A stretch of 64,000 nucleotides of DNA from the sequence record NC_061440.1. The stretch is one strand, 5' to 3'. Both the position numbers and the translations under genes were made by a program. A model generated the notes under the pieces. The model saw only the letters and a list, made by a program, of their open reading frames with translations, had not been told where the DNA came from and made no database searches. Below are positions 1 through 64,000 of this stretch, one piece after another; positions within the stretch are counted from its first letter, which is position 1; every line of letters starts with the position of its first letter.

Positions 1-28
1 AAAAAGGGTAGGCAGATGCCCACCCCTT
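1..28 (-). terminator. Rho-independent terminator after the 541-aa gene
   Basis: Minus strand reads GGGTGGGCA-TC-TGCCTACCC followed by TTTTT. Confidence 0.8.
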
Positions 29-54
29 TATTATGTTACGGCTGTCGTTGTCGC

Positions 55-1680
55 TTAGGCTTCTGGTTCAACGTAGGTGTTGGTACCAGTTACGAATGCG
101 ATTGCAACTTTCTTCGCGGTGGTCAGCTCTACACGCAGGCTGTTCGCGTCGATGAACACAACTTCGTCAGGGATGATCTGGTAGCCAGTATCATCAACAA
201 CGGTGACGGTACCGAACTTGTGGCCAGCGTTGTGGGTGAAGGTGTGTGCAGTAGCTGCAACGTCACCGCTCGCAGTTTTGTCGTACTGATAAACTTTAGC
301 AGCAGAACCGCTAGAGCCAGCAGCGATTGCATCAGTAACGAACTTCTTGCTCACCGCAGAGTTGTCGGTGTAGTCAGCGCTGTCACCAGACAGGGTGATC
401 TGAGTAACTTCACCACCAGCAGCGTCGATGAAACCACCAGCAGTTTTAACAGCAGCAACATCGACAATGATTTTGCTGTTATCAACGTCCTGTTTCAGGC
501 CGGTACCCAGTGCAGCAGCAGCGATCTGGCCGTAGCCAACACCGCCGTCAGCGATTGCGATACCGTCAACAGAGCGAGACAGAGTAGCGCCGTCCAGTTT
601 AACGCGAGTGCTGCCTGCGTTATCTTCCAGACCGCCGTTGGCGTCCAGTTTAGCAGTCACGGCATTGCTGGTGATCTGAATACCAGCGCCGACTTTAACG
701 TTGACAACGTTACCAGCTTTTTCCAGACCGTCACCAGCGTTGAACTCGGAAGCGCCGCCGAATGTAGTCCACTCAGTACCATCGAAACGACGATACTCTT
801 TGATATCTTTAACCCAGGTAACCGCACCACCAGCTTCGCTGTCAGTTGGGTCGAACACGATAACGAACGCAGTGCCGTTATAGCGAACGATCATGTTGTC
901 AGCCAGACCAGTGATAGAACCGAAGTTCGGGTTGATGGTGTCAGCAGACAGGATGATGTACTGCTTACCGTTCTCCAGAACAGGGTCCAGAGTGCCGTCA
1001 GCCTGAATACCGTCAGAGTCTTTCAGCCAGTCGATGCCAGCGATAGCGTTGTCGATATCGATCTTACGAGCAGCGTCGTTCGGGTTAGCAGGAGCGGCCA
1101 GGTTAGCAACGGTATTACCGTTAGCATCCAGGTCGCCAGTCAGTTGGCCGTTAGCCGCATCAACTTTACCCGCCAGCGCAGTTTCGTTCGCGTTAGCTTT
1201 GTTGCTAACAGCAGTGATCTGAGACTGGATGTTAGAGCTTGCGCCAGACAGATAGCCCAGCTCGGCAGCAGTGATGGAGGAGCTTTGCAGTTCAGAGTCG
1301 GCGCCAGCGATAACAACCGCGTTCTCGGTCAGGCCGCTGATTTTGTCTTGCTTGGTAGCAACAACGGTTTCAACGTGTTTCTTAGAAACAGCCGCGTTGT
1401 CAGCAGAAGCAGACTGGTCAGGACCAGACAGTTCGAGGTCAGCAGTCATTGCCACAGAACCGTCAGCCAGGATAGCGCCTTCTACAGAACCACCACCAGT
1501 GCCCAGCTCTTTGATTGCAGTACCGTCGAAGTATTTGTACTTCTTATCGGTGCTGTTGTACCACATGCGGGCTTCTTGTGCCGCGACCAGATCACCAACT
1601 ACAGGGTCGGCTGCAAGAACTTCTGGGCGGAAGTTCTTAATAGAAGCGCCGAGCATTAAATCAAGATTACCAGTACGCAT
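55..1680 (-). CDS. Virion structural / fibre-associated protein (541 aa)
   Basis: AGGAG SD upstream. Gly/Ala/Asp-rich beta-repeats (GAGIQ, GDGLEK). C-terminal HTFTHNAGHK..VTVVDDTG..DANSLRVE module is shared with the 275-aa protein. Confidence 0.75.
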   Translation of the reverse strand: MRTGNLDLMLGASIKNFRPEVLAADPVVGDLVAAQEARMWYNSTDKKYKYFDGTAIKELGTGGGSVEGAILADGSVAMTADLELSGPDQSASADNAAVSKKHVETVVATKQDKISGLTENAVVIAGADSELQSSSITAAELGYLSGASSNIQSQITAVSNKANANETALAGKVDAANGQLTGDLDANGNTVANLAAPANPNDAARKIDIDNAIAGIDWLKDSDGIQADGTLDPVLENGKQYIILSADTINPNFGSITGLADNMIVRYNGTAFVIVFDPTDSEAGGAVTWVKDIKEYRRFDGTEWTTFGGASEFNAGDGLEKAGNVVNVKVGAGIQITSNAVTAKLDANGGLEDNAGSTRVKLDGATLSRSVDGIAIADGGVGYGQIAAAALGTGLKQDVDNSKIIVDVAAVKTAGGFIDAAGGEVTQITLSGDSADYTDNSAVSKKFVTDAIAAGSSGSAAKVYQYDKTASGDVAATAHTFTHNAGHKFGTVTVVDDTGYQIIPDEVVFIDANSLRVELTTAKKVAIAFVTGTNTYVEPEA

Positions 1681-1703
1681 TGTAAATCTCCTGTTGCGTG
1701 GGA

Positions 1704-2447
1704 TTAGAAGAACTGACTGTCACAACCATCAAGGCTACAGCGTAACGCTTGATATGCAGTGGCACGTTCTTCCGTTAGATTGATATACTTATCGTCAATA
1801 TTGTACTTCACTCTAACAGGCACGTCGTACCCATCGAGCAGGCCGTGTCGCTTATAAGCATTCAGGCGTAGCACAGGTGAACTGACCTTAGCATGTTCCA
1901 TGATGTTCAGGTCAATCTTGTCGGCGTAAATGAATGGACGCTCTCGCTTACACATGATGTAATCAATCTCATGCAAATTAAAGAGTGTGAAATTCATATA
2001 GCCAATAATGAACTCCGCAATCAGCCTGAATGAATCAAACATATCAGGCCTAAATTGTTGTGTGAGAATATGATCAACGTACGGTCTGATCTCGGTACGC
2101 ATCTCATACCAACTCTCACAGAACAATGCAGGGAAGTCTTCAGGGTGATGGGCCATAAGGCCCAACACTTCTTTCTCTGTATCTGCAAAGGAACTTAAAA
2201 TGTCTGAGGCATCGTCAGACGCCTCGACACCACGACCGGTCGAAATAAAACGACGCTCAATGTCTCTCAACCAAGATTCCGAAGCAGATAGGTATTGGAG
2301 CAGTGTTTCTCTCGCGGCAGCCGAGAACTCATGCCTGTCGGAGTCAAGAACCTCACCGAGCATGAAGGCTTTCGCTTTGTAGAAATCAATATAGCGCTCG
2401 GCGGTAAATCGTCGAAACCCTATGTTATTCCTCAAATAGCCCATCAT
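1704..2447 (-). CDS. Hypothetical cytoplasmic, mostly helical protein (247 aa)
   Basis: Long ORF coupled to the upstream gene by an ATGA overlap at 2444-2447. No recognised motif. Confidence 0.75.
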   Translation of the reverse strand: MMGYLRNNIGFRRFTAERYIDFYKAKAFMLGEVLDSDRHEFSAAARETLLQYLSASESWLRDIERRFISTGRGVEASDDASDILSSFADTEKEVLGLMAHHPEDFPALFCESWYEMRTEIRPYVDHILTQQFRPDMFDSFRLIAEFIIGYMNFTLFNLHEIDYIMCKRERPFIYADKIDLNIMEHAKVSSPVLRLNAYKRHGLLDGYDVPVRVKYNIDDKYINLTEERATAYQALRCSLDGCDSQFF

Positions 2448-2959
2448 CGCAATGCCCTCAGATCATTCAACTCCGTGTTGCCTTGAGCGTTTGGAGTTGT
2501 GTAGAGAGAACTGGAGATGCTCTGCAATCTCAGCCCGAGCTTCTCAAGTTCTTGCTGGTTGCCACCTAACTTCTCAAGGACTTCACGCATAAGTTCAACG
2601 GAGCCTTGATGGTCACGGGATTGCTGGGAAATGATTCGTTCGAAGCGCTGCATAGCACGGAGAACAGAGTTCAATCCCTCTTTCATATCCAAATTATCGA
2701 CTGGCGCAGAATCAGAAATTGACTGAATCATTCGCATCATCTGCGCCAAGTCGGCTTGCAATTCATCGCTATCTGTATTGATAGGACGACCTGCTTCTAG
2801 CTCTGCGTTACGCGCTTTCAATTGCTCCAGTTCTTCAAGCTGAGGCAGTAGCTTCAACCAAACGTATGCACCACCTGCGATTAGCAGAACTACAGAGAAG
2901 ACAGTCGCGTAGTTGGACGCAAGCAACTTGTCTAAAATTTCCGCCCACATTATATTCAA
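2444..2959 (-). CDS. Bitopic membrane protein with coiled-coil tail (171 aa), holin-like candidate
   Basis: Single hydrophobic segment YATVFSVVLLIAGGAYVWL followed by heptad-rich LEELEQLKARN...LEKLGLRLQ. Coupled to both neighbours by 4-nt overlaps. Confidence 0.7.
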   Translation of the reverse strand: MNIMWAEILDKLLASNYATVFSVVLLIAGGAYVWLKLLPQLEELEQLKARNAELEAGRPINTDSDELQADLAQMMRMIQSISDSAPVDNLDMKEGLNSVLRAMQRFERIISQQSRDHQGSVELMREVLEKLGGNQQELEKLGLRLQSISSSLYTTPNAQGNTELNDLRALR

Positions 2960-3240
2960 CCCTTACAGGTGTTATCGTTCAGATCAACAATGACCCTCTC
3001 GGCACCTGGTTCGTTTACGTCAGTGGTTTTGTACGTGTGCGCCATCCTAGGCTTGAACTCTAAGCAGCTCTGACCGTAACGTCCATCGACAACACAGATG
3101 GCGGACAGGCAACTCACATCTTCCTTGAGAATTAAATTTTCAGGAGACTGGTTGACACTCCTAACGGCAGTGATTACAAACCCAACCACAGCGATAGCAA
3201 TGACAACCACAATGGCAATCCTAATTCGCTTGGCTTGCAT
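2956..3240 (-). CDS. Small membrane-anchored protein with 4-Cys extracytoplasmic domain (94 aa)
   Basis: KRIR, then IAIVVVIAIAVVGFVITAV (positive-inside N-terminus), then a domain with 4 Cys. GAGG SD upstream. Confidence 0.75.
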   Translation of the reverse strand: MQAKRIRIAIVVVIAIAVVGFVITAVRSVNQSPENLILKEDVSCLSAICVVDGRYGQSCLEFKPRMAHTYKTTDVNEPGAERVIVDLNDNTCKG

Positions 3241-3275
3241 TTTTGGTTCTACCTCACAGTCCTTTTATCTGACTG

Positions 3276-3283
3276 AAATTAGC
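3276..3283 (-). promoter_or_regulatory. GCTAATTT motif (candidate late promoter)
   Basis: Intergenic, 36 nt upstream of the 3240 start. Same octamer recurs upstream of several other genes. Confidence 0.55.
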
Positions 3284-3305
3284 GAACCACACGCCCTGCG
3301 AGGAT

Positions 3306-4334
3306 TTATTCCTCCAATACGCCACTAATCTCCGCAAACATATTTTTGTACACTAAACTCCCACCAAGTTTGTCCAATCTGTCCACCAGCACATATAGCT
3401 TCGGTGTCGTGCGCATGTTAGCCCACGTCTTCTCGTTCGGGTCGAGTCCGCCTACAGTAGGCACAATCACCAGACTGAGGTTTTTATTGGCTCGAACGAA
3501 ACCGATATCCAGATGCGTCCTGTTTATAGTCCTGATAAGCCTATTGATTGCGTCCAAACCAACAGGCTTGTTGAATTCCGTATCATTGACAGTGTTGACC
3601 AAACTAATGAGAATTCCTTTGTCTTTCGTGTCGATATCAAACAGGTCTGCTTTCAGATCTGCCACAGTCGATGCCGAGAAGTATGACACGTCGTGGTTAA
3701 GATCTTTCAGGCAGGAACCTAAGGCACGCGCCGATTCGATGTGAGCCACGTTGTCATCCCGAAGAATATACACAGGCGCATCTGGCTGGTGGGTGCGTTT
3801 CGATATCAAATCAATAAGCTCGCAAGAGGGTCGACCAACAGTAGCCAGCCCCTTGTTAGCAATATAGAATTTGTCACGATACACGTCATATATGTTAGGA
3901 GGCATATACTTCATGTAGTCATCGTCCAGACTAAGAATCATTCGGGGCTTAGTTAATTGAACGACCAACTGCATACTACGGAGCGAAGCCTTGTACTCTG
4001 TATCGGAAAGCACACGGCTAATCGGCAGATACTGCACAACCACAAAGCGTTCGTCGATTGAGTCAACGACAGACCGTATGAGTGTGCTGCCTAATGTAGG
4101 TCCAGCAGAGAACTGGGTAACGATCATCAAACTGCCTGCGACCAAGCTACGTGTCTTAGCTACCGTCTGACCGCTACCCAGCTCGACTACGGAGGACTCC
4201 CACGTTAAGGCTGGATCGTCTCGTCCGCTATCGGCATGTACATAAGCTGCGCTACACCAGAGACAGGCTCCAAGAATGTAAGCAGCAATACGTTGTCCGG
4301 ATCGGCCTCTGCTGGATTGACCGTTTCGGGCCAT
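3306..4334 (-). CDS. Secreted periplasmic-binding-protein-like (ABC_sub_bind / sensor-kinase input-type) domain protein (342 aa)
   Basis: AGGAG SD upstream of ATG 4334. Arg-rich n-region, h-region IAAYILGACLWCSAA and YVHA|D cleavage site. LMIVTQFS...VVVQYLPISR...KPRMILSLDDDYMKY resembles the VLILHSY...EYLD.KR...KPDLII..DD.A pattern of PBP-type input domains of histidine kinases and diguanylate cyclases. Confidence 0.6.
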   Translation of the reverse strand: MARNGQSSRGRSGQRIAAYILGACLWCSAAYVHADSGRDDPALTWESSVVELGSGQTVAKTRSLVAGSLMIVTQFSAGPTLGSTLIRSVVDSIDERFVVVQYLPISRVLSDTEYKASLRSMQLVVQLTKPRMILSLDDDYMKYMPPNIYDVYRDKFYIANKGLATVGRPSCELIDLISKRTHQPDAPVYILRDDNVAHIESARALGSCLKDLNHDVSYFSASTVADLKADLFDIDTKDKGILISLVNTVNDTEFNKPVGLDAINRLIRTINRTHLDIGFVRANKNLSLVIVPTVGGLDPNEKTWANMRTTPKLYVLVDRLDKLGGSLVYKNMFAEISGVLEE

Positions 4335-5032
4335 AGCACTTCTCCTCTCTCGTCAGTGACGTAAGGAATGCCGGCGCCTTTACCCAATCCGTGTCGTAAA
4401 GCCCAAACAGTGTCGGCATTCTCCTGCACGAACACTAACCCTTTGACTTGCACATCGGACGTTGCATTCTCCAGTACCTCAACACGCTTCTCAAGAAGCT
4501 CGGCATCGGATTGCAGCACACGAATAGCAGACAGGTTAGAGTTAACGCGCTGGTTCATGTTGTTGAACATGGTGAAGAACGAGTTGTTCATCGCCGTGCG
4601 AACGCCGTCCGTATAGGACTTTGGAATTAGTTCATCGTTGTCAAACGTTGTTACGCCTGTACGCGCGAGAACTTTACCGGTAAGACGTCCACCACTTGCG
4701 CTGATAATCTGAGGAGCAGGCAAATCAGCCTCATCCCAGATTTGAACAGTGGTCATCACCGTATTGTAGTCGGTCTCTTCCTGCCACGTATTCTTATACG
4801 GTGCAGTAGCCGTTTTGGACTTACGACGCATGACTTTCTTATAGCCAGCGTTCGATCCATCGGCGATGATCCAGAGACCGTTCAGTGGAAATACGTGAGT
4901 AATAGGTTCGGCGAACGAAAGAATAATCGTAACGTCGGCGCCTACCTTGTACGCAATATCGTTCGACGCAGAAAGCCCTTGCTGTTGAGCAAGAGCAATC
5001 AGCGTGTCCACGTAGTTAGTCAACTGGCTCAT
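4205..5032 (-). CDS. Virion structural protein (275 aa)
   Basis: SD upstream. Coiled coil followed by a C-terminal W.LRHGLG...VTDERG...LLLTFLEPVSG.A module paralogous to the C-terminus of the 541-aa protein. Confidence 0.75.
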   Translation of the reverse strand: MSQLTNYVDTLIALAQQQGLSASNDIAYKVGADVTIILSFAEPITHVFPLNGLWIIADGSNAGYKKVMRRKSKTATAPYKNTWQEETDYNTVMTTVQIWDEADLPAPQIISASGGRLTGKVLARTGVTTFDNDELIPKSYTDGVRTAMNNSFFTMFNNMNQRVNSNLSAIRVLQSDAELLEKRVEVLENATSDVQVKGLVFVQENADTVWALRHGLGKGAGIPYVTDERGEVLWPETVNPAEADPDNVLLLTFLEPVSGVAQLMYMPIADETIQP

Positions 5033-5492
5033 CCGAAACTCCTAACGATTTTAAAATTGAAGAACTTGTATCGGAGAAGGCCTTAGCTATTGCTTTAGCG
5101 GCAACCTTATCGACAACGAGAGTGCTGATTCGGCCTTTGGTGTTGCATACAACTGTTTGCGGTGCATACTGTGCAAGCGCCAAAGCGAATAGCAGATGGT
5201 TGCCTAGATCACCAGAGATAGAAACCTCCACGTCAAGTTCAGGCACGTAGATGTTCTGGTTGATTTCGGCAACAAACTGCGCCAGCGCAACGGGGTCGAA
5301 CTCGGGAAGCGCTGTATCATAGTCCTCAACAAGATCAATCTGTCCTGTTTCCGGATAGTAACGAAATGCAGCAGGGTCCGAGATGATGCGACCGAATAGA
5401 TCGTCGCTCACCTCGATGCAATACTCATCCGTCTTTTCACGCACACGACCAACAATGCTGTTGTTCGCTGGGTTGATTCTGATAATAGGCAT
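5016..5492 (-). CDS. Hypothetical protein, possible tail-fibre assembly chaperone (158 aa)
   Basis: GGGAG SD. Directly follows a fibre gene, the usual chaperone position. Confidence 0.6.
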   Translation of the reverse strand: MPIIRINPANNSIVGRVREKTDEYCIEVSDDLFGRIISDPAAFRYYPETGQIDLVEDYDTALPEFDPVALAQFVAEINQNIYVPELDVEVSISGDLGNHLLFALALAQYAPQTVVCNTKGRISTLVVDKVAAKAIAKAFSDTSSSILKSLGVSDEPVD

Positions 5493-5494
5493 AG

Positions 5495-6316
5495 TTAATC
5501 TCCCTTAGCCTCGAACCAGAAGTCCCAGCCTACAGTATTGGTGCCGCTGGACTTAATGGTAAAGCCACCTAACAAGGCGTTCTCGTTCACTGCACTAGTA
5601 CCATCAAGGTTGTAGAGCGTAAACGTCTTAGCCTGGTTCGTTGCCGCATTCAAGAACGTAATCTGAATGCTTAGGCAGCGGTTGATGAATGGGCTGTTGA
5701 AGATAACGTGAATGGTGTCAGTAGTTGATTTGTTCACGATGCGACCCATGTTCTGGGTAAAGCCCGTGTTCATATCGCGGTTGCTACCAATCCATGCGTT
5801 TGGAATCACAGCACCTGTTACAGGGTCAAGTGCTTGCGCTGTTCGATACTCGTCGATAGCAGCATCACGCCCCGGGTTACCAGTAGGACCCGTCGCACCA
5901 GTAGGGCCGACTGCGCCCGTGTTACCAGTAGCGCCGACAGGGCCCGTGTTACCAGTAGGACCGTTACGGCCTCTTGGGCCACGAGGGCCAGGACAACCGT
6001 CTTCACCATCACGTCCGTCACGACCATCAGCACCAGGAAGACCGCGTAAGCCGTCTTTACCCTGCTTGCCTTCACGTCCTGACTTGAGCTGGTCGGCAGT
6101 AGGCAAACCAATAACGTTCGTCTGACTGCCGTCCGGCCAAATGAGTGTTAACGTACCTGTTGTCGTATCGAACTGAGCACCCTGAGCACCTGGAATCTTC
6201 GCAGCTTCTTGCGGACTGATAAACGCGACCGCAGTAGAAGTCTTCTTACCTAGCACTTTACCGACGGGGTCGGTGCCACCGTCGATGAGTGAAGGATTAA
6301 TGCGTGTTAAAGACAT
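5495..6316 (-). CDS. Collagen-like fibre protein with C-terminal gp53-like/lectin-like domain (273 aa)
   Basis: Continuous Gly-X-Y triplets (GREGKQG...GPTGNPG). C-terminal F.SPF...C....GGFTI...WFEAKG tail-fibre end module. Confidence 0.85.
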   Translation of the reverse strand: MSLTRINPSLIDGGTDPVGKVLGKKTSTAVAFISPQEAAKIPGAQGAQFDTTTGTLTLIWPDGSQTNVIGLPTADQLKSGREGKQGKDGLRGLPGADGRDGRDGEDGCPGPRGPRGRNGPTGNTGPVGATGNTGAVGPTGATGPTGNPGRDAAIDEYRTAQALDPVTGAVIPNAWIGSNRDMNTGFTQNMGRIVNKSTTDTIHVIFNSPFINRCLSIQITFLNAATNQAKTFTLYNLDGTSAVNENALLGGFTIKSSGTNTVGWDFWFEAKGD

Positions 6317-6326
6317 GGGTGAACTC

Positions 6327-6530
6327 CTAACCAGTCAGTGTTGTCCAATCAGGTTGGCCCGATTGCCCGGCTTCTGGGTTTTTGACTTTCGTGTTATTGA
6401 TCGTCATACGAACCCAACGGACAGTACCGTCCGCATCTTGCCACCGAACCTTCGTGCCACCGTATGCTAAATTAGCTACCCATCTGTCTCTGCTTGGGTC
6501 TTTGAATGCTAAACGTGCATATGCAGGCAT
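6327..6530 (-). CDS. Small Trp-rich fibre-associated protein (67 aa)
   Basis: GGAG SD. Resembles the N-terminal ~55 aa of the 672-aa protein. Confidence 0.7.
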   Translation of the reverse strand: MPAYARLAFKDPSRDRWVANLAYGGTKVRWQDADGTVRWVRMTINNTKVKNPEAGQSGQPDWTTLTG

Positions 6531-6539
6531 AAGTTCTCC

Positions 6540-9416
6540 TTACTCGATCTCACTCGGTTCCCAGCACAGAATTGGGCGGCGCCATACTTGGAACACACCG
6601 ATAGGCGAAGCACGGCCAGAATCAATGAAGCAGTCCATAGTTGTACCACCAGAGTTACCGCTCTGCATAAGAGTTTGCAGGTTAGCAATCCAAGAAGCAC
6701 GTCCACCAGAGTCTGCCTCAAACAGTCCTTCCCACACCATATCAAAAGCACCGTTCCATGCGTTGAAGTGGTGAGAAGAATACGCACCATCACCGACTGA
6801 ACAAAGAACCATGTACTGGTAATCTTTGACGCAAGGAATAGCGTAGTTATTGCCGCGCGGAACTGCTGTACCGTTGTTATTAAAGATACACTCCCAGCCA
6901 GTACGATCAGCAGCACCAGTAGTTAAGAACAGAGGACGACGAATGATCATCATAATCCCGTTCTCACCGCCATTGTTGCTGGACTTCTCGCAGTACGCAT
7001 TACAACGTAAGGAACGGTCCACAGTGAATGTGGTTGAGTTTGAGAAGTCACGGCAGTAGTAGTTCGATCCCCACTTAGGCAGATATTCTGCTGGTGGTAC
7101 AAAGAAGTGACGCTCCGCAAGTTCGATCTCACCGTAACGGTCGTAAGCAAATACAATGTACTCGTAGCCCGCCTCAATCTGAATGTTGTGGCCTTGACTG
7201 CCGATACCATTCCACTTCCATACAACCTGCCAATCGTTCGTATCACGTTCAGGCATTTCGGTAATCAACTGATAAGGACGCTCATATACGTGCCACACCT
7301 TCCCTTCTTCTGTCGTGTTGATATACAACGAAGAAGGGTCATTGATGTTGCCGTTAGACGTACCACAATAAACTTTATGCGATGCACCAGCAGAGTTGTA
7401 GATAGTGCCTGAGCTTACAGACTGGAACATGTCCCAGTTCATCATCAGGTGCGAGGTACACATTTCATTCTGGCCACTACCATCAGAGGTTGTGAGCAGG
7501 TACTCGTTGAGGTCTTTGAACGCATAGCGCACATAGTTAGAGCCAGCACGGTTAACGCGGTGTACCCAGTCATGCGATTGAACTTTCGGCACAGGGAAGC
7601 AAGGGTTAGTGACAGACACGACGAAGTTTTTAGTTTCGTACATCGGCAGTTTCTTGAAGCGGTTATCACGAATCGTTACCGTGTGCTTCATGCCATATGT
7701 CTGCGCACCATCCATACCGCCCAGCACTTTGTAGTACGACTCATGCGCACTCTTGGTGTTTTCGTACAGACTAGTGATGCCAAGCCCAACGTTGCCGTCA
7801 CGGTCAGTGCCGCAGCAGAAGGGCACGTTACCTGAATCAAAGTCAAAGCCAACAGAGTAATAGCTGTCAGGTGAACTTGATTTAGGGCCCCAGTAGAGTT
7901 CGGTGTAAGCAGAACCTTCACCGATACCCGGCTCACCGAACACGCAGTATGCAGCACGATACACGTACTGACTGCCCTGGAACACACGGCGCGATGCACC
8001 AATGCGATACATAGCAGCAGGAAGGCCACCCTGAACACGGTTAACGTCAGCCGTATCATACGACACAACGAAGACATAACAGTCGGTGCCGATTGAGTTG
8101 AGGAACGCAGCACAGGCAGCAGCGTTAGTTGTACCTGGAGCTGTACCTTCGGCCGATGCGTGAATGTCAAACGAGCGGCGCTCAAGCAACGCAAGGTCAG
8201 ACTTACGAATCTTATAGACGTTCAGGCCACGCGTATCTCGGTACGTCACACCATTATAGACAGTGTAGCCATAGTCACCAGTGTCTAGGTAACGCTGATA
8301 ACCAACTACGTGCGAGAACAGTTTACTACGTGCTTGCAGCGACTGACCATTCTGATTCGACCAACTGACCGACACATCACCAGCAGCCATACGTGCTGCC
8401 CAGTCATCAGGCTTGTATGGGTATGTGGTAACATCGAAGTTCACACCGTACGCGGAGCCTGGCTCTACGCAGCATGGATTGCGATAGATGATTGGTGGAT
8501 CAATCACTATGTCATCAGGAATATCGACTTGACCGCAGTACAGTTGCTTCCACGTACCAGGCTGACCTCCGAGCGAACTAGGTCCCGCAGCAGGTGTTGT
8601 GTTGAACTGATAGATAGCAGACGTGCGATAGTTAATCTGATTGTGAAGCTGAGGAACGTTCGTCCACGCAATGTGATTACCGAACGAGTTAATGCTTTTG
8701 TCGTGTGCTGCAGGAGTCGAGACAACATAAGCCTGACCGTTACTGCGAATGCCGAGTGGGTTGAAGATAGCGTTGAAGTTAACGTTACCCTCGTAGGCAT
8801 TCTTCTGCAATACAATCAGGTGGACTCCGTTGCGGTGAGCTTCACGTAAAGCAGTGAGCATCGCTGTAGGCATACTCTGGTTAGTCGCAGACAACAGCAG
8901 CATGACACAACTGAACTGTTTGAAGTAACGGTAGTCGCCGTTGTACCCGTAAGCGCCTGCGTTAATCTCCTGCCAGCTATGCGCTAACATATCGAGAGGC
9001 ATACGCTGCATGTAACCAACGAGCTGGCCCCATGATTCCATTGCTGTGTCGTCGTTGACAGGAGCAAGGTCGGAGATGACCAACATCGTACTGCCGTTTG
9101 TAATGTTTGCGTTGAAGCCACGCTGGGTCAGCAAATGGCGGAACACACCCATGTTGTTGATAGACTTGTTACGGTAGTTGCCCATCCAGCCGTAGTTTGA
9201 ATCCACAAGAGGGCTACCGTCTCGAACAAATCGACCATTCATATAAACAGAGGCAAAGCCGCAGACGTATGCTTGCGCGTGTCCGTCCACTACGAACGAA
9301 GTAAAGCGGGAAGCATCTACCGCCATCGCATTAACAGCAGCCTCAGAGCCATTGCCGGGACTACCACTAAACACAGGAGTGATGCCTCGTGCGTACAGGC
9401 AACTTTGTTGCAGCAT
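6540..9416 (-). CDS. Fibre / receptor-binding protein with ILEI (PANDER-like) domain (958 aa)
   Basis: AAGGA SD. RGLNVYKIRK...RSFDIH...AAFLNSIG...VFVVSYD...YRAAYCVFG matches the ILEI carbohydrate-binding-like domain. Three aromatic-rich repeats near the C-terminus. Confidence 0.7.
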   Translation of the reverse strand: MLQQSCLYARGITPVFSGSPGNGSEAAVNAMAVDASRFTSFVVDGHAQAYVCGFASVYMNGRFVRDGSPLVDSNYGWMGNYRNKSINNMGVFRHLLTQRGFNANITNGSTMLVISDLAPVNDDTAMESWGQLVGYMQRMPLDMLAHSWQEINAGAYGYNGDYRYFKQFSCVMLLLSATNQSMPTAMLTALREAHRNGVHLIVLQKNAYEGNVNFNAIFNPLGIRSNGQAYVVSTPAAHDKSINSFGNHIAWTNVPQLHNQINYRTSAIYQFNTTPAAGPSSLGGQPGTWKQLYCGQVDIPDDIVIDPPIIYRNPCCVEPGSAYGVNFDVTTYPYKPDDWAARMAAGDVSVSWSNQNGQSLQARSKLFSHVVGYQRYLDTGDYGYTVYNGVTYRDTRGLNVYKIRKSDLALLERRSFDIHASAEGTAPGTTNAAACAAFLNSIGTDCYVFVVSYDTADVNRVQGGLPAAMYRIGASRRVFQGSQYVYRAAYCVFGEPGIGEGSAYTELYWGPKSSSPDSYYSVGFDFDSGNVPFCCGTDRDGNVGLGITSLYENTKSAHESYYKVLGGMDGAQTYGMKHTVTIRDNRFKKLPMYETKNFVVSVTNPCFPVPKVQSHDWVHRVNRAGSNYVRYAFKDLNEYLLTTSDGSGQNEMCTSHLMMNWDMFQSVSSGTIYNSAGASHKVYCGTSNGNINDPSSLYINTTEEGKVWHVYERPYQLITEMPERDTNDWQVVWKWNGIGSQGHNIQIEAGYEYIVFAYDRYGEIELAERHFFVPPAEYLPKWGSNYYCRDFSNSTTFTVDRSLRCNAYCEKSSNNGGENGIMMIIRRPLFLTTGAADRTGWECIFNNNGTAVPRGNNYAIPCVKDYQYMVLCSVGDGAYSSHHFNAWNGAFDMVWEGLFEADSGGRASWIANLQTLMQSGNSGGTTMDCFIDSGRASPIGVFQVWRRPILCWEPSEIE

Positions 9417-9436
9417 GTTATGTCCTTAAGATCGGC

Positions 9437-9459
9437 AAGAGGGGCCGAAGCCCCTTCTT
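9437..9459 (-). terminator. UUCG-capped hairpin, weak terminator or processing/stability element
   Basis: GAAGGGGC-TTCG-GCCCCTC with only a short U-tract on the minus strand. Confidence 0.55.
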
Positions 9460-11478
9460 TTAGTCGAATACTACGTTTGTGATTGCGATGTAGTCCATGT
9501 TGATACCATCACCCCTATCCCAACCAGACGACACGTACAGCCAAATCTCTTGACCGACAGGTACGTCTACGTTTATCGTGTAGGTCTGGATCGCGGTGTT
9601 GTTCAGTGGATGGAAGACATTGTTCGGCGCACTGCGCTCGTACCAATCAAGGCCGCTATGCCATGAACCCTGTCTACCTGAGTAGCGAATATCAACAGTG
9701 ATTTGAGTAATGCGGCGCGTGAAGAAGTTGTTCCATTTGAACCAACCTTTCGAGCCACCCCAAAGAACACCGTAGTCACCGTCAGGCGAACGTACCTGCG
9801 ACCAGAAGTCACCAAAGCCACGACCACCAGTATGTTCAATCTGATAGCAGTACCAAGGGAAACTATCTGCAACAGGAGGCTGTGCGTTGTCACCTTCAAT
9901 CGTCACACAACGATAAGGAACCGTGAAGTCACTAACGTTGATATGCGGCGGCTGAATAGGACAGTACACATAGTACGACCAATCACATCCGATAGGTGCT
10001 GTCACGCGTACAGTGATGTTAGCGCGAAGCACATGCTCAGGGTATTTCCAAAATTCGAGTGTACCAGTTTTCCCAGCTACAACGATTGACGTATCAAGCA
10101 GGTTCATGTTCTGGTCAAACACTTCAAACTTCGTATCAAACGAATTGGCCACACAAACAATAAGCTGTGCGCGAATGTCCGTTTGAGTTCCTAATGCAAA
10201 ATTATCTTCTGTAGTTGGATGCCCGGCAGAGTACACGCTGTAACTCTGACATGGGTGCATAAACTCACGCGCACCACGTTCACCAGGACAGTACAGGCTG
10301 TAGAAGCAACTGGCAAGCGATGCAGCGTTACCGAAGTCCTTGCTAACCACACGCACCATGATATCACACGCAACACCTTTCGGGTCGAAGTAGAAGTACA
10401 GGTAACCTTCTCCCGTCTGTGCGTCAAGTGTTGTTGCGATACGTCTGCCTGATTGATAGACCTCGATGAAGTCGAAGGTTTCCCATGACGTGTAATCGAG
10501 ATACATCCAGCCAGCTACCCAACCTATGAAGTGATAATACTCAAACGCGTTCGAGTTCTGAATGCGTTCTGTAATCGGCCAGACAGTTGCATGACAAGGT
10601 GCCGGGAAGATAGGGCTACCGATATAATCTGGATGAATGACGTCAGGGAAGTTGATAACGTCATACGCTGCCTGACTATCGAGAGCTAATCCACCACGAT
10701 CCGAAGGTGCTGCAAGACGAGGCGGATAGACTTCTAAGCTCCAGCTATAGCCCTGCGTAGTACGCACACGCACCATGATACGCATATCAGCAGCGTCAGG
10801 GTCAAACTGGAACTTGATACGCGAACGACCAACAACCTTACCGCATGTCGAAGCAACACGCACACCCATGTGGTACACGTCAACGCTTGCACCCGCAGGA
10901 GCATACGATGCAATCATCAGCTCCACGTAGCCTTCAACAGCAGGCATTGCGTAGATTGTTTCAGTGATTGTTGCACCACGACCATGAGTGGACGCATACG
11001 GAACGTTAGGGTTAGCATATGTGCCAAGCCCTGAACGCGAGGCCACGCCGACAGGGTCGTAGGTCTCAATAGTCTTAATACCAGGGCGATTGATAGATCG
11101 TCCAGTAGGTGGAGCAAATGAGTTAACAAGGCCGAAGCCAGTACGCCCAGCATCAGGCAAATCAAAGCCAGCAGGATAGCCTTTAAGAATATCATACTTC
11201 TCACGACCACCTGAGCCGATGCCATTACCAGAGCCTTTAGTTGTCGATGTAGGACCGCCGCCACACGCACCAGTTTCGAGATTCGAACAAGGGTCATCGT
11301 AAGTGGGATCGAACGAGTCATCAATTAGATGCCAGCGTTGACCCCACTGATTTCTGACGCTGAACTTCTCAGGAGTAAGAGGAGTCCAGTCACCTTCTTG
11401 TGTGCGTATGAACATAGGCGTGTCAACACAATCGTGCCAACCGTTATTCGCAGCATTACGAACGCGAAAACGTGCCAC
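9460..11478 (-). CDS. Virion structural protein with three repeated beta-sandwich modules (672 aa)
   Basis: GTG start after AGGAG. Repeated pattern (G..EL.IASY...S.DVY..G.RVAST / GWMYLDYTSW...D.IEVYQSG.RIATT / AQLIVC.A...T.FEVFDQ) with RVRT/RVVS/RVTA closing strands. Confidence 0.75.
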   Translation of the reverse strand: MARFRVRNAANNGWHDCVDTPMFIRTQEGDWTPLTPEKFSVRNQWGQRWHLIDDSFDPTYDDPCSNLETGACGGGPTSTTKGSGNGIGSGGREKYDILKGYPAGFDLPDAGRTGFGLVNSFAPPTGRSINRPGIKTIETYDPVGVASRSGLGTYANPNVPYASTHGRGATITETIYAMPAVEGYVELMIASYAPAGASVDVYHMGVRVASTCGKVVGRSRIKFQFDPDAADMRIMVRVRTTQGYSWSLEVYPPRLAAPSDRGGLALDSQAAYDVINFPDVIHPDYIGSPIFPAPCHATVWPITERIQNSNAFEYYHFIGWVAGWMYLDYTSWETFDFIEVYQSGRRIATTLDAQTGEGYLYFYFDPKGVACDIMVRVVSKDFGNAASLASCFYSLYCPGERGAREFMHPCQSYSVYSAGHPTTEDNFALGTQTDIRAQLIVCVANSFDTKFEVFDQNMNLLDTSIVVAGKTGTLEFWKYPEHVLRANITVRVTAPIGCDWSYYVYCPIQPPHINVSDFTVPYRCVTIEGDNAQPPVADSFPWYCYQIEHTGGRGFGDFWSQVRSPDGDYGVLWGGSKGWFKWNNFFTRRITQITVDIRYSGRQGSWHSGLDWYERSAPNNVFHPLNNTAIQTYTINVDVPVGQEIWLYVSSGWDRGDGINMDYIAITNVVFD

Positions 11479-11487
11479 ATGTTCTCC

Positions 11488-11979
11488 TTATGGGCGAACC
11501 CAGATTGCGCCAGGTGCGATCTCATTATCAATGGCAGGGTCAGTGTCTTGAACAAACACCTGTACTGCACCAGGATTACCGGGAGCACCTGTTGCGCCAG
11601 TAGGACCAGTTGGACCGGCAGGACCACGATTACCCACATAGCCCTGTTTACCCATCTGACCATCAGAGCCACGAGGGCCTGGGCAGCCGTCAGTACCGCG
11701 ACGACCATCGTTACCCATGAGACCGTCGATACCGTCACGACCAGAAGGACCAACACCACCAGCAGGGCCATAGCCTATGCTGTGAATGGTAGGCAGTCCA
11801 GCAATCTGCAACTTACCAATCGACGGGATATTCAGAGCAAGCACACCCGTAAGAGCATCAAACGAACCGTTGAGTGTGCTGTCATCTTCGGCAGTGTCTA
11901 CTGTCAGACCGCCTTGAGTCGCTACGACAGGACCAGATGCGTTGGTCTTGACTAGCGCTATATCAACTTTTTCTACCAT
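11488..11979 (-). CDS. Collagen-like fibre protein (163 aa)
   Basis: FD..TG.L.L...GLPT head, Gly-X-Y triplets with GCPG, C-terminal VFVQDTDP...GAIWVRP. Confidence 0.85.
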   Translation of the reverse strand: MVEKVDIALVKTNASGPVVATQGGLTVDTAEDDSTLNGSFDALTGVLALNIPSIGKLQIAGLPTIHSIGYGPAGGVGPSGRDGIDGLMGNDGRRGTDGCPGPRGSDGQMGKQGYVGNRGPAGPTGPTGATGAPGNPGAVQVFVQDTDPAIDNEIAPGAIWVRP

Positions 11980-11988
11980 GATTACTCC

Positions 11989-12621
11989 TTACGGCCAGGT
12001 AGTGCCTTGATCTTTTGTCGGGTCAACCCAGATTGTTCCAGCGGCAACTGCGCCCGGCTGGGTAGCACTCACGATGATAGACAGACGGCCAGCAGGACCC
12101 GCTGCACCAGTAGGACCAGTAGGACCTGTAGCGCCAGTCTTACCAGTAGGGCCTGTGCCACCACGAGGACCAGTAGGCCCTGTAGGCCCCATAGGACCTG
12201 TGCGACCGTCTGGGCCAGTAGGACCAACAGGTCCAGGCAGACCATCACGGCCATCAGGACCGGGAATACCCTGCTCACCGTCAGGGCCTATCTCACCGTC
12301 ACAGCCCTGTTCACCAGGATTACCGTCACGCCCATCACGACCGTCTTTGCCGTCTGCACCAGTTTCACCACGACCACCCTGACGACCTTCTGGTATGTCA
12401 GCAGCAGTAGGGAAACCATTGACCTTAACAGTCTGTCCGTTAGCAAACTTGAGCGTCAGAATACCGCTGGTGGCATCGAACGACGAGTCGGCAGTAAGCT
12501 CGGACGGCACGTCTGCATCAGAAGGATTGATAGTCAGCGTACCGCGCGAAGCTCTGATTGGAGTGGGCGTAGAAGACGAACCCGCTTGAATGAGGCCCGT
12601 GTTTACTTTAATCAGACCCAT
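11989..12621 (-). CDS. Collagen-like fibre protein (210 aa)
   Basis: Same head motif, long GPT-rich triplet run, C-terminal VSATQP...GTIWVDP. Confidence 0.85.
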
Positions 12622-14063
12622 TACGTTTTCTCCGCTTTAGCAACGATATCCGTATTGTGCACCAGCACATCTCCTACGAAGTAACAGTCAAACGGGTCAA
12701 CATCTATATCAACCGTCTGCACTTGCTCATCAACGCGAACAAATTCAGATACAGCGATAGGTCCTTTACGACCTAAGACAGTTTGACCAATACGAACGTC
12801 ACGCGCAGGAACATAGCGCCATACGGACTCATCATAAATCAATACTGGGTGTTCGTGAGTGAACTTTTGACCGTTGATCACATAGTAATGATCTTCTTGG
12901 CCGAGCTTCAACGCTTTCACCGCAGCGTACACGGTGTTGCCTTTGAGACTAGGCGAAGACCAATTACGAAACTCCTTAGGCTGGTTCGAGTAGCCAAGCA
13001 GCGCATCGCCGACACGCAAGTTCTCTACAGCTTTAGGACCAACGATAGTGTTCACGGTACTGCCAAACACGATACAGCCAGATGTTGCAGTGTTGATAGG
13101 GTTACGCGCCACGACAGTCAGAGCAGAACGCACCGTAACAGTCGGACGTGATGGTTGACCCATATCAGTTACGAGACAGCTAATGGTGCCTTTGATCGAA
13201 CGATCAGCACCTAAGCCTAAACGCAGATAGAAGTTGACAATGCAGGTATTTGTCTCGACAGCATCAAGAGTCACACCCTCTGTGGTCGTGATAGTCCATT
13301 TGTACTTATACGGACCAACGCCACCACGCGCATTGACAGGCAGATACGCCAACGAAGTAAACACATCAGAGCCTTGCACTGTACGTTGACCTACCATGTA
13401 CAGATTAGACACTGACGCAGCAAGAGGTGTGATTGTAGGCAGAGGCGGCGCAGGAGTAACGTTGGCTGTAGGGTACAACCAGACGAACACTTTACCGTCT
13501 GTAGGCTGTGTGCTCGATAGCACTGCTGTAGTGATAGGCGCTGGCCCAGTAGCACCCGTAGCACCAGCAATACAGCTAGGACCATCGTTACCACGAGGAC
13601 CGATAGGCCCTGTAGGACCCGTTGCGCCGTCAGGACCAGTAGGACCGTCAGGACCTTGACGCCCAGTGTCTCCTGGAGGACCGTCTTCACCGTCACGTCC
13701 AGGGTCACCTACAGGACCAGTCTTACCTCTATTGCCTACACCGCCCGGACAACCTTGTTTGCCGGTCTCACCATCACGCCCGTCACGTCCATCTCGACCA
13801 GGAGAACCTGGAGCGCCTCGACGCCCAGGTTTACCTTCGCCAAACATCGCAACAGTGGGCAATCCAGGGATGTTCACCACATCCCCGTTCTGCTTGATGA
13901 ATACCAACACACCTGTCTTGCTGTTAAATCTTACGCTGGCGAGCTGTGTTAATGTTGCCACATCGGAGTTTTCAAACTTAGCCACTCCGTCAACACCGAT
14001 CAATGATTTACCTTCATCGTTCGGTGTTGTTTCGACTTGCGAAAGTTTTAACTGTGTTGTCAT
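12621..14063 (-). CDS. Collagen-like fibre protein with C-terminal Hint (intein-like) domain (480 aa)
   Basis: Gly-X-Y region followed by a beta-rich domain. Then G|CIVFGSTV...[10 protein letters not shown] (Hint block A), FTHEHPVL (block B, T..H), [31 protein letters not shown]|T (blocks F/G). Confidence 0.85.
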
Positions 14064-16402
14064 TTCGGTTCAACCTTAATGCACAAGTTACCAGTCAGCT
14101 TCGAACCATAGCTAGTGATCTGCGAATCAACGATACGCACCTTAGCGACGATATCAATGAAGCCTTGTGGTTGGTTCTCTTTCAGCACCGTGAACATCTG
14201 CGTCAGGCTCACGTTCGAATACGCAATCACTTCTGTCAGACTCGTATCAGAGGTAACTACGTTGAAGCCTGCGCTACCAGTACCTTTGAGGCCACGGCCA
14301 TATTCAGCTTCGGACACGCCAGGCATCTTAAACGACAGGACGTATTCGATATGCTCTTTGCCACTTGTAGCAGCAAAGCCTGGACCAAGTTGACACTGGA
14401 AGTCAGCGATGCACGTCAGGAACACACCCTTAGAGAAGTCGATACGTTGAACGATGGTCAGTTCTTCGGAGTCTTCGACGTTCTGTTGGATGTTGTACAT
14501 GTTCTTCGGGTCGGCTTCTTCGGCGAGCGCCTGTGTATTGCTGATCGTAATCTCTGGCCATGTGCCTTTGATAACGATACCTTCACCCTGAATGATTGAA
14601 GGAGCAGCGATTGGCACGTCGATTGGAGGCAGACCTTGACGCTTGAACATGTAACCTGTTGGCGTAGGAATAGCGTCGATGATAACACCATCAACTGAGC
14701 TATCTTTTGAACCTACAGCCATGACGTTCTCGAAGATTGTTATCTCAACGAGTGTATCGGCAGGTACCTGCGAAGTTGTTTTCAGTACGTTGCCAGCTAC
14801 CGTGAAGTCAAGCGGATGAACGGTCAGACCGCCCATTGCCATTACGCAGTGCGCTTTATTCAGTGGTGTAGTTGGCAGAACAAATGTATCAGCATCATAA
14901 GGCAGGCGATACTGAGCAACACGAATACGAGTAGACCAGTTGGCGCGTTCTTCATAGCGAGCCACGTAGAATGAATACTTCTGACCAGATGGAATTGCTT
15001 CGGTCAGCGTTACCTTGTTACCAGCATTGAGCTTGTAGACCGTCGTTGGCTGCCAAGTAGAACCGACAACGCAGAAGATCATGTCAACGCTATCAATCGG
15101 CTTGTTGCCGAGAGTGAACGTAGTAGTCTGGCCGTCACCTGTGCCTTCGTATGTATCGAACAACACCACATGGCCCTGCGACGGTTCAATACGGAACTGT
15201 CTTAGGTCAAGCGTCATACGCTGTTCAGGATAGGACGAAAGCAGAAGCTGGTCATCAACAACGCTGTACGCAACACGAGGCTGCAAGACACCTGATGTAC
15301 CTACAAGAAGGTCAGTAGAGCTATCAAGGATCTCGGACAGCGTGTAGCGCATCTTATCAGGAGTTGCTGTAGTCACGACGGAGCTAAACAGCATCTTGCC
15401 TGGAGGTACGAACAACGTCGCCATTGTCTGACGAGAGCTACCACCAACAGGCGCCCAATAAGGCTTCGCGTCTTTACCGCGCATCAATGCCCAGGATTCA
15501 GGCACTTCATTGTTATCAGGCCAAGGTAGACCAGCAGTAGGCGTAGTCGGGTTAGTGATTCGACGCCATACAGCAATCGTCGTCTGGGCAGATACGAATG
15601 GAATCGCACCGTCTTGGTTAACAAGCTGTCCGCCTGTGAACTTGAAGTGACGACACGCACCAGCACCTGTACCTGAGATTGTTTGAATAAGCACAATCTC
15701 ATTCGCTTTCAACACGGTAGACAGCGAAGCAATCTTGAACGTGTTAGCGTTAATGAATCCAGACGAGGTAATCTGACCACTGAACACACGGTCATGCTCG
15801 CTGAATGCCCAGTAGTAGGAGCCTGCTCCATAACGATACGCAGTGCCTGGAGAGCGCGAGCCATCAGAGTTAACGTGCATGTCGAGTACAGACACGGCAT
15901 TGAACACGTTGTCGCTCAAGCTCGGCAGATTTTCAAGCGTGGCCACACTCGGAATAGAAGTGTAGTCGGCCATCTTAACAGCAAGAATCTTTTGAATGTC
16001 CTGCTGAATATGAACGAGTAAGCTCACACGACTGATACTGTTAGGTACAGCGATGATAGGCTCTTGCAGGACAATGTGACCAAACGGTCTATTGTCAGAA
16101 AGCATAATCAGTATTTCACCGACACGCTTCAACTGCTCCCCAGCGGTGTAGCTGAGTTTTATGTCAAAGATAAAGCGAGCGCTGTTCTCGGTAAGAACCT
16201 GAACATATGACAATGCGCCCGACGCAAGCTCGTTGCCAAGTAACTGCTCTGGAACCACTGCTGGGTTAGAGCCTACAAAGTCACCTGCTTTAAACGACAC
16301 TGGCTGGACAGCGAGTCCGCCAGAATTAGCGTTCGCAACGGCCTGTTCTCCCTGAGGCGTTAGACGCAGAACGTCAACGTAGATAGATTCAGTGGCCATC
16401 AA
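14060..16402 (-). CDS. Baseplate / tail-fibre attachment protein (780 aa)
   Basis: N-terminal LTPQGEQAVANA...FKAGD resembles tail-collar fibre starts. Repeated GDGQTTTFTL...V.G..Q...Y modules. Follows the wedge genes. Confidence 0.6.
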   Translation of the reverse strand: MMATESIYVDVLRLTPQGEQAVANANSGGLAVQPVSFKAGDFVGSNPAVVPEQLLGNELASGALSYVQVLTENSARFIFDIKLSYTAGEQLKRVGEILIMLSDNRPFGHIVLQEPIIAVPNSISRVSLLVHIQQDIQKILAVKMADYTSIPSVATLENLPSLSDNVFNAVSVLDMHVNSDGSRSPGTAYRYGAGSYYWAFSEHDRVFSGQITSSGFINANTFKIASLSTVLKANEIVLIQTISGTGAGACRHFKFTGGQLVNQDGAIPFVSAQTTIAVWRRITNPTTPTAGLPWPDNNEVPESWALMRGKDAKPYWAPVGGSSRQTMATLFVPPGKMLFSSVVTTATPDKMRYTLSEILDSSTDLLVGTSGVLQPRVAYSVVDDQLLLSSYPEQRMTLDLRQFRIEPSQGHVVLFDTYEGTGDGQTTTFTLGNKPIDSVDMIFCVVGSTWQPTTVYKLNAGNKVTLTEAIPSGQKYSFYVARYEERANWSTRIRVAQYRLPYDADTFVLPTTPLNKAHCVMAMGGLTVHPLDFTVAGNVLKTTSQVPADTLVEITIFENVMAVGSKDSSVDGVIIDAIPTPTGYMFKRQGLPPIDVPIAAPSIIQGEGIVIKGTWPEITISNTQALAEEADPKNMYNIQQNVEDSEELTIVQRIDFSKGVFLTCIADFQCQLGPGFAATSGKEHIEYVLSFKMPGVSEAEYGRGLKGTGSAGFNVVTSDTSLTEVIAYSNVSLTQMFTVLKENQPQGFIDIVAKVRIVDSQITSYGSKLTGNLCIKVEPK

Positions 16403-16428
16403 AGAACTCCTTGGGTTTTAACTCATCT

Positions 16429-16436
16429 AAATTAGC
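16429..16436 (-). promoter_or_regulatory. GCTAATTT motif (candidate late promoter)
   Basis: Lies between a terminator and the SD/start of the 780-aa gene. Confidence 0.6.
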
Positions 16437-16443
16437 GTAAATG

Positions 16444-16480
16444 AAAAAGGGAGCCGGAACATGTGCTCCAGACTCCCTTT
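16444..16480 (-). terminator. Rho-independent terminator after the 1511-aa gene
   Basis: GGGAG...TGGAGC-ACAT-GTTCCG.CTCCC followed by TTTTT. Confidence 0.7.
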
Positions 16481-16483
16481 ATT

Positions 16484-19400
16484 TTACTGATAGCGCACTG
16501 TGATTACTGCGGTTCCGAACGCACGAGCGTTTGTGCGATAGATCAAGACGTTCTCTGTCAAGTTATCATACACAACCTTTCCTACGATTGGTCCCTTCTT
16601 ACCGTTATCTCCAGTGACAGGCCATTGAGCACCATCGAACCCAAGCCACCCTTTGTTTACTGCGCCTGTGCTGTCTGCGGCTGCTGCGAAAACAGCTTGA
16701 CCGTATGACTGCCTAACAACAAAGTAACCGTATTCATCTGTCTTGGTAGACAACACGAACTGACCACCGTTGTTAGAACGCAAGCGCGTAGGCAATTGAG
16801 CGAGCGCAATGCTAACGCCTGTTATACCGAATGGCGCAATGCCGAAGCGTGGATAGGACGACATAGCTTTCATGAAGTGCGTCTGTGTTAAGCGCTGCTG
16901 ACCTTCGGTATACAGTGCTTTCACACCGAAATCAGTATCGTTCAATAACAGGCCGATGGTTAGGCGTCCAGTCTGCGCGTTGATTGATATGCCTTGCACG
17001 TCAACCACGTCACCCTTACTGTTCGTTATCTGCCACAAGCATTTCGCACTAACATCATCTTTGACGAACGTACCAGTGCGGCCTAACAGCGCATTCATCT
17101 GCATAGAGCTATCATCACGAACGTTGGTGTAACCGCCGACTGTAAGGTCTTGCGGGAAACCTACGCCAGGACAAGTAATCTCTTGCACCAGACTGATTTC
17201 AGTACGCTGCTCGGTAATGATACATTCCACCTTCACTGTCTGTGGGTCTTTCGAGGCAGGGAAACGGAACGTGCCGTCTTGAGCCAAGCTGAATCCACTT
17301 ACAGAGTTGATGACGTTCCATTTAAATTTAACCGAGTTCGCATCTGGAATCGCGGACGAACCACCAGCACCAGAACGACGCTGATAGTAAGCGATAAAGC
17401 GATAGTCAGTGTTCGGGTTAATATTGCCTGCAGGATTCTCGATGTAGCCGTTAAGAATCGTGTTCTGCGTCTGCAACTGAATGGTACGAGTACCTGTGAT
17501 TGTCTCGTCTGCTAACGACTGAGGGTTTTGTTTGGTGAATACCGCACGTAGCCCAATCTGACCGTCAGAGAGTTGTGACTGACCGATAAACAGGTGACCA
17601 TTGAGTGGGTCAATAGACACACCGTCCACGTTAGTCTCATCACCAATAGACCAGATAGCATCAGTAGACAGGAACTCATCGTCAGGGTCAATGATGACAC
17701 GCAGCGAGTAAGGGACATACCAGCGACCGTTCTCATAACCAATAGTTGGGTTACGATCAGACACATCCCAAACAACGTCTGGGCCTACGATACCAATCTG
17801 ACGGAGATACGTGTTTGCCTGTACGAGGAATACAAGCAGCGTCTTCTCAATCTGATATTGATCACAGGTGTAACGAGCACGAAGCATCACAGCACCATTG
17901 ACGTTCTGGCTTGGCGTGAGAGTACCTTCCGCATCAATCTCCGCAACCACGTCAGTCGTAGGAATCAGGACTTGCGTGTTGTTCGGACCATCTTGCGTGT
18001 AGTAGTTCTGCACAACAGACCATTCAGAATCAACTTCGAGGTCAAACGTTCGAGGAGTTTCTTCTGCATACGAACCATCGAGAGTACGCATTACACCACC
18101 GGTCTTATATGTGTTAACCAGAGTGTAGGACTCGTTCAACACACCAGCAGAGATTTGCGTGGCACCTTCGATGCGGCTGTTAATGATGTTGTTTATGCTT
18201 TGCTTAGGTGCAGGCGAAACAATCAGGTCGATCTTATTGCTCACACGGAAGAATGAAGCAATGACCTGCGTGTACGTGTCGTAATCAGTCAGGCTCTTAC
18301 CTGTTTGGAGAATCGCACCATCGTAATACGCTTTATCCAGATCTGCCAGACTACCGATAGCGTTGAACATAGGCAGTTTGCTTACGTCCATACTACGGAA
18401 GTCTTTGTAATCAACAGGCGCACGTCCTTCGATGATCTCAACCACAGCAGAACCAGAGTAACGACCAGGCGAGAACTGCAAGAACTTGTACTCGTCTTCG
18501 TTTTTCTCAGGCCAGTTGCCTGTCCACTCTGCGGCTGTCACGTATTCCTGTGAGCCATCAACATAAGTTGCGAGCAAACGGACGAACGTGCGAGACTTCT
18601 CATACATCGTGTCTGGGCATTCAATCGTGATACTATCTACCAGCGAACGCACAGGGATAAGCTGTAGGTCACGATAGTTGGTGAGCGTTGTACCTTCGAA
18701 CTCGTAGGTCAGGTGCACACGCGCAGAACCATGCAGGTCACCCTGATAGTAAAGCACATACTCTTTGACGCTACGTTTCATCACAGGGTCATAAACATCA
18801 ATCGTGGAGAAACTGATATTCAACGTCACCCAGCGAGCGTAGTCAGGATTGTCTGGGTCAAATTGACTTGGGTCCTGTCCTTGTTCGACTGCCTGTTGTT
18901 GTAGCCTGATAGTACGAGCGCGAGCTTCTTCACGCGCACTATCTGACGGAAGATACTCAACCGTCGCAGCAGCCGCAGCAGCGTAGGACAGGCCGTTATT
19001 CCACAGGCACATAATCGGCAGCATGAGCGTAGAGCCGCTACTGATTGTTGGTGAGCTACGCAGGTCAACCGATTTAGGAATCATGATCGTATCGTTAATC
19101 ATGATGATGCGATTGAACGTCTGCACACCAGAACCTTCGATGTACGAGAAGTTAAGCGCATACGGCAGAGCGTTCCCATCAACCAATGGAGCTTCGAACT
19201 CACCTGTCTGCTGGTCAACACGAGGCAGAGCGTTAACGCCAGTAGCAGAGTCTTCGCTACTAAACCAGATGCCAAACACTTCGGTGTATGCAACCACAAT
19301 TGTAGGGTCACGCGCAGCAATCTGTTCAGCAGTAGCAGAAGCCAGCACATACAACGCCATTGCTTTTGGGCGAATGATATCACGTTCAACCACAGTATCA

Positions 19401-21019
19401 AGAACAACAATGTCGATTGTCGCAAGATTAATCTCTGGCGCTTTCAACACAACCTGCTTAACTGCTTCGACAGGCACAACGTTACCGAATGCTGCATAGA
19501 TGGACGTCATGTAGTCTTGGCGCATCACCTTAGATTTGAGAACGTTCTCCACAATCTCGGTGTGCTCGCTGGTGGTACGTGCTTGAGCCACGCCCAGCTT
19601 AGACGTTCCATCGTTGTACGTAACGGCGTAACGCAGACTGAACTCCTCGCCTTGAGGAATCTCATCATCAACAATGATACGCAGCTCGGTCGGCACCAAA
19701 TCTTTCACGCTACGATTAACGTCAAACTCTTTGGTCTGGGACATATCAAACTGTCCCTGATACTTGACGTTGATATCAATCTTCGTATCGGCGTCCACGC
19801 TAGGCAAATTGAGAGTTGTACCATTGAATGTGCCGAGGGAAGAGGACAGAGCGATCATGCCACTATCGGTCAGTTCTTTGGTCGAGCCTGTTGCAAGGTA
19901 CTTACCATACACCCGCACCTTAGCGCTGGCGTTACCGTACAGCGTTGGGCATTCGATTGTCAGTTCATCAGGGTCAGGCTCAACACCCATAGGATAGATG
20001 CGAGACTCAAGAGGCTGACTGGTTCCGTTGTACGTTAGAGTCAGATTGATAACAGAGATGGCCAGAGGCTCATTGAAGCGCACTGCATTACCGTCGCGTT
20101 CTGCAATCCAATCAGAGTCTTCTACCCACACCTCTACCGTTTCTTCCGTACTGTCACTGTAGCTGATAACAGCGCCAAACGTAGTCCACTCGCCACCGCG
20201 AATGAACTCAGGCTGGATGAATGCGATTGAGGACTGGATAGGTCTACCAACGTTGAAACGACGTATTGGTTCGACAACGACGTGAGCACCGAGATACAAC
20301 TTCGCACCGATATTAATCGCGGCATAGACACCCTCCAATACTTCTTCGATAGGCGCCCACTGATAGAACAGGTCTGCAATACGGCGCTGGAACATTGCGC
20401 TTCGTGCCGTGTACTGTTCAACATCGTTATTCACAGGTTCAAAGCCGATATGGTTGTTGAACCAATCTTCCGCTTCTTGCTGCGTCATGCCCACTTCTTG
20501 CAGAGCGTTAACAACATCCTGTTCTGCATCTTTCGTGATCGTCAGGTCAAGGCCACCGTCAATTAGATGTGCATCGACTTCGAGATTCACCTTGTTCGTT
20601 TTGTACCACGTACCTCCGTCTTGAATGAGAGTACCAAGAGGTGTGGGCACGAATGTCTGATAGTCCGCCGTATATAAGCGCGTAGAATCAAACTGACCAC
20701 CGAGAAGCATACCAACGAACTTAGGCCATTGAGTAGTACCAGACACCTGCTGCCAATCAGGCAAACAGTCAATGACGCGTTTCAGCGAAGGCAAACGATA
20801 CTGCATCAGGTCGCGTGTGATGTTGATGCCAAGCTGGCGAATAGCAGCTTCGGCCAGCTCGTCGTTTGTGTCTGCGGTGATACGACGAAGGTCCAACAGT
20901 TGTTGAATGACTGTCAGGTTCTGTTCGTCGTTGTGCGCGTCAAGCATCTCGAACAACTCTGCCCATGCTGGATTGCTTTCAATGAAGTCAATGTTGAAGG
21001 CTAGAGTGTTTGTCTTCAC
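16484..21019 (-). CDS. Large baseplate wedge / fibre protein with tandem Ig-like domains (1511 aa)
   Basis: N-terminal ~250 aa look like a wedge subunit (LGINIT...LP...GT..W...G..L). Then repeated Ig-like units (i.I..P..v.E...y...Y.DGS...W). Directly follows the gp6-like gene. Confidence 0.7.
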   Translation of the reverse strand: MKTNTLAFNIDFIESNPAWAELFEMLDAHNDEQNLTVIQQLLDLRRITADTNDELAEAAIRQLGINITRDLMQYRLPSLKRVIDCLPDWQQVSGTTQWPKFVGMLLGGQFDSTRLYTADYQTFVPTPLGTLIQDGGTWYKTNKVNLEVDAHLIDGGLDLTITKDAEQDVVNALQEVGMTQQEAEDWFNNHIGFEPVNNDVEQYTARSAMFQRRIADLFYQWAPIEEVLEGVYAAINIGAKLYLGAHVVVEPIRRFNVGRPIQSSIAFIQPEFIRGGEWTTFGAVISYSDSTEETVEVWVEDSDWIAERDGNAVRFNEPLAISVINLTLTYNGTSQPLESRIYPMGVEPDPDELTIECPTLYGNASAKVRVYGKYLATGSTKELTDSGMIALSSSLGTFNGTTLNLPSVDADTKIDINVKYQGQFDMSQTKEFDVNRSVKDLVPTELRIIVDDEIPQGEEFSLRYAVTYNDGTSKLGVAQARTTSEHTEIVENVLKSKVMRQDYMTSIYAAFGNVVPVEAVKQVVLKAPEINLATIDIVVLDTVVERDIIRPKAMALYVLASATAEQIAARDPTIVVAYTEVFGIWFSSEDSATGVNALPRVDQQTGEFEAPLVDGNALPYALNFSYIEGSGVQTFNRIIMINDTIMIPKSVDLRSSPTISSGSTLMLPIMCLWNNGLSYAAAAAATVEYLPSDSAREEARARTIRLQQQAVEQGQDPSQFDPDNPDYARWVTLNISFSTIDVYDPVMKRSVKEYVLYYQGDLHGSARVHLTYEFEGTTLTNYRDLQLIPVRSLVDSITIECPDTMYEKSRTFVRLLATYVDGSQEYVTAAEWTGNWPEKNEDEYKFLQFSPGRYSGSAVVEIIEGRAPVDYKDFRSMDVSKLPMFNAIGSLADLDKAYYDGAILQTGKSLTDYDTYTQVIASFFRVSNKIDLIVSPAPKQSINNIINSRIEGATQISAGVLNESYTLVNTYKTGGVMRTLDGSYAEETPRTFDLEVDSEWSVVQNYYTQDGPNNTQVLIPTTDVVAEIDAEGTLTPSQNVNGAVMLRARYTCDQYQIEKTLLVFLVQANTYLRQIGIVGPDVVWDVSDRNPTIGYENGRWYVPYSLRVIIDPDDEFLSTDAIWSIGDETNVDGVSIDPLNGHLFIGQSQLSDGQIGLRAVFTKQNPQSLADETITGTRTIQLQTQNTILNGYIENPAGNINPNTDYRFIAYYQRRSGAGGSSAIPDANSVKFKWNVINSVSGFSLAQDGTFRFPASKDPQTVKVECIITEQRTEISLVQEITCPGVGFPQDLTVGGYTNVRDDSSMQMNALLGRTGTFVKDDVSAKCLWQITNSKGDVVDVQGISINAQTGRLTIGLLLNDTDFGVKALYTEGQQRLTQTHFMKAMSSYPRFGIAPFGITGVSIALAQLPTRLRSNNGGQFVLSTKTDEYGYFVVRQSYGQAVFAAAADSTGAVNKGWLGFDGAQWPVTGDNGKKGPIVGKVVYDNLTENVLIYRTNARAFGTAVITVRYQ

Positions 21020-22479
21020 TGGTTCATCTTCCTTTCGCTGTAGGTGATGTTAATGCGAAGGTTACGCAGCGCCACATACTCAAGCATCGTGTTAGGAATG
21101 ATATCCTGGACAGGGCTTTCGATGTTGCAGTAGTCCACTACAGGTCTACGCTTAGGCTGGTCTACATCAGTCCAGTCATACAACACACGGTCTGTAATGT
21201 CAGACAGAGCAAGGCGTTTACCCAGCATACCAGGACGGCGCTCAAACAGTTTAAGCACGGACGCTTCGAGTGTAGCCTGATTTGATTCACGCGTACCAGG
21301 TGCGTCAGCGTACAGAGCCACATTCAAGATGCAGTCAATCTGGAGTTTATCAGGGTTCCACGATTGCACATCGAGAGGACTGTGGTACTGTGCAAGCCAG
21401 TTCAAGAACTTCGTCCATTGCGCAGAAGTAGGATTAGGATTAATGCCTCCCCACGTGCTGGTGTTACGAGGCAGAATGCAGCAGCGCACAACGCCTTGCC
21501 ACTCACGATCATTTGGTGCAATCTCCGCCTGACCTTGAACGACAACATCAGCAACGTCTGGATAGAGTGCGATGGCCGCTTTCCATTCGTCTCGGCGAAT
21601 CAGCTTCTTACGACTGCGACCGACGATGGGGCTGTAGTTGCGGTAGTAGTCCACAGGTGTTTCATCAGAACCACCGAGACACGCACTAACAGTCTTGCCT
21701 TGCAGTTGTGAGTTAGACAGGCACTGCACTTTCAGACCGATACTGTCTGTGTTGCTCGACGCACCGAGTGCTTTGATGCCCTGCACTTTCATCGTATAAC
21801 CAACAGGAGGTTGTGCTCCCCACTGCTCACCGCCGAATTGAATCTCAACGTCGCCCTCATCGGTTGTCACGTCGAGGAAGATTTGCTGGTCAGCATATGC
21901 TTCAAACAAACACTTGTCGAAACGCTGGAACTCAATCTTCGTGCCAGTGGGATGTTCGAACCACACACGCAGTTCATCGGTCAACTGGAAGTTCTCGGTG
22001 CCGAGTCGAATCGACATGTAATCGACAGCGTTAGGCACTACCTGACTGAACGTGAATGTTTCGGCAATGATGAAGTCCACGTTTTTAACTTCGCCTGGTT
22101 CCCACTGCGTAACTTCCGCCAACAGGGCGTTGAAGGTACCGATAGTGAACGGCGTGTACTTATCGTATGACTGTTTGATAGACGACAGGTTAGCAACCGA
22201 CGCTGTTACTGTAGATACGGATTTGCGTCCAATATCAACGCCGAGATAGCGGGCGTTAGCGAGGATTGAAGTGTTACGTCTGGCCAGACGACTGAACGCT
22301 TCACGCGCTGCAATCAGGTTAGCATATGAGTTCGTTACACCGATATCGCCGAGCGCATCCGCAAGCAATGACGTCAGGGAACTTACCTGCGCATCCGTCC
22401 AGTAACTCGATTTGTTGATACGCGAAAGGAAGTCTTGTGCAAACTCCTCGTGCGTGGTGTAGGTGTTAAGCATGGACAT
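21016..22479 (-). CDS. Baseplate wedge protein, T4 gp6 / P2 gpJ-like (487 aa)
   Basis: SS.TS.L.D.L...A.REAF...ARR.TSI...AR.LG, EIQFGG...G..PP.G, GG.D.TP, R.D.W..A motifs of the baseplate-J family. Confidence 0.8.
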   Translation of the reverse strand: MSMLNTYTTHEEFAQDFLSRINKSSYWTDAQVSSLTSLLADALGDIGVTNSYANLIAAREAFSRLARRNTSILANARYLGVDIGRKSVSTVTASVANLSSIKQSYDKYTPFTIGTFNALLAEVTQWEPGEVKNVDFIIAETFTFSQVVPNAVDYMSIRLGTENFQLTDELRVWFEHPTGTKIEFQRFDKCLFEAYADQQIFLDVTTDEGDVEIQFGGEQWGAQPPVGYTMKVQGIKALGASSNTDSIGLKVQCLSNSQLQGKTVSACLGGSDETPVDYYRNYSPIVGRSRKKLIRRDEWKAAIALYPDVADVVVQGQAEIAPNDREWQGVVRCCILPRNTSTWGGINPNPTSAQWTKFLNWLAQYHSPLDVQSWNPDKLQIDCILNVALYADAPGTRESNQATLEASVLKLFERRPGMLGKRLALSDITDRVLYDWTDVDQPKRRPVVDYCNIESPVQDIIPNTMLEYVALRNLRINITYSERKMNQ

Positions 22480-22481
22480 GG

Positions 22482-22904
22482 TTACTGGGACCTCATGGCA
22501 AACGTAACGGATTCTTTCGATTCGAGCTTAGGACAGCGCCACGTAACGATACACACGTAGGTCTGTTCGTATTGCTCGCTCATTGTACACGCTGTCTGCA
22601 CGTTGGTCACATCATTCGTAAGACCATTAGCTGGGTCTTCGAGCGCAAGGCGCATGTACGTTGCAATCCAGTCGGCTGTAGTCTGGTCGAAAGGTTCAAA
22701 TAGGTATTGATACACGTCAGCACCAAACGACTCACGCCATTTGCGAGACTTTTTGCGAGTACCAATGACCATTAAAATCTTCTGGACAATGCTGTCCATG
22801 TTCTGCACGTTATCGCGCGGTTCAAGTTGAATCCACGCATTGATATCACAATAGACTCGCTCGCTGATAGGAACGTCTATTAGTCTGACTCCGATTCCTG
22901 CCAT
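22482..22904 (-). CDS. Baseplate wedge protein, gp25/gpW-like (140 aa)
   Basis: SIVQKILMVIGT.K.SR.WR..FGADV..YLFEPFD..TA is the typical gp25 signature. Confidence 0.8.
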   Translation of the reverse strand: MAGIGVRLIDVPISERVYCDINAWIQLEPRDNVQNMDSIVQKILMVIGTRKKSRKWRESFGADVYQYLFEPFDQTTADWIATYMRLALEDPANGLTNDVTNVQTACTMSEQYEQTYVCIVTWRCPKLESKESVTFAMRSQ

Positions 22905-23194
22905 TAGCCAAATCTCACGTTAGAGCTACCGTTAGAAGCTGTGTCACCACAACTGTTTCCATCACCAGCACGTTGAGCGGGCTTGCCGTTAACACGCACA
23001 CTGGAGCTTGATGTTGCTTTACCAACATGCGGAGGTTTCTTAGGCTTCCAGTGTGGTTTATAGGCGTCACCGCTGCGAACGCTTCCCTTGCCGTTGACAA
23101 GCACATTCGTTGATGCCTGTGCTGGGACGACAGGGAAATAACCGCTGTGACCTGTAGACAGATCTGCGCCAAGTCGAATAGCTTTCTGACCCAT
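22904..23194 (-). CDS. PAAR-repeat spike-tip protein (T4 gp5.4-like, 96 aa)
   Basis: RLGAD.STGH, NVLVNGK...R.GD...H, VRVNGKPAQRAGD..SCG, GSSNV.FG. Confidence 0.9.
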   Translation of the reverse strand: MGQKAIRLGADLSTGHSGYFPVVPAQASTNVLVNGKGSVRSGDAYKPHWKPKKPPHVGKATSSSSVRVNGKPAQRAGDGNSCGDTASNGSSNVRFG

Positions 23195-23217
23195 GATTAT
23201 TCTCCTCTGTTAGACAC

Positions 23218-23225
23218 AAATTAGC
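23218..23225 (-). promoter_or_regulatory. GCTAATTT motif (candidate late promoter)
   Basis: Immediately after a terminator and 24 nt upstream of the PAAR start. Confidence 0.6.
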
Positions 23226-23239
23226 TTGTTAGGCCGCAG

Positions 23240-23270
23240 AAACAAAAACGGGCAGCCTCATGGCCACCCA
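23240..23270 (-). terminator. Rho-independent terminator closing the structured region
   Basis: GGGTGGCC-ATGA-GGCTGCCC-GTTTTTGTTT. Confidence 0.8.
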
Positions 23271-23303
23271 GTTTCTGTGCTTGGATTTGTGTCGCCCATT
23301 CCC

Positions 23304-23462
23304 TCACACCCGAAGCGAGTGCCCGACGGCTTTAGCCGATGAGCCGGAATGAATGTCCGAGAGTGACGATACACCTGGTATCGACAGCATGTGACTCTCG
23401 GGCCATGATAGCAATAGACCAAGCATCGCTATTGCCACCAGCGACACTAAGAACAAAAGCAT
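23304..23462 (-). CDS. Possible 52-aa hydrophobic peptide (MLLFLVSLVAIAMLGLLLSWPESH...)
   Basis: GAGGAG SD 7 nt before ATG and a 19-residue hydrophobic N-terminus. However, it lies within strongly paired RNA and may be incidental. Confidence 0.35.
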   Translation of the reverse strand: MLLFLVSLVAIAMLGLLLSWPESHMLSIPGVSSLSDIHSGSSAKAVGHSLRV

Positions 23463-23521
23463 GTTTCGCTCCTCGTGTCTTACTTTAAATAACTACGTTT
23501 GATCAACTGGTACTTTGTTCT

Positions 23522-23549
23522 GCTCGTCGCCCAACATCACTTGAGTATC
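23522..23549. repeat. 28-bp direct repeat, copy at 23522
   Basis: GCTCGTCGCCCAACATCACTTGAGTATC, identical to 23911-23938. Confidence 0.95.
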
Positions 23550-23910
23550 AGAACGTTTCTCTGTCTTTACCGCCTACGTTGCGGTTATACCGCGCACGAC
23601 ACTCACATATCAAGGGCACTCGGCGGAAAAGGTAAGTTCCGAATGTCCTAACAACATGAGTGAAGCGAAGGAGGTCCCGTATCGGTGATCTGCAGGGGTT
23701 CACGCACTTTTAACATTCGCTTCTTTGTGCATTAAATCTTTCGTGGACTCGAATGCCCTGCTAATCATTCCACTAAGATATTTCACACCCTATTGTGAAC
23801 GGGTCAAGCTATGGCAGCACGTCAGCACGGCAGGCAGCGGACACACTCCATTAAGCATTGTTAAGGGCAATGCTCAACAGGCTGTGAACAGCTTGGTCGG
23901 AATAGGTTTC

Positions 23911-23938
23911 GCTCGTCGCCCAACATCACTTGAGTATC
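23911..23938. repeat. 28-bp direct repeat, copy at 23911
   Basis: Identical to 23522-23549. Confidence 0.95.
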
Positions 23939-24524
23939 TCGACCTAAACTTTTACTCTCCACACGACTACAAGGAAGAATCGCGTTTCTGTGACCTGCGG
24001 ATGTTTATCACTCTCAGACTCTTGAGCCACTATCTGGAAGCTAACACGTTGAGTCGTCCGCTGGATGACGTGTTAGCTCTCCTCTCCTCGTCGTGCGAAG
24101 GCCAGAGTGGTAGCTGATGGATTGTCATGAAGTCCTGACAGGAGTCATCGCTTCCCAATGCACACAGGGTGAAAGCCTATGCACATCAGGCAGCGTCTGC
24201 TGCGATACTGCTATCCCCTTGAGAGTGGCCATAGCGTTGAGTTTGCGCTTCGCCAGTCTACGTGCCTGGAAGGTATCTGCCGTGCCTATGTCTGCATTCA
24301 GCATGGTTCCTTTGCTGGGCCTTTTGGGCGTCAGCGACAGAGCAGATATTCATCACGTGGGTGCCGGGGTTGTCCTCACGATTACAGAGCGAACTCAAAC
24401 CGGCTGGAGGCCCGTATGCTCAGGAATGCACATACGAGTTTACCAGAAGAACGGCCCCGCTATGGTAGCGTTCTTCCGAGACATACTGATATTACTATCT
24501 GCAATTTTTATTTACAGATTTTTC

Positions 24525-24587
24525 TTAACCTTCGCCCCAACCACAAGAAGCAGGTTTACCGTCACCGTAACCGATTTTAAACAGCAT
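24525..24587 (-). CDS. Possible 20-aa sORF MLFKIGYGDGKPASCGWGEG
   Basis: TAAGGA SD overlaps the upstream stop, with ATG 7 nt later. Confidence 0.25.
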   Translation of the reverse strand: MLFKIGYGDGKPASCGWGEG

Positions 24588-24596
24588 AGTTAGTCC

Positions 24597-26357
24597 TTAG
24601 AACGCTTTACGTTCGATGTTGGAGTAGTACGTGTCATATGGTTCGCTATACAGCTCAGGGCCGCGCTGCGCACGAATGGTCACGTAACCAGTGTGTCGGT
24701 TGAACGCGATGATTTCGACTGTAGGCTGTTTCGGCTTGATGGTCGAATAAATCGGAGCGTTCATGGTTGGTTCGTCTGTCTGAATCTTATTTACAGATTG
24801 CAGAGCAGCACCAGACAGCGTAGGCAGATTGAATCTGATTTCCGCACGTTTCTGGCCGAACGCGATTTTGATTACACCAGCAGGAAGCTCAACGCCGTTC
24901 TGTTTCAGATACGCACCAATGCGACGAGCGATACCAGTCAACTGATCGCGTGTGCGAGGGTCGAATGTACCTTCGAAGCTGATTGCTTCTGCTGGCTGGC
25001 GCACGGACAGATGCAGACCTGTGTTGAAATAGCCTTCGGTCAGCAGGCGCAGCACTTCCTTCACGACTTCTTTCGTGTTGGATTTGATAGCAGCGATTTT
25101 GAGTTCAGGCACGTCAACCTTAATCGGGTCACGCAGTTCGGTCTGGTTGTCCATGTAGCCGAGTGATACGTGTTTCGCTTTGGTGTACGTGTGCTGCAAC
25201 ACACCAGTAGCGCGAATCAATACAGAGCCAGACTTCGATTGATCATACAGTTCGTCGCTGGTGGTTGTGCTAAACAGGTAATAGTCTGTAGGCACTGCCA
25301 TACGATTAACCGCTTCAACTGCTTTCGTCTGTACTTCTTTTACAGTTTTACCGAAGACAACACGACTACGGTTAGGCTGTGCTGCCGAGACAGGGAAGAA
25401 GGCGCCGTATACAACCTGCACGTTCTTCTGAATAGGCTTGGAAGAGTTTACCTTGATACCGCCTTGCAGCGGAGGTAGCTTCACGCCCACCAGCTTACCG
25501 TTAACGATAGCTTTGTTTGCTACAACAGGCTTGAGGCCAGACAGCAGTTTCTGCAACTCAGCGCCATCAAGAATCTTCTCAAGCGGAACAGCAAGGTTCT
25601 GCGGCAGATAGTGTTTCTTGCGGAACGAGTAGATAACTGTGTCTTTCTTGATCTGCAAAGGCGTAGCCATGTTGCGACCAATCTGACCTACAGGCTGGAA
25701 CGTGTTCTTCTTGTCATCCGCAATGGTACCGAATGCTTTCGTGAACTCAGACTGTCCGATGATGTTAGCCACACGCTGGTGACCACGAACGATAAACACG
25801 ATCTTCGGTTCGTCTTTCAGGCGCAGTTCGTAACGGTCACGGTTCAGATAAACCATGCTGTACTTATCGCCTTTCTCCAGCTCAAGGTCATACTCATCGT
25901 TGGCGTCATCAACCACGACTTTCTTACCTTGATACGTTGCGTACTGACGAGCAGCAGACTCGGAGGCAATCTCCATAGCCTTACCAGTATTCGACAGCGC
26001 AACAGCAAAGTCAGTTACAGCAGGCATCAGATCAACAGACGATGCAACCGCGTAGCTGTTACGGCGTTCACCGAGATGCAGATGCACGGCACTTGAAGCA
26101 GACATGAATACAGTGTTACCTGTGTCTTCATGCTTACCTGCAAAGTTCATACCGCTAATGCGTTCGATGATGTTGGCGCTTAACGCAGGAAACGCGATAT
26201 CGCTACCAGCAGTGAAGTCAAAAATCTCACCGTGACGCCATGCGTATGCCACGTTGTTCGAGCTAAGACCGACAAACGCATCGCCGATCTGCTTAACAGT
26301 CATCGGCATGATACTCAAGTCACGAATGACCGAGTTTTGCTTTTGAATAAGATTCAT
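24597..26357 (-). CDS. Hypothetical protein with SH3-like paralogous domain, probable internal head protein (586 aa)
   Basis: Contains IASESAARQ-YATYQG...LEKGDKYSM...YEL..KDEP..VF, the module shared with three other proteins in the window. Confidence 0.7.
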   Translation of the reverse strand: MNLIQKQNSVIRDLSIMPMTVKQIGDAFVGLSSNNVAYAWRHGEIFDFTAGSDIAFPALSANIIERISGMNFAGKHEDTGNTVFMSASSAVHLHLGERRNSYAVASSVDLMPAVTDFAVALSNTGKAMEIASESAARQYATYQGKKVVVDDANDEYDLELEKGDKYSMVYLNRDRYELRLKDEPKIVFIVRGHQRVANIIGQSEFTKAFGTIADDKKNTFQPVGQIGRNMATPLQIKKDTVIYSFRKKHYLPQNLAVPLEKILDGAELQKLLSGLKPVVANKAIVNGKLVGVKLPPLQGGIKVNSSKPIQKNVQVVYGAFFPVSAAQPNRSRVVFGKTVKEVQTKAVEAVNRMAVPTDYYLFSTTTSDELYDQSKSGSVLIRATGVLQHTYTKAKHVSLGYMDNQTELRDPIKVDVPELKIAAIKSNTKEVVKEVLRLLTEGYFNTGLHLSVRQPAEAISFEGTFDPRTRDQLTGIARRIGAYLKQNGVELPAGVIKIAFGQKRAEIRFNLPTLSGAALQSVNKIQTDEPTMNAPIYSTIKPKQPTVEIIAFNRHTGYVTIRAQRGPELYSEPYDTYYSNIERKAF

Positions 26358-26365
26358 ATAAATCC

Positions 26366-26800
26366 CTAATACGAAACAAGGCGGAAGGCGTTCTGCTTGA
26401 GCAGATTGAGATTGCCCAGCATCAGGCTGTAGGCCAGAGTGCCGTGCTGCGCGATCAGACTATCAGGAACGATAGACCCGAAGTAAATCGAGTTGTCTGG
26501 TCGCGTGTTAATCTCCTCACCAATAGACTTCATTGCGTCAGGGACAACGAAGCACCACGGTTCAGCAACGTACTTACCGCGCACGTACTGAACTCTATAG
26601 CCAACAGCCATGTGCTGGCCTTTGGTAGGGCGGCACGAAAAAACATCCGCGTTCTGGTTGCGTGACTTACGAACCGCAAACAGAGCCATAGTCAGAAAGC
26701 GCTGTTCGAACTGCGGCATGAATGCGTTATCTTCGCAAATCTTTTTCAGAACCGCCTCTTGTCGAGCTTTAGGCATCGACGAGAACAAGTTTAAGTTCAT
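26366..26800 (-). CDS. Hypothetical protein (144 aa)
   Basis: ATGA overlap with tmk. No recognised motif. Confidence 0.7.
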   Translation of the reverse strand: MNLNLFSSMPKARQEAVLKKICEDNAFMPQFEQRFLTMALFAVRKSRNQNADVFSCRPTKGQHMAVGYRVQYVRGKYVAEPWCFVVPDAMKSIGEEINTRPDNSIYFGSIVPDSLIAQHGTLAYSLMLGNLNLLKQNAFRLVSY

Positions 26801-27411
26801 GACAGTTGCGCGAGAATCTGGCGTACAACGTCAGACACCGAATTGACCTCAGTATCAATAACTAAATCAAAGCCGCCCGGCACTTCAAGGTAGCGCTGAT
26901 TGTATTGCTCGAACACTTCTTTGGTCTGACGCTTTTCAATGCGGTCTTCACCACCGATGCGAATCTTACGACGCTCAACGGAAGTTTCATAACCACAGGT
27001 CAGCAGCACGGTCAGTCGGTTCTCAGGAGCAAGCGCTTCCCAAGTGTGCTGATAGATGTGTGCGTTAACATCTGACTCACCCGCCTGATAGACGTATGTT
27101 GATGGGTACCCACGGTCAGCAATGATAACGGTATCTGGTTCGTTTTCCAGAATACGTTCATAGGCTGTCATCGTGGAGGAACGTGCAGCAAGGAAAAGCA
27201 GCAGTTCCGTACGCGGGTCCATACCTTCGTTAAGAGGGTTTGAATTGGACAGCAGAACATCACGAATGTGTTCGGCCAGAGGCGTACCACCAGGCTCGCG
27301 CAAACGCAAAGTCTTTGCGCCGCGTTGTGTGAGAATCTCAGACAGAGCAGTACATACAGTAGACTTACCGCTACCCTCTGGGCCTTCGACTAAGAGATAG
27401 ATTGAGTTCAT
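26797..27411 (-). CDS. tmk: Thymidylate (dTMP) kinase
   Basis: P-loop VEGPEGSGKST, REPGGT..AE.IR, ELLLFLAAR, IIADRGYPSTYVYQ, DRIE lid. Confidence 0.92.
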   Translation of the reverse strand: MNSIYLLVEGPEGSGKSTVCTALSEILTQRGAKTLRLREPGGTPLAEHIRDVLLSNSNPLNEGMDPRTELLLFLAARSSTMTAYERILENEPDTVIIADRGYPSTYVYQAGESDVNAHIYQHTWEALAPENRLTVLLTCGYETSVERRKIRIGGEDRIEKRQTKEVFEQYNQRYLEVPGGFDLVIDTEVNSVSDVVRQILAQLS

Positions 27412-27420
27412 AATGAGTCC

Positions 27421-27909
27421 TTAGGCAAATCGCCCACCTCGCCATGCGGCCTTGATGAGCAATTTCGCCACGATTTCGTTCTTCATTGTCTTTCGCTTGG
27501 CGTTGCTTCTGACAAATGCAGAGCCGAACTTATTCACGACGATTAGGCCGCAGCCTAACTCTTTTATGCGACCAATTATTTTGTCGCCGTGAGTTTCAAA
27601 CAGTTGTTCGTCAATGATGAAGTACATGCGCATACAGAAAGGCAAATACTTGTGCCACTTCTTATCGGTATTGAAGTCAGCCCAGCAACTCTTAACCTCA
27701 GTGATAATCATATCACACTTGGTATTCAGGCAGAACACGTCGGCCCTTAAGTTACCGTGCTTTATCAATCCGAGTTCAACGTGACAGGAATAGCGTTTGT
27801 CAATCCAGTAGCGCTGCGCGGCTTCGGTGAGAAAGGCCGTCTTATCAGGACGGCTCATTGATTTGAATACTGCTTGAATGGGTTCAGCCTTGCGCCGCTT
27901 ATAGGCCAT
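27421..27909 (-). CDS. MmcB-like PD-(D/E)xK nuclease-fold DNA-repair protein (162 aa)
   Basis: LRADVFCL...IITEVKSCWADF.TDKKW..YLPFC.RMYF matches the MmcB family pattern. Confidence 0.75.
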   Translation of the reverse strand: MAYKRRKAEPIQAVFKSMSRPDKTAFLTEAAQRYWIDKRYSCHVELGLIKHGNLRADVFCLNTKCDMIITEVKSCWADFNTDKKWHKYLPFCMRMYFIIDEQLFETHGDKIIGRIKELGCGLIVVNKFGSAFVRSNAKRKTMKNEIVAKLLIKAAWRGGRFA

Positions 27910-28357
27910 ACGATTCGATAATGTCCAGGGCTTGCTCTACAATTGGACGGAGTTTCCTGTCCAGTTTACGCAGAGCCTTATCCGCTTTGAACCATTTGCG
28001 TTCACGCGTCAGGGCTTCATCATACTCGGTCAGCATAGTCTTGACCTTCATGACGTACCATTCAACGTGTTGCTCACGGCCGGTTTTGCCTTTGACGTAA
28101 CGCATGATATCTACGAAGTCTTTCGGCTTACCGAGAACACCAGCTTCTTCCATAGCTTCTTTAAGCGCACTGTCGAGTGCAGTCATTCCCTTCTCCACGC
28201 CGCCTTTTGGGAGACCCCAATTGCCTGCATGGGTTGTACGAATGAGCAAGAGTTCAATCGTACCATCCTTTTTCTTGCGATATGGGATAACGCCAGACTG
28301 CTTACGAGGTTTCTTCTCGCTTGGCAGCTTGGCTGACAATGACACGTTGATCATCAT
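27899..28357 (-). CDS. Nudix hydrolase (Ap4A/DIPP-like subfamily, 152 aa)
   Basis: Nudix box WGLPKGGVEKGMTALDSALKEAMEEAGV. N-terminal RKQSGVIPYR...ELLLI. Confidence 0.9.
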   Translation of the reverse strand: MMINVSLSAKLPSEKKPRKQSGVIPYRKKKDGTIELLLIRTTHAGNWGLPKGGVEKGMTALDSALKEAMEEAGVLGKPKDFVDIMRYVKGKTGREQHVEWYVMKVKTMLTEYDEALTRERKWFKADKALRKLDRKLRPIVEQALDIIESYGL

Positions 28358-28857
28358 AATGAATCAAGTCCTCTCGGGAGGTCAACATCCCACGAGCCAG
28401 CGTTGTCTTTCCACAGACCTTGGTTCTGTAACTCTTTATAAGCGTCATAAAGAGAAACACGAGCCTGTACCGAGACTTCGTTGGTACCCGCAGCACCTAA
28501 GCTGTAGCAATACGTGCAGCCTGGGAAGTATTGTGTACGGGTCGCCTCATATGTGTCAAACACAATTTGGCCTTCGCTATTAGAGATAACAGCGTGTGAC
28601 GCCATACCACCTTGACCGAGAATGACGATATCATAATCGGGATGCTGTTTATAGCAGCGTTGAATGAACTCGGCGCAGTCTGCAAATGGTCGAGCTACGG
28701 CAGCAGCGCGATTGCAGTTAAACTGGGCGGCAGACTCAGAAAGAGAACGCGCACCAGTAAGATTCATAGCCGAGGCAAAGATAAGAGTTGCGAGCGATTC
28801 AGGCTCAACGGCAGTGGGGAAAAACTTTGTGCCCCACGCTTGTGATAGCGAAAGCAT
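28354..28857 (-). CDS. Hypothetical protein, possible papain/transglutaminase-like fold (167 aa)
   Basis: AAGGAG SD. Candidate triad FNC..AA / SHAVI / VFD. Starts MLSLSQA. Confidence 0.6.
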   Translation of the reverse strand: MLSLSQAWGTKFFPTAVEPESLATLIFASAMNLTGARSLSESAAQFNCNRAAAVARPFADCAEFIQRCYKQHPDYDIVILGQGGMASHAVISNSEGQIVFDTYEATRTQYFPGCTYCYSLGAAGTNEVSVQARVSLYDAYKELQNQGLWKDNAGSWDVDLPRGLDSL

Positions 28858-28886
28858 GGACGTCTCCTTATACGATAGTCTCAGCT

Positions 28887-28894
28887 AAATTAGT
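28887..28894 (-). promoter_or_regulatory. ACTAATTT variant of the candidate late promoter
   Basis: Intergenic, 30 nt upstream of the 28857 start. Confidence 0.45.
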
Positions 28895-28898
28895 GTGC

Positions 28899-29186
28899 TT
28901 AGTCTTCTGGGCAGATAAGCACCTGACGACCCTGTTGATAATAAGAGTCTGGTGCTCGCCCTATTACGATAGCGCGTTTGCACATAAATGCAGGCTTGCG
29001 CAGAGCAACGTTACAACCGCCGTGCGAGAGTACAGCCATAGCTTCTGCTTTAGCTGGCCCAGTCAGGCACAACGTATGCGAGTAAAACGGCTTTTGTGCT
29101 TTCTTCATCGTGCGTGACATTAAAGCGCGGATGCGTTCGGCCTGGCCTGATGTAGGTACATGATCGCAGTACACGGCGATATTCAT
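28899..29186 (-). CDS. Small protein, possibly BRCT-like (95 aa)
   Basis: TLCLTG...EA...L..GGCNV....IVIG..P.S resembles the BRCT consensus. GGAG SD. Confidence 0.5.
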   Translation of the reverse strand: MNIAVYCDHVPTSGQAERIRALMSRTMKKAQKPFYSHTLCLTGPAKAEAMAVLSHGGCNVALRKPAFMCKRAIVIGRAPDSYYQQGRQVLICPED

Positions 29187-29908
29187 TTGCCAGCTCCTTT
29201 GATGTTCAGAATGCCGTTGAAAACAGTGAACTTATCAGAGAAATGGCCGACCACGTTACCGAGACTATGCACATCGCCATGGCCACCGTAAGGATTAAAA
29301 TCTGCGAGGTCGATTTGCAGATGCGATGCACTGATGGGATTGAATCCTGTTTCTTTAATGAAGATGGTATGGCCATCATAACGAGGCTTATCAGTAAAGA
29401 GCACACCCATGTTAGACCACGTATTGGAGCTGGACTCCAGCACGAAGACAGACGCCTGGTAAAACTTCGCTCCCAGGTCTGGTGCCGTGTCTTGGACGTA
29501 GTGGTAATCTTCATGATCAGCAACGATAACGTCCACAGTAATGAGTTCCGCTTCATTTCTACGGTTGCGCAACCAGCTCTGCATACAGCGCGTAAAGTAG
29601 TCCGCCATTGCGCAACAAATGCAGCTACGGTTCGTCGGGTCTTTTTCGGCGCGAGGGATTGCAGTGACATTGCGGTCGGAGAATTTCCATGTGACATGAT
29701 CGGTTACCAGATTACCAGATTGAAACTCAAACTCCTCGTCATTGATAACGAAGATGTTTTTACGCTGCATTACGATGTTCGACAATACATGGGCCGCGCT
29801 GTTTTGCAGGCCCAGAGGATATTGAAGCAATACGCGAGCAGTGACGACACGAGGAACCCCGTTTTCGAGATAAGCGAAGTTCATTGTGCGATGCGCTACA
29901 GAAAGCAT
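29183..29908 (-). CDS. Hypothetical protein (241 aa)
   Basis: AAGGA SD and long ORF. No recognised motif. Confidence 0.7.
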   Translation of the reverse strand: MLSVAHRTMNFAYLENGVPRVVTARVLLQYPLGLQNSAAHVLSNIVMQRKNIFVINDEEFEFQSGNLVTDHVTWKFSDRNVTAIPRAEKDPTNRSCICCAMADYFTRCMQSWLRNRRNEAELITVDVIVADHEDYHYVQDTAPDLGAKFYQASVFVLESSSNTWSNMGVLFTDKPRYDGHTIFIKETGFNPISASHLQIDLADFNPYGGHGDVHSLGNVVGHFSDKFTVFNGILNIKGAGK

Positions 29909-29918
29909 GGTACGTCCT

Positions 29919-30707
29919 TTAGTTCAGGTTGATTGTCTGTCCATTTACAGTTACATCCTGACCTGCCTCGATATTAACAGCGCCCCTTACATCCAACACG
30001 TCATCGCCCTTAACAGTAACTTTACGACTCCCACCAATCTCAACAGTCTGGTTGCCTGTGATCTTAGTGTACTGGTTGCCTGCATCGTTCTTCTGCGTAC
30101 CTTTGAACTTGATACGCTTCTTCGGGTCAGGCTTCAAGGACTTAGGCGTCATCACAGGGTCATTCAAGATATAGTCTGGAATGTCGTTCTTACTGCCTGT
30201 GATAATCAGTTGCTGATTGCCTACGATAGTCTGGTTAACGTCACCCATGATTGTCATGTTGAAGTCCCCCGACGTCACAAGGAAGTGCTCGTTGGTCAGG
30301 CGGTCAATGATGAGCTGGGTGCCAGTAGACAGACGCACACCCACGCGATGCGGATAGTTCACGAGGAACTCAGGCAGTTGGTCAGCCTCTGTCATGCGCA
30401 CGTTGGTGCTATACATACCTTCGTGCAATTGACCAGTAGGGAACTTCACATTGACCTTAGCACCACGCGTAGGAATGAATGACGCGCCAAACGTCACACC
30501 CTGTGAGCCGCCTTTAAGCCCTTCGAGATGACCAACAGCAGGGCGAATCCAGGGTATCATGTCGTCGGCAATGTCGTCAGTCAGACCCATGATACGTGCT
30601 CGAATCTGACCGATGCGTCGAGGGTCGTTGTTGTCGATTACGATTGCCTCATAATCCATTTGAGGGTCGATGCCTTTCTTGGCGTTCACACTATTCAGAG
30701 GAATCAT
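29919..30707 (-). CDS. Baseplate central spike, T4 gp5-like OB-fold plus beta-helix (262 aa)
   Basis: YEAIVIDNNDP...GQIRARI.G, PW.RP, P.RG.KV.V.FP.G...Y, followed by V.GD/I.GNQ beta-helix repeats. Confidence 0.85.
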   Translation of the reverse strand: MIPLNSVNAKKGIDPQMDYEAIVIDNNDPRRIGQIRARIMGLTDDIADDMIPWIRPAVGHLEGLKGGSQGVTFGASFIPTRGAKVNVKFPTGQLHEGMYSTNVRMTEADQLPEFLVNYPHRVGVRLSTGTQLIIDRLTNEHFLVTSGDFNMTIMGDVNQTIVGNQQLIITGSKNDIPDYILNDPVMTPKSLKPDPKKRIKFKGTQKNDAGNQYTKITGNQTVEIGGSRKVTVKGDDVLDVRGAVNIEAGQDVTVNGQTINLN

Positions 30708-32599
30708 TTATTCACCCGTGGCATATACATTTCAAGACGCTCACCGTCAGGCGTGCCGTGCGTACTTGAACCATCAACAGTACCGTCACCAAGAGAGCAC
30801 AGGAAGTTACGCAGGTTCTCTTCCTGCTGGCGAATGAGCTGGCTCAGGTTCGTACTTGGACCAAGCAGCTTGCTGATAGACAGAGCATCGAGACACTTAT
30901 CAGGCAGAGCATCGCTCATCATACGGTTCATATCGTCCAGCTTGTTGCTTACGCAGCGCTGGTTGATTTGAGGACCGTCGAGATACTCAGCAGGGATATC
31001 GCCGTTAGCAATCAGACCGTTCACGTCATTGGTGAAGCCACCAAGCATGTTCTCCATGCTATCAAGACGTGAGGCGAGGCCGTCGAGTATGCCACCCTTG
31101 TAATTGATCGCAAGGTTGACACTCAACTTCTCCAGACTGTTCAGTGCGCTACAAATACCAGTCAGATACTTCGCCATATTGAACTCTTGCATCAGAGCAT
31201 TCAGGTAGTCAACACCTTCACCATACTTAGCAGCCAGCTCAGGGAATTTGAACGCTTCTGATTCTGTCTGGAACTGGTCAAGCATAACGTCCAGCTGGAG
31301 ATTGTGTTGCTGCGAAAGCCAGTCGATAGGATTTGAGCCATCAAGCGCCTGTTTGATGTTCGCGTTAATCTGGAACGGACGCAGAACGTTAGCAACCGTA
31401 GACAGCGGAGTCTGGATGATGTTCGAGCCACCACCAATGTTCGACGTACCCTCAACAGGAGTGAAGTTACGCGACAGCAAGAACGCTTCGCTATACATGC
31501 CACCAGAGAAGACGCGAGTACGGCCGATGACCAGCCACTTGCCTGATACCTTGATATCAGTTTCGACTTCACGATGACCGTTAATCACACCAGCAGATAC
31601 ATCGACAATATCAAAGATATCGACTTCTGGACAGCCGCCTAAGATGAGAGCGCGAGCAGTCTCGGTGTAAGCCATAGACTGGCGTTTGTTGTTGTAGTAC
31701 GCCTGCATGTACTTATCGTGAATGTTGATATCGTTCGTTGGTCGAGCGTAGGCCTTACGAGCACCAGCAATATCACCACGCGTGTCGCTGTTAATGTTCA
31801 GCGGGTCACGACCTTTGACAGTCACTGAGGACAGTTCGTTCGTCTTGCCCTTGCTATCGGCCCACAGCAGCTTCTCGCCATAGTTCGACATGCCGTTGAA
31901 GATACCACTCATGGACTTCGGCCGGAACTCATGCAGGTTATAGAGCGGCGTGTCGCCTGTAGGCTTATGGTTGAATAACCAGTACGCCTTAGGGTCTTCG
32001 TCAAACAGTTTGTTGATATCGCGCACTACCATACGCTTGTCGGCAGTGATGAACATCTTAGGCAGCGCTTCTTCACTTACCCACATGTGCTGTTCGATTT
32101 CGTGAGCGAACTTCTTAGGCGAACACGTTGCAGATACCCAGCTCATGATATCTGACGTTTGAATGTCACCGAAGTCAGGCGTCAAGCCGCCGAAAGAGGC
32201 AACTTGTTTTAAAGCATCAATGGAGGTTCCGCGAATGGAGAAGCTACGCGTATCAAAGAGAAAAGCAGGTGCGTCGAGAGCACACAGCACATTAAGCATT
32301 GGTGCGCCACCCTCACCGTATTCGCGCACAGCAAACACAGAGAACGTGAACGTAGACGCCGATTCCTGATCAGGCCCCATCATCAATGTTATTTTCGTAC
32401 CGTCCACAATCGCGTGGGTAGAGCGTAGTACGTTCGTCTGGTCAGAGAATTTGATCAGAGCGCAGGGCACAGCGAAGGTGTTTTCAAACACTTGGACGGA
32501 ATTGATTAGGTTCGGCATAGACGGCGGTGCTTTGCCGTCTAACAAAAGACCAAAGAAGCCTTGGTCTTTTACGCCGCCAGATGTTGCTTGGTCAGCCAT
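30704..32599 (-). CDS. Baseplate hub protein, gp27/VgrG-like (631 aa)
   Basis: Position next to the spike gene. SGKWLV.G.TR.F..G.YSE.F.L.R hub C-terminal motif. Confidence 0.65.
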   Translation of the reverse strand: MADQATSGGVKDQGFFGLLLDGKAPPSMPNLINSVQVFENTFAVPCALIKFSDQTNVLRSTHAIVDGTKITLMMGPDQESASTFTFSVFAVREYGEGGAPMLNVLCALDAPAFLFDTRSFSIRGTSIDALKQVASFGGLTPDFGDIQTSDIMSWVSATCSPKKFAHEIEQHMWVSEEALPKMFITADKRMVVRDINKLFDEDPKAYWLFNHKPTGDTPLYNLHEFRPKSMSGIFNGMSNYGEKLLWADSKGKTNELSSVTVKGRDPLNINSDTRGDIAGARKAYARPTNDINIHDKYMQAYYNNKRQSMAYTETARALILGGCPEVDIFDIVDVSAGVINGHREVETDIKVSGKWLVIGRTRVFSGGMYSEAFLLSRNFTPVEGTSNIGGGSNIIQTPLSTVANVLRPFQINANIKQALDGSNPIDWLSQQHNLQLDVMLDQFQTESEAFKFPELAAKYGEGVDYLNALMQEFNMAKYLTGICSALNSLEKLSVNLAINYKGGILDGLASRLDSMENMLGGFTNDVNGLIANGDIPAEYLDGPQINQRCVSNKLDDMNRMMSDALPDKCLDALSISKLLGPSTNLSQLIRQQEENLRNFLCSLGDGTVDGSSTHGTPDGERLEMYMPRVNK

Positions 32600-32601
32600 G
32601 A

Positions 32602-33045
32602 TTAGCCCTCAGCGTCAAGCTCAATCGCAATGGCTTTCAACTTCGCTGCAAGTAACTTTATCTCGGAAGACTTGGGTTGAATGTTGAAGCCACCGCGACC
32701 TGGCTTGATCTCAGAATCGTTTTTGGTGTTGTACCACTTACGCACTGCAACGACACGGTTACCGGCATCATCGCCTACGAGGTCAACAGACAGGAAGCTA
32801 TGTTCACCAATCTGAATACGGAAGACTTCAGGCTCAGAAGTCTCTTTGCGAGTCTCCTTTACCTTCTTCTGCTTGGGACGCTTGAGTTCAGTGTTCTTTC
32901 CAGCAGGCTTCTCAGACTTCTTGGCTTTCTTAGCCTTGACGCGCTTGAGTTCTTCTGCCTGTTCGGCAAGAGGCTTATCACGCTTCAATGTCCGCTTGAT
33001 CTTCTTCGCTTTCTCGCCTACGATTTTGCCGTTAACCATTGCCAT
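32602..33045 (-). CDS. PC4/Sub1-like ssDNA-binding protein with Lys-rich N-terminus (147 aa)
   Basis: VVAVRKWY...EIKPGRGGFNI...I..L...L matches the PC4 fold signature. Confidence 0.7.
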   Translation of the reverse strand: MAMVNGKIVGEKAKKIKRTLKRDKPLAEQAEELKRVKAKKAKKSEKPAGKNTELKRPKQKKVKETRKETSEPEVFRIQIGEHSFLSVDLVGDDAGNRVVAVRKWYNTKNDSEIKPGRGGFNIQPKSSEIKLLAAKLKAIAIELDAEG

Positions 33046-33338
33046 TAGATTTGCGTCCTCTTAACTTTCTTAATAGCAGCACTAGGCCGCTTTTGTGGGA
33101 ACACGACTAGCATCCCCGCTTTAAGTTCAGAGGGATGCAGCAGTGCGTTTGCGATCAGTATGAAATTCCAGTAACCGTTAGAGCCGTATTTGTTCACGGA
33201 CAACAGCTGCGGGTTACCCTCAAGTGCGGCATCAATACGCTCGGACGTTCCCGTCTGGGCAGCATCAACATCATCAAAGATCTTCATGGTCAGAGGATCA
33301 ATGCCCCACTTGTCGATTACGCCGATTGTTTCAGCCAT
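33045..33338 (-). CDS. Baseplate wedge protein, gp53/LysM-like (97 aa)
   Basis: LLSVNKYGS..YW.FIL.AN.L.HP.ELKAG..V..P. Confidence 0.7.
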   Translation of the reverse strand: MAETIGVIDKWGIDPLTMKIFDDVDAAQTGTSERIDAALEGNPQLLSVNKYGSNGYWNFILIANALLHPSELKAGMLVVFPQKRPSAAIKKVKRTQI

Positions 33339-34129
33339 TTACGAAGGTCCTCACGCGTCACAGCGAAGTAGCTACTCACCTGCAGGATGAAGTCAACGCT
33401 GATAGGGTTACCTGTCCCGTCTTCCCACACGTTGTCGAAGTTCGCGCTAACGTTATCGACTACGCAAGGACTCATCGAGAAGAAATTACCAATATCAACA
33501 AAGAACGCTTCACTGTCTTCCAGAATACCGCCCATTGCAGCATTCGCCGCGTCAGCAGTACCGCCACTGGCTGCAAGTGTCATCGCTTCCATACTAACGG
33601 ACTTCAATGGACTTGGGCCAGGTGGAAGCAGCAAGCCTCCATTCTCAGAAGGAGCACAGAGCGACAACAGGTTGATTGTTGTATCTACCACTTCGCTTTT
33701 CGTATCAGAGTAAGCATCGACAAAGATAGGCAGGTCGACCTGCATATAGCTAGGACCGCCCCACACGCGAGCACTCGCCAGCTTGTGCATAGAACTTGCA
33801 CCAGCGAACTTGAGCGCCTTATCCATCATGCCTGCGCTATTCCCAATGAAACCACCAAGAGCACCAGTTCTACCACCTACGCCAGCTAACGCATTACCTG
33901 CGTTACCAACAACGTCTGCAACTGATGTATTCATGAACGGTGATTCCCAGGAAGAACCTAAGCTGAACGTGAAGTCAGGAGGAATGAACCCCGTGAACTT
34001 AATCGTGCCACTCTTGTTATAGATCTTTACTCGGTACATGTTATCGACAGAGATGATATCGTCACGCGACCGAGCAGTACCTATAGCAGTGGCTTGCCCA
34101 CCATCGGCGGGCATTAAGTAGTTAGCCAC
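33317..34129 (-). CDS. Baseplate tail-tube initiator, gp48/gp54-like (270 aa)
   Basis: F.FSLGSSWESPF, W.G.S...V.LP, IGNFFSM.PCVV.NVS..FD...P.SV.F.L.V. Confidence 0.6.
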   Translation of the reverse strand: MANYLMPADGGQATAIGTARSRDDIISVDNMYRVKIYNKSGTIKFTGFIPPDFTFSLGSSWESPFMNTSVADVVGNAGNALAGVGGRTGALGGFIGNSAGMMDKALKFAGASSMHKLASARVWGGPSYMQVDLPIFVDAYSDTKSEVVDTTINLLSLCAPSENGGLLLPPGPSPLKSVSMEAMTLAASGGTADAANAAMGGILEDSEAFFVDIGNFFSMSPCVVDNVSANFDNVWEDGTGNPISVDFILQVSSYFAVTREDLRKWLKQSA

Positions 34130-34141
34130 ACAAACTCCTTA

Positions 34142-36808
34142 TCACATATAGCCCATAGTAATCATGTTCAACATCGGATCGTCCATAAAGATTGGAATCG
34201 AATCGAGTGAATGACCAGCAGCAGGACTAGAACCACTATTGCCCGAAGCAGCGGGACGAGATACAGCGCCACCTTTAGGCTGATTAGCAACAGGTGCTGG
34301 TGGTGCAGAAGGAGCTGGAGCAGCAGGTGCTTCCGTTCGAGCGATATCGCCCTCTGTTACGAGAGGCTGACGATCAACAGGAGCTTCTGGCTGAACTACA
34401 GGCTCGATGCGATTGACCTCAGGAGCTTTCATTAATGCTGTAGGCTCCTGACCACCAAACTGTTCGTTACGCACATTGCGCCGAGCATCGGCCAATGCTT
34501 CTGGCGTTGCTGCACGTTGGGTGTCAGTTTCAGGCGGTCGATAGTCAGAAGGTTTATGGCCATCTGCTACCTGTTGAGGCTTCGCAACGTCTGACGGTAG
34601 TTGCTCGTTATTTACAGCTTTCTTCTTGCGATCTGCCTCTGCAACCTTAAGCAATACGTCCTTCTCATTCTGCGCTCGTGTCGCCACAGATTGTTGTGTC
34701 TGCGCCGAGCTTGATTTGAAGTAACGGTCAGTCGTTGCTGCCTTGTAGTCCTGAATAGTCTTAATCAACTCTTCATCGGACATGCCGTTAACGTCTTTGC
34801 CTTGAAGCGCATTGGCGATGACGCTTGTACCTGCACCATACTGCACAGCCGTACTGTACATCAGTTCTTTGACACCAGCACCACGCTTCGTCAAGTCCAC
34901 ACCAACTTCGTTCTGCATCTTAGCCACGAGCGGTGCGTAATGAGTACGCGTGATATAGTCGGACTGCGCTTTATCGAAGTCGGCACCTTGAGTATTCGCA
35001 ACATCCTTATAGACGGAGTTGAACTGAGCAGTACCTGGAGCGAGTCCACCGAAACGTTGCAGGAACGGTTTGCCTTCAGGACTGTTCAGGAAGTTCATCA
35101 TGCTGCCGTTGTTCGTAGCGAGCTGGTGCTTACCGTACGACACACCACCAGCATCACCCTGACCAGTAGACACAGTGCCTACACCACGACCACCCGACTC
35201 GAACTGTTCCGACACTGAACCGAGACCGCCTTCTGCAATTGCGCGATTAGCGATATCGGTTACTTGCTTGCTGTCCATACGACGTGCAGGTTGAGCGCGA
35301 GCAAGTCCTGGGAATGTACCGCCACCAGAGCCAGGCATCCCGCCCATACCACCAAAGCCAAAAGGCATAATGACAGGCTGAGGGAATTTAGCTTTGTTCT
35401 GATTCTCTGCGGTAGTGTCGTTATACTCGTCCATCTTCTCTTTGCGGTCTTTCTCACCGTCAGCGAGCATCTTGTCCGATTCGTCAGTAATCTTTTCAGC
35501 GACATATTCGCCTACAGAACTACCGAAGTAGTCACCCAGTATGTTACCAAGCAGACCACCCAACGCAGCACCAGCAGCAGTACCAACAACAGGAACAACT
35601 GAACCGAGTGTACCGCCTATCCATGCACCAGCAATAGCACCAGTAGTACCGCCAGCAGCACCACCGATAGCAGAGCCGCCCGCTTTCTTCTTCTCTTTGG
35701 CCTTCTCTGCATCAGTCAGCGTTTCGTCTGCGTCGATGTGTTGCGTTTCGTTCGCATAAGACAGGCCGTTACCTAATGCAGGACCGATGATAGGAATCTT
35801 CTTCGATGCACCCGCCAGTAGTAGACTCGCGCCCGCTACAGCAGCATCCTGTGTTGCAGATGGAGGCGTTGGTACATCGCCCTTAGCAGCTTCTTCCGCA
35901 CGTTGAACCTCTGGTGCAGTAGGCATCGGTGTGGGCTTTGCCTCAGAGTCAGGAGCAGCCTCGGTCTTCTGGTAATCAGGAGCACCAACACCTCCATTCT
36001 CCGCGTTCTGCTCCTCAAACTTCTCTTGTGATCTGTGCTTCAACCACAAGCCACCAGCCACAGTAGCGCCTAGAGCTAGAGCAAGTCCCAGCTTACCTTT
36101 GAGCTTAGGCAAGCGGCTACGACGAGGTAGATTACGGCCTGGGCCTCTGCGTTCACCGCGATTGCGGCCGTAGCGTCTGCCACGTTTACGACGAGGGCGA
36201 TTATCTTCTGGGCCAAAGTCTGGACCAGCACCGTTGTCAGGCCCGTTATCGTCATTAGCAGAATCATCAGGACCGTTGTTACCGCCTCCACCCGCGCCAG
36301 GCTGATTGCCGTGTGGGTCTGACTTAGCGCGGTTCTTCTCTTTGAATGCTTCGCGCTTCTCCCACTCCAACCAATCTTCAAGGGCTTTCTGCGTCTTCGC
36401 AGATACTGCGTTACCCTCTTTGATTGCGTGAACGATATCTTCACCAGACTTCTCGCCTGCAATAAACAGGTCTTCCAGAGCGGATTCTACTTCACGTGGA
36501 TTAGGCTGTTGTGGTACGGCGCGCGGTGCAGCAGGAGCAGCATCATTGTTCTCCTGCACATAGCGCACACGCGTGTTGGCCATCTTCTCACGCGCAGCTT
36601 TAGCCGCACGGTTCTTAGCCCTTGAGCCTGGACCAACATAAACAATTTCGTCATCAAGCAGTTCGGGATCGTAATCATCCTCAATGTCATTGGCAGCACG
36701 CCGTCTGCGTTTCGGCTTAGGCATACCAGCGACTGAACCACTAATGCTGTCCGCATGTTCGATCATTAGTTCGAGTGCGGTTAGCTCTTTCTCTTTTGGC
36801 TTAGCCAT
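34142..36808 (-). CDS. Tape-measure-like protein with glycine-zipper segments and a VgrG3-type muramidase domain (888 aa)
   Basis: LGSVSEQFESGG.G.GTVS.G.GD.GG.SYG..QL, F...Q.DYI..THY.P, S.AVQYG motifs. Hydrophobic GGAAGG..GA.AGA segments. Confidence 0.7.
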   Translation of the reverse strand: MAKPKEKELTALELMIEHADSISGSVAGMPKPKRRRRAANDIEDDYDPELLDDEIVYVGPGSRAKNRAAKAAREKMANTRVRYVQENNDAAPAAPRAVPQQPNPREVESALEDLFIAGEKSGEDIVHAIKEGNAVSAKTQKALEDWLEWEKREAFKEKNRAKSDPHGNQPGAGGGGNNGPDDSANDDNGPDNGAGPDFGPEDNRPRRKRGRRYGRNRGERRGPGRNLPRRSRLPKLKGKLGLALALGATVAGGLWLKHRSQEKFEEQNAENGGVGAPDYQKTEAAPDSEAKPTPMPTAPEVQRAEEAAKGDVPTPPSATQDAAVAGASLLLAGASKKIPIIGPALGNGLSYANETQHIDADETLTDAEKAKEKKKAGGSAIGGAAGGTTGAIAGAWIGGTLGSVVPVVGTAAGAALGGLLGNILGDYFGSSVGEYVAEKITDESDKMLADGEKDRKEKMDEYNDTTAENQNKAKFPQPVIMPFGFGGMGGMPGSGGGTFPGLARAQPARRMDSKQVTDIANRAIAEGGLGSVSEQFESGGRGVGTVSTGQGDAGGVSYGKHQLATNNGSMMNFLNSPEGKPFLQRFGGLAPGTAQFNSVYKDVANTQGADFDKAQSDYITRTHYAPLVAKMQNEVGVDLTKRGAGVKELMYSTAVQYGAGTSVIANALQGKDVNGMSDEELIKTIQDYKAATTDRYFKSSSAQTQQSVATRAQNEKDVLLKVAEADRKKKAVNNEQLPSDVAKPQQVADGHKPSDYRPPETDTQRAATPEALADARRNVRNEQFGGQEPTALMKAPEVNRIEPVVQPEAPVDRQPLVTEGDIARTEAPAAPAPSAPPAPVANQPKGGAVSRPAASGNSGSSPAAGHSLDSIPIFMDDPMLNMITMGYM

Positions 36809-37653
36809 TATCCACCTCTACGACCTCGCTTCGCTGCTAATGCAAGCGCTCGCTGTTCTTCGGCTTTGTTCTTATCGTGAACATAAGCACTATGCCAGTA
36901 CAGCAATTTGTTGATCGTTATATCATCTGGCACGTAGATGTTCTTGGCACTGGCTAGGTCCAGCGTCATGTTCATCATTGATGTGTCAGAAAACACACGG
37001 AAGTAGCCTAAGATATCAATCGGACTTTTATACGTGTAGGAGCGGAAGCACTTGTTGCATTTGTGCGTTGTCTCCAGCTCACAACTAACGTACACGTAAT
37101 TGCCTGCGTTCATTATCTCAATGGGGTCAGCGTATTCGAGCGTCTGCTCCAGTGGCAGGTCGCTGTCGATGTACATGGCATTCATCACCTGTGTAGCATC
37201 GCGCTCCTCACTAAGTAACACGGCTTCAATCCAGCGCTGAACGGTAGGATGGCGCAAGCCTTTTGGAAGGTCGCGCCATTTGTGTTCTACGATTCGTTGT
37301 CGCATGACTTCTTCGGTGTTAAGCAGGTTGCAGTCTACTTCTACGAATTTGCAACCACGCGGCCTGTCATAGTACCGCTCTCCGCGCATATCAACGAAGA
37401 ACGGTTGTGTGCATCGCCATTCGTATAGACGGTGCGACTGCGGCCAACTATTTCTATCGAACATCGCAAGCATATAACGGAAGTCTTCGAGGTACATGTC
37501 TCTGATCTTCACATTGGTGAAATGCTGCAACGTATCGACAAAGAGTTCAGGCAGTTTATACTTCTGGGCGTTGAACAAACTGGACATAGCGTTCGCAGTG
37601 ATTTGCTCAATACGCGCATCGGACCTGCCTGATGGGAGATATATCTCTAACAT
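36808..37653 (-). CDS. Baseplate hub assembly protein, gp26-like, with CxxC
   Basis: Probable start MLEIYLPSG at the TAATG overlap (37653). Contains CNKC. Paralogous to the upstream gene. Confidence 0.6.
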   Translation of the reverse strand: MLEIYLPSGRSDARIEQITANAMSSLFNAQKYKLPELFVDTLQHFTNVKIRDMYLEDFRYMLAMFDRNSWPQSHRLYEWRCTQPFFVDMRGERYYDRPRGCKFVEVDCNLLNTEEVMRQRIVEHKWRDLPKGLRHPTVQRWIEAVLLSEERDATQVMNAMYIDSDLPLEQTLEYADPIEIMNAGNYVYVSCELETTHKCNKCFRSYTYKSPIDILGYFRVFSDTSMMNMTLDLASAKNIYVPDDITINKLLYWHSAYVHDKNKAEEQRALALAAKRGRRGG

Positions 37654-38336
37654 TAGCGCACGAACATCGCAGGGTTCATATCCCACGCACGGACGCTTTT
37701 GCGTTTACATGCAGGGCATTCGAGGCTGATATCAGTCAACACACCGTGACGAGAAGCAAGCACCCACTCGGATAATTGCAGCCACAATTTCAGGTCTTCC
37801 TGTTCTTCCAGTAGCGCAACGTTCGCATCGAAGTTACGACCCATGTGCGCTACATGCCAGCTAAACATATCCTCCGAAGCGCGTTCGAAGTGACGCATAC
37901 GAGGCAGGTCAAACGTTTCATGCTCTGCCGCCAATACAGCCACAGTCATGGAAGTCTCATCGACAATGCCGACGTTGTTTGCTGCACAAGGGAACGTATT
38001 GATAGCACCACCTTCAGGGCGCATCTCGTTAACGATGCCATCGGAATATTCAAACAGCGGTTTGTTGCAACGCCAGTGTGTCATCAGAGGCATTACGGAG
38101 TTCATCCACATACGCTGCTGGAAGACGAGCGCATAGGCATCAGGCACAGTCAGTTCATCGAGGGGAATAGACAGGCACGGAGCCAGTGCATCGAGAAGGA
38201 TATACTTCATGTCCTTCTTATCAATCGCTTTCGCAATCGCACGGTTCTCTTTACCGCCAAAACGACGCATCGTAAAGGCTGGTGGGAGTTGTGCTTTGTA
38301 ACCATGCGACGGTAAACTCGCTGTTTGAATTTCCAT
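37653..38336 (-). CDS. Baseplate hub assembly protein, gp26/gp51-like (227 aa)
   Basis: LPS.GY..., R.F.GKE, FDLPR, CPAC near the C-terminus. Confidence 0.6.
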   Translation of the reverse strand: MEIQTASLPSHGYKAQLPPAFTMRRFGGKENRAIAKAIDKKDMKYILLDALAPCLSIPLDELTVPDAYALVFQQRMWMNSVMPLMTHWRCNKPLFEYSDGIVNEMRPEGGAINTFPCAANNVGIVDETSMTVAVLAAEHETFDLPRMRHFERASEDMFSWHVAHMGRNFDANVALLEEQEDLKLWLQLSEWVLASRHGVLTDISLECPACKRKSVRAWDMNPAMFVR

Positions 38337-38347
38337 TTATTCTTATC

Positions 38348-38860
38348 TCATATCAAAGGACGGGAAACATCAAGAGCCATTTGAACACTCCACATACCAC
38401 GACCTCCTGTGCCATTAAGCGTAATGCTTTGACCGCCAATAGGCCAACAGTTGCGGAGTTGTTGTTCGCCAACCATTTGCCCCTGGTTGTCGTATAGCTC
38501 AATGATAAGATTTTTCTTGTACACAGACGGCAATCTAAAGCCGCCAGTATACGGGTTCTGAATCAAGTTCTGCCACGCGTTCATATACTTCATGACAGCG
38601 AGCTTTTGGTCGAGGCCAAACAGCAAACTGAATCCATCAACACTTGAACCGTGTGGCCAGTTGATTTGCACAGTGGCCACTTCTTTCGATTTAGATTGAT
38701 AGACAGAGAACGGTAAGTCTACCTCTTCACATGCGAACGGGCTTAACGATATATTACCAATAACAGGAAATTCTCGCACACGCCACTTGTCCTGCATGAA
38801 AGGATCATCAAGGCCAGGAGCAGAAGAATCATTCAGATCGTCAAGTGTTGGCAGCGGCAT
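38348..38860 (-). CDS. Tail-tube-like protein (gp19/gp54 family, 170 aa)
   Basis: Paralogous to 39589-40101: W.NLI.NP.TG...Y...IELYD..G......L.NCWP. Confidence 0.7.
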   Translation of the reverse strand: MPLPTLDDLNDSSAPGLDDPFMQDKWRVREFPVIGNISLSPFACEEVDLPFSVYQSKSKEVATVQINWPHGSSVDGFSLLFGLDQKLAVMKYMNAWQNLIQNPYTGGFRLPSVYKKNLIIELYDNQGQMVGEQQLRNCWPIGGQSITLNGTGGRGMWSVQMALDVSRPLI

Positions 38861-38862
38861 GA

Positions 38863-39537
38863 TTATTCCTCTACTATGATAAGCACAGGTCGAACATCGC
38901 TATCGAGCTTGAGGAACGTAGCACCAACCAGATAGCCGTCATTCTCAATTTGCTTGACTACGGCTTTCTCGTAGTCCGTTTCCCATTTCTCACGCTGCGA
39001 GGCTTTGTAGCCTTCAAACGTTTCAGTTGCATCGTAGTAGTTATAGATACCACCAGTCGGCATAGGGATACGCGCAAGGAACTGAATACGACCAGCGTTC
39101 TTAAACTTGGTCTTATGCAGCGCTTGAGTCAGCTTGGTGTTCTCAGCTTTAGAGCCAGGAACAGCTTTAAACGGTTTCTTCGGTTGAGGCTCTTTAGGTG
39201 CAGCAGGAAGTTTCTCACGCGCAGGAGTATTCTTGTCTGTAGCTTTCTTAACGCGAATGCCAGAGACAGTTCCTGTGAATGGACGACTACGGCTTAACAG
39301 TGAACGTGCGGTCGCAGCGTCTACCGTGAATACCACAGACGGGTCATCCTTATGCAGCACATAGAACAGGTTGCGCTTTGCAGCCTTGATACCGAATACG
39401 TCTTTCTCCTCGATATCAGCCTCGTGCTCTTTGTTCTCAATGCTGACCTTGCGCTTACCTTCGAAGCGATACCAATCACAATCCATAATGGACGCGACAG
39501 GCAGTTTACGTGCGCTTTCGCTCAGTAAAATAAGCAT
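38863..39537 (-). CDS. Hypothetical protein with SH3-like paralogous domain (224 aa)
   Basis: Starts MLILLSESA. Contains WYRFEG...DVFGI...FYVLHKDDP..VF.VD.....LLSRSRPF. Confidence 0.75.
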   Translation of the reverse strand: MLILLSESARKLPVASIMDCDWYRFEGKRKVSIENKEHEADIEEKDVFGIKAAKRNLFYVLHKDDPSVVFTVDAATARSLLSRSRPFTGTVSGIRVKKATDKNTPAREKLPAAPKEPQPKKPFKAVPGSKAENTKLTQALHKTKFKNAGRIQFLARIPMPTGGIYNYYDATETFEGYKASQREKWETDYEKAVVKQIENDGYLVGATFLKLDSDVRPVLIIVEE

Positions 39538-39546
39538 AGAGTCTCC

Positions 39547-39581
39547 AAAACGAAAAAGGGCCAGAACGAATCTTGGCCCTT
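39547..39581 (-). terminator. Rho-independent terminator after the tail tube gene
   Basis: GGGCCAAGA-TTCG-TTCTGGCCC-TTTTT. Confidence 0.8.
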
Positions 39582-39588
39582 GTGTTTC

Positions 39589-40101
39589 TTACGATACGAG
39601 TTCGGCGTAGTCGAAGGACCATTCGATTGAGACCGGAACAGCCTGTGCGGCACCAGAGAAGTTCAGATCTGGTACCTGCTTCGGCCACACGCCGTAGATG
39701 TTGTACTCAGCAACTACAGAACCATCCATATCGAAGATACGGAAGATTGCTTTGGTCGCGTAGTCTGCTTTACGTGCGCCCAGCTGGGTTTGAGTAGCAC
39801 GAACAAACTCATGCCATTCTTCCAGTTGTTTATACACAGCCATCTCGGAGTTTTCGTTGTACTCGGTAGAGAGCGCGTGAGAGAAGATCTTACGACCAGC
39901 GTAGTTGAGCTGGTGGCCGAACGCTTCTTTCAGAACTTCTTCCAGAGTAGAACCTGGCTTGATACCAGTCTTACAGAACAGACGCAGAGTACGCGCGTAG
40001 TCCGCACCACCGACAGGCGGGTTAGGAATCAGGAACTCGAAGTTGTCATCGAGTAACGGATCTTTAGTAGACGAAAATTCGTCAAGAGTTACCTTTGGCA
40101 T
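39589..40101 (-). CDS. Tail tube protein (T4 gp19-like, 170 aa)
   Basis: DPL...NFEF.IP, YAGRKIF...L..EY.E, W.EF, Y...A.F...D.DG......IYGVWP..V.DL. Follows the sheath gene. Confidence 0.85.
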   Translation of the reverse strand: MPKVTLDEFSSTKDPLLDDNFEFLIPNPPVGGADYARTLRLFCKTGIKPGSTLEEVLKEAFGHQLNYAGRKIFSHALSTEYNENSEMAVYKQLEEWHEFVRATQTQLGARKADYATKAIFRIFDMDGSVVAEYNIYGVWPKQVPDLNFSGAAQAVPVSIEWSFDYAELVS

Positions 40102-40112
40102 CTAAAAGCTCC

Positions 40113-41798
40113 TTAGAGTGCACCAGAGTTGATCAGTTGCAGCGCGTACTGGATATCACCAACAGGTGGTACGATAGCCGTTACGTGGATGCGTTTGGTG
40201 TAGCGAGTCGGGTCAAGGAACACGTCGATGATCAGATCGCCACGCGCTTCGTCTTCTGCGGTGTTGTTGGTGTAGTCACAAGTAACTGCATACCAACGTA
40301 ACCCACGACCTGTCTTAATCGGTTCGAGGATTGCTTCCATCGCAGACTTCTGGCGCTGTTTCAGAATGTCGTCGTTCGGTTCGAAGACAGCACTCAGGTT
40401 GTTAGCGCGGGCAGAGGCATGAAGCATTGCAAGCAGACGACGCACACCGATATCTTGCAGCGGAGACTTCGTAGTGTAGGTGGTATCAGCACCCCACATG
40501 AAGATACCTTCGCCTTCGAAGATAGCAATCGGGTTAATCTGGTTATCCACCAGAATATCGCGGTCACCCTGCTTGAAGCGATAGCGCACGTCAGTTGCGA
40601 AGTCCAGCTTACCGCGTTGCATACCGCCAGGCGCAAGCCATGAAGCGACTTGGTCCGCAGTCAACATGCAGTATGCCATACACACAGACGCTGGTACGTA
40701 GAAGTCACGAGCGTTGGTGTTGTCACGCGCTTTAACGTCGGCATTCGACAGCGCAGACCAAGAGCCGATGATAGAGAACTCAGCTTCTTTGTACGGCTTG
40801 TTACCGCGACGATACGCCACAGCGTTGTCACGCGCTTGATACAGCACGGGCACACCATGCGTTGCGATACAGTCCATGCGGCTCTCAGCCAAGTCATCGA
40901 TCTTGTTCGCAATAACAGGATGTTCCAGACCGCCAGAGCACAGAATGCCCGCCTGAATGTCTTCCCAGTCGCGGTAGTTATCCCACGCAGTCAGAACAGC
41001 AGACAGAGAACGGTTAGCAATCAGTGCATCGTTGTGGTCAATGTCAATCACATCGCCGTCGCTACCACCAGTGAACTGACCGTTAGGTGCAGTAGGTGCT
41101 GTTGGGTCAGCAGGGCCACCACCGATGGAGTTGATGACCACGAAGTTCGGGTCTTCCACCAGCTTGTAGTGATTTTCATTCAGCTTCACGCGAATGTATT
41201 TCGAGTTCACATTGATAACGTCTTCAATGTAGAACTGGTTGCCTGCTTCGTCTTTGTAGTAACGAGTAGTCACCACATGCGTTTCCAGCGGCGTCAGATA
41301 ACCAACGCGGTACACTTTGATGATGGACTTAATGCCCAGCGCATCAGTCACGTCAGGTTCAAACGTGATGTACATGTTGTTCGCATCAGCGTACTGTGAC
41401 ATGGCGTAGATCAGGCAGATATCACGATCAGAGAAAGCAATCTGCTCAGGGTCCACCAGACCAGCGTCACCGAGAGGACGGCAGGTAGCGAAGTTGTTAT
41501 ACGTTGTGAGATACACACCTGCATACTTCACGGAGAGAGCGACACGCGTGATGTTCAGCTTGGTCGCTTTCGTCATCAGAATCTTGGCGTTCTGGACGTT
41601 GTTAGCGTACTTCCCAGTTGCTGGACCAAAGATTGCGTCGATCTCATCTTTAGAGGTAACAGTTGTGTTCACACCCACAGGACCACGAGGGAACGGCAGA
41701 ACCAGAGTACACATGCCATACTGGACAAGTGACGCCTGATTCGAGCGGTCGTTCTCCTGCGTGTAGACCCCAGGAGAGGGGTGATTTGGTTGTAGCAT
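40113..41798 (-). CDS. Tail sheath protein (T4 gp18-like, 561 aa)
   Basis: SPGVY.QE.D.S, GPVG, F.GG.DG, W.APGG..RG, NQINPI..F.G.G...WG..T, VRRLL, F.EPND. Confidence 0.92.
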   Translation of the reverse strand: MLQPNHPSPGVYTQENDRSNQASLVQYGMCTLVLPFPRGPVGVNTTVTSKDEIDAIFGPATGKYANNVQNAKILMTKATKLNITRVALSVKYAGVYLTTYNNFATCRPLGDAGLVDPEQIAFSDRDICLIYAMSQYADANNMYITFEPDVTDALGIKSIIKVYRVGYLTPLETHVVTTRYYKDEAGNQFYIEDVINVNSKYIRVKLNENHYKLVEDPNFVVINSIGGGPADPTAPTAPNGQFTGGSDGDVIDIDHNDALIANRSLSAVLTAWDNYRDWEDIQAGILCSGGLEHPVIANKIDDLAESRMDCIATHGVPVLYQARDNAVAYRRGNKPYKEAEFSIIGSWSALSNADVKARDNTNARDFYVPASVCMAYCMLTADQVASWLAPGGMQRGKLDFATDVRYRFKQGDRDILVDNQINPIAIFEGEGIFMWGADTTYTTKSPLQDIGVRRLLAMLHASARANNLSAVFEPNDDILKQRQKSAMEAILEPIKTGRGLRWYAVTCDYTNNTAEDEARGDLIIDVFLDPTRYTKRIHVTAIVPPVGDIQYALQLINSGAL

Positions 41799-41840
41799 CG
41801 TGAATCTCCATGAGAATGGGCATCGTGAAACGACTATAAC

Positions 41841-41848
41841 AAATTAGC
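41841..41848 (-). promoter_or_regulatory. GCTAATTT motif (candidate late promoter)
   Basis: Intergenic, 43 nt upstream of the sheath start. Confidence 0.6.
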
Positions 41849-41854
41849 GTATTG

Positions 41855-42199
41855 TCAGTAGCAAATCACATTAACACGCTGATCAACGTCACTTACGAGA
41901 ACCGATTGCGCCATCTTACCAGTGAGAGTGAATTGGCCTTCGATGATCATCTGGCCACCAGCGAACTGCAAGATGATTGGCTCAGCCGTATCAATGTACA
42001 GCAGCCCTTTAATCTCAGGCAGTTGGTAGCCTTTAGGACCAACGATGATCGATTGCTCCATGAACAGTCCATCGAGAGGGATACCTACAGGATGTGACTG
42101 TCGCTTGAGCACAGAGTTTTGGTTGGAGGTGACTGAACGCACACGGCTATCAATCACAAGAGTGCGGTCGAGCTTACGATACTTCTCGCGTGTGTACAT
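41855..42199 (-). CDS. Hypothetical structural protein (114 aa)
   Basis: TAATG coupling to the upstream gene. Located in the head-tail joining region. Confidence 0.7.
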   Translation of the reverse strand: MYTREKYRKLDRTLVIDSRVRSVTSNQNSVLKRQSHPVGIPLDGLFMEQSIIVGPKGYQLPEIKGLLYIDTAEPIILQFAGGQMIIEGQFTLTGKMAQSVLVSDVDQRVNVICY

Positions 42200-42906
42200 T
42201 AGTCATCGTCCTCTTCTTCTTCTTCTTCCTCTTCTTCGGTCTCCTGAGCCTTAGTTGCACGAGGCCCTAAGTCCATGTCGATTTCAACGTTCTCGGTGAT
42301 CTCACCGTAGTTGTTAATCTTGGCCTGCTCCATGTTGAAACCAATCTTGGTCATGATAGTGATTGGAATCTCCAGTTCGAAACTGCCTGGCGTACTACCT
42401 TCATCGAGGTCATCAATGTTAGGCAGAGGGATAGAGTCATCTATCTTAACGCGCACAGTCCATTTAGCTGTAGGCATTTCAATAGAGAAGCTCATCAGGT
42501 CAGTTAGGCCAGCAACCATTAGCTGTTGTACACACAGCAGCGCCTGATCGATGTTCATGAACTTGAGGTACAGGGAACCTGTAAGAGTGATAGGGAAGTA
42601 GTAGTTCGTTACCACAACGGCATTCGTACCATCGCTGCCTATAGCCCAACCAGAACCGTGACGTGCAATGTTCTTAATGTTCACGGATTCTTCGCGGTTG
42701 AAAGCCATAGTAGGTAGTTTGAACCAGCCGTACGGATAGTCAGTGCTTTGATTGTTCGTTGCACGAATACCCTGCTTCGGGTTGTTATGCACAGACCAAA
42801 CAAAACGCTTTAGGCCGAAGCCTTGTCGGAATTGGCGTTGAAAGCCAAAGATGGTTGCTCGTAACGATGTGCTGTTCTTGAGCAAGCCTGCAACGTTTGC
42901 GCTCAT
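42199..42906 (-). CDS. Probable neck / tail-terminator protein with acidic tail
   Basis: Probable start MSANVAG after a GGAG SD. The longer ORF start falls inside a terminator. Position between the head and sheath genes. Ends EEEEEEEEEDDD. Confidence 0.55.
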   Translation of the reverse strand: MSANVAGLLKNSTSLRATIFGFQRQFRQGFGLKRFVWSVHNNPKQGIRATNNQSTDYPYGWFKLPTMAFNREESVNIKNIARHGSGWAIGSDGTNAVVVTNYYFPITLTGSLYLKFMNIDQALLCVQQLMVAGLTDLMSFSIEMPTAKWTVRVKIDDSIPLPNIDDLDEGSTPGSFELEIPITIMTKIGFNMEQAKINNYGEITENVEIDMDLGPRATKAQETEEEEEEEEEDDD

Positions 42907-42920
42907 GTGGAGCTCCAGAG

Positions 42921-42950
42921 ACGAAAAAAGGGCGGCCGAAGCCACCCTTT
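42921..42950 (-). terminator. Rho-independent terminator
   Basis: GGGTGGC-TTCG-GCCGCCC-TTTTTT, nearly identical to 61821-61846. Confidence 0.85.
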
Positions 42951-42970
42951 TGGTTACCCGTAGTCGGGTG

Positions 42971-43390
42971 CTAGTCGTCGAGTCGTAAGCGAATCAGAGA
43001 AGACGTGGCGGCAGAGTCGGATTCAACGGTAGCGTCGTCCTCCTCTTCCAGGTCTTCTTCATCGTCAAGGTCTTCATCTTCTTCCTCATCGGAATCGGAG
43101 TTCAGACTGATGATTTCGTCATCGCCATACAATGCAGCGACTTGTTCTTCCTCGGCATTAAGCGCTAAAGCAGCAGATAACGCAGCAACGGATTCGTTCA
43201 TACCTGATGCACTACTCACGGAGTTAACGAGGCATGACGCTTCGAAGTTATCCGTGAGTTCGCAACAAAGAAAGTCCTCAGTGTCTGGCGCTACAGCAGC
43301 TTGAGCAAGCAAGCGGGAAGCATCCATCCACTGTCCGTCACGCGCTGCGACGATTGCCAGTGCAGCTAAGGAACCAGATAAAGTCTTCAT
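42971..43390 (-). CDS. Small acidic head-associated protein (139 aa)
   Basis: GAGG SD, S-x-S motifs and a D/E tract near the C-terminus. Confidence 0.7.
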   Translation of the reverse strand: MKTLSGSLAALAIVAARDGQWMDASRLLAQAAVAPDTEDFLCCELTDNFEASCLVNSVSSASGMNESVAALSAALALNAEEEQVAALYGDDEIISLNSDSDEEEDEDLDDEEDLEEEDDATVESDSAATSSLIRLRLDD

Positions 43391-43415
43391 GCTTGGTCCT
43401 CAGTTAGTAGAACAC

Positions 43416-44264
43416 CTATGCGGCAGCCAGATGCGGGTGAAGCATCTCGTCCATCATCGCATAAATCTTATCTTTCGTTCTCAGGCGAGTAGATGAAAGC
43501 GCAGAGTAAATCTGTTCCTTCACCTTAACGCGCTTACGCTCAGGCACCTGCTTAATCAAATGGCCAAGCCGCTTTTGAGCCGCCCATATTGCCCTTTGCT
43601 TAGGAGTAGCATTTGCGTGTCGCGCGTTTGCTTTAGCAGCAATCTTTCCCTTGAACTCAGCAAGATACAAGGGATCACTCTTTATGGTCTGCCACGCAGC
43701 CTTACCTGCTTCCGAGTAAACACGAGAACGATGTTCAGCGAATTTCTTATCGCGTTTGCATCGCTTGCGTGTTTCTTCAAAGCGTACCTTCTTAGTAGCT
43801 TTCATCTTCTCGATAGCAAGCCGTCCGTCCTCAGTAGCGTACTTAGCTAACAGGGCTGCGGACATTTCACGTTTGCGTTTGTCTGTGTACTTTTCGCGTG
43901 GAGCATCAAGTGCCCCCTTACCGCCCGCAGAAAGATTCAATAAAGGACCTCCGTACCGTATGCGTTTAATCTTCGCAATCAGTTCGAACTCTTTATCGTA
44001 GGCTTCTTCCTGCGTATCATAACGATACTTGATTTGGGCGATAGGCTCATAACCTTCATCGAGTAAGTGTCGGAATCTTGCGAGCTTCGGAGTATTGTCT
44101 CTCGTCTGCGCTTGATTCTTCAAGAACTTCGCCCAATGAACGTTGACCCTATCGCCTACACCCTTTCCCACGTAGAACGGCTCATGAGAAAATGTGTTGC
44201 GGCCGTAACGGAATGACCCAGGTCGTCTTGGGTCCATTAGTACATAAACATAATGACGTTTCAT
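43416..44264 (-). mobile_element. Free-standing GIY-YIG (LEM-3-like) homing endonuclease gene (282 aa)
   Basis: HYVYVLMDPR...PFYVGKG.G.RV..H, E.EA...E..LI..I...GPLLNL..GG, and a basic C-terminal DNA-binding-like tail. Sits directly after the capsid gene. Confidence 0.8.
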
Positions 44265-44294
44265 AAAGAGTGATCCCTCGTATGGATAATGAAG

Positions 44295-44364
44295 AACAAC
44301 TCAAGTGGTAGCGAGTGATACGAGCACTCGCAGAGCTGGCCGGCCTTTTCCCACAAGAGTTGTT
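44295..44364. other. Branched stem-loop upstream of the endonuclease gene
   Basis: AACAACTC/GAGTTGTT, GTGG/CCAC and GCGAGTG/CACTCGC form nested perfect pairs. Confidence 0.6.
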
Positions 44365-44398
44365 TATTGCTTTACATCAGTGTTCTAGGCAATCAATC

Positions 44399-45499
44399 CT
44401 AGCCTCGAACAGCTTTTGCGACTGAACGCACGTTCGCCAGAGTGAAGGAGAAGGTGCTAGACAGCAACCAGCCGCGGTCGGTGTTACCCTGGTTAGCGCC
44501 AGAGGTCGGAGTAGACTGGGTGCCGCCACGAGTGGTGTACACTGCGTGGTAGTCCTGGTCAGCCAGAACGTACAGTTCGCCGTCCTGCAGAACGCGGTGC
44601 TCTGGAGCACGGAAGCCGTCAGTTACCAGTTCCATACCCAGCAGGGTACCCAGACGACCGGTGGTGATCAGGTCATACTTAGACACTGGGTCCAGAGCAG
44701 AGCTGAACTGATCGTTACCAACGATATCGTTCCAGTAGTCCTGCGCCATCACGGCAGTGCTTACAGGCAGCGGCCAGCTAGACACAGAATTTTTCAGGGT
44801 AGACAGCAGACGCGGAGTCAGGTCACCGTGAACGAAGGTCATCGGGTTAGCAACGCCGACTGCCTGGTCACAAGCACGTTTCCACAGACGGTCTTCTGCA
44901 ACCATGATAGAAGACAGGCCGTCTTGCTGCGCACGGTCCAGCAGGTCGCCGTTGATCTGGTCCAGGTCCATTTTGCTGACGCGGATGTTGGATTTCAGTT
45001 CGAACTCAGCAGGCGTGTATACACGACCGCGGAACTGGTAGTAACCCATGTCAGAAGGACCGGTCGCGATGATTGCTTCCGCCTGGTGAATTTTCAGTTC
45101 GATACGAGCGATATCGCCCTGACGAACGGTAGCGCCTTTACAAACTTTGCGCAGCAGGCCAGCACGTTCAGCACGGTCTTCGATAGATGCAACGATAGAA
45201 GCACCCAGAGAAGCCCACTTCTCACCAGAGCTGTCAGCCACAGCTTCCTGGAACAGTTCGATCTTCTCTTGCTCTGACAGGCCGCCAGCGTTTGCAGAAG
45301 TAGAGTGAACCAGTTCGCCGTTCTGGAATGCGCCCATCAGCTTAGTGATTTGGCCCAGCAGGTCTTTTTGGCTCGATGCGTTGATCTCACCAGTGGAAGA
45401 GGAAAGCGCCAGCTCACCTTTACCACCAAAACGCAGGTCTTCGATAGGCGCGCCATTACGCAGGGTTACTTTAGCGCCGCGCATTAAAGAGTTGTTCAT
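44399..45499 (-). CDS. Major capsid protein (HK97 fold, 366 aa)
   Basis: AGGAG SD and strongly biased codons. FELKSNIRVSKMDL.Q...DLL.RAQ......IM..ED and G.LGTLLG.E...D patterns. Canonical position after protease, scaffold and decoration genes. Confidence 0.8.
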   Translation of the reverse strand: MNNSLMRGAKVTLRNGAPIEDLRFGGKGELALSSSTGEINASSQKDLLGQITKLMGAFQNGELVHSTSANAGGLSEQEKIELFQEAVADSSGEKWASLGASIVASIEDRAERAGLLRKVCKGATVRQGDIARIELKIHQAEAIIATGPSDMGYYQFRGRVYTPAEFELKSNIRVSKMDLDQINGDLLDRAQQDGLSSIMVAEDRLWKRACDQAVGVANPMTFVHGDLTPRLLSTLKNSVSSWPLPVSTAVMAQDYWNDIVGNDQFSSALDPVSKYDLITTGRLGTLLGMELVTDGFRAPEHRVLQDGELYVLADQDYHAVYTTRGGTQSTPTSGANQGNTDRGWLLSSTFSFTLANVRSVAKAVRG

Positions 45500-45561
45500 T
45501 AGTTGCTCCTGAGATTAATCTCGTAAGTTTTCAGATACTAAACAGTCACGGTGCGCGACGA

Positions 45562-46284
45562 TTAAGCGCCGTAAGAGGAAGTGGTTTCGATGATCAGGTA
45601 GCCGCGCTCAGTAGTTGGCGCTTGCTTGATGATCAGACCTTTCAGCTCGGTGCCGTTACCACCGATGGTCAGCAGGCCGTTTGGACCCAGGCTTGGGTGC
45701 AGCACGTTGTCAGCAGACCAGTCAGCAGTCGGGTCAAACATAGAGGTAGCAACGTTACCCAGTTTGATGTACGCGATGCGGCCTTCAACGTTAGACGGCA
45801 GACCACCGATAGGAGCATCAGCAGTGTAAGAACGCGCTTCGGTCACGGTCAGTTCGTAAGCATACTGGATGCGAACTTTCTTACCAATGTCGTCAGCGTG
45901 GAAGTACAGGTCAGCACCCTGAACACCGACTTTACCTTCGGCAGTAGGAGCAGCGTTAGCTTCCTGATCTGCTTTAGTACCGTCGATTTTAACCAGCAGT
46001 GCGCCAGCGTTAGGAACGCGGGATGCAGTGAACTTTTTGGTAGCGTCGATAACGAACTCTTCCACACGGTTCATGTTCGCAGGCGGCATAGAGCGAGCCA
46101 GAGCGAAACCGGCGAATACTTCGTCAGCAGCACCAGTAGACAGACGCAGGAAGGAGTGACCGCCTTCGCGAGTCCAAACCAGTGCGACGCCTTCTTCGTG
46201 GATTACTTCACCCGGCAGCAGATCAGCTTCCTGGGTCTGTACGATTGCGGTAGCGTTTTGAAACAACATAATCAAATTCTCCAA
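45562..46284 (-). CDS. Capsid decoration / head structural protein (240 aa)
   Basis: Highly biased codons, immediately upstream of the MCP, beta-rich sequence. Confidence 0.6.
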   Translation of the reverse strand: MENLIMLFQNATAIVQTQEADLLPGEVIHEEGVALVWTREGGHSFLRLSTGAADEVFAGFALARSMPPANMNRVEEFVIDATKKFTASRVPNAGALLVKIDGTKADQEANAAPTAEGKVGVQGADLYFHADDIGKKVRIQYAYELTVTEARSYTADAPIGGLPSNVEGRIAYIKLGNVATSMFDPTADWSADNVLHPSLGPNGLLTIGGNGTELKGLIIKQAPTTERGYLIIETTSSYGA

Positions 46285-46320
46285 TAAGAGATTGCGAGAT
46301 TAAACTACTGTCTGCCCGTA

Positions 46321-48354
46321 TTAGCGCAGACGAGCAAGTTTATCAGCGAAGGATGAGCCAGTGGAAGCTGAACTCTGGGAAGAAACAGACTCGAGGTCCT
46401 GATTCAACAGGTCAGCAGCAGTCTGTTGTTTGACTGGTGCAGTGGTAACCTGCTGTTGAACAACTGCCTGGCGGTCGGCACTAACAGTACCAGCAGCGGC
46501 GTCGATCGATTCAGAAATTTCGTTCTGGGCTACTTCTGACTTGCTCATCAGGTCCATCGCTTTTGACAGCGAAGCCGCGAGGAAGTCTTTACCGTGAGCG
46601 ATAAACGCACGTTCAATCAGAGCGCGTGGCTCTTTGAGACCGGCAGCAGTCAGAGAACTCGCCAGAGACTCAACGATTGGGTTACGCACATCACCCCAGA
46701 AGTTTTTGGTAACACCCAGCTGTGCAGCAGACAGCGCAGCGACCAGACGATCAGCGTGAGCTGAGGTAGCTTCTTCGATAGTCGCAGTGACGTTCGAGGT
46801 TGCTTCGTTGATACGCGCGTCGGATTCAGCCACCAGCAGTTTGTCTACCGGCATTTCGAACTGATACGGCATAAAGCCGAACGATTCACAAGTACCAGCA
46901 ACACCAGTCTGATTCAGAGAGTGTGATACGGCACGGATGAAATTATCAGTATCGAAAGATTTAACCGCATTTTCTTCGCCGACTGCATTAGATACAGAAG
47001 CGAGAGTAGCGCGGGCCAGAGGTTCGCCATCGTAGTACATGTGAACAGTGTTCACTTTACCAGCAGCGCGGCTCAGGCTAACGAGTGACGGGTCCAGCGT
47101 GCCGTGGTTGGCTTGCGCAGTGGACAGACTGTCGAAGGTGCGGCTGACGGCCTTACTTTCAGAATCGAAATCGTCTTCGTCATCGAGGTCGAGATCATCT
47201 TCTTCCAGTTCTTCGTCGTCGAGGTCTTCATCTTCGTCGTCATCGCTAGATGATTCGGAATCGAAGTCTTCATCGTCGAGGTCTTCGTCATCCAGATCTT
47301 CGTCGTCGAGGTCTTCCTCATCGAGGTCGTCTTCGTCGAAATCTTCGTCGTCTTCCTCGTCGTCGTCAGAGCTGGATTCAGAATCGAAGTCGTCTTCGTC
47401 TTCTTCCAGGTCTTCGTCATCCAGATCATCTTCATCCAGATCTTCGTCGTCGAGGTCGTCTTCGTCGTCGATATCATCTTCATCATCGTTAGAAGATTCG
47501 GAGTCGATATCGTCTTCGTCCAGATCGTCATCTTCATCGTCAAGGTCATCTTCCTCAACAATGTCGATATCGCTGTCGTCGCCAGATTGAGATTCAATCG
47601 GCTCATCAACCAGCGCGGCAGAACAGTGGGCGCAGAACACTGGCTCTTCATCGGAAGATACAGTGAATGGCTGGTCGCAGTTAGCAGAGCAGCTATAGAT
47701 ATGCGCTTCAACTTCATCGCCAGCAGAAGACAGAGCAGCGATTGCTTCTGGAGCTTCTTGCGGGTCACAGGAAGTAACTTCCTGGCCGGTGTACGGGTCG
47801 AAGTTTGCGGCAGTAGCAGCGTTAAAGCTACCAGTACCAGACACAGCGGTAAACGTGTGTGCGTTGCTCAGTGCCAGTGCGAAGTTGCGTTGTGCAGCTT
47901 CGGCAGTCTCGCCGGTAGCAACCAGACCAACGTGTTCAACCTGTTCGTCAGCAGAAGCTGATTCGGCCAGGAATTGAGTAACGCGTTCGTCAGTGATTTC
48001 GGACAGGTCAGCAGAGCACGATGGGCAGCAGCCCTGAACCAGAGCAGAGCTATCAGAGATAACGTGGCTACCACAACCATCAAGACAGATGGTGTAATGC
48101 GCTTTCACGTCACCAGCAGAAGACTGCGACTGGACTTCGGCTTTCTCAACCAAATCAGGATGCTCTACCAGCAGTTCTTCACCGCCGTTAGGATTGTAAA
48201 GGTCCGCGCCGCTCTGCGAAGCAAAGCCCACACCGGCAGAGTTCCCGAAAATCATCAGGTTCTGACCGAGTGCAGTACGGCGAAAGTTCTCTACTGCCTG
48301 ATTATGGTTTTGACCGACACACAGGATACCCGCGAGTTGGGTAATCTTTGGCAT
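46321..48354 (-). CDS. Prohead scaffold/core-like protein with two Zn-ribbon-like motifs and a ~140-aa acidic tract
   Basis: Probable start MPKITQL after GAGG. Contains C.xxC...CPSC and C.xxC...CAHC pairs and a D/E tract punctuated by (F/I)DSES. Confidence 0.65.
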   Translation of the reverse strand: MPKITQLAGILCVGQNHNQAVENFRRTALGQNLMIFGNSAGVGFASQSGADLYNPNGGEELLVEHPDLVEKAEVQSQSSAGDVKAHYTICLDGCGSHVISDSSALVQGCCPSCSADLSEITDERVTQFLAESASADEQVEHVGLVATGETAEAAQRNFALALSNAHTFTAVSGTGSFNAATAANFDPYTGQEVTSCDPQEAPEAIAALSSAGDEVEAHIYSCSANCDQPFTVSSDEEPVFCAHCSAALVDEPIESQSGDDSDIDIVEEDDLDDEDDDLDEDDIDSESSNDDEDDIDDEDDLDDEDLDEDDLDDEDLEEDEDDFDSESSSDDDEEDDEDFDEDDLDEEDLDDEDLDDEDLDDEDFDSESSSDDDEDEDLDDEELEEDDLDLDDEDDFDSESKAVSRTFDSLSTAQANHGTLDPSLVSLSRAAGKVNTVHMYYDGEPLARATLASVSNAVGEENAVKSFDTDNFIRAVSHSLNQTGVAGTCESFGFMPYQFEMPVDKLLVAESDARINEATSNVTATIEEATSAHADRLVAALSAAQLGVTKNFWGDVRNPIVESLASSLTAAGLKEPRALIERAFIAHGKDFLAASLSKAMDLMSKSEVAQNEISESIDAAAGTVSADRQAVVQQQVTTAPVKQQTAADLLNQDLESVSSQSSASTGSSFADKLARLR

Positions 48355-48398
48355 GGTTAAAACCCTCATAAATTTTTAGTCGTTGAATCGACAGGTTA

Positions 48399-48406
48399 AA
48401 ATTAAC
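48399..48406 (-). promoter_or_regulatory. GTTAATTT variant of the candidate late promoter
   Basis: Intergenic, 45 nt upstream of the scaffold-like gene. Confidence 0.45.
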
Positions 48407-48431
48407 GATTGCAGAAAAAATTCAGGTATTT

Positions 48432-49565
48432 TTAAACTTTTCTGCTATCAATGTCAGCTTGCGGAATATAGCGATTTTCGAAGTATTTATTGACCACTTC
48501 TACTCCGTTTAACGTATAAACGTTACGCATACTATCACCCCAAACCATTAGCTCTGCGAGGGTCGCAAAGTGTTCTGCGGGCACTGTATTTATGGTACGT
48601 GCGTTCAAGCTATCTGGATGGATTTTCTTTCCTCGGATAGCCTGATCGAACTTCATACGGTCAACATTTCGTATCATCGTATGGTCAACAAAGTGCGCCA
48701 ATTCGTGGGTCATTGCATGGCCGAATGAACGGCTATTATAACCCCCGAACAAGTCCACCAACTGCTTTGGACTCATTGAAATTACACCATACAGGAATCC
48801 TGACACGGTATAAGTAGCAATATGTGACCCACCAACATCGTTACCATGTTTAACGATACCCACATATAGGCGTTTAAACGGCAGAGGCACATTAAGACCT
48901 ATGCCAGGCATGACGTTATCCTGAATGTCTTTGAGTACATAGTCAGGAGGACTCACACCTTCCAGCAGGATTTTCTTGCCACCTATACGCAGTTCGTCAG
49001 CACCCAATACTTCAAGATGCACATTGCCACAACGTGGTATCTTCTGGACTGCGTAGTTATTTGGCGTACCACCAGGATAGTTGGCATTTGCATACACCAA
49101 GGCTTTCATATCACCGAACTGCGGCATGTCCATTAGACGACGCTGTTTGGCTTTGAGCGACTCTGGCGTATCTACACCGAACTGATCAAGAGGACCATCG
49201 GCTGGTGTATTTTGTTCGGGCGCTGGAGCTTCTACTTGCTGGGGTTTCGCTTTGACAGGCACGGGCTTCGGCTTGGGTGCAGCAGCTTTCTGCTTTTCCT
49301 CGTAAGGAACGAAGTCGAATCCAGGCTTGAAGAGGGCGTCAGGCTTAGCCGTGAATGGGCGACTCTGCGATACTACGCGGTCACCGTCTTCTCCACTGAT
49401 TGCATAAGCCATGTCGTATTTAGGGTGGGCTATGTAGTACAGGTCGTCACTCACTTTGACCAGACCTACAACCTCACGTGTATGCAGATGCACACCGTTT
49501 GAGATCATAGCGTCTGGTCCAAGATAACGATAGTACGAATAGTCTGCTATGGACATATCGGACAT
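48432..49565 (-). CDS. Zincin metallopeptidase with N-terminal SH3-like paralogous domain
   Basis: HAMTHELAHFVDH (HExxH) plus a downstream PAEHFATLAE third-ligand motif. Probable start at the TAATG overlap (49565). Confidence 0.75.
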   Translation of the reverse strand: MSDMSIADYSYYRYLGPDAMISNGVHLHTREVVGLVKVSDDLYYIAHPKYDMAYAISGEDGDRVVSQSRPFTAKPDALFKPGFDFVPYEEKQKAAAPKPKPVPVKAKPQQVEAPAPEQNTPADGPLDQFGVDTPESLKAKQRRLMDMPQFGDMKALVYANANYPGGTPNNYAVQKIPRCGNVHLEVLGADELRIGGKKILLEGVSPPDYVLKDIQDNVMPGIGLNVPLPFKRLYVGIVKHGNDVGGSHIATYTVSGFLYGVISMSPKQLVDLFGGYNSRSFGHAMTHELAHFVDHTMIRNVDRMKFDQAIRGKKIHPDSLNARTINTVPAEHFATLAELMVWGDSMRNVYTLNGVEVVNKYFENRYIPQADIDSRKV

Positions 49566-50344
49566 TAAGCCATCCGCAGCAGATGTTCTTTGTACGTTGC
49601 AGCACACGCAAATGCTGGATCATCGACCGAGCTACATTCGAAGCCAGTCAACATCTTGCAATCACGATACACCAGACGGCCTGTACGACCATCGAGGTAT
49701 GTAGGCTTATTGAATGCCGTGTGCGAACAGAAGTTACGATGACGCGGTGTAACCAACTGACCACAGATACTGCACTTATATGCCTTGTACGTTGTGCCTT
49801 TAGAGTACGTGTTAAGCTCGCCACTCAGAATACGGTCACAACGCTCCTTGCAGCGTGTACGGTCAAACGCCAGCAGCAGAGTAAGACGCGCATGGTTGCC
49901 ACGGAAGTTTTGCAGCTTCGACAGGTTCGAGTCAAAGATCATGCCCATTGCCTGGCGGTAATCTTTATTGTTGTGCTCGATGAACGTCGGCTTACCAATG
50001 AACGTCTGATATGCAAGACGGCCTTGGTCTGGATTGAATGTCAGCCATTCTTGAAGTGAGAACGCATCACCGTTAGTGTTCGGCAGTTCAGTGATATTCA
50101 CAGGAACAGGCACGATGATATAGTCACGAATATCTCGCGAGGTGTTGTACTGCTCGGCCGCTTTAGGCAGCCACACGTTCACGTCAAGATTAAACGAGCC
50201 TGATTGAATGCCGAAACGCGACGCATCTACACGAATGGATTTAGCATCACGGCTAACATCTTCTTTGTGCATATCAATCGCGTTTAGACCAACAAGGCCC
50301 ATATCCGAGGTATCAAAAGACTCGGAGCGAATGGACTGGTCCAT
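49565..50344 (-). CDS. Prohead maturation protease (HK97/assemblin-like, 259 aa)
   Basis: PN.NGDAF, TF.GKP...EHN, MG.I.D, YS.G, CSICG...CSH, FECSSV.DPAF. Confidence 0.8.
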   Translation of the reverse strand: MDQSIRSESFDTSDMGLVGLNAIDMHKEDVSRDAKSIRVDASRFGIQSGSFNLDVNVWLPKAAEQYNTSRDIRDYIIVPVPVNITELPNTNGDAFSLQEWLTFNPDQGRLAYQTFIGKPTFIEHNNKDYRQAMGMIFDSNLSKLQNFRGNHARLTLLLAFDRTRCKERCDRILSGELNTYSKGTTYKAYKCSICGQLVTPRHRNFCSHTAFNKPTYLDGRTGRLVYRDCKMLTGFECSSVDDPAFACAATYKEHLLRMA

Positions 50345-50354
50345 CGTGTTCTCC

Positions 50355-50777
50355 CTATTGGAAATTGTTGATGTTATCGGCGCTTGCGTTAGCCAAACGA
50401 ACGCAACCCTCTTCGACTTGGAAGCCGTTGAGTCCGTCCATAGTGCTTAGCCAGTAGCGCAGCCGTCCATCTGAAATTACTGCGTTTTCAACATACGCAG
50501 GAACTTCTTTGCCTGAATCTTTGAACGTGGCAATGACTTCAACGCCAGGGTAGAACACGTCGAATGACTTCGTACTGAATATCGGTTTAACGATATCGGC
50601 CTCGGTCACTGGGTGCATTGCGTAGCGACTCTGAATCATGTACAGAGCCTCAGTTGCTCCGATAAGAATCGAGTTGATTGTGCCACGCAACTGACAACGT
50701 TCAGTGCCATCTAAATTGCGCCCGTGATAGAACGTCACGATATCGCCGATGTTATAATCAAAAGAGAACTGGGCCAT
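50355..50777 (-). CDS. Hypothetical protein with two SH3/KOW-like halves
   Basis: Probable start MAQFSFDYNIGDIV. The second half FYPG.EV..T...G...PAYV repeats the pattern. Confidence 0.6.
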   Translation of the reverse strand: MAQFSFDYNIGDIVTFYHGRNLDGTERCQLRGTINSILIGATEALYMIQSRYAMHPVTEADIVKPIFSTKSFDVFYPGVEVIATFKDSGKEVPAYVENAVISDGRLRYWLSTMDGLNGFQVEEGCVRLANASADNINNFQ

Positions 50778-50778
50778 G

Positions 50779-51654
50779 TTAACCTCGCAGCGCACCACGT
50801 GCCCAAGACTTGGCAAGAGCCAGAGTCATACGGCTTGGGTTTTGCAGTTTGACTTCACCTTTATGTACGGCAGTGAATGGCTCATGAGCGTTCTCACCAC
50901 GGCCTGAACGATATGCAGCTTCATTGAAACCGTCGAATAGCGTTACAACCCAGCCCGTGGACTTATCAGAACATTCACCACACGCTTTGTCCCAGCTAAT
51001 CTTACCGCAAGTACGGCCACCAGCATTCACGGCATAACTTACTTGCTCGGTACCTTTATACAGGTCCTGAGATTTCAGCGCCTTGAATGTCACACGAGTA
51101 GAAGATTCGGAGCGTGGCATCATCTTCTCTTTCAGCGCCTCAATGTCCAGAGAACTCCAGAACGATTCAAACAGCGCAGCGAACTTCTGCTCAATAGGCA
51201 GGTCGATTGTGTTGATCTGTGCGATAGTGCTGGAGCTGTCGTTCAGCACACGGTTAAGGAAATAGCCGCCAAGAATTACAGGCATCTGGGTGCCTTGTGT
51301 GCCAGCCGTAAGGCCAGCACGTTTGGCGTACATATCACACATGCCGATAGCAAGACGCGCCAACGTCATGAACGTCTGCTTCTCGGTACTGTTAGCGATC
51401 TCCGTGTAGATACGCGCAGCGATTGCAGGCACTACAGTGCGTTTCGCCACGCTTAGGATATCTTCTGGAGAGATGGCCTGACCGAGTTTCTTCTTGGCAG
51501 CCAGCTCGAAAGCATTAATCAGGCTTGCTTTGTTCGCTGGTGTCAGAGACTCGCTCAACTTGATAGTCGTCTGCTCGGAGCTGTTCACCAGACTCGGCTG
51601 CGGTGCTACCTTCAGTCTGCGGACTCCCGTCGTGTTCAATCGAGCTACTGTCAT
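50779..51654 (-). CDS. Hypothetical protein (291 aa)
   Basis: AGGA SD. Start overlaps the 3' end of the glycosyltransferase gene by 140 nt. Confidence 0.7.
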   Translation of the reverse strand: MTVARLNTTGVRRLKVAPQPSLVNSSEQTTIKLSESLTPANKASLINAFELAAKKKLGQAISPEDILSVAKRTVVPAIAARIYTEIANSTEKQTFMTLARLAIGMCDMYAKRAGLTAGTQGTQMPVILGGYFLNRVLNDSSSTIAQINTIDLPIEQKFAALFESFWSSLDIEALKEKMMPRSESSTRVTFKALKSQDLYKGTEQVSYAVNAGGRTCGKISWDKACGECSDKSTGWVVTLFDGFNEAAYRSGRGENAHEPFTAVHKGEVKLQNPSRMTLALAKSWARGALRG

Positions 51655-52759
51655 TTGTTTCTTCCTGAGTAGGAGCCTGTAGATATTGCAGCAGGCCAGA
51701 GTTCATGATCTCCTCATTCACATCCTGACCACGAAGCGTAGCGAGATGTGCGAGGTAATTGAGTGCGGGTTCGACCATACCCAGATTGCGACAGCCCCAA
51801 TAGGCTATGTCATAACACAGGTCTAAATTAATAGCGGTCTGATCGAACAGGAAACCTTTTGGATTCTGCTTGGTTGCTTCGATACCTTGAACAGCCATAC
51901 CGATAGCATTGATGTTATCGCCGTGTCGGTAGAAGATATCGGCCAGCATCGAATACGCTTCAATGCGGTCAGGACGGAATGCTATGGCGCGATAACACGC
52001 ACACACCGCTTCCTGAGTGAAGCCCTGTTTGTACGTGGCTTTCGCTAGTTCGATGTTGGCGATTGTAACGTAATCCGCCCACTTAGCAATGCCAGCAAGA
52101 CGATCTACTTCACGCCGTGCATCTTCGAGCAAATCAGGACGTTCGTAATACGCAACGGCATAGCAGAGTTCACGCGCATAGTAGAAACTGCAACGGTCAT
52201 CATGCGGATAGTCACCAACATCAAGTCCAAGCTCTAGCAGATAGTTACGGCCTTTGCTGTGGTCTGGATAGTGATCGGTGGCGAACGGAGCTTCAACCGT
52301 TCTGAGTTGCTGTCCAGGCTTGCGCGAGGTCAGCACTTCATGCGCACGATATTTCCAGAAGTAAGAACGACGGCGGTAGGCCTTCATCTGACTGTAGTGG
52401 CTGTCACCATTGCGCATCAGAATCCAAACAGCTTCTGCCTTCTTAATGCCTTGCATTGTGCGCAGCTTCTCAACCCAATCAGGGTCATCAAAACGCTCAT
52501 CAATATCAAGCCACACTACAAGGTCATCTTCGGAGAATGGCGTAGCGGCCAGTTCACGACTTGCACCAAGGTTACGCTCTTGACTAACATCAAACGTGTG
52601 GTAGATGTTAGGGTGCGTGAACGCCGAGATGATGTTTGTGGTTTGGTCTTCGCTGCCTGTATCGACAATGCTAATCGCATCAGCCTTGGCTACGTGCTTC
52701 AACCACTCACTCATATTCTTTTCTTCATTGCGACAGATAGCCGCTACGCAAATTCTCAT
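51515..52759 (-). CDS. Glycosyltransferase family 2 with TPR-like C-terminal repeats (414 aa)
   Basis: RICVAAICRNEE, IVDTGSED.T, RN...SR..A, WLDIDE (DxD), W.YRAHE, HYPD..K.R.YL.L, then helical R..FYYAREL...R.EAY..LA repeats. Confidence 0.88.
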   Translation of the reverse strand: MRICVAAICRNEEKNMSEWLKHVAKADAISIVDTGSEDQTTNIISAFTHPNIYHTFDVSQERNLGASRELAATPFSEDDLVVWLDIDERFDDPDWVEKLRTMQGIKKAEAVWILMRNGDSHYSQMKAYRRRSYFWKYRAHEVLTSRKPGQQLRTVEAPFATDHYPDHSKGRNYLLELGLDVGDYPHDDRCSFYYARELCYAVAYYERPDLLEDARREVDRLAGIAKWADYVTIANIELAKATYKQGFTQEAVCACYRAIAFRPDRIEAYSMLADIFYRHGDNINAIGMAVQGIEATKQNPKGFLFDQTAINLDLCYDIAYWGCRNLGMVEPALNYLAHLATLRGQDVNEEIMNSGLLQYLQAPTQEETNDSSSIEHDGSPQTEGSTAAESGEQLRADDYQVERVSDTSEQSKPD

Positions 52760-52774
52760 ACATGCCTCATTGGG

Positions 52775-53692
52775 TTATACTAAAACGTTACCACTATCCC
52801 ACCAGCGCTTACCGTAGATATCAGACACACGGTATTCGAGGATGAGAGGTTGGTCCAGGTCGACTTGTGTTATGTATCGCTGTAGAGAAGGACTCCACAC
52901 TGTTTTCTCCTCAGTGTAAAGCCGTATCTCCAGCTCAACGTCGCCTTGAGAGTTCTTCGGTACGAACGGATGAGAATAGTCCCCATCGAAACCCGCACCA
53001 AGAGAGTCGTCGAAGTAAGTGAATGCGCGAACTTCTTCACCAGTGTTGATGATCGTGGGTGCATACACTTGACGGTTATAATACGCAGTATAGTCGGCAA
53101 CAGTTGTCTGCCAAACTGTACGGCGCTTATAGATACGCGTCACGCCTTTGCTGTCTGTCTCCGCACGATATTGGTTGTAGTACCAAGTTATCTGTGCGAA
53201 CTTAACAGGCTTCAACGGTGTTTGACCAGACGCATATTTCATGAACGGCTTCGCAGTGAAACGGTGATATGTCTTCTGCGTGTTCAAGCGATAAAGCAGA
53301 ACCTGATACGTGTACCACTGATAAACATCGAGGGTAATCGTACCTGAGTCTGATTGCTGCGTACCGTTAGTCAGGATGTATGCGAAACAGTCCGTACCAA
53401 CGTAGCCGCTGCGTGGGTTATAGAGGAACGCATCGCTAAAGTTGTTCAGTTGCACCGTGCCTACCATCGGGTCATTGACCTTGATCGCAGAAAGGCGCCA
53501 ACCCCTTTGAGCTGGCACCTTATCAAGCACACCCTCAGTCGGGCTATGCAACGTCACTTCATCACGAGCGCCTTGTAAGATCTTTTCGAGCGGTAACTCG
53601 GTCTTACCCGAGTTACGCACTCGCACCGTAAGGTTCGGAGCTAATGGTTTGTAATTGCGCCAATAGTCGAACGTACAAGGCAAAGAGAGCAT
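52775..53692 (-). CDS. Ig-like (Big_9/cadherin-like) domain virion protein (305 aa)
   Basis: P..GTV.L...AFLYNPRSGYVGTD.F.Y.LT.G...S..GTITL.V. Confidence 0.65.
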   Translation of the reverse strand: MLSLPCTFDYWRNYKPLAPNLTVRVRNSGKTELPLEKILQGARDEVTLHSPTEGVLDKVPAQRGWRLSAIKVNDPMVGTVQLNNFSDAFLYNPRSGYVGTDCFAYILTNGTQQSDSGTITLDVYQWYTYQVLLYRLNTQKTYHRFTAKPFMKYASGQTPLKPVKFAQITWYYNQYRAETDSKGVTRIYKRRTVWQTTVADYTAYYNRQVYAPTIINTGEEVRAFTYFDDSLGAGFDGDYSHPFVPKNSQGDVELEIRLYTEEKTVWSPSLQRYITQVDLDQPLILEYRVSDIYGKRWWDSGNVLV

Positions 53693-53694
53693 AG

Positions 53695-55641
53695 TTACTC
53701 CAGTTTGTACTTGCTCTTAAACTCTGCGAGTCCCATAACAGGGATGCCTTTGTCCATCGCTTTCTGGAGTTTCGCAGAACCAGAGCCAGGGTCTTTTGCG
53801 ATCAGTATCGTCGTATCGGCTTTCATGCTATCAGAAGCAGTACCACCAAGTTCAACGATACGCTTCATCAGGTCGCGATCACGAATGCCTGTGAATGCTA
53901 CGTTAACGCCTTTTAGCTTGGAGCTAACCACTTTCACTTTCTTCGGAGCAACGAGAGTCACGCCCATATTCGCGGCCATCATGTATGACTTAACAGCAGC
54001 TTCTGCGATGGCAGGACCGAGCTTGTCGATGCCGTGCATACCACTAATCTTGAGAACAAGGTCTGCGGTATATCCACGCTTGAGGTAATACTCAAGGTTA
54101 GGAATGGCGTCAACAACTTTGTCGAACGTAGTGTTAGCCCCGCGCATGAAGAATGACGCTGTAGCTTTTAGCCACGTATTCATCGGCACACCAGCTTTCA
54201 ACGCTTTGAGATCTTTAGCCAGTTGACGACCGCGAGAGTCGCCTACGATTTCACGCAGCGCACTCATTGAAGCACTAAACAACTGCTCAGGAGTTTTGAT
54301 GCCTGACTCAACAAGCATCTTACAAGTACCAGGTCCCGTGTTCGCAACGTCCAGTCCTTTCAAGAACGAGCCAAGCATACGAGCATCAGCAGCAGACGAC
54401 TTCGTTTTGACGACGAACTCTACACCACTGATCTTGTACGGCACGCCAGGCAACTTAGGCTTCTTAGCGGGCTTGAGAATCTCCATGATGTATGGGATTA
54501 CCTTACCGCTTCGAATCAACTTAACCTTAGCACCAGGGCCCAGCGGGCGTTTAGGGCCAAGCACTGCACCTTTCTTCTTCGGCTTGAGATAGCCGTGCTC
54601 AACGTAGAAACCGTTGTGCGCAGAAGCACGTTCGACAGTTACACCACCAGGCATAACAGTAGGTGGGAACAGTGCGACAGGAGCCAGTACGCCGTACTTG
54701 GACTCTTGATAGATAACGTCTTTGACAGTCACGATCACCGTGTCCGCTTCAACGTTCATCTTGAACTTAAAGGCATGTCGTGGGTTGCTTGCCGTAGCTT
54801 TCGGCGTGGCCACATCACGAGTCATCACGATGCCGTCGAGTTCATACTTCGCTTTGGCTATACGCTTGTCTAACCAAGGAATGAGTTCTTCCTGATTGTC
54901 GAAACGCAATGGACCAAAGTGACGCACTACCTCGAATCCCCACTTGTCTAACAGTTTGAACTGTTTCGACTGCGAGAGCGTGGCACCTTTACCACCGATG
55001 ATACCGAAGCATACCATGTGGACGTACTTGAACTCTTTAGAAGTTTCAAAGTTACGGATGAGTCCTGACGCAGCGTTACGTGCGGCCTTGAAGCGACCAC
55101 CAGCAGATTCGTGCAGCTTCGCCATAAAGGTCTTGTAGGGAATCAGCGCTTCACAGCGTATAACCACCTGACCCTTTTCTGGGATTTTCTGAGGAATGCG
55201 CATGGCCGGAAGGTGCTGAGACACATCCTTACCGTGAGTAGCATCGCCGCGAGTAAGAGCACGAACAGGCACACCCTTCTCGTAAACGATTTCAATACTC
55301 AAGCCATCGAGCTTATCTGTCAGAATCCAGTCAACGTCTTCGGCCAGAGCCTTAGACAGTTGCTTACCACCGAGCGTATACTGATCGAGACTCGCCATAG
55401 GAACAGGCAGCTTAACATCGGAATCATCACGAGCACCGATCTTACGAGCCAGCTTGGACTTAGGCCAGCGCGTGTCGATATAGCGACGAATATGGTCATA
55501 GACCGCATCCGATATCAAGCCTTCCGAATCAGTGTGGAACGCATCATCAAGATGCGCCACAAGTTTCGTTGTCTGCGTCAGATTGAGCGTGTCCAGAATC
55601 TTATCAGGATTCCTTTCGAGCCGCTTCAATGAGATTTGCAT
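53695..55641 (-). CDS. ligA: NAD+-dependent DNA ligase with C-terminal BRCT
   Basis: Domain Ia ISDAVYD, M.SLD, motif I TDKLDGLS, A.TRGD...G.DV, RNAASG, DGIV, AFKF, RSGKVIPYI, BRCT AFTG.RD...GG...T..L....GS.KLQKA...GIP. Probable start MQISL after a GGAG SD. Confidence 0.92.
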   Translation of the reverse strand: MQISLKRLERNPDKILDTLNLTQTTKLVAHLDDAFHTDSEGLISDAVYDHIRRYIDTRWPKSKLARKIGARDDSDVKLPVPMASLDQYTLGGKQLSKALAEDVDWILTDKLDGLSIEIVYEKGVPVRALTRGDATHGKDVSQHLPAMRIPQKIPEKGQVVIRCEALIPYKTFMAKLHESAGGRFKAARNAASGLIRNFETSKEFKYVHMVCFGIIGGKGATLSQSKQFKLLDKWGFEVVRHFGPLRFDNQEELIPWLDKRIAKAKYELDGIVMTRDVATPKATASNPRHAFKFKMNVEADTVIVTVKDVIYQESKYGVLAPVALFPPTVMPGGVTVERASAHNGFYVEHGYLKPKKKGAVLGPKRPLGPGAKVKLIRSGKVIPYIMEILKPAKKPKLPGVPYKISGVEFVVKTKSSAADARMLGSFLKGLDVANTGPGTCKMLVESGIKTPEQLFSASMSALREIVGDSRGRQLAKDLKALKAGVPMNTWLKATASFFMRGANTTFDKVVDAIPNLEYYLKRGYTADLVLKISGMHGIDKLGPAIAEAAVKSYMMAANMGVTLVAPKKVKVVSSKLKGVNVAFTGIRDRDLMKRIVELGGTASDSMKADTTILIAKDPGSGSAKLQKAMDKGIPVMGLAEFKSKYKLE

Positions 55642-55681
55642 GTTGTTTTCTCCGATCGTCATCAACACTGTTATTTACAGT

Positions 55682-57598
55682 CTAGCTGGCGATTGGGTCT
55701 TTGTTGACAGGATAATCTTCCACCATATCGATCACGCGATTGAACAGCTTAGGCGTCATATCTTTCACATGTTCGGCATAGTCAAAGAGGTTTTGTTTAC
55801 GCGCACGGTTCACACGGACCTGACGCACTTCATCAGGGCTGTTGGTGATATCGTACAGCGTATAGACCACGATATTATCAGAGGCGTTGTGCGTACTAAC
55901 ACGGACGATAACCCAATCACGATTGAGTTTGGCATCTGCTCTGAATCGCAGCACGTCACCTTCTTCCGCTTCTTCTGCGCGAGCATTAGGAGTGGATTTG
56001 TTGGCGGCAGCAATCTTCTTCGCAGTCTCTTTAGCTTCGGCTTCTGCGGCAGCAACGTCAGAGTCTTGGTCTTCCTCTGCGTCATTCTCATCTACCGCGT
56101 CAGTAGCGTCGGCTTCTGGGTCATCATCGGAGGCTTCGTCGTCTTCTGCTCCAGAATCTTCTGAGTCAGCTCCTTCGTCGTCAGCACCTTCATCATCCAC
56201 GGATTCGGAATCATCGTCGGCAGTGTCGTCCTCATTTGATTCATCATCAACATCTGGATCGCTATCGTCAACGTCTTCTTCTGCATCTGGGTCTTCCTCT
56301 TCCTCTTCCTCTTCACCGTCAGTAGAGTCTTCTTCCTCTTCTTCTGGCGCAGGTTTAGCAGGCTTGGCCCCTTTCTTAGGACGCACTTTAGGTGGCGGAG
56401 TATCTTCTTCGTCGTCTTCTGGTTCGTCAATATCAGAAAGGTCGAGCGCAGGTTCTTCGTGGTCTTCTGAATCATCACCACCAAACAGCGAACCTACAGA
56501 ATCTTCGATGTTGAACATGTCGCCTGCAAACGGGCTGCGAGATAACACGTCTTCGAGTTTCTGCTCATCGAAGTCCAGATCGATTTCGACTTCTTCAATC
56601 GCATCGTCCAGTTCTTCGTGCTCGATGACACGCACACGCTTACCACGTTTGTCGATACCATCTTCGTAGACAGTGCGCACTTCTGCTTTAGGCGCTTCGA
56701 TCTCACCGGACTTAACCTTGCTACGCAGGTCTTTCATCTCGGCAGCACGGGCCTGTTGCTTTTTGCGTGTCTCTTTCGCCAGCTCTTTACGCTGCTGCTT
56801 TTGCTCAAGAATTTTCGCGTTGTTGGCGAGGCGTACAGCTTCTTCCTCTTCCAGTTGCGAGCGCTTACGATGACGACGCACCTGCTTGCGATATGCTTTC
56901 AGTGTATCAATGTCCACATCACCTTTCGGCCAATCATTGAAAGGCAGAATGTTGGTGTCGTGAACAAGCAGATCGTATTGTGCGTCATCAATCTTAACGA
57001 ACAGGCCTTCGGTGTTAATGACCACACCACCTTTACCTTGTCGCAAGAAGCGTACACCGATCATGTCGTTTTTGTACAGCTTGAGCATACCCTTAGAAGT
57101 CTTAATAGGATATTCCATGCTCGGAACCATACGCCACTGATAGTTATCGAAGTTAACACCGTACACAGCCTCAGACTTCACAGACTTAGGCGAAAAGCGG
57201 GCAGCATCGAACTGCACACGATTGATTTGACGCTGCATGGTTTTAGCGCCAGCAGTCTTCGTGCGCGTTTCACGTTGAACAACATCGGGGACCTTGCGCA
57301 GTTTGGAGCTACGCTCAATCAGGAACAGGCCTGTTGTTTTATCGAGAGGGAAGTCAACGTGAGGCATGTCGGCAAAGATTAATGTGTAGCGACCGCCATT
57401 GCGCAGCGGGAGAATGCCGAAAGTATCTCCATCACGAATCATACGCTTATGAGTTCGTTGGGATACTTCCTTGCCGCGTGAACCTTTATACTTCATCCAC
57501 GCGTACTTCGTTACTGCATCTTCATGAGATGCGGACACGGAAAGTATCATGTTCTTGTCTCTATGTTGTCTGTCACTCATTGAAATTAGCTTACGCAA
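55682..57598 (-). CDS. Hypothetical protein with two SH3-like paralogous domains, a coiled coil and an acidic tract (~620-638 aa)
   Basis: Probable start at ATG 57580 or 57550 (MILSVSAS). Contains WMKYKG...GDTFGI...YTL...D.P..DF.LD and a D/E-rich linker. Confidence 0.75.
   Translation of the reverse strand: MRKLISMSDRQHRDKNMILSVSASHEDAVTKYAWMKYKGSRGKEVSQRTHKRMIRDGDTFGILPLRNGGRYTLIFADMPHVDFPLDKTTGLFLIERSSKLRKVPDVVQRETRTKTAGAKTMQRQINRVQFDAARFSPKSVKSEAVYGVNFDNYQWRMVPSMEYPIKTSKGMLKLYKNDMIGVRFLRQGKGGVVINTEGLFVKIDDAQYDLLVHDTNILPFNDWPKGDVDIDTLKAYRKQVRRHRKRSQLEEEEAVRLANNAKILEQKQQRKELAKETRKKQQARAAEMKDLRSKVKSGEIEAPKAEVRTVYEDGIDKRGKRVRVIEHEELDDAIEEVEIDLDFDEQKLEDVLSRSPFAGDMFNIEDSVGSLFGGDDSEDHEEPALDLSDIDEPEDDEEDTPPPKVRPKKGAKPAKPAPEEEEEDSTDGEEEEEEEDPDAEEDVDDSDPDVDDESNEDDTADDDSESVDDEGADDEGADSEDSGAEDDEASDDDPEADATDAVDENDAEEDQDSDVAAAEAEAKETAKKIAAANKSTPNARAEEAEEGDVLRFRADAKLNRDWVIVRVSTHNASDNIVVYTLYDITNSPDEVRQVRVNRARKQNLFDYAEHVKDMTPKLFNRVIDMVEDYPVNKDPIAS
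57583..57590 (-). promoter_or_regulatory. GCTAATTT motif (candidate late promoter)
   Basis: Directly after a hairpin terminator and upstream of the ATG starts at 57580 and 57550. Confidence 0.6.
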
Positions 57599-57600
57599 GG

Positions 57601-57626
57601 TAAAGCGGGGATTAACCCCCGCTTAA
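57601..57626 (-). terminator. Hairpin terminator after the 1395-aa gene
   Basis: AAGCGGGG-GTTAAT-CCCCGCTT followed by a short U-tract. Confidence 0.6.
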
Positions 57627-60600
57627 ATACCCTCTTGCAGCACATGACATAGAGCCACAAGATTCTTCGCACACGGTGATTTGTGCCCACGTCCAGTAAC
57701 CGTTAGGCTGCTGAATCGCATACACCACAGACGGATCAAAGCCCCAGACCTGCGTAGCATTTTGAAGTGCCAGCAATTCTGTTTCGAAATAACCTTCTTC
57801 GAGTGGCTTATCAATTGAACCGTGGTTAGGCTCAACAGTCCATGCCTCAACTACAGGCGCAACAACAGCATACGACTTGTTGTTGTCTGCTTTACGTGAC
57901 GTCCTAATCTCGACTGAAATAGGAGGACGTGTTGCAGGTGCGCCTGGAGTACGAGCAACAGGAATGATTCTCGGCGCCTTGATAAGATCAGGCTCAAGTA
58001 CATCCGTGTCGATTTGAGGCGCACTTTGAATGAACTTACCTTCTATCAGATGCAGATAGACAGTCGGCGCATCCTTAGAAGACGGCTTCGCAACGTCAAC
58101 AGGCGCAGCAATCAGCTTGAGTTGTTCGAACTCACCAGCAGCAGGACTCACAGGGTACTTAACAATATGCTCCATACGCACAGGCGTAGCTGGGCCATAG
58201 TGATAGATCTGTGAAGGCTGCAACCAACGAGTGAACGGGATCTCAGGCATGAACAGCACGGCCGGATGGTAGTCAGGATCGACATACTTCGCGGTCATCG
58301 TCTTGGCTTTATATGTCACATAAGCAGGGCGCCACAGAGGACGTGCCCAACCCACATGATAAATAGCAGACGGCTCAACGTACTGCGGACCGAATGCTTC
58401 TGGATGGAACAGTCCACCGAGATTAGCCTGACGCGGCTCTGTCATACCCTGCTGGAACAAGCCACCAGCATTTACCTTCTTGACCTCAAGCGCGTCTACT
58501 GGATAGTTGCCTTTCGTATCAGCAAATCGAGGCAGAATTTGGTCAGACTTCGTTTTAACACCAGTACGATACACAGGGTCTCGAAGATCGAAATACTGTG
58601 GCGCATCGTCCATGTGCTCAACAAAATTGTTGATGAACGTGTCATTGACCGTAGCAACATCGGTGGCGAAGGTCGGCCAGAACCAATCAGAAACAACATC
58701 ATCACCTACAGTCGCTTCAAACAACGGGAAATCCGTTGCAGTATCGACCTGTCCTTGCGTCAGTTCAAACAGAGGGAATGTAGCAGTCGATGCACCTTCG
58801 TTCGTGCCAATGAAAGCAGGAAGAGGCGTAGTGACGACAACATCCTTCTGACCCTCAGTGAGTTCAAATAGAGGGAAGTTATCAGACGCAAGTGCTGGCG
58901 CTTCTGTCAGTTCAAACAGAGGGAATCGGTCGTAGATGATATCCGAACGGTCAATCAAATCGGCCATGCGGAAGTTATCCACAAAGTCCTTATGACCAGT
59001 ATCGAAGGGAATGACTTCGATAACCTGCACAACGTCACGATCTCCAGTAGCGATCACACGGTCAGCAGCACCCACAGCGTGAGTAGCAGCGTCTTCGAAG
59101 TCAAGCCACTGTAGTTGAACATCCAGCTCAGGGTCGTACACAGGCGTGAGGACAATGTTCTGGTCAGACGCAGCAACATAGGTCTTAGCGTCCAACACAG
59201 ACACTGCATCGGTGGTAGCGTCCAGATAGGACACGTCAAACAACTGAACAGAGTCAGTGCCATAAGCTGTGTACGTCGGGTCGACCGTCATGTTGTACAG
59301 CCAGCCAACTGACGCATCACCGAACTTCAACGAGTGAGGTTGATTCTGCGAAGGCAAGCCGTAGATCTTGAGCATCGTGTCCGCACATTCGAACGGACCT
59401 ACTACAAGGCCTTGCTCTTTGTACACACCACGACTATCAAGCTCTTGCTCAACACGCACACCATCAATGTCCAGCAGCATACCCGCAGGAACCGTGAAGT
59501 ACGTCCAGAAGTTATCTGGAATGTTGTCGATGAAGAACGTACCGCTGTTGTCCATGACATAACGTTCAGCACGTTTAGCAGCAGGCACCGTGCCTAGCCA
59601 TTGCTTGTCAGCCCACACATACCATTCATAAGTGAACTGGTCTGAATGGAACTTAACGGCATACTGCTTGTTCTCTTTGGGCGCGAACTTAATGCTGGTA
59701 CTTGCGCCAACGGCCAGAGTAATCGTCTGCGTACCGTTCGGGAATACAGCATCGGTATCAGTGATTGTCAAGACCAAAGGGATGGTGCCTGTGTTCTTCA
59801 TCGCATCAGACTGGACTTCTTTGCCAACAGGCACGTATGCCCAGTGACGTCCAACATCCAATTGCGCTTCGACGATAGTGAACACGCTGAAACGAGAAGT
59901 GCCTTGTCCTACATCAACATCAATGCGGGAGGTATCGTTCTCATGCAGAATCTCAAAGCCGAGTGTCTGATTGTTACGGATAAGCACAGGCATTGCTGTC
60001 TCTACACCGTTAACGAAGATCTTCACACGACTGTAATCTTCCACACCATCGACAAACACTTTCACAGGAACGGACACGTTGATGCCAGTGATGGCCACGT
60101 CTTCCGTACGGTTCCATGTGTCGTTATCAACACCAACGATGTTCTGCCACGAGAAAGCATTAGGCGTATCGTCAGCTTTCATCTCAAACTGGTAGACAGT
60201 ATGACCGATTGTAATCGGGAACGATGAGCTGGTGATGTACTCATGGCTTAACGTGATAGTGACTTCCTGCCCATCATACACTTTGGTCACAGGCACGGTC
60301 GTAACCGTAGTAACCTCTTTACCGTCTACGATATCAGTCGTGGTGACGTCAATAGTTGCAGCAACAGTAACGCCAGCAGGCGCAGTGATAGGCAGAGGAA
60401 TATCAGGGTCGCCAGCATCGACGAGAACCTTGAACTTGACAGTCGGACCAAGCTGGACAGAAGACAAGTCAGGCCACACGATATCGTAATTGCGAATCGC
60501 CAAATGCTTCAAGCCAGTAGTCGGCCGCGCAACGTAATAGAACAGGCGATCATACGTGTCGGCTTGAGTGTACGACGGAGTGATGAGTTCTATGTATGGC

Positions 60601-61799
60601 CAACCAGAACGAGTCTGCGTAGGTGTTTCAGCAGATGCGAAGTTGAACAGTGCGTTACTACCGTTCGTGTCCATACCTGAAACGAGCTTACCACCCTTAT
60701 CAGTCCATGCAGCAGTCGTGTTAAACACAACGAGGTCGTTAGCGACAAGTGGACGAGCCGCTACGTTCTGAACGTTGTCTCGCAGGTTGAACTGATAAAT
60801 GTTTGTACCGTCATGACCGAGCACCAACAATGAACTCGGAACGAACTGGTACCAGAAGACAGACGCAGGAGCAGCGGCAGTGTTACCGCCCACCAGCTTG
60901 CCGTCTAATGTTGACAGCACATCGTAGCTGTCTGAGCCGTTAACGTAGAACTGGTCTGACTTAACAGAAGTCTCTACGAAAGATGCGTTAAGGTAATGCG
61001 CACGGCCATCTTTATCGAAAGCCACATAGCTATCGACTGTGTTTGTACCGACGCCAGCACGACGACAGATAACGCGATTGACTTCGTAGCCTAACTGCTT
61101 AGGTTCACCGAACTGCGTCATCGCTTCATCGAGAACATCAACCTGACCAGACGTGTGGAAGACTACCGCGCTGCGTTTGTTGTTCGTGTCGTAACTGACT
61201 TTATAGCCAGCGATATCAACGTCATCCATGCTGCCGAACACTTTCGTATTCGAAGCATCACCGTCAGTGTGCAGATAGTACAGTCGGCGGCCTTGACGGT
61301 CATGTACGATAGATATTGGTTTGGTTAAATCAAAGAACGTACCTTCAAAGTCCGAGAACTTCGCTACGCTACTTTGCTGCATGTCCTGTGTGGTAGGGAT
61401 GCGCACACCGCCACCGAGAACAAGACCACCATAGGTAGGATTGAGTGCGCCGCCAAGTGGCATAGCATCCATACCCTGTGTGACTAAACGATAGTCCAGC
61501 TCTTTCGTCTGCGGTCTGACAAAGATGCGAGACAGTGAATGCACAAGCACCCACGTATCACCGTCAAGATAATACAGCACAACAGGTTGCGTAGCAGCGG
61601 CAGAGACCGTTACGTTAGCACTAAGACTAACATCATAGTCAGAGCCTGAACTCGGCGTGATATCTTTCTCTGTGGAAGCATCAGCAAATGTTCCGCCAAC
61701 AACACGGAACTTGAGTGCGTCAGTATGGCCGTTAACTGAAACAGTACCAGACCAAGACTGCGCACCCGTCGCTGATACGACAGGAATCATTTCAGCCAT
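57612..61799 (-). CDS. Large virion fibre-like protein (1395 aa)
   Basis: GAGG SD. Beta-propeller-like N-half, DDTPNAFSW...ITGINV Ig-like unit, internal FPLFELT repeats and a Cys-rich C-terminus. Confidence 0.7.
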   Translation of the reverse strand: MAEMIPVVSATGAQSWSGTVSVNGHTDALKFRVVGGTFADASTEKDITPSSGSDYDVSLSANVTVSAAATQPVVLYYLDGDTWVLVHSLSRIFVRPQTKELDYRLVTQGMDAMPLGGALNPTYGGLVLGGGVRIPTTQDMQQSSVAKFSDFEGTFFDLTKPISIVHDRQGRRLYYLHTDGDASNTKVFGSMDDVDIAGYKVSYDTNNKRSAVVFHTSGQVDVLDEAMTQFGEPKQLGYEVNRVICRRAGVGTNTVDSYVAFDKDGRAHYLNASFVETSVKSDQFYVNGSDSYDVLSTLDGKLVGGNTAAAPASVFWYQFVPSSLLVLGHDGTNIYQFNLRDNVQNVAARPLVANDLVVFNTTAAWTDKGGKLVSGMDTNGSNALFNFASAETPTQTRSGWPYIELITPSYTQADTYDRLFYYVARPTTGLKHLAIRNYDIVWPDLSSVQLGPTVKFKVLVDAGDPDIPLPITAPAGVTVAATIDVTTTDIVDGKEVTTVTTVPVTKVYDGQEVTITLSHEYITSSSFPITIGHTVYQFEMKADDTPNAFSWQNIVGVDNDTWNRTEDVAITGINVSVPVKVFVDGVEDYSRVKIFVNGVETAMPVLIRNNQTLGFEILHENDTSRIDVDVGQGTSRFSVFTIVEAQLDVGRHWAYVPVGKEVQSDAMKNTGTIPLVLTITDTDAVFPNGTQTITLAVGASTSIKFAPKENKQYAVKFHSDQFTYEWYVWADKQWLGTVPAAKRAERYVMDNSGTFFIDNIPDNFWTYFTVPAGMLLDIDGVRVEQELDSRGVYKEQGLVVGPFECADTMLKIYGLPSQNQPHSLKFGDASVGWLYNMTVDPTYTAYGTDSVQLFDVSYLDATTDAVSVLDAKTYVAASDQNIVLTPVYDPELDVQLQWLDFEDAATHAVGAADRVIATGDRDVVQVIEVIPFDTGHKDFVDNFRMADLIDRSDIIYDRFPLFELTEAPALASDNFPLFELTEGQKDVVVTTPLPAFIGTNEGASTATFPLFELTQGQVDTATDFPLFEATVGDDVVSDWFWPTFATDVATVNDTFINNFVEHMDDAPQYFDLRDPVYRTGVKTKSDQILPRFADTKGNYPVDALEVKKVNAGGLFQQGMTEPRQANLGGLFHPEAFGPQYVEPSAIYHVGWARPLWRPAYVTYKAKTMTAKYVDPDYHPAVLFMPEIPFTRWLQPSQIYHYGPATPVRMEHIVKYPVSPAAGEFEQLKLIAAPVDVAKPSSKDAPTVYLHLIEGKFIQSAPQIDTDVLEPDLIKAPRIIPVARTPGAPATRPPISVEIRTSRKADNNKSYAVVAPVVEAWTVEPNHGSIDKPLEEGYFETELLALQNATQVWGFDPSVVYAIQQPNGYWTWAQITVCEESCGSMSCAARGYLSGG

Positions 61800-61817
61800 T
61801 GTTCACCTCACGATGTA

Positions 61818-61846
61818 GAAACGAAAAAGGGCGGCCGAAGCCACCC
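61818..61846 (-). terminator. Rho-independent terminator
   Basis: GGGTGGC-TTCG-GCCGCCC-TTTTT. Confidence 0.85.
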
Positions 61847-61860
61847 TGTGAGGAATAGGC

Positions 61861-63042
61861 TTAGCCGCCTGTTACTTCTGGTTCTTTGTAACCCTGCAGG
61901 AAGAAGATACGCATACCGGTGTTGTTCGGACTGTTAGCAGTCAGAGCTTTGTAGGTACGTTTCTTCGGCGTGCTGCCGTCATCTTCCATTTCGTTGTACA
62001 CCTGCACGTCGATCAGGGTACCGTTGGAGATAACGTCAGAAGACGCGTAACCCACGATATCCATTTCGTACGGATAGCTGTAGCGCTGGGTGTTGAAGCC
62101 AGCAGGCAGACGGAAATCGAAGTGGTTATCTTCGGAGAACGGAACCATCTGGTACGGGTTGATAACCGCGTAGCTATCAGCACTGTGTACGTGCGCTGGT
62201 ACTGGCAGAGTCGGCGCGTTCACATCAGACTCACGCACGGTGTAGCGCATGATCTGGAACGAGCCTGGGCTGTTAGTCGCAGGACGAACTTCCAGATCGT
62301 TGTTGATAGAGCCGCCGCCGTTAACAGAGAACATGCAGAACAGAGGCGCTTTACCATCGACGACAACAGATCCATCAGAGTTGATAGCACGTTGAACTAC
62401 CAGCCATGCACCACGGCAACCATCAGAGTCACGACCTTCAACTGCGAGATGCAGAGCGAAGCCATGCTCAGTCAGAGAGATGTGGTAGGTGAACGGTGAT
62501 GCTTCTGGGTCTGCCCAAATCAGGCTGTCTGGGTTCTGCTGGCCAGCAGTGGCGTTGGTGGCGTTGGTTGGGTACGCCATGGTGCCGCCATAGTAAACAG
62601 CGCCGTTACTGTTTGCAATGCCACGGTGCCAGAAACACACATCGTAGTCGCCAGTAGTACCACCAGTGTTACCATTAAAGCGAGCACCGACCTGACCAGC
62701 ATACTCAGGGAAAGAAGTACCGCCAACAGTAACAGTACCCGTCTTAGCGATGGTGCCTGTGTCAGAGATCTGCTCCGGGGCAGCAACGTACAAGTTGGTA
62801 CGCTTATCAGTGACTTTACAAGCTACACGCCAGCGCTGTTTGCCTGCACCAGTACCAGCCAACGGATCGATAGTCGAAGTAGCTTCAATAACGAATGAAG
62901 CCAGGTCAGTGGACGGAATCGTCGAGGCGACGGTACCGTTAACGCTCACCAGCTGGAAACCATTATCCACCAAATCCTGAAGGATAGATTTCCACATCTT
63001 GATGTTGCTGGTGAAGCCAGATTTCACAATCAGTTTGTTCAT
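61861..63042 (-). CDS. Virion structural protein, paralog family member (393 aa)
   Basis: Strong codon bias. Shares P.TY....T.HG.AL.....G.D..G....W.V.QR, PLFC.FS..GG, I.R.TV.E, INP.Q.V, YP..LD..GY.S.DV.S.G and GMR with the neighbouring gene. Confidence 0.75.
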   Translation of the reverse strand: MNKLIVKSGFTSNIKMWKSILQDLVDNGFQLVSVNGTVASTIPSTDLASFVIEATSTIDPLAGTGAGKQRWRVACKVTDKRTNLYVAAPEQISDTGTIAKTGTVTVGGTSFPEYAGQVGARFNGNTGGTTGDYDVCFWHRGIANSNGAVYYGGTMAYPTNATNATAGQQNPDSLIWADPEASPFTYHISLTEHGFALHLAVEGRDSDGCRGAWLVVQRAINSDGSVVVDGKAPLFCMFSVNGGGSINNDLEVRPATNSPGSFQIMRYTVRESDVNAPTLPVPAHVHSADSYAVINPYQMVPFSEDNHFDFRLPAGFNTQRYSYPYEMDIVGYASSDVISNGTLIDVQVYNEMEDDGSTPKKRTYKALTANSPNNTGMRIFFLQGYKEPEVTGG

Positions 63043-63061
63043 GAGTCGTTATCCCCTAATA

Positions 63062-64000
63062 TTAAGCCGCGTCGCCAGTACCGATAGGAAGCATCAGACG
63101 CATACCACGGTTGTCTTTACCGTTTGCGTTCATGCCCAGGTACTTGGTTTTGTTAGTCGCTTTCAGCGGGTTCAACTGTACTTCGGAACCAGCAGAGAGA
63201 ACGTCAGCAGAGGTGTAACCCAGCATGTCCAGTGTAGCGAAGTACACATATCGTTGGGTGTTAATCATCTGCGGGAACAGCACGATGGCGCGGTTACCTT
63301 CTGCAATCATAACCTGTTGGAGCGGGTTGATGATTGGTGCGGAGTCAGGAGTCGGCTGTACGGCAGACAGAGGAACTGTCGCGCTGTAGATACCTGCTTC
63401 GATAACAGTGAAGCGCTGAATTGCTTCAGGCTTGATTGTATCAGGGTCGCCAGCCAGACCGCCGCCACACGAGAAGATGCAGAACAGTGGGCTATGATCA
63501 CCCGGCTTAGTATCGCCAGTCTGTACGCCACGCTGTGCAACGAACCAACTGAACGCGGTGCCAGTGTTGTCGAAACCTTCTGCGTTGATGTGCAGAGCGA
63601 TACCGTGGTCGGTGGTGATGAAGTCATAGGTCAGCGGGTATGCTGCCATGTCAGCGGTCGCATCCATCTTCCAGTCAGCAACCAGATCGATGAAGCTGTT
63701 AGCAATCAGACCAGACTTGGACAGACGGCCGATTTCTACGGTAGCAGAACGCTTCGCCGCAGTGTAGTCGTTCTCACTCACCTGAAGGTCAGGCAGAACG
63801 TTGATTGACAGAGTTTTAGCCGCGTTGTCAGCTTTGAGGATGATGCCCCATTGCTGCGTATCAAACAGCGGATCAACTGCGTCAGAGGCCATCAGGTAGA
63901 ATGCTTTACCATCTGGTTTGATCTGAGTACCAGCAGTACCATCGACTGCAACGAGTTCAAAACCCGCAGCAACCATTTTAGCCACCAGGTCACGGGTCAG
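63062..64000 (-). CDS. Virion structural protein, paralog of the 393-aa gene; 5' end lies beyond the window
   Basis: The reading frame stays open to position 64000. Alignment to the paralog shows the N-terminus is missing. Confidence 0.75.
   Translation of the reverse strand: MTRDLVAKMVAAGFELVAVDGTAGTQIKPDGKAFYLMASDAVDPLFDTQQWGIILKADNAAKTLSINVLPDLQVSENDYTAAKRSATVEIGRLSKSGLIANSFIDLVADWKMDATADMAAYPLTYDFITTDHGIALHINAEGFDNTGTAFSWFVAQRGVQTGDTKPGDHSPLFCIFSCGGGLAGDPDTIKPEAIQRFTVIEAGIYSATVPLSAVQPTPDSAPIINPLQQVMIAEGNRAIVLFPQMINTQRYVYFATLDMLGYTSADVLSAGSEVQLNPLKATNKTKYLGMNANGKDNRGMRLMLPIGTGDAA

Follow-up and report, generated by a model that had tools for sequence, protein, structure and literature searches.

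A conserved four-gene module in the fibre cluster of Erwinia phage pEa_SNUABM_22 and related jumbo phages, and its possible role as a trans-envelope complex

Introduction

Envelope-spanning phage proteins control the time of the burst as well as the entry of a second phage, and few such systems are understood, mostly those of T4 and lambda. Lysis inhibition in T4 engages the holin T, the periplasmic antiholin RI and the cytoplasmic protein RIII, the genes of which (t, rI and rIII) are scattered in the genome, with t adjoining fibre genes; the T4 exclusion genes imm and sp, in turn, are early genes. Exclusion genes are often found beside tail or receptor-binding genes, for example llp and cor of T5. 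The protein p16.7 of phage phi29, which acts alone and binds DNA, has a membrane helix at its N-terminus and continues as a cytoplasmic coiled coil. Outside the phage world, the sensors LuxP-LuxQ, TorT-TorS and ChvE-VirA combine a soluble protein of the type I binding fold with membrane-anchored partners.

Here, a module of four proteins without recognisable relatives is described, which none of the sampled members of a widespread lineage of jumbo phages lacks. Among these phages are candidates for the biocontrol of fire blight and soft rot. One of its members has a predicted binding-protein fold, which is rare in phages. The analysis also calls for corrections to the annotation of the locus, namely a truncated gp103 start that hides a signal peptide, two false names and an unannotated gene of 94 codons.

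Organisation and Distribution of the Module

The window (the whole stretch of 64,000 nucleotides analysed, from NC_061440.1) derives from the jumbo phage pEa_SNUABM_22 (Alexandravirus), in which the module comprises gp103 to gp100. A check against the list of open reading frames located gp103, gp102, gp101 and gp100 as adjacent ORFs, all on the minus strand, at the coordinates given in a preliminary description of this DNA. That description had assigned the four products to the periplasm, the membrane, the membrane and the cytoplasm, a placement supported by hydrophobicity and signal-peptide predictions. The coupling claimed for the last three genes is likewise evident: the gp101 stop and gp100 start codons overlap as ATGA, and the gp102 stop codon lies 5 nt before the gp101 ATG. 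In distant relatives all four genes abut or overlap, and such tight coupling, kept in distant members, fits products made in fixed proportion.

The module is flanked downstream by gp99 (55-1680, minus strand), a fibre-like virion protein (phrog_16122, E 9e-191), and upstream by gp104 (4205-5032, minus strand), which is also fibre-like and has a C-terminal domain in common with gp99. The name ‘HNH endonuclease’ carried by gp104 is false, since the protein has no Pfam match and its PHROG matches are to tail proteins. A gp99 homologue follows the module in all relatives, and a gp104 homologue lies directly upstream in each relative with flanks examined, so the location inside a fibre cluster, between gp104-like and gp99-like genes, extends beyond the phage in which it was noticed. 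HRDY3 has no detectable gp104-106 homologues and nonetheless retains the module.

Co-occurrence across related phages had been named beforehand as a refutation test, and the four-gene set proved complete, with order and orientation unchanged, in 32 of 32 related loci. The loci span phages of Erwinia, Dickeya, Yersinia and Pseudomonas (PaBG, Lu11, HRDY3), the marine phage NCTB and metagenomes, identity falling to about 20-25% in the distant members (PaBG, Lu11, HRDY3, NCTB and metagenomes); the outgroup phage Motura has no match to the module. Conservation over hosts as unlike as Erwinia, Pseudomonas and a marine host speaks for a target common to envelopes in general, or belonging to the phage itself, rather than a host-specific receptor. 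Identity to the Yoloswag homologues is 38-55% for the module proteins and 46-65% for the fibre proteins, which suggests a similar rate of change in the module and the flanking fibre genes.

A search of 185,579 prokaryote genomes returned a single match, a mis-binned 7-kb MAG contig that resembles a phage fragment, and word-index searches with gp103, gp100 and gp101 found nothing beyond close phage relatives. As judged by sequence, the module is phage-restricted. Comparison of the four proteins with Pfam and PHROG (both at E <= 0.1) yielded only their own orphan PHROGs and weak helical noise, NCBIfam gave no match, and a PADLOC scan gave no match to a defence-system model, its sole match being MkoA, a chance-level coiled coil (E 0.007, 12 bits). 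The papers on PaBG and AD1 are silent on the module genes; the virion proteomics of PaBG lists no more than 14 proteins, and its text makes no mention of gp229-234.

Predicted Products of the Module

The first gene, gp103 (3306-4334, minus strand), encodes 342 aa when read from the long ORF. RefSeq covers 3306-4127 only, a product of 273 aa that starts 69 codons later and lacks the signal peptide. The predicted Sec signal peptide (4233-4334, minus strand; residues 1-34) has a basic stretch followed by a hydrophobic stretch peaking at residues 16-34, with cleavage after VHA and before D. The first 130 nt of the long ORF (4205-4334) are shared with gp104, at its 3' end, and the signal peptide is coded inside this overlap; a strong Shine-Dalgarno sequence lies upstream of the ATG at 4334. 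The same frame is open in Y3, Yersinia fHe-Yen9-02 and Yoloswag, with length changes in-frame. In PaBG, HRDY3, Lu11, NCTB and the metagenomic homologues, the signal peptide is present with an overlap of at most 4 nt with the upstream gene, and all gp103 homologues examined carry the basic stretch, the hydrophobic stretch and a small-x-small site. Thus, gp103 is predicted to be exported only when read from the long 342-aa ORF.

The AlphaFold2 model of gp103 is of low confidence (mean pLDDT 51) and displays an alternating beta-alpha pattern. Its best VIA-align match is 3LFT_B, an L-Trp-binding protein (Z 13.0 over 146 residues, from a model of pLDDT 51), and the best 50 matches are all type I periplasmic binding proteins; other matches include CD0873 (6HNI; Z 11.1) and LuxP (Z 10). 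Foldseek places LIVBP first, and PF04392 clusters lie closest by ESM features (0.89), an independent comparison. The ‘PBP-like’ character originally ascribed to this protein is supported at the level of the fold by these three comparisons, albeit with a poor model, and gp103 is best regarded as a putative exported protein with a type I periplasmic-binding-protein fold of two alpha/beta lobes. At the sequence level, gp103 has no match in Pfam or NCBIfam. The PF04392 HMM found nothing in the whole phage genome at E <= 10 and nothing among 27 remote members of the gp103 family at E <= 0.01, and sequence searches of the PDB with two gp103 profiles gave only chance matches. An exhaustive profile search with the gp103 family returned 33 matches, 27 of which were aligned and scanned, with a relevant Pfam domain in none; no sequence relative of gp103 is detectable in bacteria. 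Invariant positions of gp103 include E253, N271, H274 and N285.

The second gene, gp102 (2956-3240, minus strand; 94 aa), is left unannotated in several genomes. Its product is predicted to be bitopic, with a K/R-rich N-tail, a strong membrane helix (about residues 8-26; approximately 3163-3219) and a domain with four Cys. Across 10 homologues, with identity down to 19%, Cys44, Cys49, Cys59 and Cys92 are, together with Met1, the sole invariant residues. The N-in/C-out orientation with four extracytoplasmic Cys, as first proposed, agrees with both observations, N-in following from the K/R on the N side of the helix and the four Cys being invariant in the 10 homologues.

For gp101 (2444-2950, minus strand; 168 aa from the ATG at 2950), an alternative TTG start at 2959 would give 171 aa; the ATG is the more likely start, as in RefSeq and as suggested by the PHROG alignment. 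The protein has a single membrane helix (approximately 2855-2911), a conserved acidic N-tail of 13 residues and a conserved C-terminus. It had been described as a 171-aa coiled-coil protein with a single TM, of which the one membrane helix stands; the heptad periodicity, however, is segmental and not that of one long coiled coil (it was reached by 6 of 500 shuffles), and the likelier length is 168 aa. In 20 homologues the N-flank of the helix carries 0-1 K/R and the C-flank 1-4 K/R. This bias, a rule of thumb and not a measurement, points to a cytoplasmic C-terminal part in 20 of 20 homologues and suggests that gp101 is probably N-out/C-in, with its helical part in the cytoplasm.

The last product, gp100 (1704-2447, minus strand; 247 aa), is without any hydrophobic segment, in keeping with the soluble protein first described. 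Its AlphaFold2 model (pLDDT 93.3, pTM 0.90) comprises a five-helix bundle and a small alpha/beta C-terminal domain, and gp100 can be modelled with confidence as a soluble helical bundle. Foldseek found no match in the PDB below E 0.5, VIA-align returned generic helical bundles alone (Z <= 7.5) and the ESM Atlas gave no match, while BFVD contains four uncharacterised phage look-alikes (TM 0.71-0.84). Fold searches of the PDB and the ESM Atlas thus reveal no output domain in gp100, be it a kinase, a DNA-binding domain or another. The name ‘ABC transporter’ given to it by RefSeq and PHROG is spurious, as the sequence has no Walker A motif (G-x4-G-K-[ST]), no membrane segment and no Pfam match and the fold is a five-helix bundle.

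This name, together with the nearest folds of gp103, which are ABC substrate-binding proteins for aromatic amino acids, might speak for auxiliary uptake, in which gp103 would feed a host ABC importer, as does cyanophage PstS, with the other three proteins as accessories. Both 3LFT and 6HNI belong to PF04392. Their membership agrees with the ligand list of that family, which includes L-Trp, L-Tyr and L-Phe (PMC10443332). Nevertheless, the neighbours of gp103 in every locus are two bitopic proteins, a helical bundle and fibre genes, with no ABC permease or ATPase, and uptake leaves the fixed four-gene set unexplained. Further, as gp103 has no detectable bacterial relative, recent capture of a host gene adapted to a permease of the host does not appear to be its origin. 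Uptake was rejected as highly improbable.

Expression and Genomic Setting

The last three genes had been placed behind a motif of their own, and the promoter-like motif GCTAATTT does precede gp102 (3276-3283, minus strand), 35 nt before its ATG. The window contains six copies of GCTAATTT against 1.4 expected, every one on the minus strand; five of the six are intergenic, upstream of gp102 and of tail, baseplate and PAAR genes. The TAATTT core before gp102 is kept in position in Y3, the Yersinia phage and Yoloswag, which represent three other genera. The excess of copies and the conserved core uphold the motif, and its occurrence in common with tail, baseplate and PAAR genes suggests that the module is expressed late. 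Scans for consensus sigma-70 promoters and terminators remained at chance level. The sequencing runs with matches were metagenomes and two wastewater metatranscriptomes (about 5-10% of words), and no transcriptome of an infection was among them.

The timing and the setting bear on two explanations that differ from a signalling role. The first is superinfection exclusion alone, where gp103 and gp102 would bind an incoming phage of the same lineage at its tail tip, its lysozyme or the proteins it ejects and so neutralise these, as Sp of T4 does with gp5, and gp101 and gp100 would block DNA entry at the inner membrane. Periplasm and inner membrane are fitting locations for such a function, the siting recalls that of llp and cor beside tail or receptor-binding genes in T5, and conservation over unrelated hosts would be understandable if the target were the conserved injection machinery of the phage itself. 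However, the late-type motif counts against exclusion, and the early expression of imm and sp in T4 weighs against the signalling reading too. In addition, no similarity to the Imm, Sp, Llp, Cor or Sie families was found in Pfam and PHROG, and four coupled genes including one for a 247-aa cytoplasmic protein exceed the needs of known exclusion systems. Exclusion by itself is regarded as rather unlikely.

The second explanation is morphogenesis, with the module acting as a membrane platform or chaperone set that folds, modifies or attaches the fibres gp106, gp105, gp104 and gp99, or as an anchor that holds late assembly at the inner membrane. It draws on the position between gp104-like and gp99-like genes inside a long late structural transcription unit, on the promoter-like motif common to tail genes and on the behaviour of the module as a lineage-wide core block changing at the pace of fibre genes. 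Moreover, if gp101 is N-out/C-in, most of it and all of gp100 would face the cytoplasm, the site of virion building. That same site leaves an exported gp103 and a disulfide-bonded periplasmic domain without an obvious part, and the module bears no similarity to known fibre chaperones in Pfam and PHROG; besides, HRDY3 keeps it without detectable homologues of gp104-106. A role in morphogenesis seems doubtful, with a probability akin to that of exclusion.

Relation to Lysis

The preliminary description had compared the module with T, RI and RIII of T4. No sequence or profile link to these proteins emerged from Pfam, PHROG, NCBIfam and PADLOC, nor did one to known sensors or to families of holins, antiholins, spanins or exclusion proteins, and the genome has a holin candidate of its own. 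The lysis candidates lie elsewhere in the genome and comprise the holin-like gp077, the TM protein gp076, the putative unimolecular spanin gp075 (with a lipobox and a C-terminal TM) and a candidate SLT transglycosylase whose N-terminus bears a TM or signal segment. HRDY3 and Lu11 possess the module plus a separate lysis cassette. The module is very probably not the lysis cassette of the phage.

It is very unlikely that the module is itself lysis machinery in which either of its bitopic proteins, gp102 or gp101, would play the part of a holin, an antiholin or a spanin-like component. Its members do include small bitopic proteins that are probably made late, T4 t is likewise situated near fibre genes, and the gp99 homologue of Lu11 and HRDY3 is closely followed by the first of the genes for holin-like, spanin and endolysin proteins. 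This adjacency is attributed to the placement of both at the end of the late transcription unit and not to a specific link. Against a lysis role stand the separate candidates and cassettes described above and the want of any holin or spanin family match in Pfam and PHROG, and the holin reading was rejected. A spanin reading was rejected as well: the module contains no outer-membrane lipoprotein with a lipobox Cys (a usable lipobox is mostly absent from the N-termini of the gp103 family), and gp101, which has no Cys, shows a charge bias that, by the same rule of thumb, would be the reverse of an i-spanin, which is N-in with a periplasmic coiled coil.

Proposed Mode of Action

The best explanation at hand, which is offered tentatively, is a trans-envelope complex that reports an envelope event to the cytoplasm. 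The trans-membrane architecture is well supported, and we infer that the four proteins form one physical complex spanning the inner membrane and made late in infection. Following Sec export and removal of the signal peptide, gp103 would be a soluble, two-lobed periplasmic protein that may bind a small ligand or a periplasmic macromolecule. It would dock on the disulfide-stabilised ectodomain of gp102, itself N-in/C-out. In the membrane gp102 would pair with gp101, whose acidic N-tail would be periplasmic and whose helical part and C-terminus would be cytoplasmic, where gp101 would hold gp100. The event reported could be superinfection by a phage of its own kind, damage to the wall or the appearance of a metabolite. 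In response, late events might be adjusted, lysis timing among them, or a further infection barred; the complex itself would not lyse the cell. The fixed place between fibre genes is not explained by such a sensing role.

A bolder form of this proposal, which is unlikely in its full extent, is a phage periplasmic sensor without a kinase, in which a binding-protein receptor, two bitopic proteins and an orphan helical-bundle effector would read the envelope or the surroundings (superinfection, wall fragments, aromatic metabolites) and time late events in a strictly lytic lineage. If periplasmic sensing proves true, lytic phages would be seen to obtain information by a novel route, and the module would represent a new sensory class without a kinase or a cellular relative. 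If fibre assembly or exclusion proves true instead, the module would bear on host range and on the mixing of phages in cocktails.

Comparison With Known Systems

The lysis-inhibition set of T4 resembles the module in having periplasmic, bitopic and cytoplasmic members, and in both a signal from the periplasm could influence a decision taken late. The module differs in consisting of four clustered and coupled genes instead of three, in the binding-protein fold of its periplasmic member, in the probable N-out/C-in orientation of gp101 and in the presence of a separate holin candidate. Imm and Sp of T4 and Llp of T5 are, like the module products, small envelope proteins made by phages, and llp and cor lie beside tail genes; the module, however, is larger, includes a cytoplasmic protein, is conserved over hosts with different surfaces and has no similarity to these proteins. 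The topology of phi29 p16.7 is the one that the charge bias suggests for gp101, which differs in having two periplasm-facing partners, and we know of no homology between the two.

With regard to gp103, the PF04392 (ABC_sub_bind) proteins 3LFT (L-Trp) and CD0873 (6HNI) are the best structural and language-model neighbours, and all are secreted; gp103 nevertheless lacks a match to the family HMM and has no transporter genes adjacent to it. In the pairing of a soluble periplasmic protein of the type I binding fold with membrane-anchored partners, the module resembles LuxP-LuxQ, TorT-TorS and ChvE-VirA. Unlike these sensors, it contains no histidine kinase, HAMP or known output domain, its partner proteins are small bitopic proteins and an orphan bundle, and it is encoded by phages and, by the searches above, restricted to them.

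Conservation and layout of the module

The strongest result of the analysis is the conservation of the four-gene set. Genes for gp103 (secreted, binding-protein-like), gp102 (a 94-aa bitopic protein), gp101 (bitopic, one membrane helix) and gp100 (cytoplasmic, 247 aa) were found next to one another, with order and strand unchanged, at 32 of 32 loci searched with four family profiles; these loci were obtained through gp100 or gp103 similarity (22 from IMG/VR, those of Y3, Yoloswag, fHe-Yen9-02, PaBG, Lu11, NCTB and HRDY3, and two metagenomic contigs), and the gp102 and gp101 profiles were built partly from some of them, none from IMG/VR. The co-occurrence in relatives by which the preliminary description proposed to judge the module is thus upheld. 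The lineage corresponds to the group around PaBG, Lu11 and NCTB (PMC7412058); neither profile had a match in the outgroup phage Motura at E 1, and database sequence and profile searches found no bacterial relative. In distant members the genes abut or overlap by a few bases, and the module proteins diverge at about the same rate as the flanking fibre proteins. The position is constant as well, with a gp104-like fibre gene on one side and a gp99-like one on the other. A role in morphogenesis would account for this fixed place among fibre genes and is a possible, rather unlikely reading.

The first 6.5 kb of the window are 100% identical to Erwinia phage pEa_SNUABM_22 (Alexandravirus; genome 265 kb; window base 1 is NC_061440 base 62001), and the module lies on the minus strand within an extended leftward run of genes for fibre, baseplate, tail and head proteins. 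ORF calling reproduced the four reading frames first described (4334 to 1704), and the proposed coupling of the last three genes is seen in an ATGA in which gp101 ends and gp100 begins, and in the 5 nt between the gp102 stop and the gp101 ATG. These three genes were also said to have a motif of their own, which is the minus-strand copy of (A/C)GCTAATTT at 3276-3283, ahead of gp102, its TAATTT core being retained in three other genera. Six copies of GCTAATTT occur in the window, on the minus strand only, against 1.4 expected. Five of the six are intergenic (3276-3283, 16429-16436, 23218-23225, 41841-41848 and 57583-57590), 20-45 nt upstream of late-block genes, namely gp102, a 780-aa tail-region gene, a PAAR gene and two further ones; the sixth (6469-6476) falls within a coding region. 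The element is a candidate late promoter of the structural block in this phage group. The copy at 57583-57590 is preceded by a GC-rich hairpin.

The product of gp104 (4205-5032), called "HNH endonuclease" via phrog_24148, has neither an HNH nor another Pfam domain. PHROGs of tail proteins are matched by its N-terminus, and PHROG 21918 by its last ~65 residues, as by the C-terminus of fibre-like gp99; it is probably a short fibre. The Y3 annotation of gp108 (6540-9416, 958 aa) is ILEI-domain-containing, a domain name of eukaryote type that is out of the ordinary for a phage fibre cluster.

The secreted protein gp103

Both RefSeq and GenBank start gp103 at Met70 (3306-4127), whereby the conserved signal peptide is lost. 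A 342-aa ORF with its start at 4334 is preceded by a good Shine-Dalgarno sequence and overlaps the final 130 nt of gp104 in two frames. Three relatives keep this long frame open, with length differences that are multiples of three: Y3 (341 aa), fHe-Yen9-02 (322 aa) and Yoloswag (336 aa). Yoloswag lacks the "short" Met. The 130 nt are shared in phages of Erwinia and Yersinia and in those of the Yoloswag type, not in PaBG, Lu11, HRDY3 or NCTB; in these four and in two metagenomic contigs the homologue overlaps its neighbour by at most 4 nt and retains the signal peptide (basic-hydrophobic-small-x-small). Because of the open frames, the conserved signal peptides and a tblastn match to a MAG contig spanning residues 1-342 at 61% identity, the long form is taken as real. 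The contig, JAVWLC010000123.1 (7 kb, binned to a Raoultibacter MAG), encodes a full-length homologue and is probably a mis-binned phage fragment. Cleavage would follow residue 34, and since a usable lipobox is mostly absent from N-termini across the family, gp103 is regarded as soluble and periplasmic, not a lipoprotein.

No fitting Pfam, NCBIfam or PADLOC family was found for any of the four proteins. The predicted gp103 model is poor (pLDDT 51), but three kinds of evidence point the same way. The model alternates strand and helix; in an exhaustive comparison with 48,161 PDB representatives its top 50 matches are all type I periplasmic binding proteins, the best being L-Trp-binding 3LFT (Z 13.0 over 146 residues), followed by CD0873 of C. 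difficile (Z 11.1). Foldseek concurs (LIVBP, E 2e-4). As a third, independent line, language-model features place gp103 nearest to PF04392 clusters (0.89, a lead only), a family with structures holding L-Trp, L-Tyr and L-Phe (PMC10443332). At sequence level PF04392 membership fails, the HMM having no match anywhere in the phage genome at E 10 and none in any of the 27 remote relatives that an exhaustive profile search had turned up. The assignment as a periplasmic sensor-type or binding-protein domain, judged from the model, holds at fold level only; to that extent the "PBP-like" secreted protein of the preliminary description is borne out, with a signal peptide throughout the family. Across the family Tyr102, Glu253, Asn271 and Asn285 are invariant and His274 nearly so; mostly at second-lobe strand ends, they would for the most part sit where the cleft of the type I fold lies.

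The membrane and cytoplasmic proteins

In gp102, three K/R precede a very hydrophobic helix, which is followed by four Cys (C-x4-C-x9-C ... C). The extracytoplasmic cysteines noted at first reading prove to be, with the start Met, the sole invariants across ten homologues, the most distant of them at 19% identity, and would form two disulfides given a domain outside the cytoplasm. Intact, unannotated homologues (94-95 aa, four Cys) are present in Y3 (GenBank and RefSeq; 4253-4537), HRDY3 (5237-5524) and Lu11 (about 6502-6786; coordinates in fetched loci).

For gp101, first read as a 171-aa single-TM coiled-coil protein, the single helix stands, the start is most likely the ATG at 2950 (168 aa), and a continuous coiled coil does not hold, the heptad periodicity being segmental and interrupted by Pro and Gly. 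Among 20 homologues the N-flank (8-17 residues) is net acidic, with 0 or 1 K/R, and the 15 residues past the helix have 1-4 K/R, so the positive-inside rule favours an N-out/C-in topology, with the helical part in the cytoplasm beside gp100; this predicted orientation is the reverse of an i-spanin. The N-tail and extreme C-terminus of gp101 are its best-conserved parts, and in gp100 conservation is highest at the N-terminus; this would fit contacts at both membrane faces.

gp100 has no hydrophobic segment and is modelled with high confidence as five long helices with a small alpha/beta domain (pLDDT 93, pTM 0.90); PDB comparison returned generic bundles only, and the sole look-alikes are four uncharacterised phage proteins. 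In a PHROGs scan the module proteins matched only their own orphan families, the labels of which are the source of the RefSeq names, "ABC transporter" for gp100 and "membrane protein" for gp101. With no ABC ATPase motif and a five-helix fold, gp100 is rejected as an ABC transporter; the name, baseless in sequence and fold, has spread from phrog_19088 to RefSeq and to Yersinia, Lu11, PaBG and HRDY3 records. Homologues of gp100 at about 50% identity lie in records named Salmonella phage Sen-NF (108 kb) and Alcaligenes phage Afa-NA1 (78 kb), and one of gp101 (73%) is filed under a Salmonella Infantis assembly, on contigs as long as 267 kb. Jumbo phages of this lineage that have gone unrecognised may be the source, either as fragments or as contaminating contigs.

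Candidate lysis genes elsewhere in the genome

A likely lysis cassette lies at NC_061440 44656-45738, where the leftward late block that holds the module ends; the window begins about 16 kb further on. It comprises holin-like gp077 (at least two membrane helices), one-helix gp076 and gp075, the lipobox (LVSGC) and C-terminal membrane helix of which give it the predicted architecture of a unimolecular spanin. In HRDY3 this trio recurs, with an M15 peptidase behind it. The genome's only SLT-domain protein, a 226-aa transglycosylase at 234.6 kb (region 234014-235320), has an N-terminal membrane/signal segment and belongs to a block of small genes that runs rightward. Two genes upstream of it is a 71-aa two-helix protein; the pair may be a signal-anchored endolysin and a small holin. 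Searches for T4-lysozyme and chitinase-type domains were negative. Lu11 and HRDY3 carry a comparable cassette, with endolysin, directly after the gp99 homologue; as they thus have both side by side, the module is not the lysis cassette, and a direct part as lysis effector is very unlikely.

Role of the module and comparison with known systems

The architecture is well supported: a complex, probably stoichiometric, that would span the inner membrane and be produced together with the virion genes. Tentatively ranked first for its role is sensing or regulation, in which envelope or superinfection surveillance would tune late events, on account of the binding-protein fold, the periplasm-to-cytoplasm span and the conservation across very different hosts. 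PaBG lyses its host slowly after a prolonged latent period, which is compatible with regulated lysis and proves nothing. Pure exclusion is a minor possibility and nutrient uptake the most improbable reading; the remaining weight belongs to something not yet thought of. The module is rated as a phage-made envelope complex whose input would come through a binding protein, and it is doubtful that it represents a new kind of phage sensory system. The likeness to T4 lysis inhibition first proposed does not extend to membership. The predicted orientation of gp101 is the reverse of T4 T. At most, the module works in the manner of T4 RI/T/RIII or of the binding-protein-dependent sensors, LuxP-LuxQ for example, among which it is likewise no member.

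What the first reader, a model, noticed from the sequence alone, without database searches (positions are those of the whole stretch)
3306..4334. Phage-encoded stand-alone periplasmic sensor-type domain
Seen: cleavable signal peptide, and a mature region whose pattern matches, by eye, the two-lobed PBP-type (ABC_sub_bind-like) input domain normally fused to histidine kinases and diguanylate cyclases. It has no transmembrane or output domain. Inference: a secreted ligand-binding protein that either senses a periplasmic cue for the phage or acts as a decoy/competitor for a host sensor kinase. I know of no characterised phage example.
Basis: partly seen in the sequence, partly recalled or inferred. 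Interest (0 to 1): 0.72.

Follow-up and report, generated by a model that had tools for sequence, protein, structure and literature searches.

The report
Exported binding-protein-fold protein of jumbo phages
A giant Erwinia phage, and all its relatives, encode a protein with an export signal and the two-lobed fold of bacterial periplasmic binding proteins. It always sits next to two small phage membrane proteins inside the tail-fibre gene block, which suggests an undescribed phage device working in the host cell envelope.

Summary
The window is Erwinia phage pEa_SNUABM_22, a 265-kb Alexandravirus. ORF 3306-4334 (-) is real in its full 342-aa form, although GenBank annotates only residues 70-342.

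The 5' extension encodes a Sec-type signal peptide and overlaps the upstream fibre-like gene by 130 nt. It is open, starts at the same codon and keeps a -3/-1 cleavage motif in all 20 related loci. In three lineages the annotated internal Met is not a start codon. Distant homologues carry ordinary MKK-type signal peptides.

A high-confidence AlphaFold model of residues 66-342 (pLDDT 90, pTM 0.85) matches only type-I periplasmic-binding-protein / Venus-flytrap structures in the PDB. The best TM-score is 0.53, to 3lft. No Pfam, NCBIfam or PDB sequence match exists, so this is a phage-only family of that fold, not a member of ABC_sub_bind.

New here: the gene is a core, syntenic part of a four-gene cassette conserved from Erwinia phages to Pseudomonas phage PaBG and metagenomic phages. 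The cassette is this protein, a ~90-aa bitopic four-Cys protein, a ~170-aa TM plus coiled-coil protein, and a ~250-aa soluble protein.

I infer a periplasmic binding module that works with the phage's own membrane partners. The ligand and the output are unknown. The host-kinase decoy idea has no support.

The parts
3306..4334 (-). Full-length gene, 342 aa plus stop. This is the long form of pEa_SNUABM_22 gp103 (MPK63_gp103).
   Evidence: ORF list. The start codon is conserved in 20/20 related loci. tblastn covers residues 1-342.
4342..4346 (-). Shine-Dalgarno core AGGAG, 7 nt before the ATG at 4334. It lies inside the coding sequence of the upstream gene.
   Evidence: Sequence. AGGAG is kept in Alexandravirus, Snuvirus and Sasquatchvirus, with weaker AGG/GGAG variants in distant lineages.
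4233..4334 (-). Predicted Sec signal peptide, residues 1-34: basic n-region, 17-residue hydrophobic core, V-H-A then D35.
   Evidence: Sequence. The -3/-1 pattern [VLA]-x-[AS] is kept in every lineage. Classical signal peptides occur in distant homologues. Cleavage was not tested.
4205..4334 (-). 130-nt out-of-frame overlap with the 3' end of the upstream fibre-like gene gp104. The signal peptide is encoded here.
   Evidence: The frame is kept open against expectation (P 0.004-0.039 per lineage). Synonymous variation of gp104 is reduced here.
4128..4232 (-). Variable acidic Ser/Thr/Gly-rich linker, residues 35-69. It is poorly conserved and varies in length, but is always in frame.
   Evidence: Alignment A1. 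pLDDT below 50. Absent in JA11, PaBG and other distant homologues.
3309..4127 (-). Two-lobed type-I PBP / Venus-flytrap-like domain, residues 70-342. Corresponds to the GenBank CDS (3306-4127 with its stop codon) and to PHROG 31505.
   Evidence: AF2 model pLDDT 89.9. Foldseek PDB top 50 are all PBP1/VFT. Family-wide conserved Y189, D193, D251, E253, N271, H274, R319.
2956..3240 (-). gp102, 94 aa. Basic N-terminus, one TM segment, then a ~65-aa C-terminal domain with four conserved Cys. Always the next gene downstream.
   Evidence: The same protein was found as an uncalled ORF in Y3 and in metagenomic locus L032. The Cys pattern is conserved from Erwinia phages to PaBG and NCTB.
2444..2950 (-). 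gp101, 168 aa from the RefSeq ATG. Short N-terminal tail, one TM segment, then a long helical coiled-coil region ending in a conserved DLR-x-L motif.
   Evidence: (PHROG 31730 'membrane protein'). Only coiled-coil-type matches in the PDB.
1704..2447 (-). gp100, 247 aa, no TM segment. Its start overlaps the gp101 stop by 4 nt. RefSeq names it 'ABC transporter', without support.
   Evidence: No Pfam, NCBIfam or PDB-sequence match. Conserved in every lineage.
4205..5032 (-). gp104, 275 aa, a fibre-like protein upstream. Its conserved C-terminus is overprinted by the signal peptide. RefSeq names it 'HNH endonuclease', without support.
   Evidence: tail-protein PHROGs at the N-terminus; no HNH domain.

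Best explanation
gp103 is made as a 342-residue precursor and exported through the Sec pathway. It is probably cut after Ala34, leaving a ~34-kDa periplasmic protein: a short flexible acidic linker followed by a divergent type-I periplasmic-binding-protein (Venus-flytrap) domain.

It is the founding example of a family found here only in phage or phage-like contigs, with no sequence-detectable cellular relatives. It is the first gene of a four-gene cassette that is a core, syntenic part of the tail-fibre region in the PaBG / NCTB / JA11 / Y3 / Alexandra group of jumbo myoviruses.

Shown:
- the gene and its true start;
- conservation of the export signal;
- the predicted fold;
- the synteny.

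Inferred:
- The cleft, lined by the family-wide conserved Tyr, Asp, Asp, Glu, Asn, His and Arg, binds a small periplasmic ligand or a partner domain. This residue set resembles the sugar-binding sets of PBP1 proteins.
- The protein acts through the phage's own neighbours: the disulfide-type periplasmic domain of the 94-aa bitopic protein, the TM plus coiled-coil 168-aa protein, and the soluble 247-aa protein.
- This would work the way free PBPs dock onto membrane sensors such as XylFII-LytS, LuxP-LuxQ, TorT-TorS, or MBP/GGBP on chemoreceptors.
- Because the cassette sits among late structural genes, the most likely output is control of a late envelope event: lysis timing, lysis inhibition or superinfection status. 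The output is the weakest step.
For: True start and export signal:
- Conserved first start codon and open frame in all relatives.
- M70 is not a start in three lineages.
- Ribosome-binding site upstream of the long start.
- Frame openness is improbable by chance, and synonymous variation is reduced in the overlap.
- Conserved -3/-1 motif. Classical Sec signals in NCTB, PaBG and most of the 62 distant homologues.

Fold:
- pLDDT 89.9, pTM 0.85.
- All top 50 PDB Foldseek hits are PBP1/VFT, with TM up to 0.53.
- Family models in BFVD agree, TM 0.67-0.80.

Conserved polar residues lie in loops at strand ends of lobe 2.

Cassette:
- Identical gene order in Erwinia, Dickeya, Yersinia and Pseudomonas phages, NCTB, and metagenomic contigs at 15-25% identity.
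- The small protein has four conserved Cys, consistent with an oxidising compartment, and is present even where it was not annotated.
- No terminator or promoter signal above chance between the genes.

Phage-only distribution: 62 clusters among 1.84 billion representatives, with phage-like context in the three that were looked up. The scan of 185,579 species genomes gave one hit, a 7-kb contig binned into a MAG.
Against: - No experiment shows export, cleavage, ligand binding or any contact with the neighbours.
- No signal-peptide predictor could be run.
- Fold similarity is remote: about 10% identity, TM 0.42-0.53, E about 1e-4. No sequence profile links the family to any PBP family.
- The topology of the 168-aa protein is uncertain.
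- A position inside a structural gene block would more usually suggest a morphogenetic role.
- The gene's invariance across the group could equally mean an assembly or lysis function with no sensing involved.
Confidence: 0.5

Rival explanations
1. Host-directed binding protein. The exported protein docks onto a host component (ABC importer, chemoreceptor or sensor kinase), either as a decoy or competitor or as an added substrate-binding protein in the manner of cyanophage PstS.
For: PBP1 fold and export signal. Free PBPs commonly work by docking onto membrane partners (general knowledge). A phage PstS that integrates into the host transporter has been studied (bioRxiv 10.1101/2021.07.20.453049, seen).
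Against: - There is no sequence similarity to any cellular SBP family, so it is not a recently captured host gene.
- The family is conserved across phages of Erwinia, Dickeya, Yersinia and Pseudomonas and of unknown hosts, which argues against one specific host partner.
- It is always linked to phage membrane proteins.
- It is a core gene in a structural block rather than a variable accessory gene.
Confidence: 0.13
2. Receptor masking or superinfection exclusion. A periplasmic or envelope protein encoded beside the receptor-binding genes blocks the receptor or the entry route of later phages and protects progeny from debris, like T5 Llp or Cor.
For: Location next to fibre genes. Export signal. 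In the enterobacterial clade the sequence L-G-A-C resembles a lipobox.
Against: - The lipobox-like motif is absent from NCTB, PaBG and most distant homologues. Where present it can be explained by constraint from the overlapping gene.
- Exclusion proteins are usually small, variable and host-specific. This protein is a conserved core protein with a conserved polar site.
- The fibre proteins vary between these phages, whereas this gene's family-wide polar site stays conserved.
Confidence: 0.12
3. Enzyme with a PBP-like scaffold. The conserved Asp/Asp/Glu/Asn/His/Arg cluster would be catalytic, acting on an envelope polymer (peptidoglycan, periplasmic glucan or capsule precursor) late in infection.
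For: The strongly conserved polar residues include a near-invariant Asn-x-x-His. The protein is periplasmic. Halo-forming and depolymerase activities are reported for the relative PaBG (PMC7412058).
Against: All 50 best structural matches are binding proteins or receptors, not hydrolases. There is no match to any enzyme family. The same residue types are typical of sugar-binding PBPs (general knowledge).
Confidence: 0.1
4. The database annotation is right. Translation starts at M70, the upstream open frame is a by-product of the conserved upstream gene, and the 273-aa product is a cytoplasmic tail-fibre assembly factor or a minor virion protein.
For: The RefSeq/GenBank CDS and PHROG 31505 begin at M70. 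The gene lies between fibre-like and virion-protein genes. The PaBG neighbour gp257 is in the virion (PMC7412058 Table 1).
Against: - M70 is Leu or Val in three lineages. The deposited starts there cut into conserved residues.
- The variable linker stays in frame despite indels.
- The open frame is improbable by chance.
- Non-overlapping classical signal peptides occur in NCTB, PaBG and the metagenomic homologues.
- The PaBG homologue gp253 is not among the 14 identified virion bands. This is weak evidence, since only abundant proteins were seen.
Confidence: 0.05

Closest known systems
Type-I periplasmic binding proteins / Venus-flytrap domains (LIVBP, GGBP, RBP, ABP, UrtA, AmiC, LacI cores, iGluR/mGluR amino-terminal domains)
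   Same: N-terminal export signal. Two alpha/beta lobes in the predicted model. Every one of the 50 best PDB matches belongs to this group. The conserved polar residues sit at strand ends, where these proteins bind ligand.
   Different: About 10% identity and no profile-level sequence match. At 277 residues the domain is at the small end of the range. No ABC permease or ATPase gene lies nearby. Found here only in phage or phage-like contigs.
ABC_sub_bind-type proteins (Pfam PF04392; solved examples 3lft, 3lkv and CD0873/6hnj, whose family assignment is from my memory)
   Same: Best TM-scores of the whole search (0.53/0.51 for 3lft, 0.48-0.49 for 3lkv and 6hnj) and similar size of about 290 aa.
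   Different: The Pfam model does not match the window protein at E<=1 or any of 53 family members at E<=0.01. The profile-to-3lft sequence match has E 1.1. There is no transporter context.
XylFII of the XylFII-LytS xylose sensor (PDB 5xss), and other PBP-plus-membrane-sensor pairs (LuxP-LuxQ, TorT-TorS, ChvE-VirA, MBP-Tar); their mechanisms are from general knowledge
   Same: Best Foldseek E-value, 7.5e-5. A stand-alone PBP-fold protein with no transporter, encoded beside membrane proteins it could dock onto.
   Different: The phage neighbours have no kinase, HAMP or MCP signalling domain detectable by Pfam or NCBIfam. The only hint is a coiled-coil-type match of the 168-aa protein to MCP cytoplasmic domains (E 5e-5), which may be compositional.
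Cyanophage PstS (phage-encoded phosphate-binding protein)
   Same: A phage-encoded, exported, stand-alone periplasmic binding protein (bioRxiv 10.1101/2021.07.20.453049).
   Different: PstS is a host-derived auxiliary metabolic gene of the type-II PBP class that feeds the host PstCAB (general knowledge). The present protein has no cellular sequence relatives, is a core gene, and is linked to phage membrane proteins.
T4 lysis-inhibition proteins (holin T, periplasmic antiholin RI) and the placement of gene t after the tail-fibre genes (general knowledge)
   Same: Small bitopic and periplasmic phage proteins encoded at the end of a tail-fibre operon. They show how a periplasmic signal could control lysis timing.
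   Different: No sequence similarity to T, RI or any holin or spanin family. T4 has no PBP-fold component. In the relative PaBG the annotated muramidase lies elsewhere in the genome (PaBG_00044).

Membership tests
Type-I periplasmic-binding-protein / Venus-flytrap fold (structural superfamily) | Two Rossmann-like alpha/beta lobes with alternating strand-helix order | tested here: met
   AF2 model of residues 66-342 (pLDDT 89.9, pTM 0.85) shows regular beta-alpha alternation in two blocks, residues 69-158 and 188-278. This is a prediction, not an experimental structure.
Type-I periplasmic-binding-protein / Venus-flytrap fold (structural superfamily) | Closest solved structures are members of the superfamily | tested here: met
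   Foldseek against the PDB: all top 50 hits are PBP1/VFT, probability 0.96-1.00, E 7.5e-5 to 2.6e-3, TM 0.28-0.53. An independent lower-quality model gave the same result.
Type-I periplasmic-binding-protein / Venus-flytrap fold (structural superfamily) | Three hinge cross-overs between lobes (type I) rather than two (type II) | not testable with these tools
   Model coordinates cannot be inspected here. Only the hit list, which is all type-I proteins, speaks to it.
Type-I periplasmic-binding-protein / Venus-flytrap fold (structural superfamily) | Export to the periplasm (N-terminal signal peptide or lipoprotein signal) | tested here: met
   A conserved n-h-c signal with a -3/-1 motif in all lineages, and classical signals in distant homologues. 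This rests on sequence analysis only. No predictor or experiment was available.
Type-I periplasmic-binding-protein / Venus-flytrap fold (structural superfamily) | Binds a ligand in the inter-lobe cleft | not testable with these tools
   Only indirect evidence: family-wide conserved Y189, D193, D251, E253, N271, H274 and R319 in loops at strand ends.
Pfam PF04392 ABC_sub_bind | Significant match to the family HMM | tested here: not met
   The model does not match the window protein at E<=1 or any of 53 family members at E<=0.01. NCBIfam also gives nothing.
Pfam PF04392 ABC_sub_bind | Encoded with ABC permease and ATPase genes | tested here: not met
   The neighbours are fibre-like proteins, two bitopic membrane proteins and a 247-aa protein with no ABC or Walker-type domain. 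The RefSeq name 'ABC transporter' for gp100 comes from a PHROG label only.
Sensor input domain fused to a histidine kinase or diguanylate cyclase | TM segment(s) and a cytoplasmic output domain in the same polypeptide | tested here: not met
The ORF ends at residue 342 with no second hydrophobic segment or output domain.
Outer-membrane lipoprotein (o-spanin, Llp/Cor-type exclusion protein) | Conserved lipobox with an invariant Cys at +1 | tested here: not met
   L-G-A-C is present in the Erwinia, Dickeya and Yersinia clade. There is no lipobox in NCTB, PaBG or most distant homologues. The motif lies in the region constrained by the overlapping gene.
Virion structural protein | Detected in purified particles | tested here: inconclusive
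   The PaBG homologue (PaBG_00253) is absent from the 14 identified bands, while neighbour gp257 is present (PMC7412058 Table 1). Only abundant proteins were identified. The Y3 proteomics paper is not held.

The most novel reading that the evidence does not exclude
The four-gene cassette is a phage-built trans-envelope sensing device. A periplasmic Venus-flytrap protein reads a small-molecule or envelope cue, for example a sugar or a cell-wall fragment, and passes it through two bitopic membrane proteins to a cytoplasmic protein. This would let a whole lineage of jumbo phages tune a late decision (lysis timing, lysis inhibition or assembly) to the state of the host envelope. It would be a phage counterpart of PBP-dependent bacterial signalling, built from parts with no cellular sequence relatives.
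Probability: 0.2. Interest if true: 0.8.

Novelty: new variant of a known kind. Interest (0 to 1): 0.6.

Why it matters
- Phage proteins that work in the periplasm are few, and most are lysis or exclusion factors. A conserved, core, exported Venus-flytrap protein tied to phage membrane proteins would add a new class of phage envelope function, and possibly a route by which lytic jumbo phages sense their host's surroundings.
- The work corrects the start codon of this gene in most deposited genomes of the group. It also documents a conserved 130-nt dual-coding overlap in which a signal peptide is overprinted on the C-terminus of a fibre-like protein.
- The family is small and has a high-confidence model with a defined conserved site, so ligand screening and genetics are directly feasible.
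- These phages are candidates for fire-blight biocontrol, so knowing what controls their late envelope events has practical interest.

Tried and rejected
- Pfam, NCBIfam and PADLOC scans of the protein and its four neighbours gave nothing significant.
- A Pfam scan of 53 family members gave nothing relevant.
- Profile searches against PDB sequences gave no significant match for the PBP-like family or for gp100. For gp101 they gave only coiled-coil-type matches.
- Word-indexed homologue search found only close relatives, all named hypothetical.
- The search for related loci with the deep alignment A4 failed because no stretch was conserved enough. The genome-contig scan with A1 found one 7-kb MAG contig only.
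- Tat signal considered and rejected. Twin arginines are not consistently placed next to the hydrophobic core, and distant homologues have plain Lys-rich Sec signals.
- Lipoprotein considered and rejected as a family feature (see membership test).
- Lysis-cassette membership considered. There is no match to holin, antiholin, spanin or endolysin families. In PaBG the muramidase is elsewhere.
- gp104/gp99 shared C-terminal domain. Both weakly hit PHROG 21918, but pairwise BLASTP shows nothing.
- Promoter and terminator scan: counts equal those of shuffled sequence.
- Literature: no proteomic or functional data for this gene. The Y3 paper is not held.
- I began listing the whole genome annotation to locate the lysis genes and stopped, because nearly everything is 'hypothetical protein'.
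Full report
**Source and gene model**

The window is 100% identical to Erwinia phage pEa_SNUABM_22 (NC_061440.1). This is a 265-kb Alexandravirus, one of the 'hairy' jumbo myoviruses of Erwinia amylovora. Window coordinate equals record coordinate minus 62,000.

The finding's ORF, 3306..4334 on the minus strand, is present and encodes 342 aa. The deposited record annotates only its last 273 codons, as gp103 'hypothetical protein' starting at window 4127. PHROG 31505 (unknown function) likewise covers only residues 70-342. That extension overlaps the 3' end of the upstream gene gp104 (4205..5032) by 130 nt in another frame. Whether the extension is translated was therefore the first thing to settle.

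**Is the long form real? Yes.**

I compared GenBank relatives from six named genera (Alexandravirus, Sasquatchvirus, Snuvirus, Yoloswagvirus, Rivsvirus, Salmondvirus), plus Yersinia phage fHe-Yen9-02 and phage NCTB, and 20 IMG/VR loci.

- The frame upstream of M70 is open in every one. A start codon sits at the same aligned position and is the first possible start in the open frame. It is ATG everywhere except JA11/JA29, where it is GTG; a metagenomic JA11-like phage has ATG there.
- tblastn with the 342-aa form aligns residues 1-342 down to 40-44% identity.
- In the Yoloswag, SNUABM_5 and JA11 lineages the codon equivalent to M70 is Leu or Val. The starts chosen by annotators there (residue +20 or +28) cut into the most conserved N-terminal strand of the domain.
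- The segment between the end of the overlap and M70 is poorly conserved and varies in length from 0 to about 35 codons. It never loses frame.
- An AGGAG lies 7 nt before the long start (window 4346-4342). Nothing comparable precedes M70.
- I resampled synonymous codons of the upstream protein's last ~40 residues. The overlapping frame then stays free of stops in only 0.4-3.9% of trials, depending on lineage. It is open in all lineages, including ones whose synonymous sites have diverged substantially.
- Identical-codon frequency at conserved residues of gp104 is higher inside the overlap than outside it (0.60 against 0.46 in the diverse set). This is the direction expected for dual coding.
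- Where there is no overlap (NCTB, PaBG, metagenomic L032/L034/L036), the homologue simply begins with a textbook Sec signal of the MKK-hydrophobic-A-x-A kind.

**The signal**

Residues 1-34 have a basic n-region, a 17-residue hydrophobic core and V-H-A before D35. The -3/-1 pattern ([V/L/A]-x-[A/S]) is kept in every lineage.

I considered a Tat signal and rejected it, because the arginines are not consistently placed. I also considered a lipoprotein signal. L-G-A-C is conserved in the enterobacterial clade, but it is absent from NCTB, PaBG and most distant members. It also lies where the overlapping gene's conserved E-P-V-S-G constrains two of every three bases.

No signal-peptide predictor was available, so cleavage is inferred rather than shown.

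**Fold**

- A first AlphaFold2 run on the full protein with 24 sequences was mediocre (pLDDT 66). It still gave only type-I PBP / Venus-flytrap hits.
- An exhaustive profile search of 1.84 billion representative proteins found 62 relatives. With 76 sequences, the model of residues 66-342 reached pLDDT 89.9 and pTM 0.85, with all five models between 88.8 and 89.9.
- Foldseek against the PDB returned 50 out of 50 type-I PBP/VFT proteins. They include XylFII (best E, 7.5e-5), arabinose-, glucose/galactose- and ribose-binding proteins, UrtA, LIVBP-like proteins, AmiC, LacI cores, the LpoA C-domain, and glutamate-receptor amino-terminal domains.
- The best TM-scores were to 3lft (0.53/0.51), 3lkv and CD0873. 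To my recollection these three are ABC_sub_bind-type proteins. TM-scores are modest because two-lobed proteins differ in hinge angle. Identity is about 10%.
- In the viral structure library the best hits are the family's own members (TM 0.67-0.80), followed by giant-virus PBPs.
- At the sequence level nothing links the family to any PBP family. Pfam gives no hit for the protein or for 53 family members. NCBIfam gives none. PDB profile searches are insignificant, with 3lft at E 1.1.

Membership of ABC_sub_bind is not.

**A conserved site**

Among 54 family members sharing less than 60% identity, the most conserved polar positions are Y189, D193, D251, E253, N271, H274 and R319. N271, H274 and R319 are conserved in at least 91% of members. 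They lie in loops at the ends of strands of the second lobe, which is where PBP1 proteins bind ligand. The residue mix resembles that of sugar-binding PBPs (general knowledge). I treat this as a lead only.

The mature protein has two Cys, C171 and C208. Both are invariant down to 27% identity. I could not measure their distance in the model.

**Context, the main new point**

The gene is not an isolated accessory gene. The gene order is the same in all Erwinia, Dickeya and Yersinia relatives, with counterparts in NCTB:

1. a large fibre or ILEI-domain protein;
2. a ~60-aa protein;
3. a collagen-repeat fibre;
4. a ~150-aa protein;
5. a ~270-aa fibre-like protein;
6. this gene;
7. a ~90-aa protein;
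8. a ~170-aa protein;
9. a ~250-aa protein;
10. a large virion protein.

It is also the order in Pseudomonas phage PaBG, where the gene is RefSeq gp233 and PaBG_00253 in the authors' re-annotation. The same holds for metagenomic contigs whose homologues share only 15-25% identity.

The neighbours have these features:

- The ~90-aa neighbour has a basic N-terminus, one TM segment, and a ~65-aa domain with four Cys in a conserved C-x4-C...C...C pattern. That pattern fits disulfides in the periplasm. I found it as an uncalled ORF in Y3 and in L032, so its co-occurrence is complete in the lineages examined.
- The ~170-aa neighbour has a short N-tail, one TM segment and a long coiled coil ending in D-L-R-x-L. 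Its only PDB similarities are coiled coils, led by MCP cytoplasmic domains at E 5e-5, which may be compositional.
- The ~250-aa protein overlaps the previous stop by 4 nt and matches nothing.
- The RefSeq names 'ABC transporter' (gp100) and 'HNH endonuclease' (gp104) come from PHROG labels and have no domain support.

Promoter-like and terminator-like sites in the region are no more frequent than in shuffled sequence. This is consistent with one long late transcript.

The family appears confined to phages. The three distant contexts I looked up are phage-like. The scan of 185,579 species genomes gave a single hit, on a 7-kb contig binned into a Raoultibacter MAG. That scan only reaches fairly close relatives.

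**What it probably does**

Shown: an exported, PBP-fold, stand-alone protein that is core to a phage lineage and fixed beside two phage membrane proteins.

Inferred: it binds something in the periplasm and acts through those neighbours, by analogy with free PBPs that dock onto membrane sensors (XylFII-LytS, LuxP-LuxQ, TorT-TorS, MBP/GGBP with chemoreceptors; general knowledge). The placement among late structural genes recalls T4, where the holin gene follows the fibre genes and a small periplasmic antiholin sets lysis timing. There is, however, no sequence similarity to any lysis protein, and in PaBG the annotated muramidase is elsewhere. I therefore regard 'periplasmic binding module of a phage envelope cassette' as the best account (0.5) and control of a late envelope event as its most likely, but weakly supported, output.

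Rivals:

- A host-directed decoy or extra SBP (0.13). There is no cellular relative, the hosts are diverse, and the partners are phage-encoded.
- Receptor masking or exclusion (0.12). There is no family-wide lipobox, and the protein is too conserved.
- A PBP-scaffold enzyme (0.10). All structural neighbours are binders.
- The database model of a cytoplasmic 273-aa protein (0.05). It is contradicted by the start-site evidence.

Virion proteomics of PaBG identified 14 abundant proteins, including the neighbouring large protein but not this one (PMC7412058). That is weak evidence against a structural role.

**Novelty**

I found no paper describing the family. A 2026 preprint on envelope-associated proteins of huge phages mentions SBPs only as parts of complete ABC systems near PspA. 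Phage-encoded binding proteins are not unprecedented: cyanophage PstS has been studied (bioRxiv 10.1101/2021.07.20.453049). But that is a host-derived metabolic gene of the other PBP class. I class the present finding as a new variant of a known kind. The fold is familiar; the family is new and phage-only, and its genomic role is unfamiliar.

**Limits**

- No experimental data exist.
- The fold rests on a prediction.
- Structural similarity is remote.
- Model coordinates could not be inspected.
- No multimer prediction was possible.
- The Y3 proteomics paper is not held.

Noticed in passing
window 4205-4334 (minus strand): A 130-nt out-of-frame overlap is conserved across at least six genera. 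The signal peptide of gp103 is overprinted on the conserved C-terminal motif of the fibre-like gp104. More distant relatives (NCTB, PaBG, L032, L034) have no such overlap and carry an ordinary signal peptide, so the overlap looks derived in the enterobacterial clade.
   Followed up: yes
window 4205-5032 and 1704-2447 (minus strand): The RefSeq product names 'HNH endonuclease' (gp104) and 'ABC transporter' (gp100) have no Pfam or NCBIfam domain support. They appear to be propagated PHROG labels. The gp104 N-terminus hits tail-protein PHROGs instead.
   Followed up: partly
L005 (Erwinia phage Y3) about 3385-3669; L032 about 8905-9186: The small four-Cys bitopic protein (homologue of window 2956-3240) is present but not annotated in the Y3 RefSeq record or in a metagenomic contig.
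   Followed up: yes
L007 (Yoloswag) 2312-3322; L008 (SNUABM_5) 2333-3322; L010 (JA11) 2390-3253: The deposited CDS starts for the homologues differ from record to record (245, 253, 248, 273, 278, 287, 294 and 322 aa). Most are truncated relative to the conserved start. Only fHe-Yen9-02 and NCTB are annotated at it.
   Followed up: yes
window 2444-2959 (minus strand): The longest ORF for gp101 begins at a TTG (2959), three codons before the ATG used by RefSeq (2950). Relatives start at the Met-Trp position, so the ATG is the more likely start.
   Followed up: partly
window 5495-6316 and 6540-9416 (minus strand): A collagen-triple-helix repeat fibre protein (Pfam Collagen, E 1.4e-14) lies upstream. 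So does a 958-aa protein that is annotated in AD1, Y3 and JA11 as ILEI-domain-containing and in SNUABM_5 as T4 gp35-like.
   Followed up: no
L039 (JAVWLC010000123.1, 7,021 bp): A contig binned into a Raoultibacter sp. MAG carries a 61%-identical full-length homologue of this Erwinia-phage gene. It is most likely a phage contig that was mis-binned.
   Followed up: no
window 55-1680 and 4205-5032 (minus strand): The C-termini of the 541-aa virion protein and of gp104 both weakly match PHROG 21918 (E 5e-4 and 2e-5), which hints at a shared terminal domain. Pairwise BLASTP shows no significant similarity.
   Followed up: partly

Follow-up and report, generated by a model that had tools for sequence, protein, structure and literature searches.

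The window analysed here, a stretch of 64,000 nucleotides, matches the Erwinia jumbo phage pEa_SNUABM_22 (NC_061440.1) at 100% identity. On its minus strand lies MPK63_gp112, a gene that RefSeq labels over its whole length as 'virion structural protein' and whose product matches phrog_38766 end to end (E 6e-260). The protein runs from its N-terminal domain through 29+3 collagen triplets and an Ig-like sandwich to a linker of 8 residues, the Hint domain (141 aa) and a tail of 10 residues (Table 1). Two shorter collagen-like paralogues are encoded downstream, gp111 and gp110; they match the first ~200 and ~146 positions of phrog_38766, respectively, and have the N-terminal domain in common with gp112. 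This domain is probably the end that attaches to the virion.

Table 1 Features of the gp112 locus, in window positions.
Feature	Residues	Position	Strand	Basis and remarks
Whole gene MPK63_gp112	480 aa + stop	12621..14063	(-)	Collagen-like fibre precursor, 50.3 kDa
N-terminal beta-rich domain	1-73	13845..14063	(-)	Strands in AlphaFold model
Collagen-like region	77-175	13539..13835	(-)	Pfam Collagen, E 7e-14; translation
Ig-like beta-sandwich	210-321	13101..13436	(-)	AlphaFold, pLDDT 76-93
Linker P-I-N-T-A-T-S-G	322-329	13077..13100	(-)	Translation
Hint domain, 141 aa, 15.8 kDa	330-470	12654..13076	(-)	Pfam, PDB search, Foldseek, AlphaFold
Cys330 (Cys1)	330	13074-13076	(-)	Straight after ...TATSG; translation of 13074-13100
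Block-B T402-H-E-H405	402-405	12849-12860	(-)	Translation
His469-Asn470	469-470	12654-12659	(-)	Followed by ten-residue tail and stop; translation of 12621-12659
C-flank	471-480	12624..12653	(-)	Thr471 at +1, Lys476, invariant Lys479; translation, column counts
Shine-Dalgarno GGAG of gp111		12630..12633	(-)	Within Ala-Glu codons of the gp112 tail; sequence

An earlier, sequence-only reading had described the protein as a collagen fibre, in agreement with the Pfam match and with 29 unbroken G-X-Y triplets (residues 77-163), after which Cys164 takes a Gly position and three more triplets follow. Both cysteines of the region, Cys105 and Cys164, are invariant columns among orthologues. The Ig-like sandwich would be the final domain of the mature fibre. 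The linker closes with Gly329, which takes the -1 position of the predicted scissile or thioester bond and is present in 31 of 32 orthologues; Gly is also the commonest residue at this position family-wide (94 of 194 domains).

AlphaFold models the Hint domain as a compact single domain (pLDDT 92, pTM 0.86). Its length of 141 aa, the compact model and the lack of an extra Pfam match show no endonuclease insert, and no further Hint domain of the same family was found elsewhere in the window. The domain had been recognized in the sequence-only reading with these same limits and without an insert, and models and Pfam bear this out; the Cys1, THEH, penultimate His and terminal Asn named there are found in the translation, and both positions and residues agree with the open reading frame and its translated junctions.

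The top PDB sequence match is 2lwy, a BIL domain (E 1.4e-5). A Foldseek search with the Hint model also returns 2lwy first (E 4e-9, TM 0.71/0.81, 25% identity), followed by the BIL2 domain of the Tetrahymena BUBL1 locus (6y75/6tmm; TM 0.71-0.75, 16-17% identity); Hedgehog 1AT0 reaches TM 0.65/0.71. Every one of the best 50 PDB matches listed (all E <= 4.6e-4) is a Hint domain of a BIL, an intein or a Hedgehog protein, and the BIL domains 2lwy and 6y75 outrank inteins and Hedgehog among the PDB matches. In Pfam, gp112 aligns to positions 2-136 of the 137 in the PT-HINT model (PF07591), with a score of 23.2 bits that lies below the Pfam cut-off of 27.7. The evidence supports a BIL-type Hint domain at the end of gp112, unlike a classical intein within an enzyme core. 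A classical class 1 intein was rejected on several grounds: the domain sits in a fibre protein, behind a variable linker, and contains no endonuclease; outgroup orthologues have Ala, Val or Met at +1; and the ten-residue 'C-extein' is missing from a Hint-less allele.

Nine phage orthologues and 23 database orthologues (n=32) have Cys1, T-x-x-H and His-Asn without exception. Over 194 related domains the catalytic set is ~98% conserved, with Cys1 in 169 of the 170 aligned, Thr and His of block B in 174 each, the penultimate His in 190 and Asn in 189. The +1 residue is Thr in 28 of the 32 orthologues and Ser, Ala, Val or Met in one each, and NCTB has Ala; only 13 of 116 distant terminal relatives have Ser or Thr there. 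Thus the +1 Thr, counted earlier among the splicing residues, is present here as Thr471 but is not a conserved requirement. Purifying selection acts on the Hint domain (dN/dS 0.07-0.12) as on the remainder of the gp112 gene (0.10-0.17), and synonymous sites are saturated between the lineages that kept the domain. Any nonsense mutation could have removed this terminal appendage; that it was nevertheless retained argues for a benefit.

The ten-residue tail falls within a family-wide range of 1-12 residues. A lysine occurs within +1 to +10 in 110 of 116 terminal-Hint tails, against 27 expected, and stands at +1 in 54 of 72 internal Hint copies. So near-universal a flank lysine is a new sequence rule, unexplained by current intein and BIL mechanisms. 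The tail has a further constraint, a point that the sequence-only reading had missed: the ribosome-binding site of gp111 overlaps it, and the gp111 ATG (12619-12621) overlaps the gp112 stop (12621-12623). The stretch GCGGAGAA is invariant in eight jumbo-phage orthologues, with adjacent codons varying synonymously, and dS is 0.13-0.6 in the tail versus >1.2 in the Hint domain. The tail is therefore conserved in part because the gp111 ribosome-binding site lies inside it.

In Dickeya JA phages, the syntenic orthologue JA29_099 (324 aa, 50% identity) is without a Hint domain. It stops seven residues ahead of the Cys1 position, directly after the Ig-like domain, and has no C-extein at all. Ending where it does, JA29_099 indicates that the functional fibre is the N-terminal part.

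An exhaustive phmmer search (E<=1e-3) found 540 relatives. Among the 148 nearest distant cluster representatives, 116 have His-Asn and a short tail as the end of the protein; none of these 116 ends exactly at Asn, so that all retain a scissile bond behind it. The same cap follows collagen, Ig, fn3, PKD, BACON and tail-fibre N-terminal parts. Of 77 relatives checked by Pfam, only 13 contain collagen and 50 match PF07591 (E<=1e-3). The gene neighbourhoods of three terminal-Hint relatives are all phage tail or baseplate modules, and on contig L015 an S74-bearing fibre gene adjoins the gene of a terminal-Hint protein. Capping of a gp109-like protein is confined to NCTB and contig L012; a free-standing Hint gene likewise occurs in NCTB, and free-standing HNH endonuclease genes lie in the same gene clusters. 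Tandem HN-K-G(n)-C arrays are seen in other phage proteins.

A search for related loci with the orthologue alignment retrieved the close jumbo-phage clade only, plus one distant match, and when a distant terminal-Hint protein was compared with deposited phages by tblastn, only the gp112 jumbo-phage clade and NCTB matched. The Hint cap appears to be widespread in uncultivated phages and nearly absent from well-studied ones, perhaps the reason why it has escaped notice so far. One GenBank record already notes an intein domain. In the literature on BIL, Hint or intein domains with phage, tail fibre or collagen, we did not find the family-wide terminal-Hint pattern described; the Dickeya and PaBG phage papers make no mention of a terminal Hint domain. 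The phiCbK paper deals with ordinary terminase and RNR inteins.

The invariant catalytic set, purifying selection and a Hint-less orthologue ending at the junction make self-processing, already proposed in the sequence-only reading, the best reading of the locus. We put at roughly 0.6 the probability that the gp112 Hint domain is a self-removing end module resembling A-type BIL domains. The domain, its fold, conservation, selection and distribution are observed; its cleavage, the products and the purpose of cleavage we infer from the conservation pattern. In this scheme, the last 151 residues of a 50-kDa precursor would form a self-processing module of the A-type BIL or PT-HINT kind. Cys330, assisted by Thr402 and His405, would attack the carbonyl of Gly329 in an N-S acyl shift, leaving the fibre with a C-terminal thioester; Asn470 would then cyclise with the help of His469 and cut off the ten-residue tail. 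Hydrolysis of the thioester by water would give a mature fibre of residues 1-329 (33.5 kDa). Alternatively, with Thr471 at +1 here, the tail could be transferred onto Gly329 in a 339-aa product of 34.5 kDa. Under either outcome, the 15.8-kDa Hint domain would leave. BIL domains mainly yield N- and C-cleaved products, and a +1 nucleophile turns them into efficient splicers (PMC7664689, PMC7765530).

The working fibre would then comprise the N-terminal domain, the collagen rod and an Ig-like tip, the same extent as the Hint-less Dickeya JA orthologue. As to its role, the Hint domain may cap the fibre's distal end transiently, while the fibre folds and assembles, and so be a functional analogue of the unrelated S74 chaperones. 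The likeness to S74, drawn earlier, is reasonable in position, and the S74 fibre next to a terminal-Hint protein on contig L015 agrees with it. The trimerisation chaperone suggested along with it is not supported: the cap also sits on Ig, fn3, PKD and BACON hosts, collagen is found in few relatives, the JA fibre is without a cap, and no Hint domain is known to promote trimerisation. That JA phages make their fibre without the cap also counts against the reading as a self-removing module.

The lysine of the tail invites a different outcome. N-side cleavage by Hedgehog proceeds without His-Asn and a lysine tail. Simple removal alone would not call for a strictly conserved His-Asn and a lysine-bearing tail; that both are conserved counts against it and suggests a chemical part for the tail. 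The Gly329 thioester could be resolved by an amine, rather than by water or the tail's own alpha-amine. This might be the epsilon-amine of a tail lysine from the same or a neighbouring trimer chain, a lysine in some other virion protein, a small amine of the cytoplasm or a host-surface group. Such a reaction, a covalent coupling through the thioester as the sequence-only reading had also proposed, would leave the fibre tip cross-linked or modified, in the manner of Hedgehog with cholesterol and of ciliate BUBL proteins with lysines. We hold this to be unlikely, even if the family as a whole retains both centres of cleavage and one or more residues beyond Asn, the lysine excess in tails and at +1 of internal copies fits it, and the second-best fold match is BUBL1 BIL2, from a family whose BIL domains are proposed to conjugate the ubiquitin-like domain to lysines. 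AlphaFold gives the tail low confidence with both shallow and deep alignments, and in its models the tail does not sit at the active site; the lysine could have other uses, for instance as a charged residue or in making Asn cyclisation efficient, its codons lie within the spacer of the gp111 start region in the jumbo-phage clade, and the Hint-less JA orthologue works without such a link. Somewhat more doubtful still is the specific form in which the Hint domain and lysine tail make up a self-sufficient, enzyme-free ligation device of the virion. Asn cyclisation and the Gly-Cys thioester would jointly shift the C-terminal carboxyl of the fibre to a lysine, be it in the protein's own tail, in an adjoining chain or in a different virion protein. 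If true, it would give isopeptide-capped or cross-linked fibre tips, and the tandem HN-K-G(n)-C arrays would be polymerising versions.

Equally doubtful is that the Hint domain stays on the virion fibre as its distal domain, either as a binding module or as a latent switch that cleaves only on an extracellular trigger or one at the surface of the host. The distal position of the Hint domain, the sharing of the gp112 N-terminal domain with its paralogues and the RefSeq label of the whole gene would suit a retained tip, and Hint cleavage, as for inteins in general, can depend on conditions. However, the Hint surface shows no unusual variability, unlike a receptor-binding tip, and identity between orthologues (66-82%) is comparable to that of other gp112 domains; conservation of the full catalytic set and a JA orthologue without such a tip also speak against retention. 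The least probable account, in our estimate, is that of a selfish passenger: a degenerate, mini-intein-like element spread among fibre genes with no benefit to the phage and kept only as loss of self-cleavage would spoil the fibre. It would explain the patchy occurrence of the cap (absent from JA, on a gp109-like protein only in NCTB and L012), the free-standing Hint gene of NCTB and the HNH endonuclease genes of the same clusters. Against it stand a domain without homing endonuclease, an insertion site that is not conserved, a Hint-less allele with no C-extein, and the retention of the cap, with a dN/dS of ~0.1, in deeply diverged phages and on many unrelated proteins, even though one stop codon at the junction would remove it.

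Two routes of maturation are known for phage fibres, one by separate chaperones and one by self-cleaving S74 chaperones. To these a self-removing Hint end-cap would add a third of different chemistry, with a reactive thioester stage at the tip of the fibre, and the mature receptor-binding proteins of cap-bearing phages would be ~150 residues below their annotated length. A natural 141-aa Hint domain with a minimal C-flank may also offer a ready-made example of a C-terminal thioester generator. Its recurrence on many unrelated phage tail proteins points to an unstudied maturation or chemical activation of fibre tips.

Among known systems, S74 chaperones resemble the self-removing cap in function and position only: they are self-cleaving C-terminal modules of phage fibres, absent from the mature protein and found at the same position in the gene. 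S74 is a trimeric Ser-Lys protease, and Hint a monomeric single-turnover thioester domain; the two have no relation in sequence or fold, and gp112 has no S74 match in Pfam. Hedgehog/Hog (1AT0) shares with gp112 a C-terminal Hint domain on a cargo and a Gly-Cys junction, and its thioester releases and modifies the N-terminal part. It has a sterol-recognition extension that gp112 lacks and is not known to have a conserved terminal His-Asn, whereas relatives of gp112 keep His-Asn (189-190 of 194) and the scissile bond after Asn. The ciliate BUBL BIL domain (6Y75/6TMM) likewise has Cys1 and a terminal Asn, and its thioester is proposed to pass to an amine; the transfer to lysine in gp112 would be a hypothetical counterpart. 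It differs in being eukaryotic, in flanking a ubiquitin-like domain and in its low identity to gp112 (only 16-17%). Pretoxin-HINT (PF07591) of polymorphic toxins is the Pfam family matched by most gp112 relatives; there a toxin domain follows, whereas gp112, which scores below the cut-off, could release a decapeptide only.

The closest likeness is to A-type BIL domains, reportedly described by Amitai et al. in 2003 and Dassa et al. in 2004, with the structure 2LWY said to be that of Aranko et al. in 2013. They are the best match of gp112 in both sequence and structure (2lwy), and have the same Cys1, T-x-x-H and C-terminal His-Asn with no endonuclease. Like gp112, they reside in variable surface-type proteins rather than in a conserved enzyme (PMC7765530, PMC7664689). 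The +1 residue speaks both ways: it varies among relatives, and A-type BIL domains lack a conserved +1 nucleophile, but gp112 itself has Thr at this position. Those A-type BIL domains that have been described are bacterial and have a further protein domain as their C-flank, whereas the Hint domain of gp112 stands at the end of a phage fibre with a ten-residue, lysine-bearing flank.

The C-terminal domain of gp112, the collagen-like fibre protein of Erwinia phage pEa_SNUABM_22, is a real Hint (intein-like autoprocessing) domain, with the bacterial intein-like (BIL) branch nearest. The sequence-only reading had described 141 residues without an insert and named the splicing residues, and translation of both junctions and of block B bears this out: 13074-13100 encode the linker end T-A-T-S-G and Cys330, 12849-12860 encode T-H-E-H, and 12621-12659 encode His469-Asn470, Thr471, nine further residues and the stop. 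Pfam matches are weak (PT-HINT at 23.2 bits for a cut-off of 27.7; Hint_2 over the first 47 residues). The assignment comes from a PDB sequence search, which found the Clostridium thermocellum BIL domain 2lwy over the full Hint length (E 1.4e-5), and from an AlphaFold model of the domain built from 53 distant relatives (pLDDT 92, pTM 0.86). With this model, Foldseek also placed 2lwy on top (E 4e-9, TM 0.71/0.81), followed by the BIL2 domain of the Tetrahymena BUBL1 locus, then by mini-inteins and Hedgehog 1at0; the ranking was unchanged with the full-length gp112 model.

Across 2.8 kb around gp112, the window matches this phage with 100% identity. The phage is an Alexandravirus of 265 kb and belongs to the 'hairy' jumbo myoviruses, and gp112 lies within a series of tail and fibre genes, every one on the minus strand. 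We drew the domain layout of gp112 from the full-length model and alignments. Its N-terminal domain is common to the three consecutive collagen-like paralogues, and in each of them a single Cys stands near the start of the G-X-Y run; in gp112, Cys105 and Cys164 of the run are both invariant. All this suggests disulfides between chains, and perhaps trimers of mixed composition. The window's 958-aa protein barely exceeds the Pfam cut-off of 27 for ILEI (interleukin-like EMT inducer; 27.2 bits), and its counterpart in Dickeya phage JA29 is annotated ILEI domain-containing. Free-standing HNH endonuclease genes occur inside the fibre gene clusters of the window and of Yoloswag.

Features of the gp112 region and of the comparison loci (L numbers; other nucleotide positions are those of the window)
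Feature	Position	Strand	Remark
HNH gene MPK63_gp104	~4205-5032	minus	
HNH gene, Yoloswag	L003:4663-5520		
958-aa protein	6540-9416	minus	
gp109	9460-11478	minus	672 aa, no Hint
gp110	11488-11979	minus	shorter collagen-like paralogue
gp111	11989-12621	minus	shorter collagen-like paralogue
gp111 start region	12619-12633	minus	inside gp112 tail
gp112 (MPK63_gp112)	12621-14063	minus	annotated 'virion structural protein'
gp112 tail	12624-12653	minus	follows Asn470
780-aa protein		minus	tail/fibre run; weak tail-collar fibre match
Two large proteins		minus	complete the tail/fibre run
gp112 N-terminal domain	residues 1-73		beta-rich
gp112 collagen-like run	residues 77-175		29 unbroken triplets, Cys164 in Gly position, 3 further triplets
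gp112 neck	residues 176-209		short
gp112 Ig-like sandwich	residues 210-321		confidently modelled
gp112 linker	residues 322-329		eight residues
gp112 Hint	residues 330-470		
gp112 tail	residues 471-480		
JA29_099	L018:3473-4447		Hint-less orthologue, 324 aa
BN7874_135, NCTB	L017:1198-1659	minus	153 aa, Hint-like
gp109 homologue, NCTB	L006:1311-5438		terminal Hint
gp109 homologue, 311-kb metagenomic phage contig	L012:12606-16232		terminal Hint
Terminal-Hint context 1			311-kb jumbo-phage contig, gene order as in window
Terminal-Hint context 2			siphovirus-like: very large protein, NlpC/P60, 1192-aa terminal-Hint protein
Terminal-Hint context 3	L015:6541-9089		myovirus baseplate set: Peptidase_S74-matching fibre, then 362-aa terminal-Hint protein
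Tandem-Hint protein P0065	L019:6001-7806		

The domain was found in 57 deposited phage genomes, almost all of the Alexandra, Sasquatch (Y3), Yoloswag and Rivs genera; the remainder include Yersinia phage fHe-Yen9-02, phage NCTB and the Alcaligenes/Salmonella phages Afa-NA1/Sen-NF. Across 32 orthologues (9 from phages, 23 from databases), Cys330, Thr402, His405, His469 and Asn470 are invariant, and Gly329 is kept in 31. The first residue after Asn470 (+1), which had been counted among the splicing residues, is Thr in 28 and Ser, Ala, Val and Met in one each, and the NCTB orthologue has Ala; the splicing nucleophile thus appears not to be a conserved requirement. Calculated by domain, dN/dS is 0.07-0.12 in Hint; over the entire gene it is 0.10-0.17.

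Among viral models, a structure search picked out a 324-aa protein from Dickeya phage JA13, labelled 'putative tail protein'. The syntenic JA29 gene, JA29_099, is 50% identical to gp112 and has the N-terminal domain, collagen run and Ig-like domain with no Hint, ending one residue past the conserved A-R-N-P motif and seven short of the Cys330 position. Elsewhere, every detectable homologue of the Ig-like domain retains its Hint. By this gene comparison, the JA29 orthologue shows that the functional fibre would be the N-terminal 320-330 residues, and Hint an accessory end module.

An exhaustive phmmer search with a 159-residue Hint piece against 1.84 billion cluster representatives gave 540 matches at E<=1e-3. 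Among the best 148 outside the orthologue clade, 116 have His-Asn at most 30 residues from the C-terminus. Tails of 1-12 residues follow in 100 of these 116, and none ends exactly at Asn; their +1 residue is Ala in 23, Lys in 21, Val in 11, Ser in 10 and Leu in 9, with others beyond these (Ser/Thr, 13/116). Across 194 aligned related domains, no fewer than 174 have each of the catalytic residues Thr, His, His and Asn, and Cys occurs in 169 of 170 aligned. The N-terminal parts are mutually unrelated: collagen (13/77), fn3, Ig, PKD, BACON, Calx-beta and tail-collar fibre. Gene neighbourhoods were inspected for three terminal-Hint relatives, and each of them lies in a phage tail module; in L015, two different putative self-cleaving end modules adjoin in the last genes of the baseplate module. 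The two Hint-ended gp109 homologues, in which 7-8 residues follow the Hint, are several hundred residues longer than gp109 of the window. In NCTB, BN7874_135 is a free-standing gene directly after the Hint-ended gp112 homologue and ends in His-Asn-Lys-Val-Asp.

Lysine marks the flank. It occurs within +1 to +10 in 110 of the 116 terminal-Hint tails among relatives P0023-P0170, where the Lys content of these proteins (3.8%) would predict 27. It is the penultimate residue of 36% of the tails; for 94 control ORF ends taken from those loci the figure is 2%. Most internal Hint copies belong to tandem arrays, in which Lys-Gly(n) linkers connect three to five Hints (such as P0118, P0041, P0029 and P0065), and 54 of 72 internal copies carry Lys at +1. 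One tandem protein is encoded on a 69-kb phage-like contig, with RNA ligase, PNKP, CCA-adding and queuosine genes as neighbours.

The gp112 tail conforms to this rule through Lys476 and Lys479. It is more conserved than much of Hint, with Asp472 and Lys479 invariant in 32/32 orthologues and Glu478 in all but Afa-NA1, and its AlphaFold confidence is low. The gp111 ATG overlaps the gp112 stop, and the GGAG ribosome-binding site of gp111 falls in the Ala-Glu codons; eight jumbo phages share the GGAG-bearing stretch without change, while adjoining codons differ synonymously. Synonymous divergence is 0.13-0.6 in the tail, against more than 1.2 in Hint, because the gp111 start region lies inside the tail. 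Judged from these codons, tail conservation is in part at the nucleotide level. In Afa-NA1 the ribosome-binding site is 3' of the stop, and the tail sequence differs with lysines still present.

The presence of Hint in this phage group is not new, since the GenBank record of Y3 reads 'contains intein domain' and NCTB carries comparable labels. We found nothing in the searchable literature that describes the architecture seen across the family or its setting in phage tails, nor the orthologue without Hint or the lysine rule.

From the established chemistry of Hint domains and the conserved residues, two events are predicted for gp112: an N-S acyl shift between Gly329 and Cys330, and cyclisation by Asn470. 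Since +1 is Thr in pEa_SNUABM_22, the decapeptide might be transferred onto Gly329. Outgroups with Ala, Val or Met would probably undergo cleavage alone, or ligation via the freed alpha-amine; the title of Aranko et al. 2013 (cited by PMC7664689) names the latter mechanism. By every route Hint would be removed, leaving a product of the same extent as the JA orthologue; the precursor has a predicted mass of 50.3 kDa, residues 1-329 one of 33.5 kDa, Hint one of 15.8 kDa and a spliced product one of 34.5 kDa.

A useless terminal appendage would be lost by any junction stop codon, and Hint is retained under purifying selection and on many unrelated tail proteins, which argues for a benefit. The trimerisation-chaperone role proposed in the sequence-only reading loses strength in view of the hosts without collagen and the Hint-less orthologue; we infer that the simplest benefit would be to cap the distal tip transiently while the fibre folds and assembles. 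Three strictly kept features speak against simple removal of Hint: the His-Asn pair, the scissile bond that follows it, and a lysine in the tail. The thioester may thus instead be passed to an amine.

Altogether, the comparative evidence supports the proposal that gp112 is auto-processed, with Hint as a probable self-processing end module of BIL type. According to reviews, BIL domains yield chiefly N- and C-cleaved products, and splice efficiently when given a +1 nucleophile (PMC7664689; PMC7765530).
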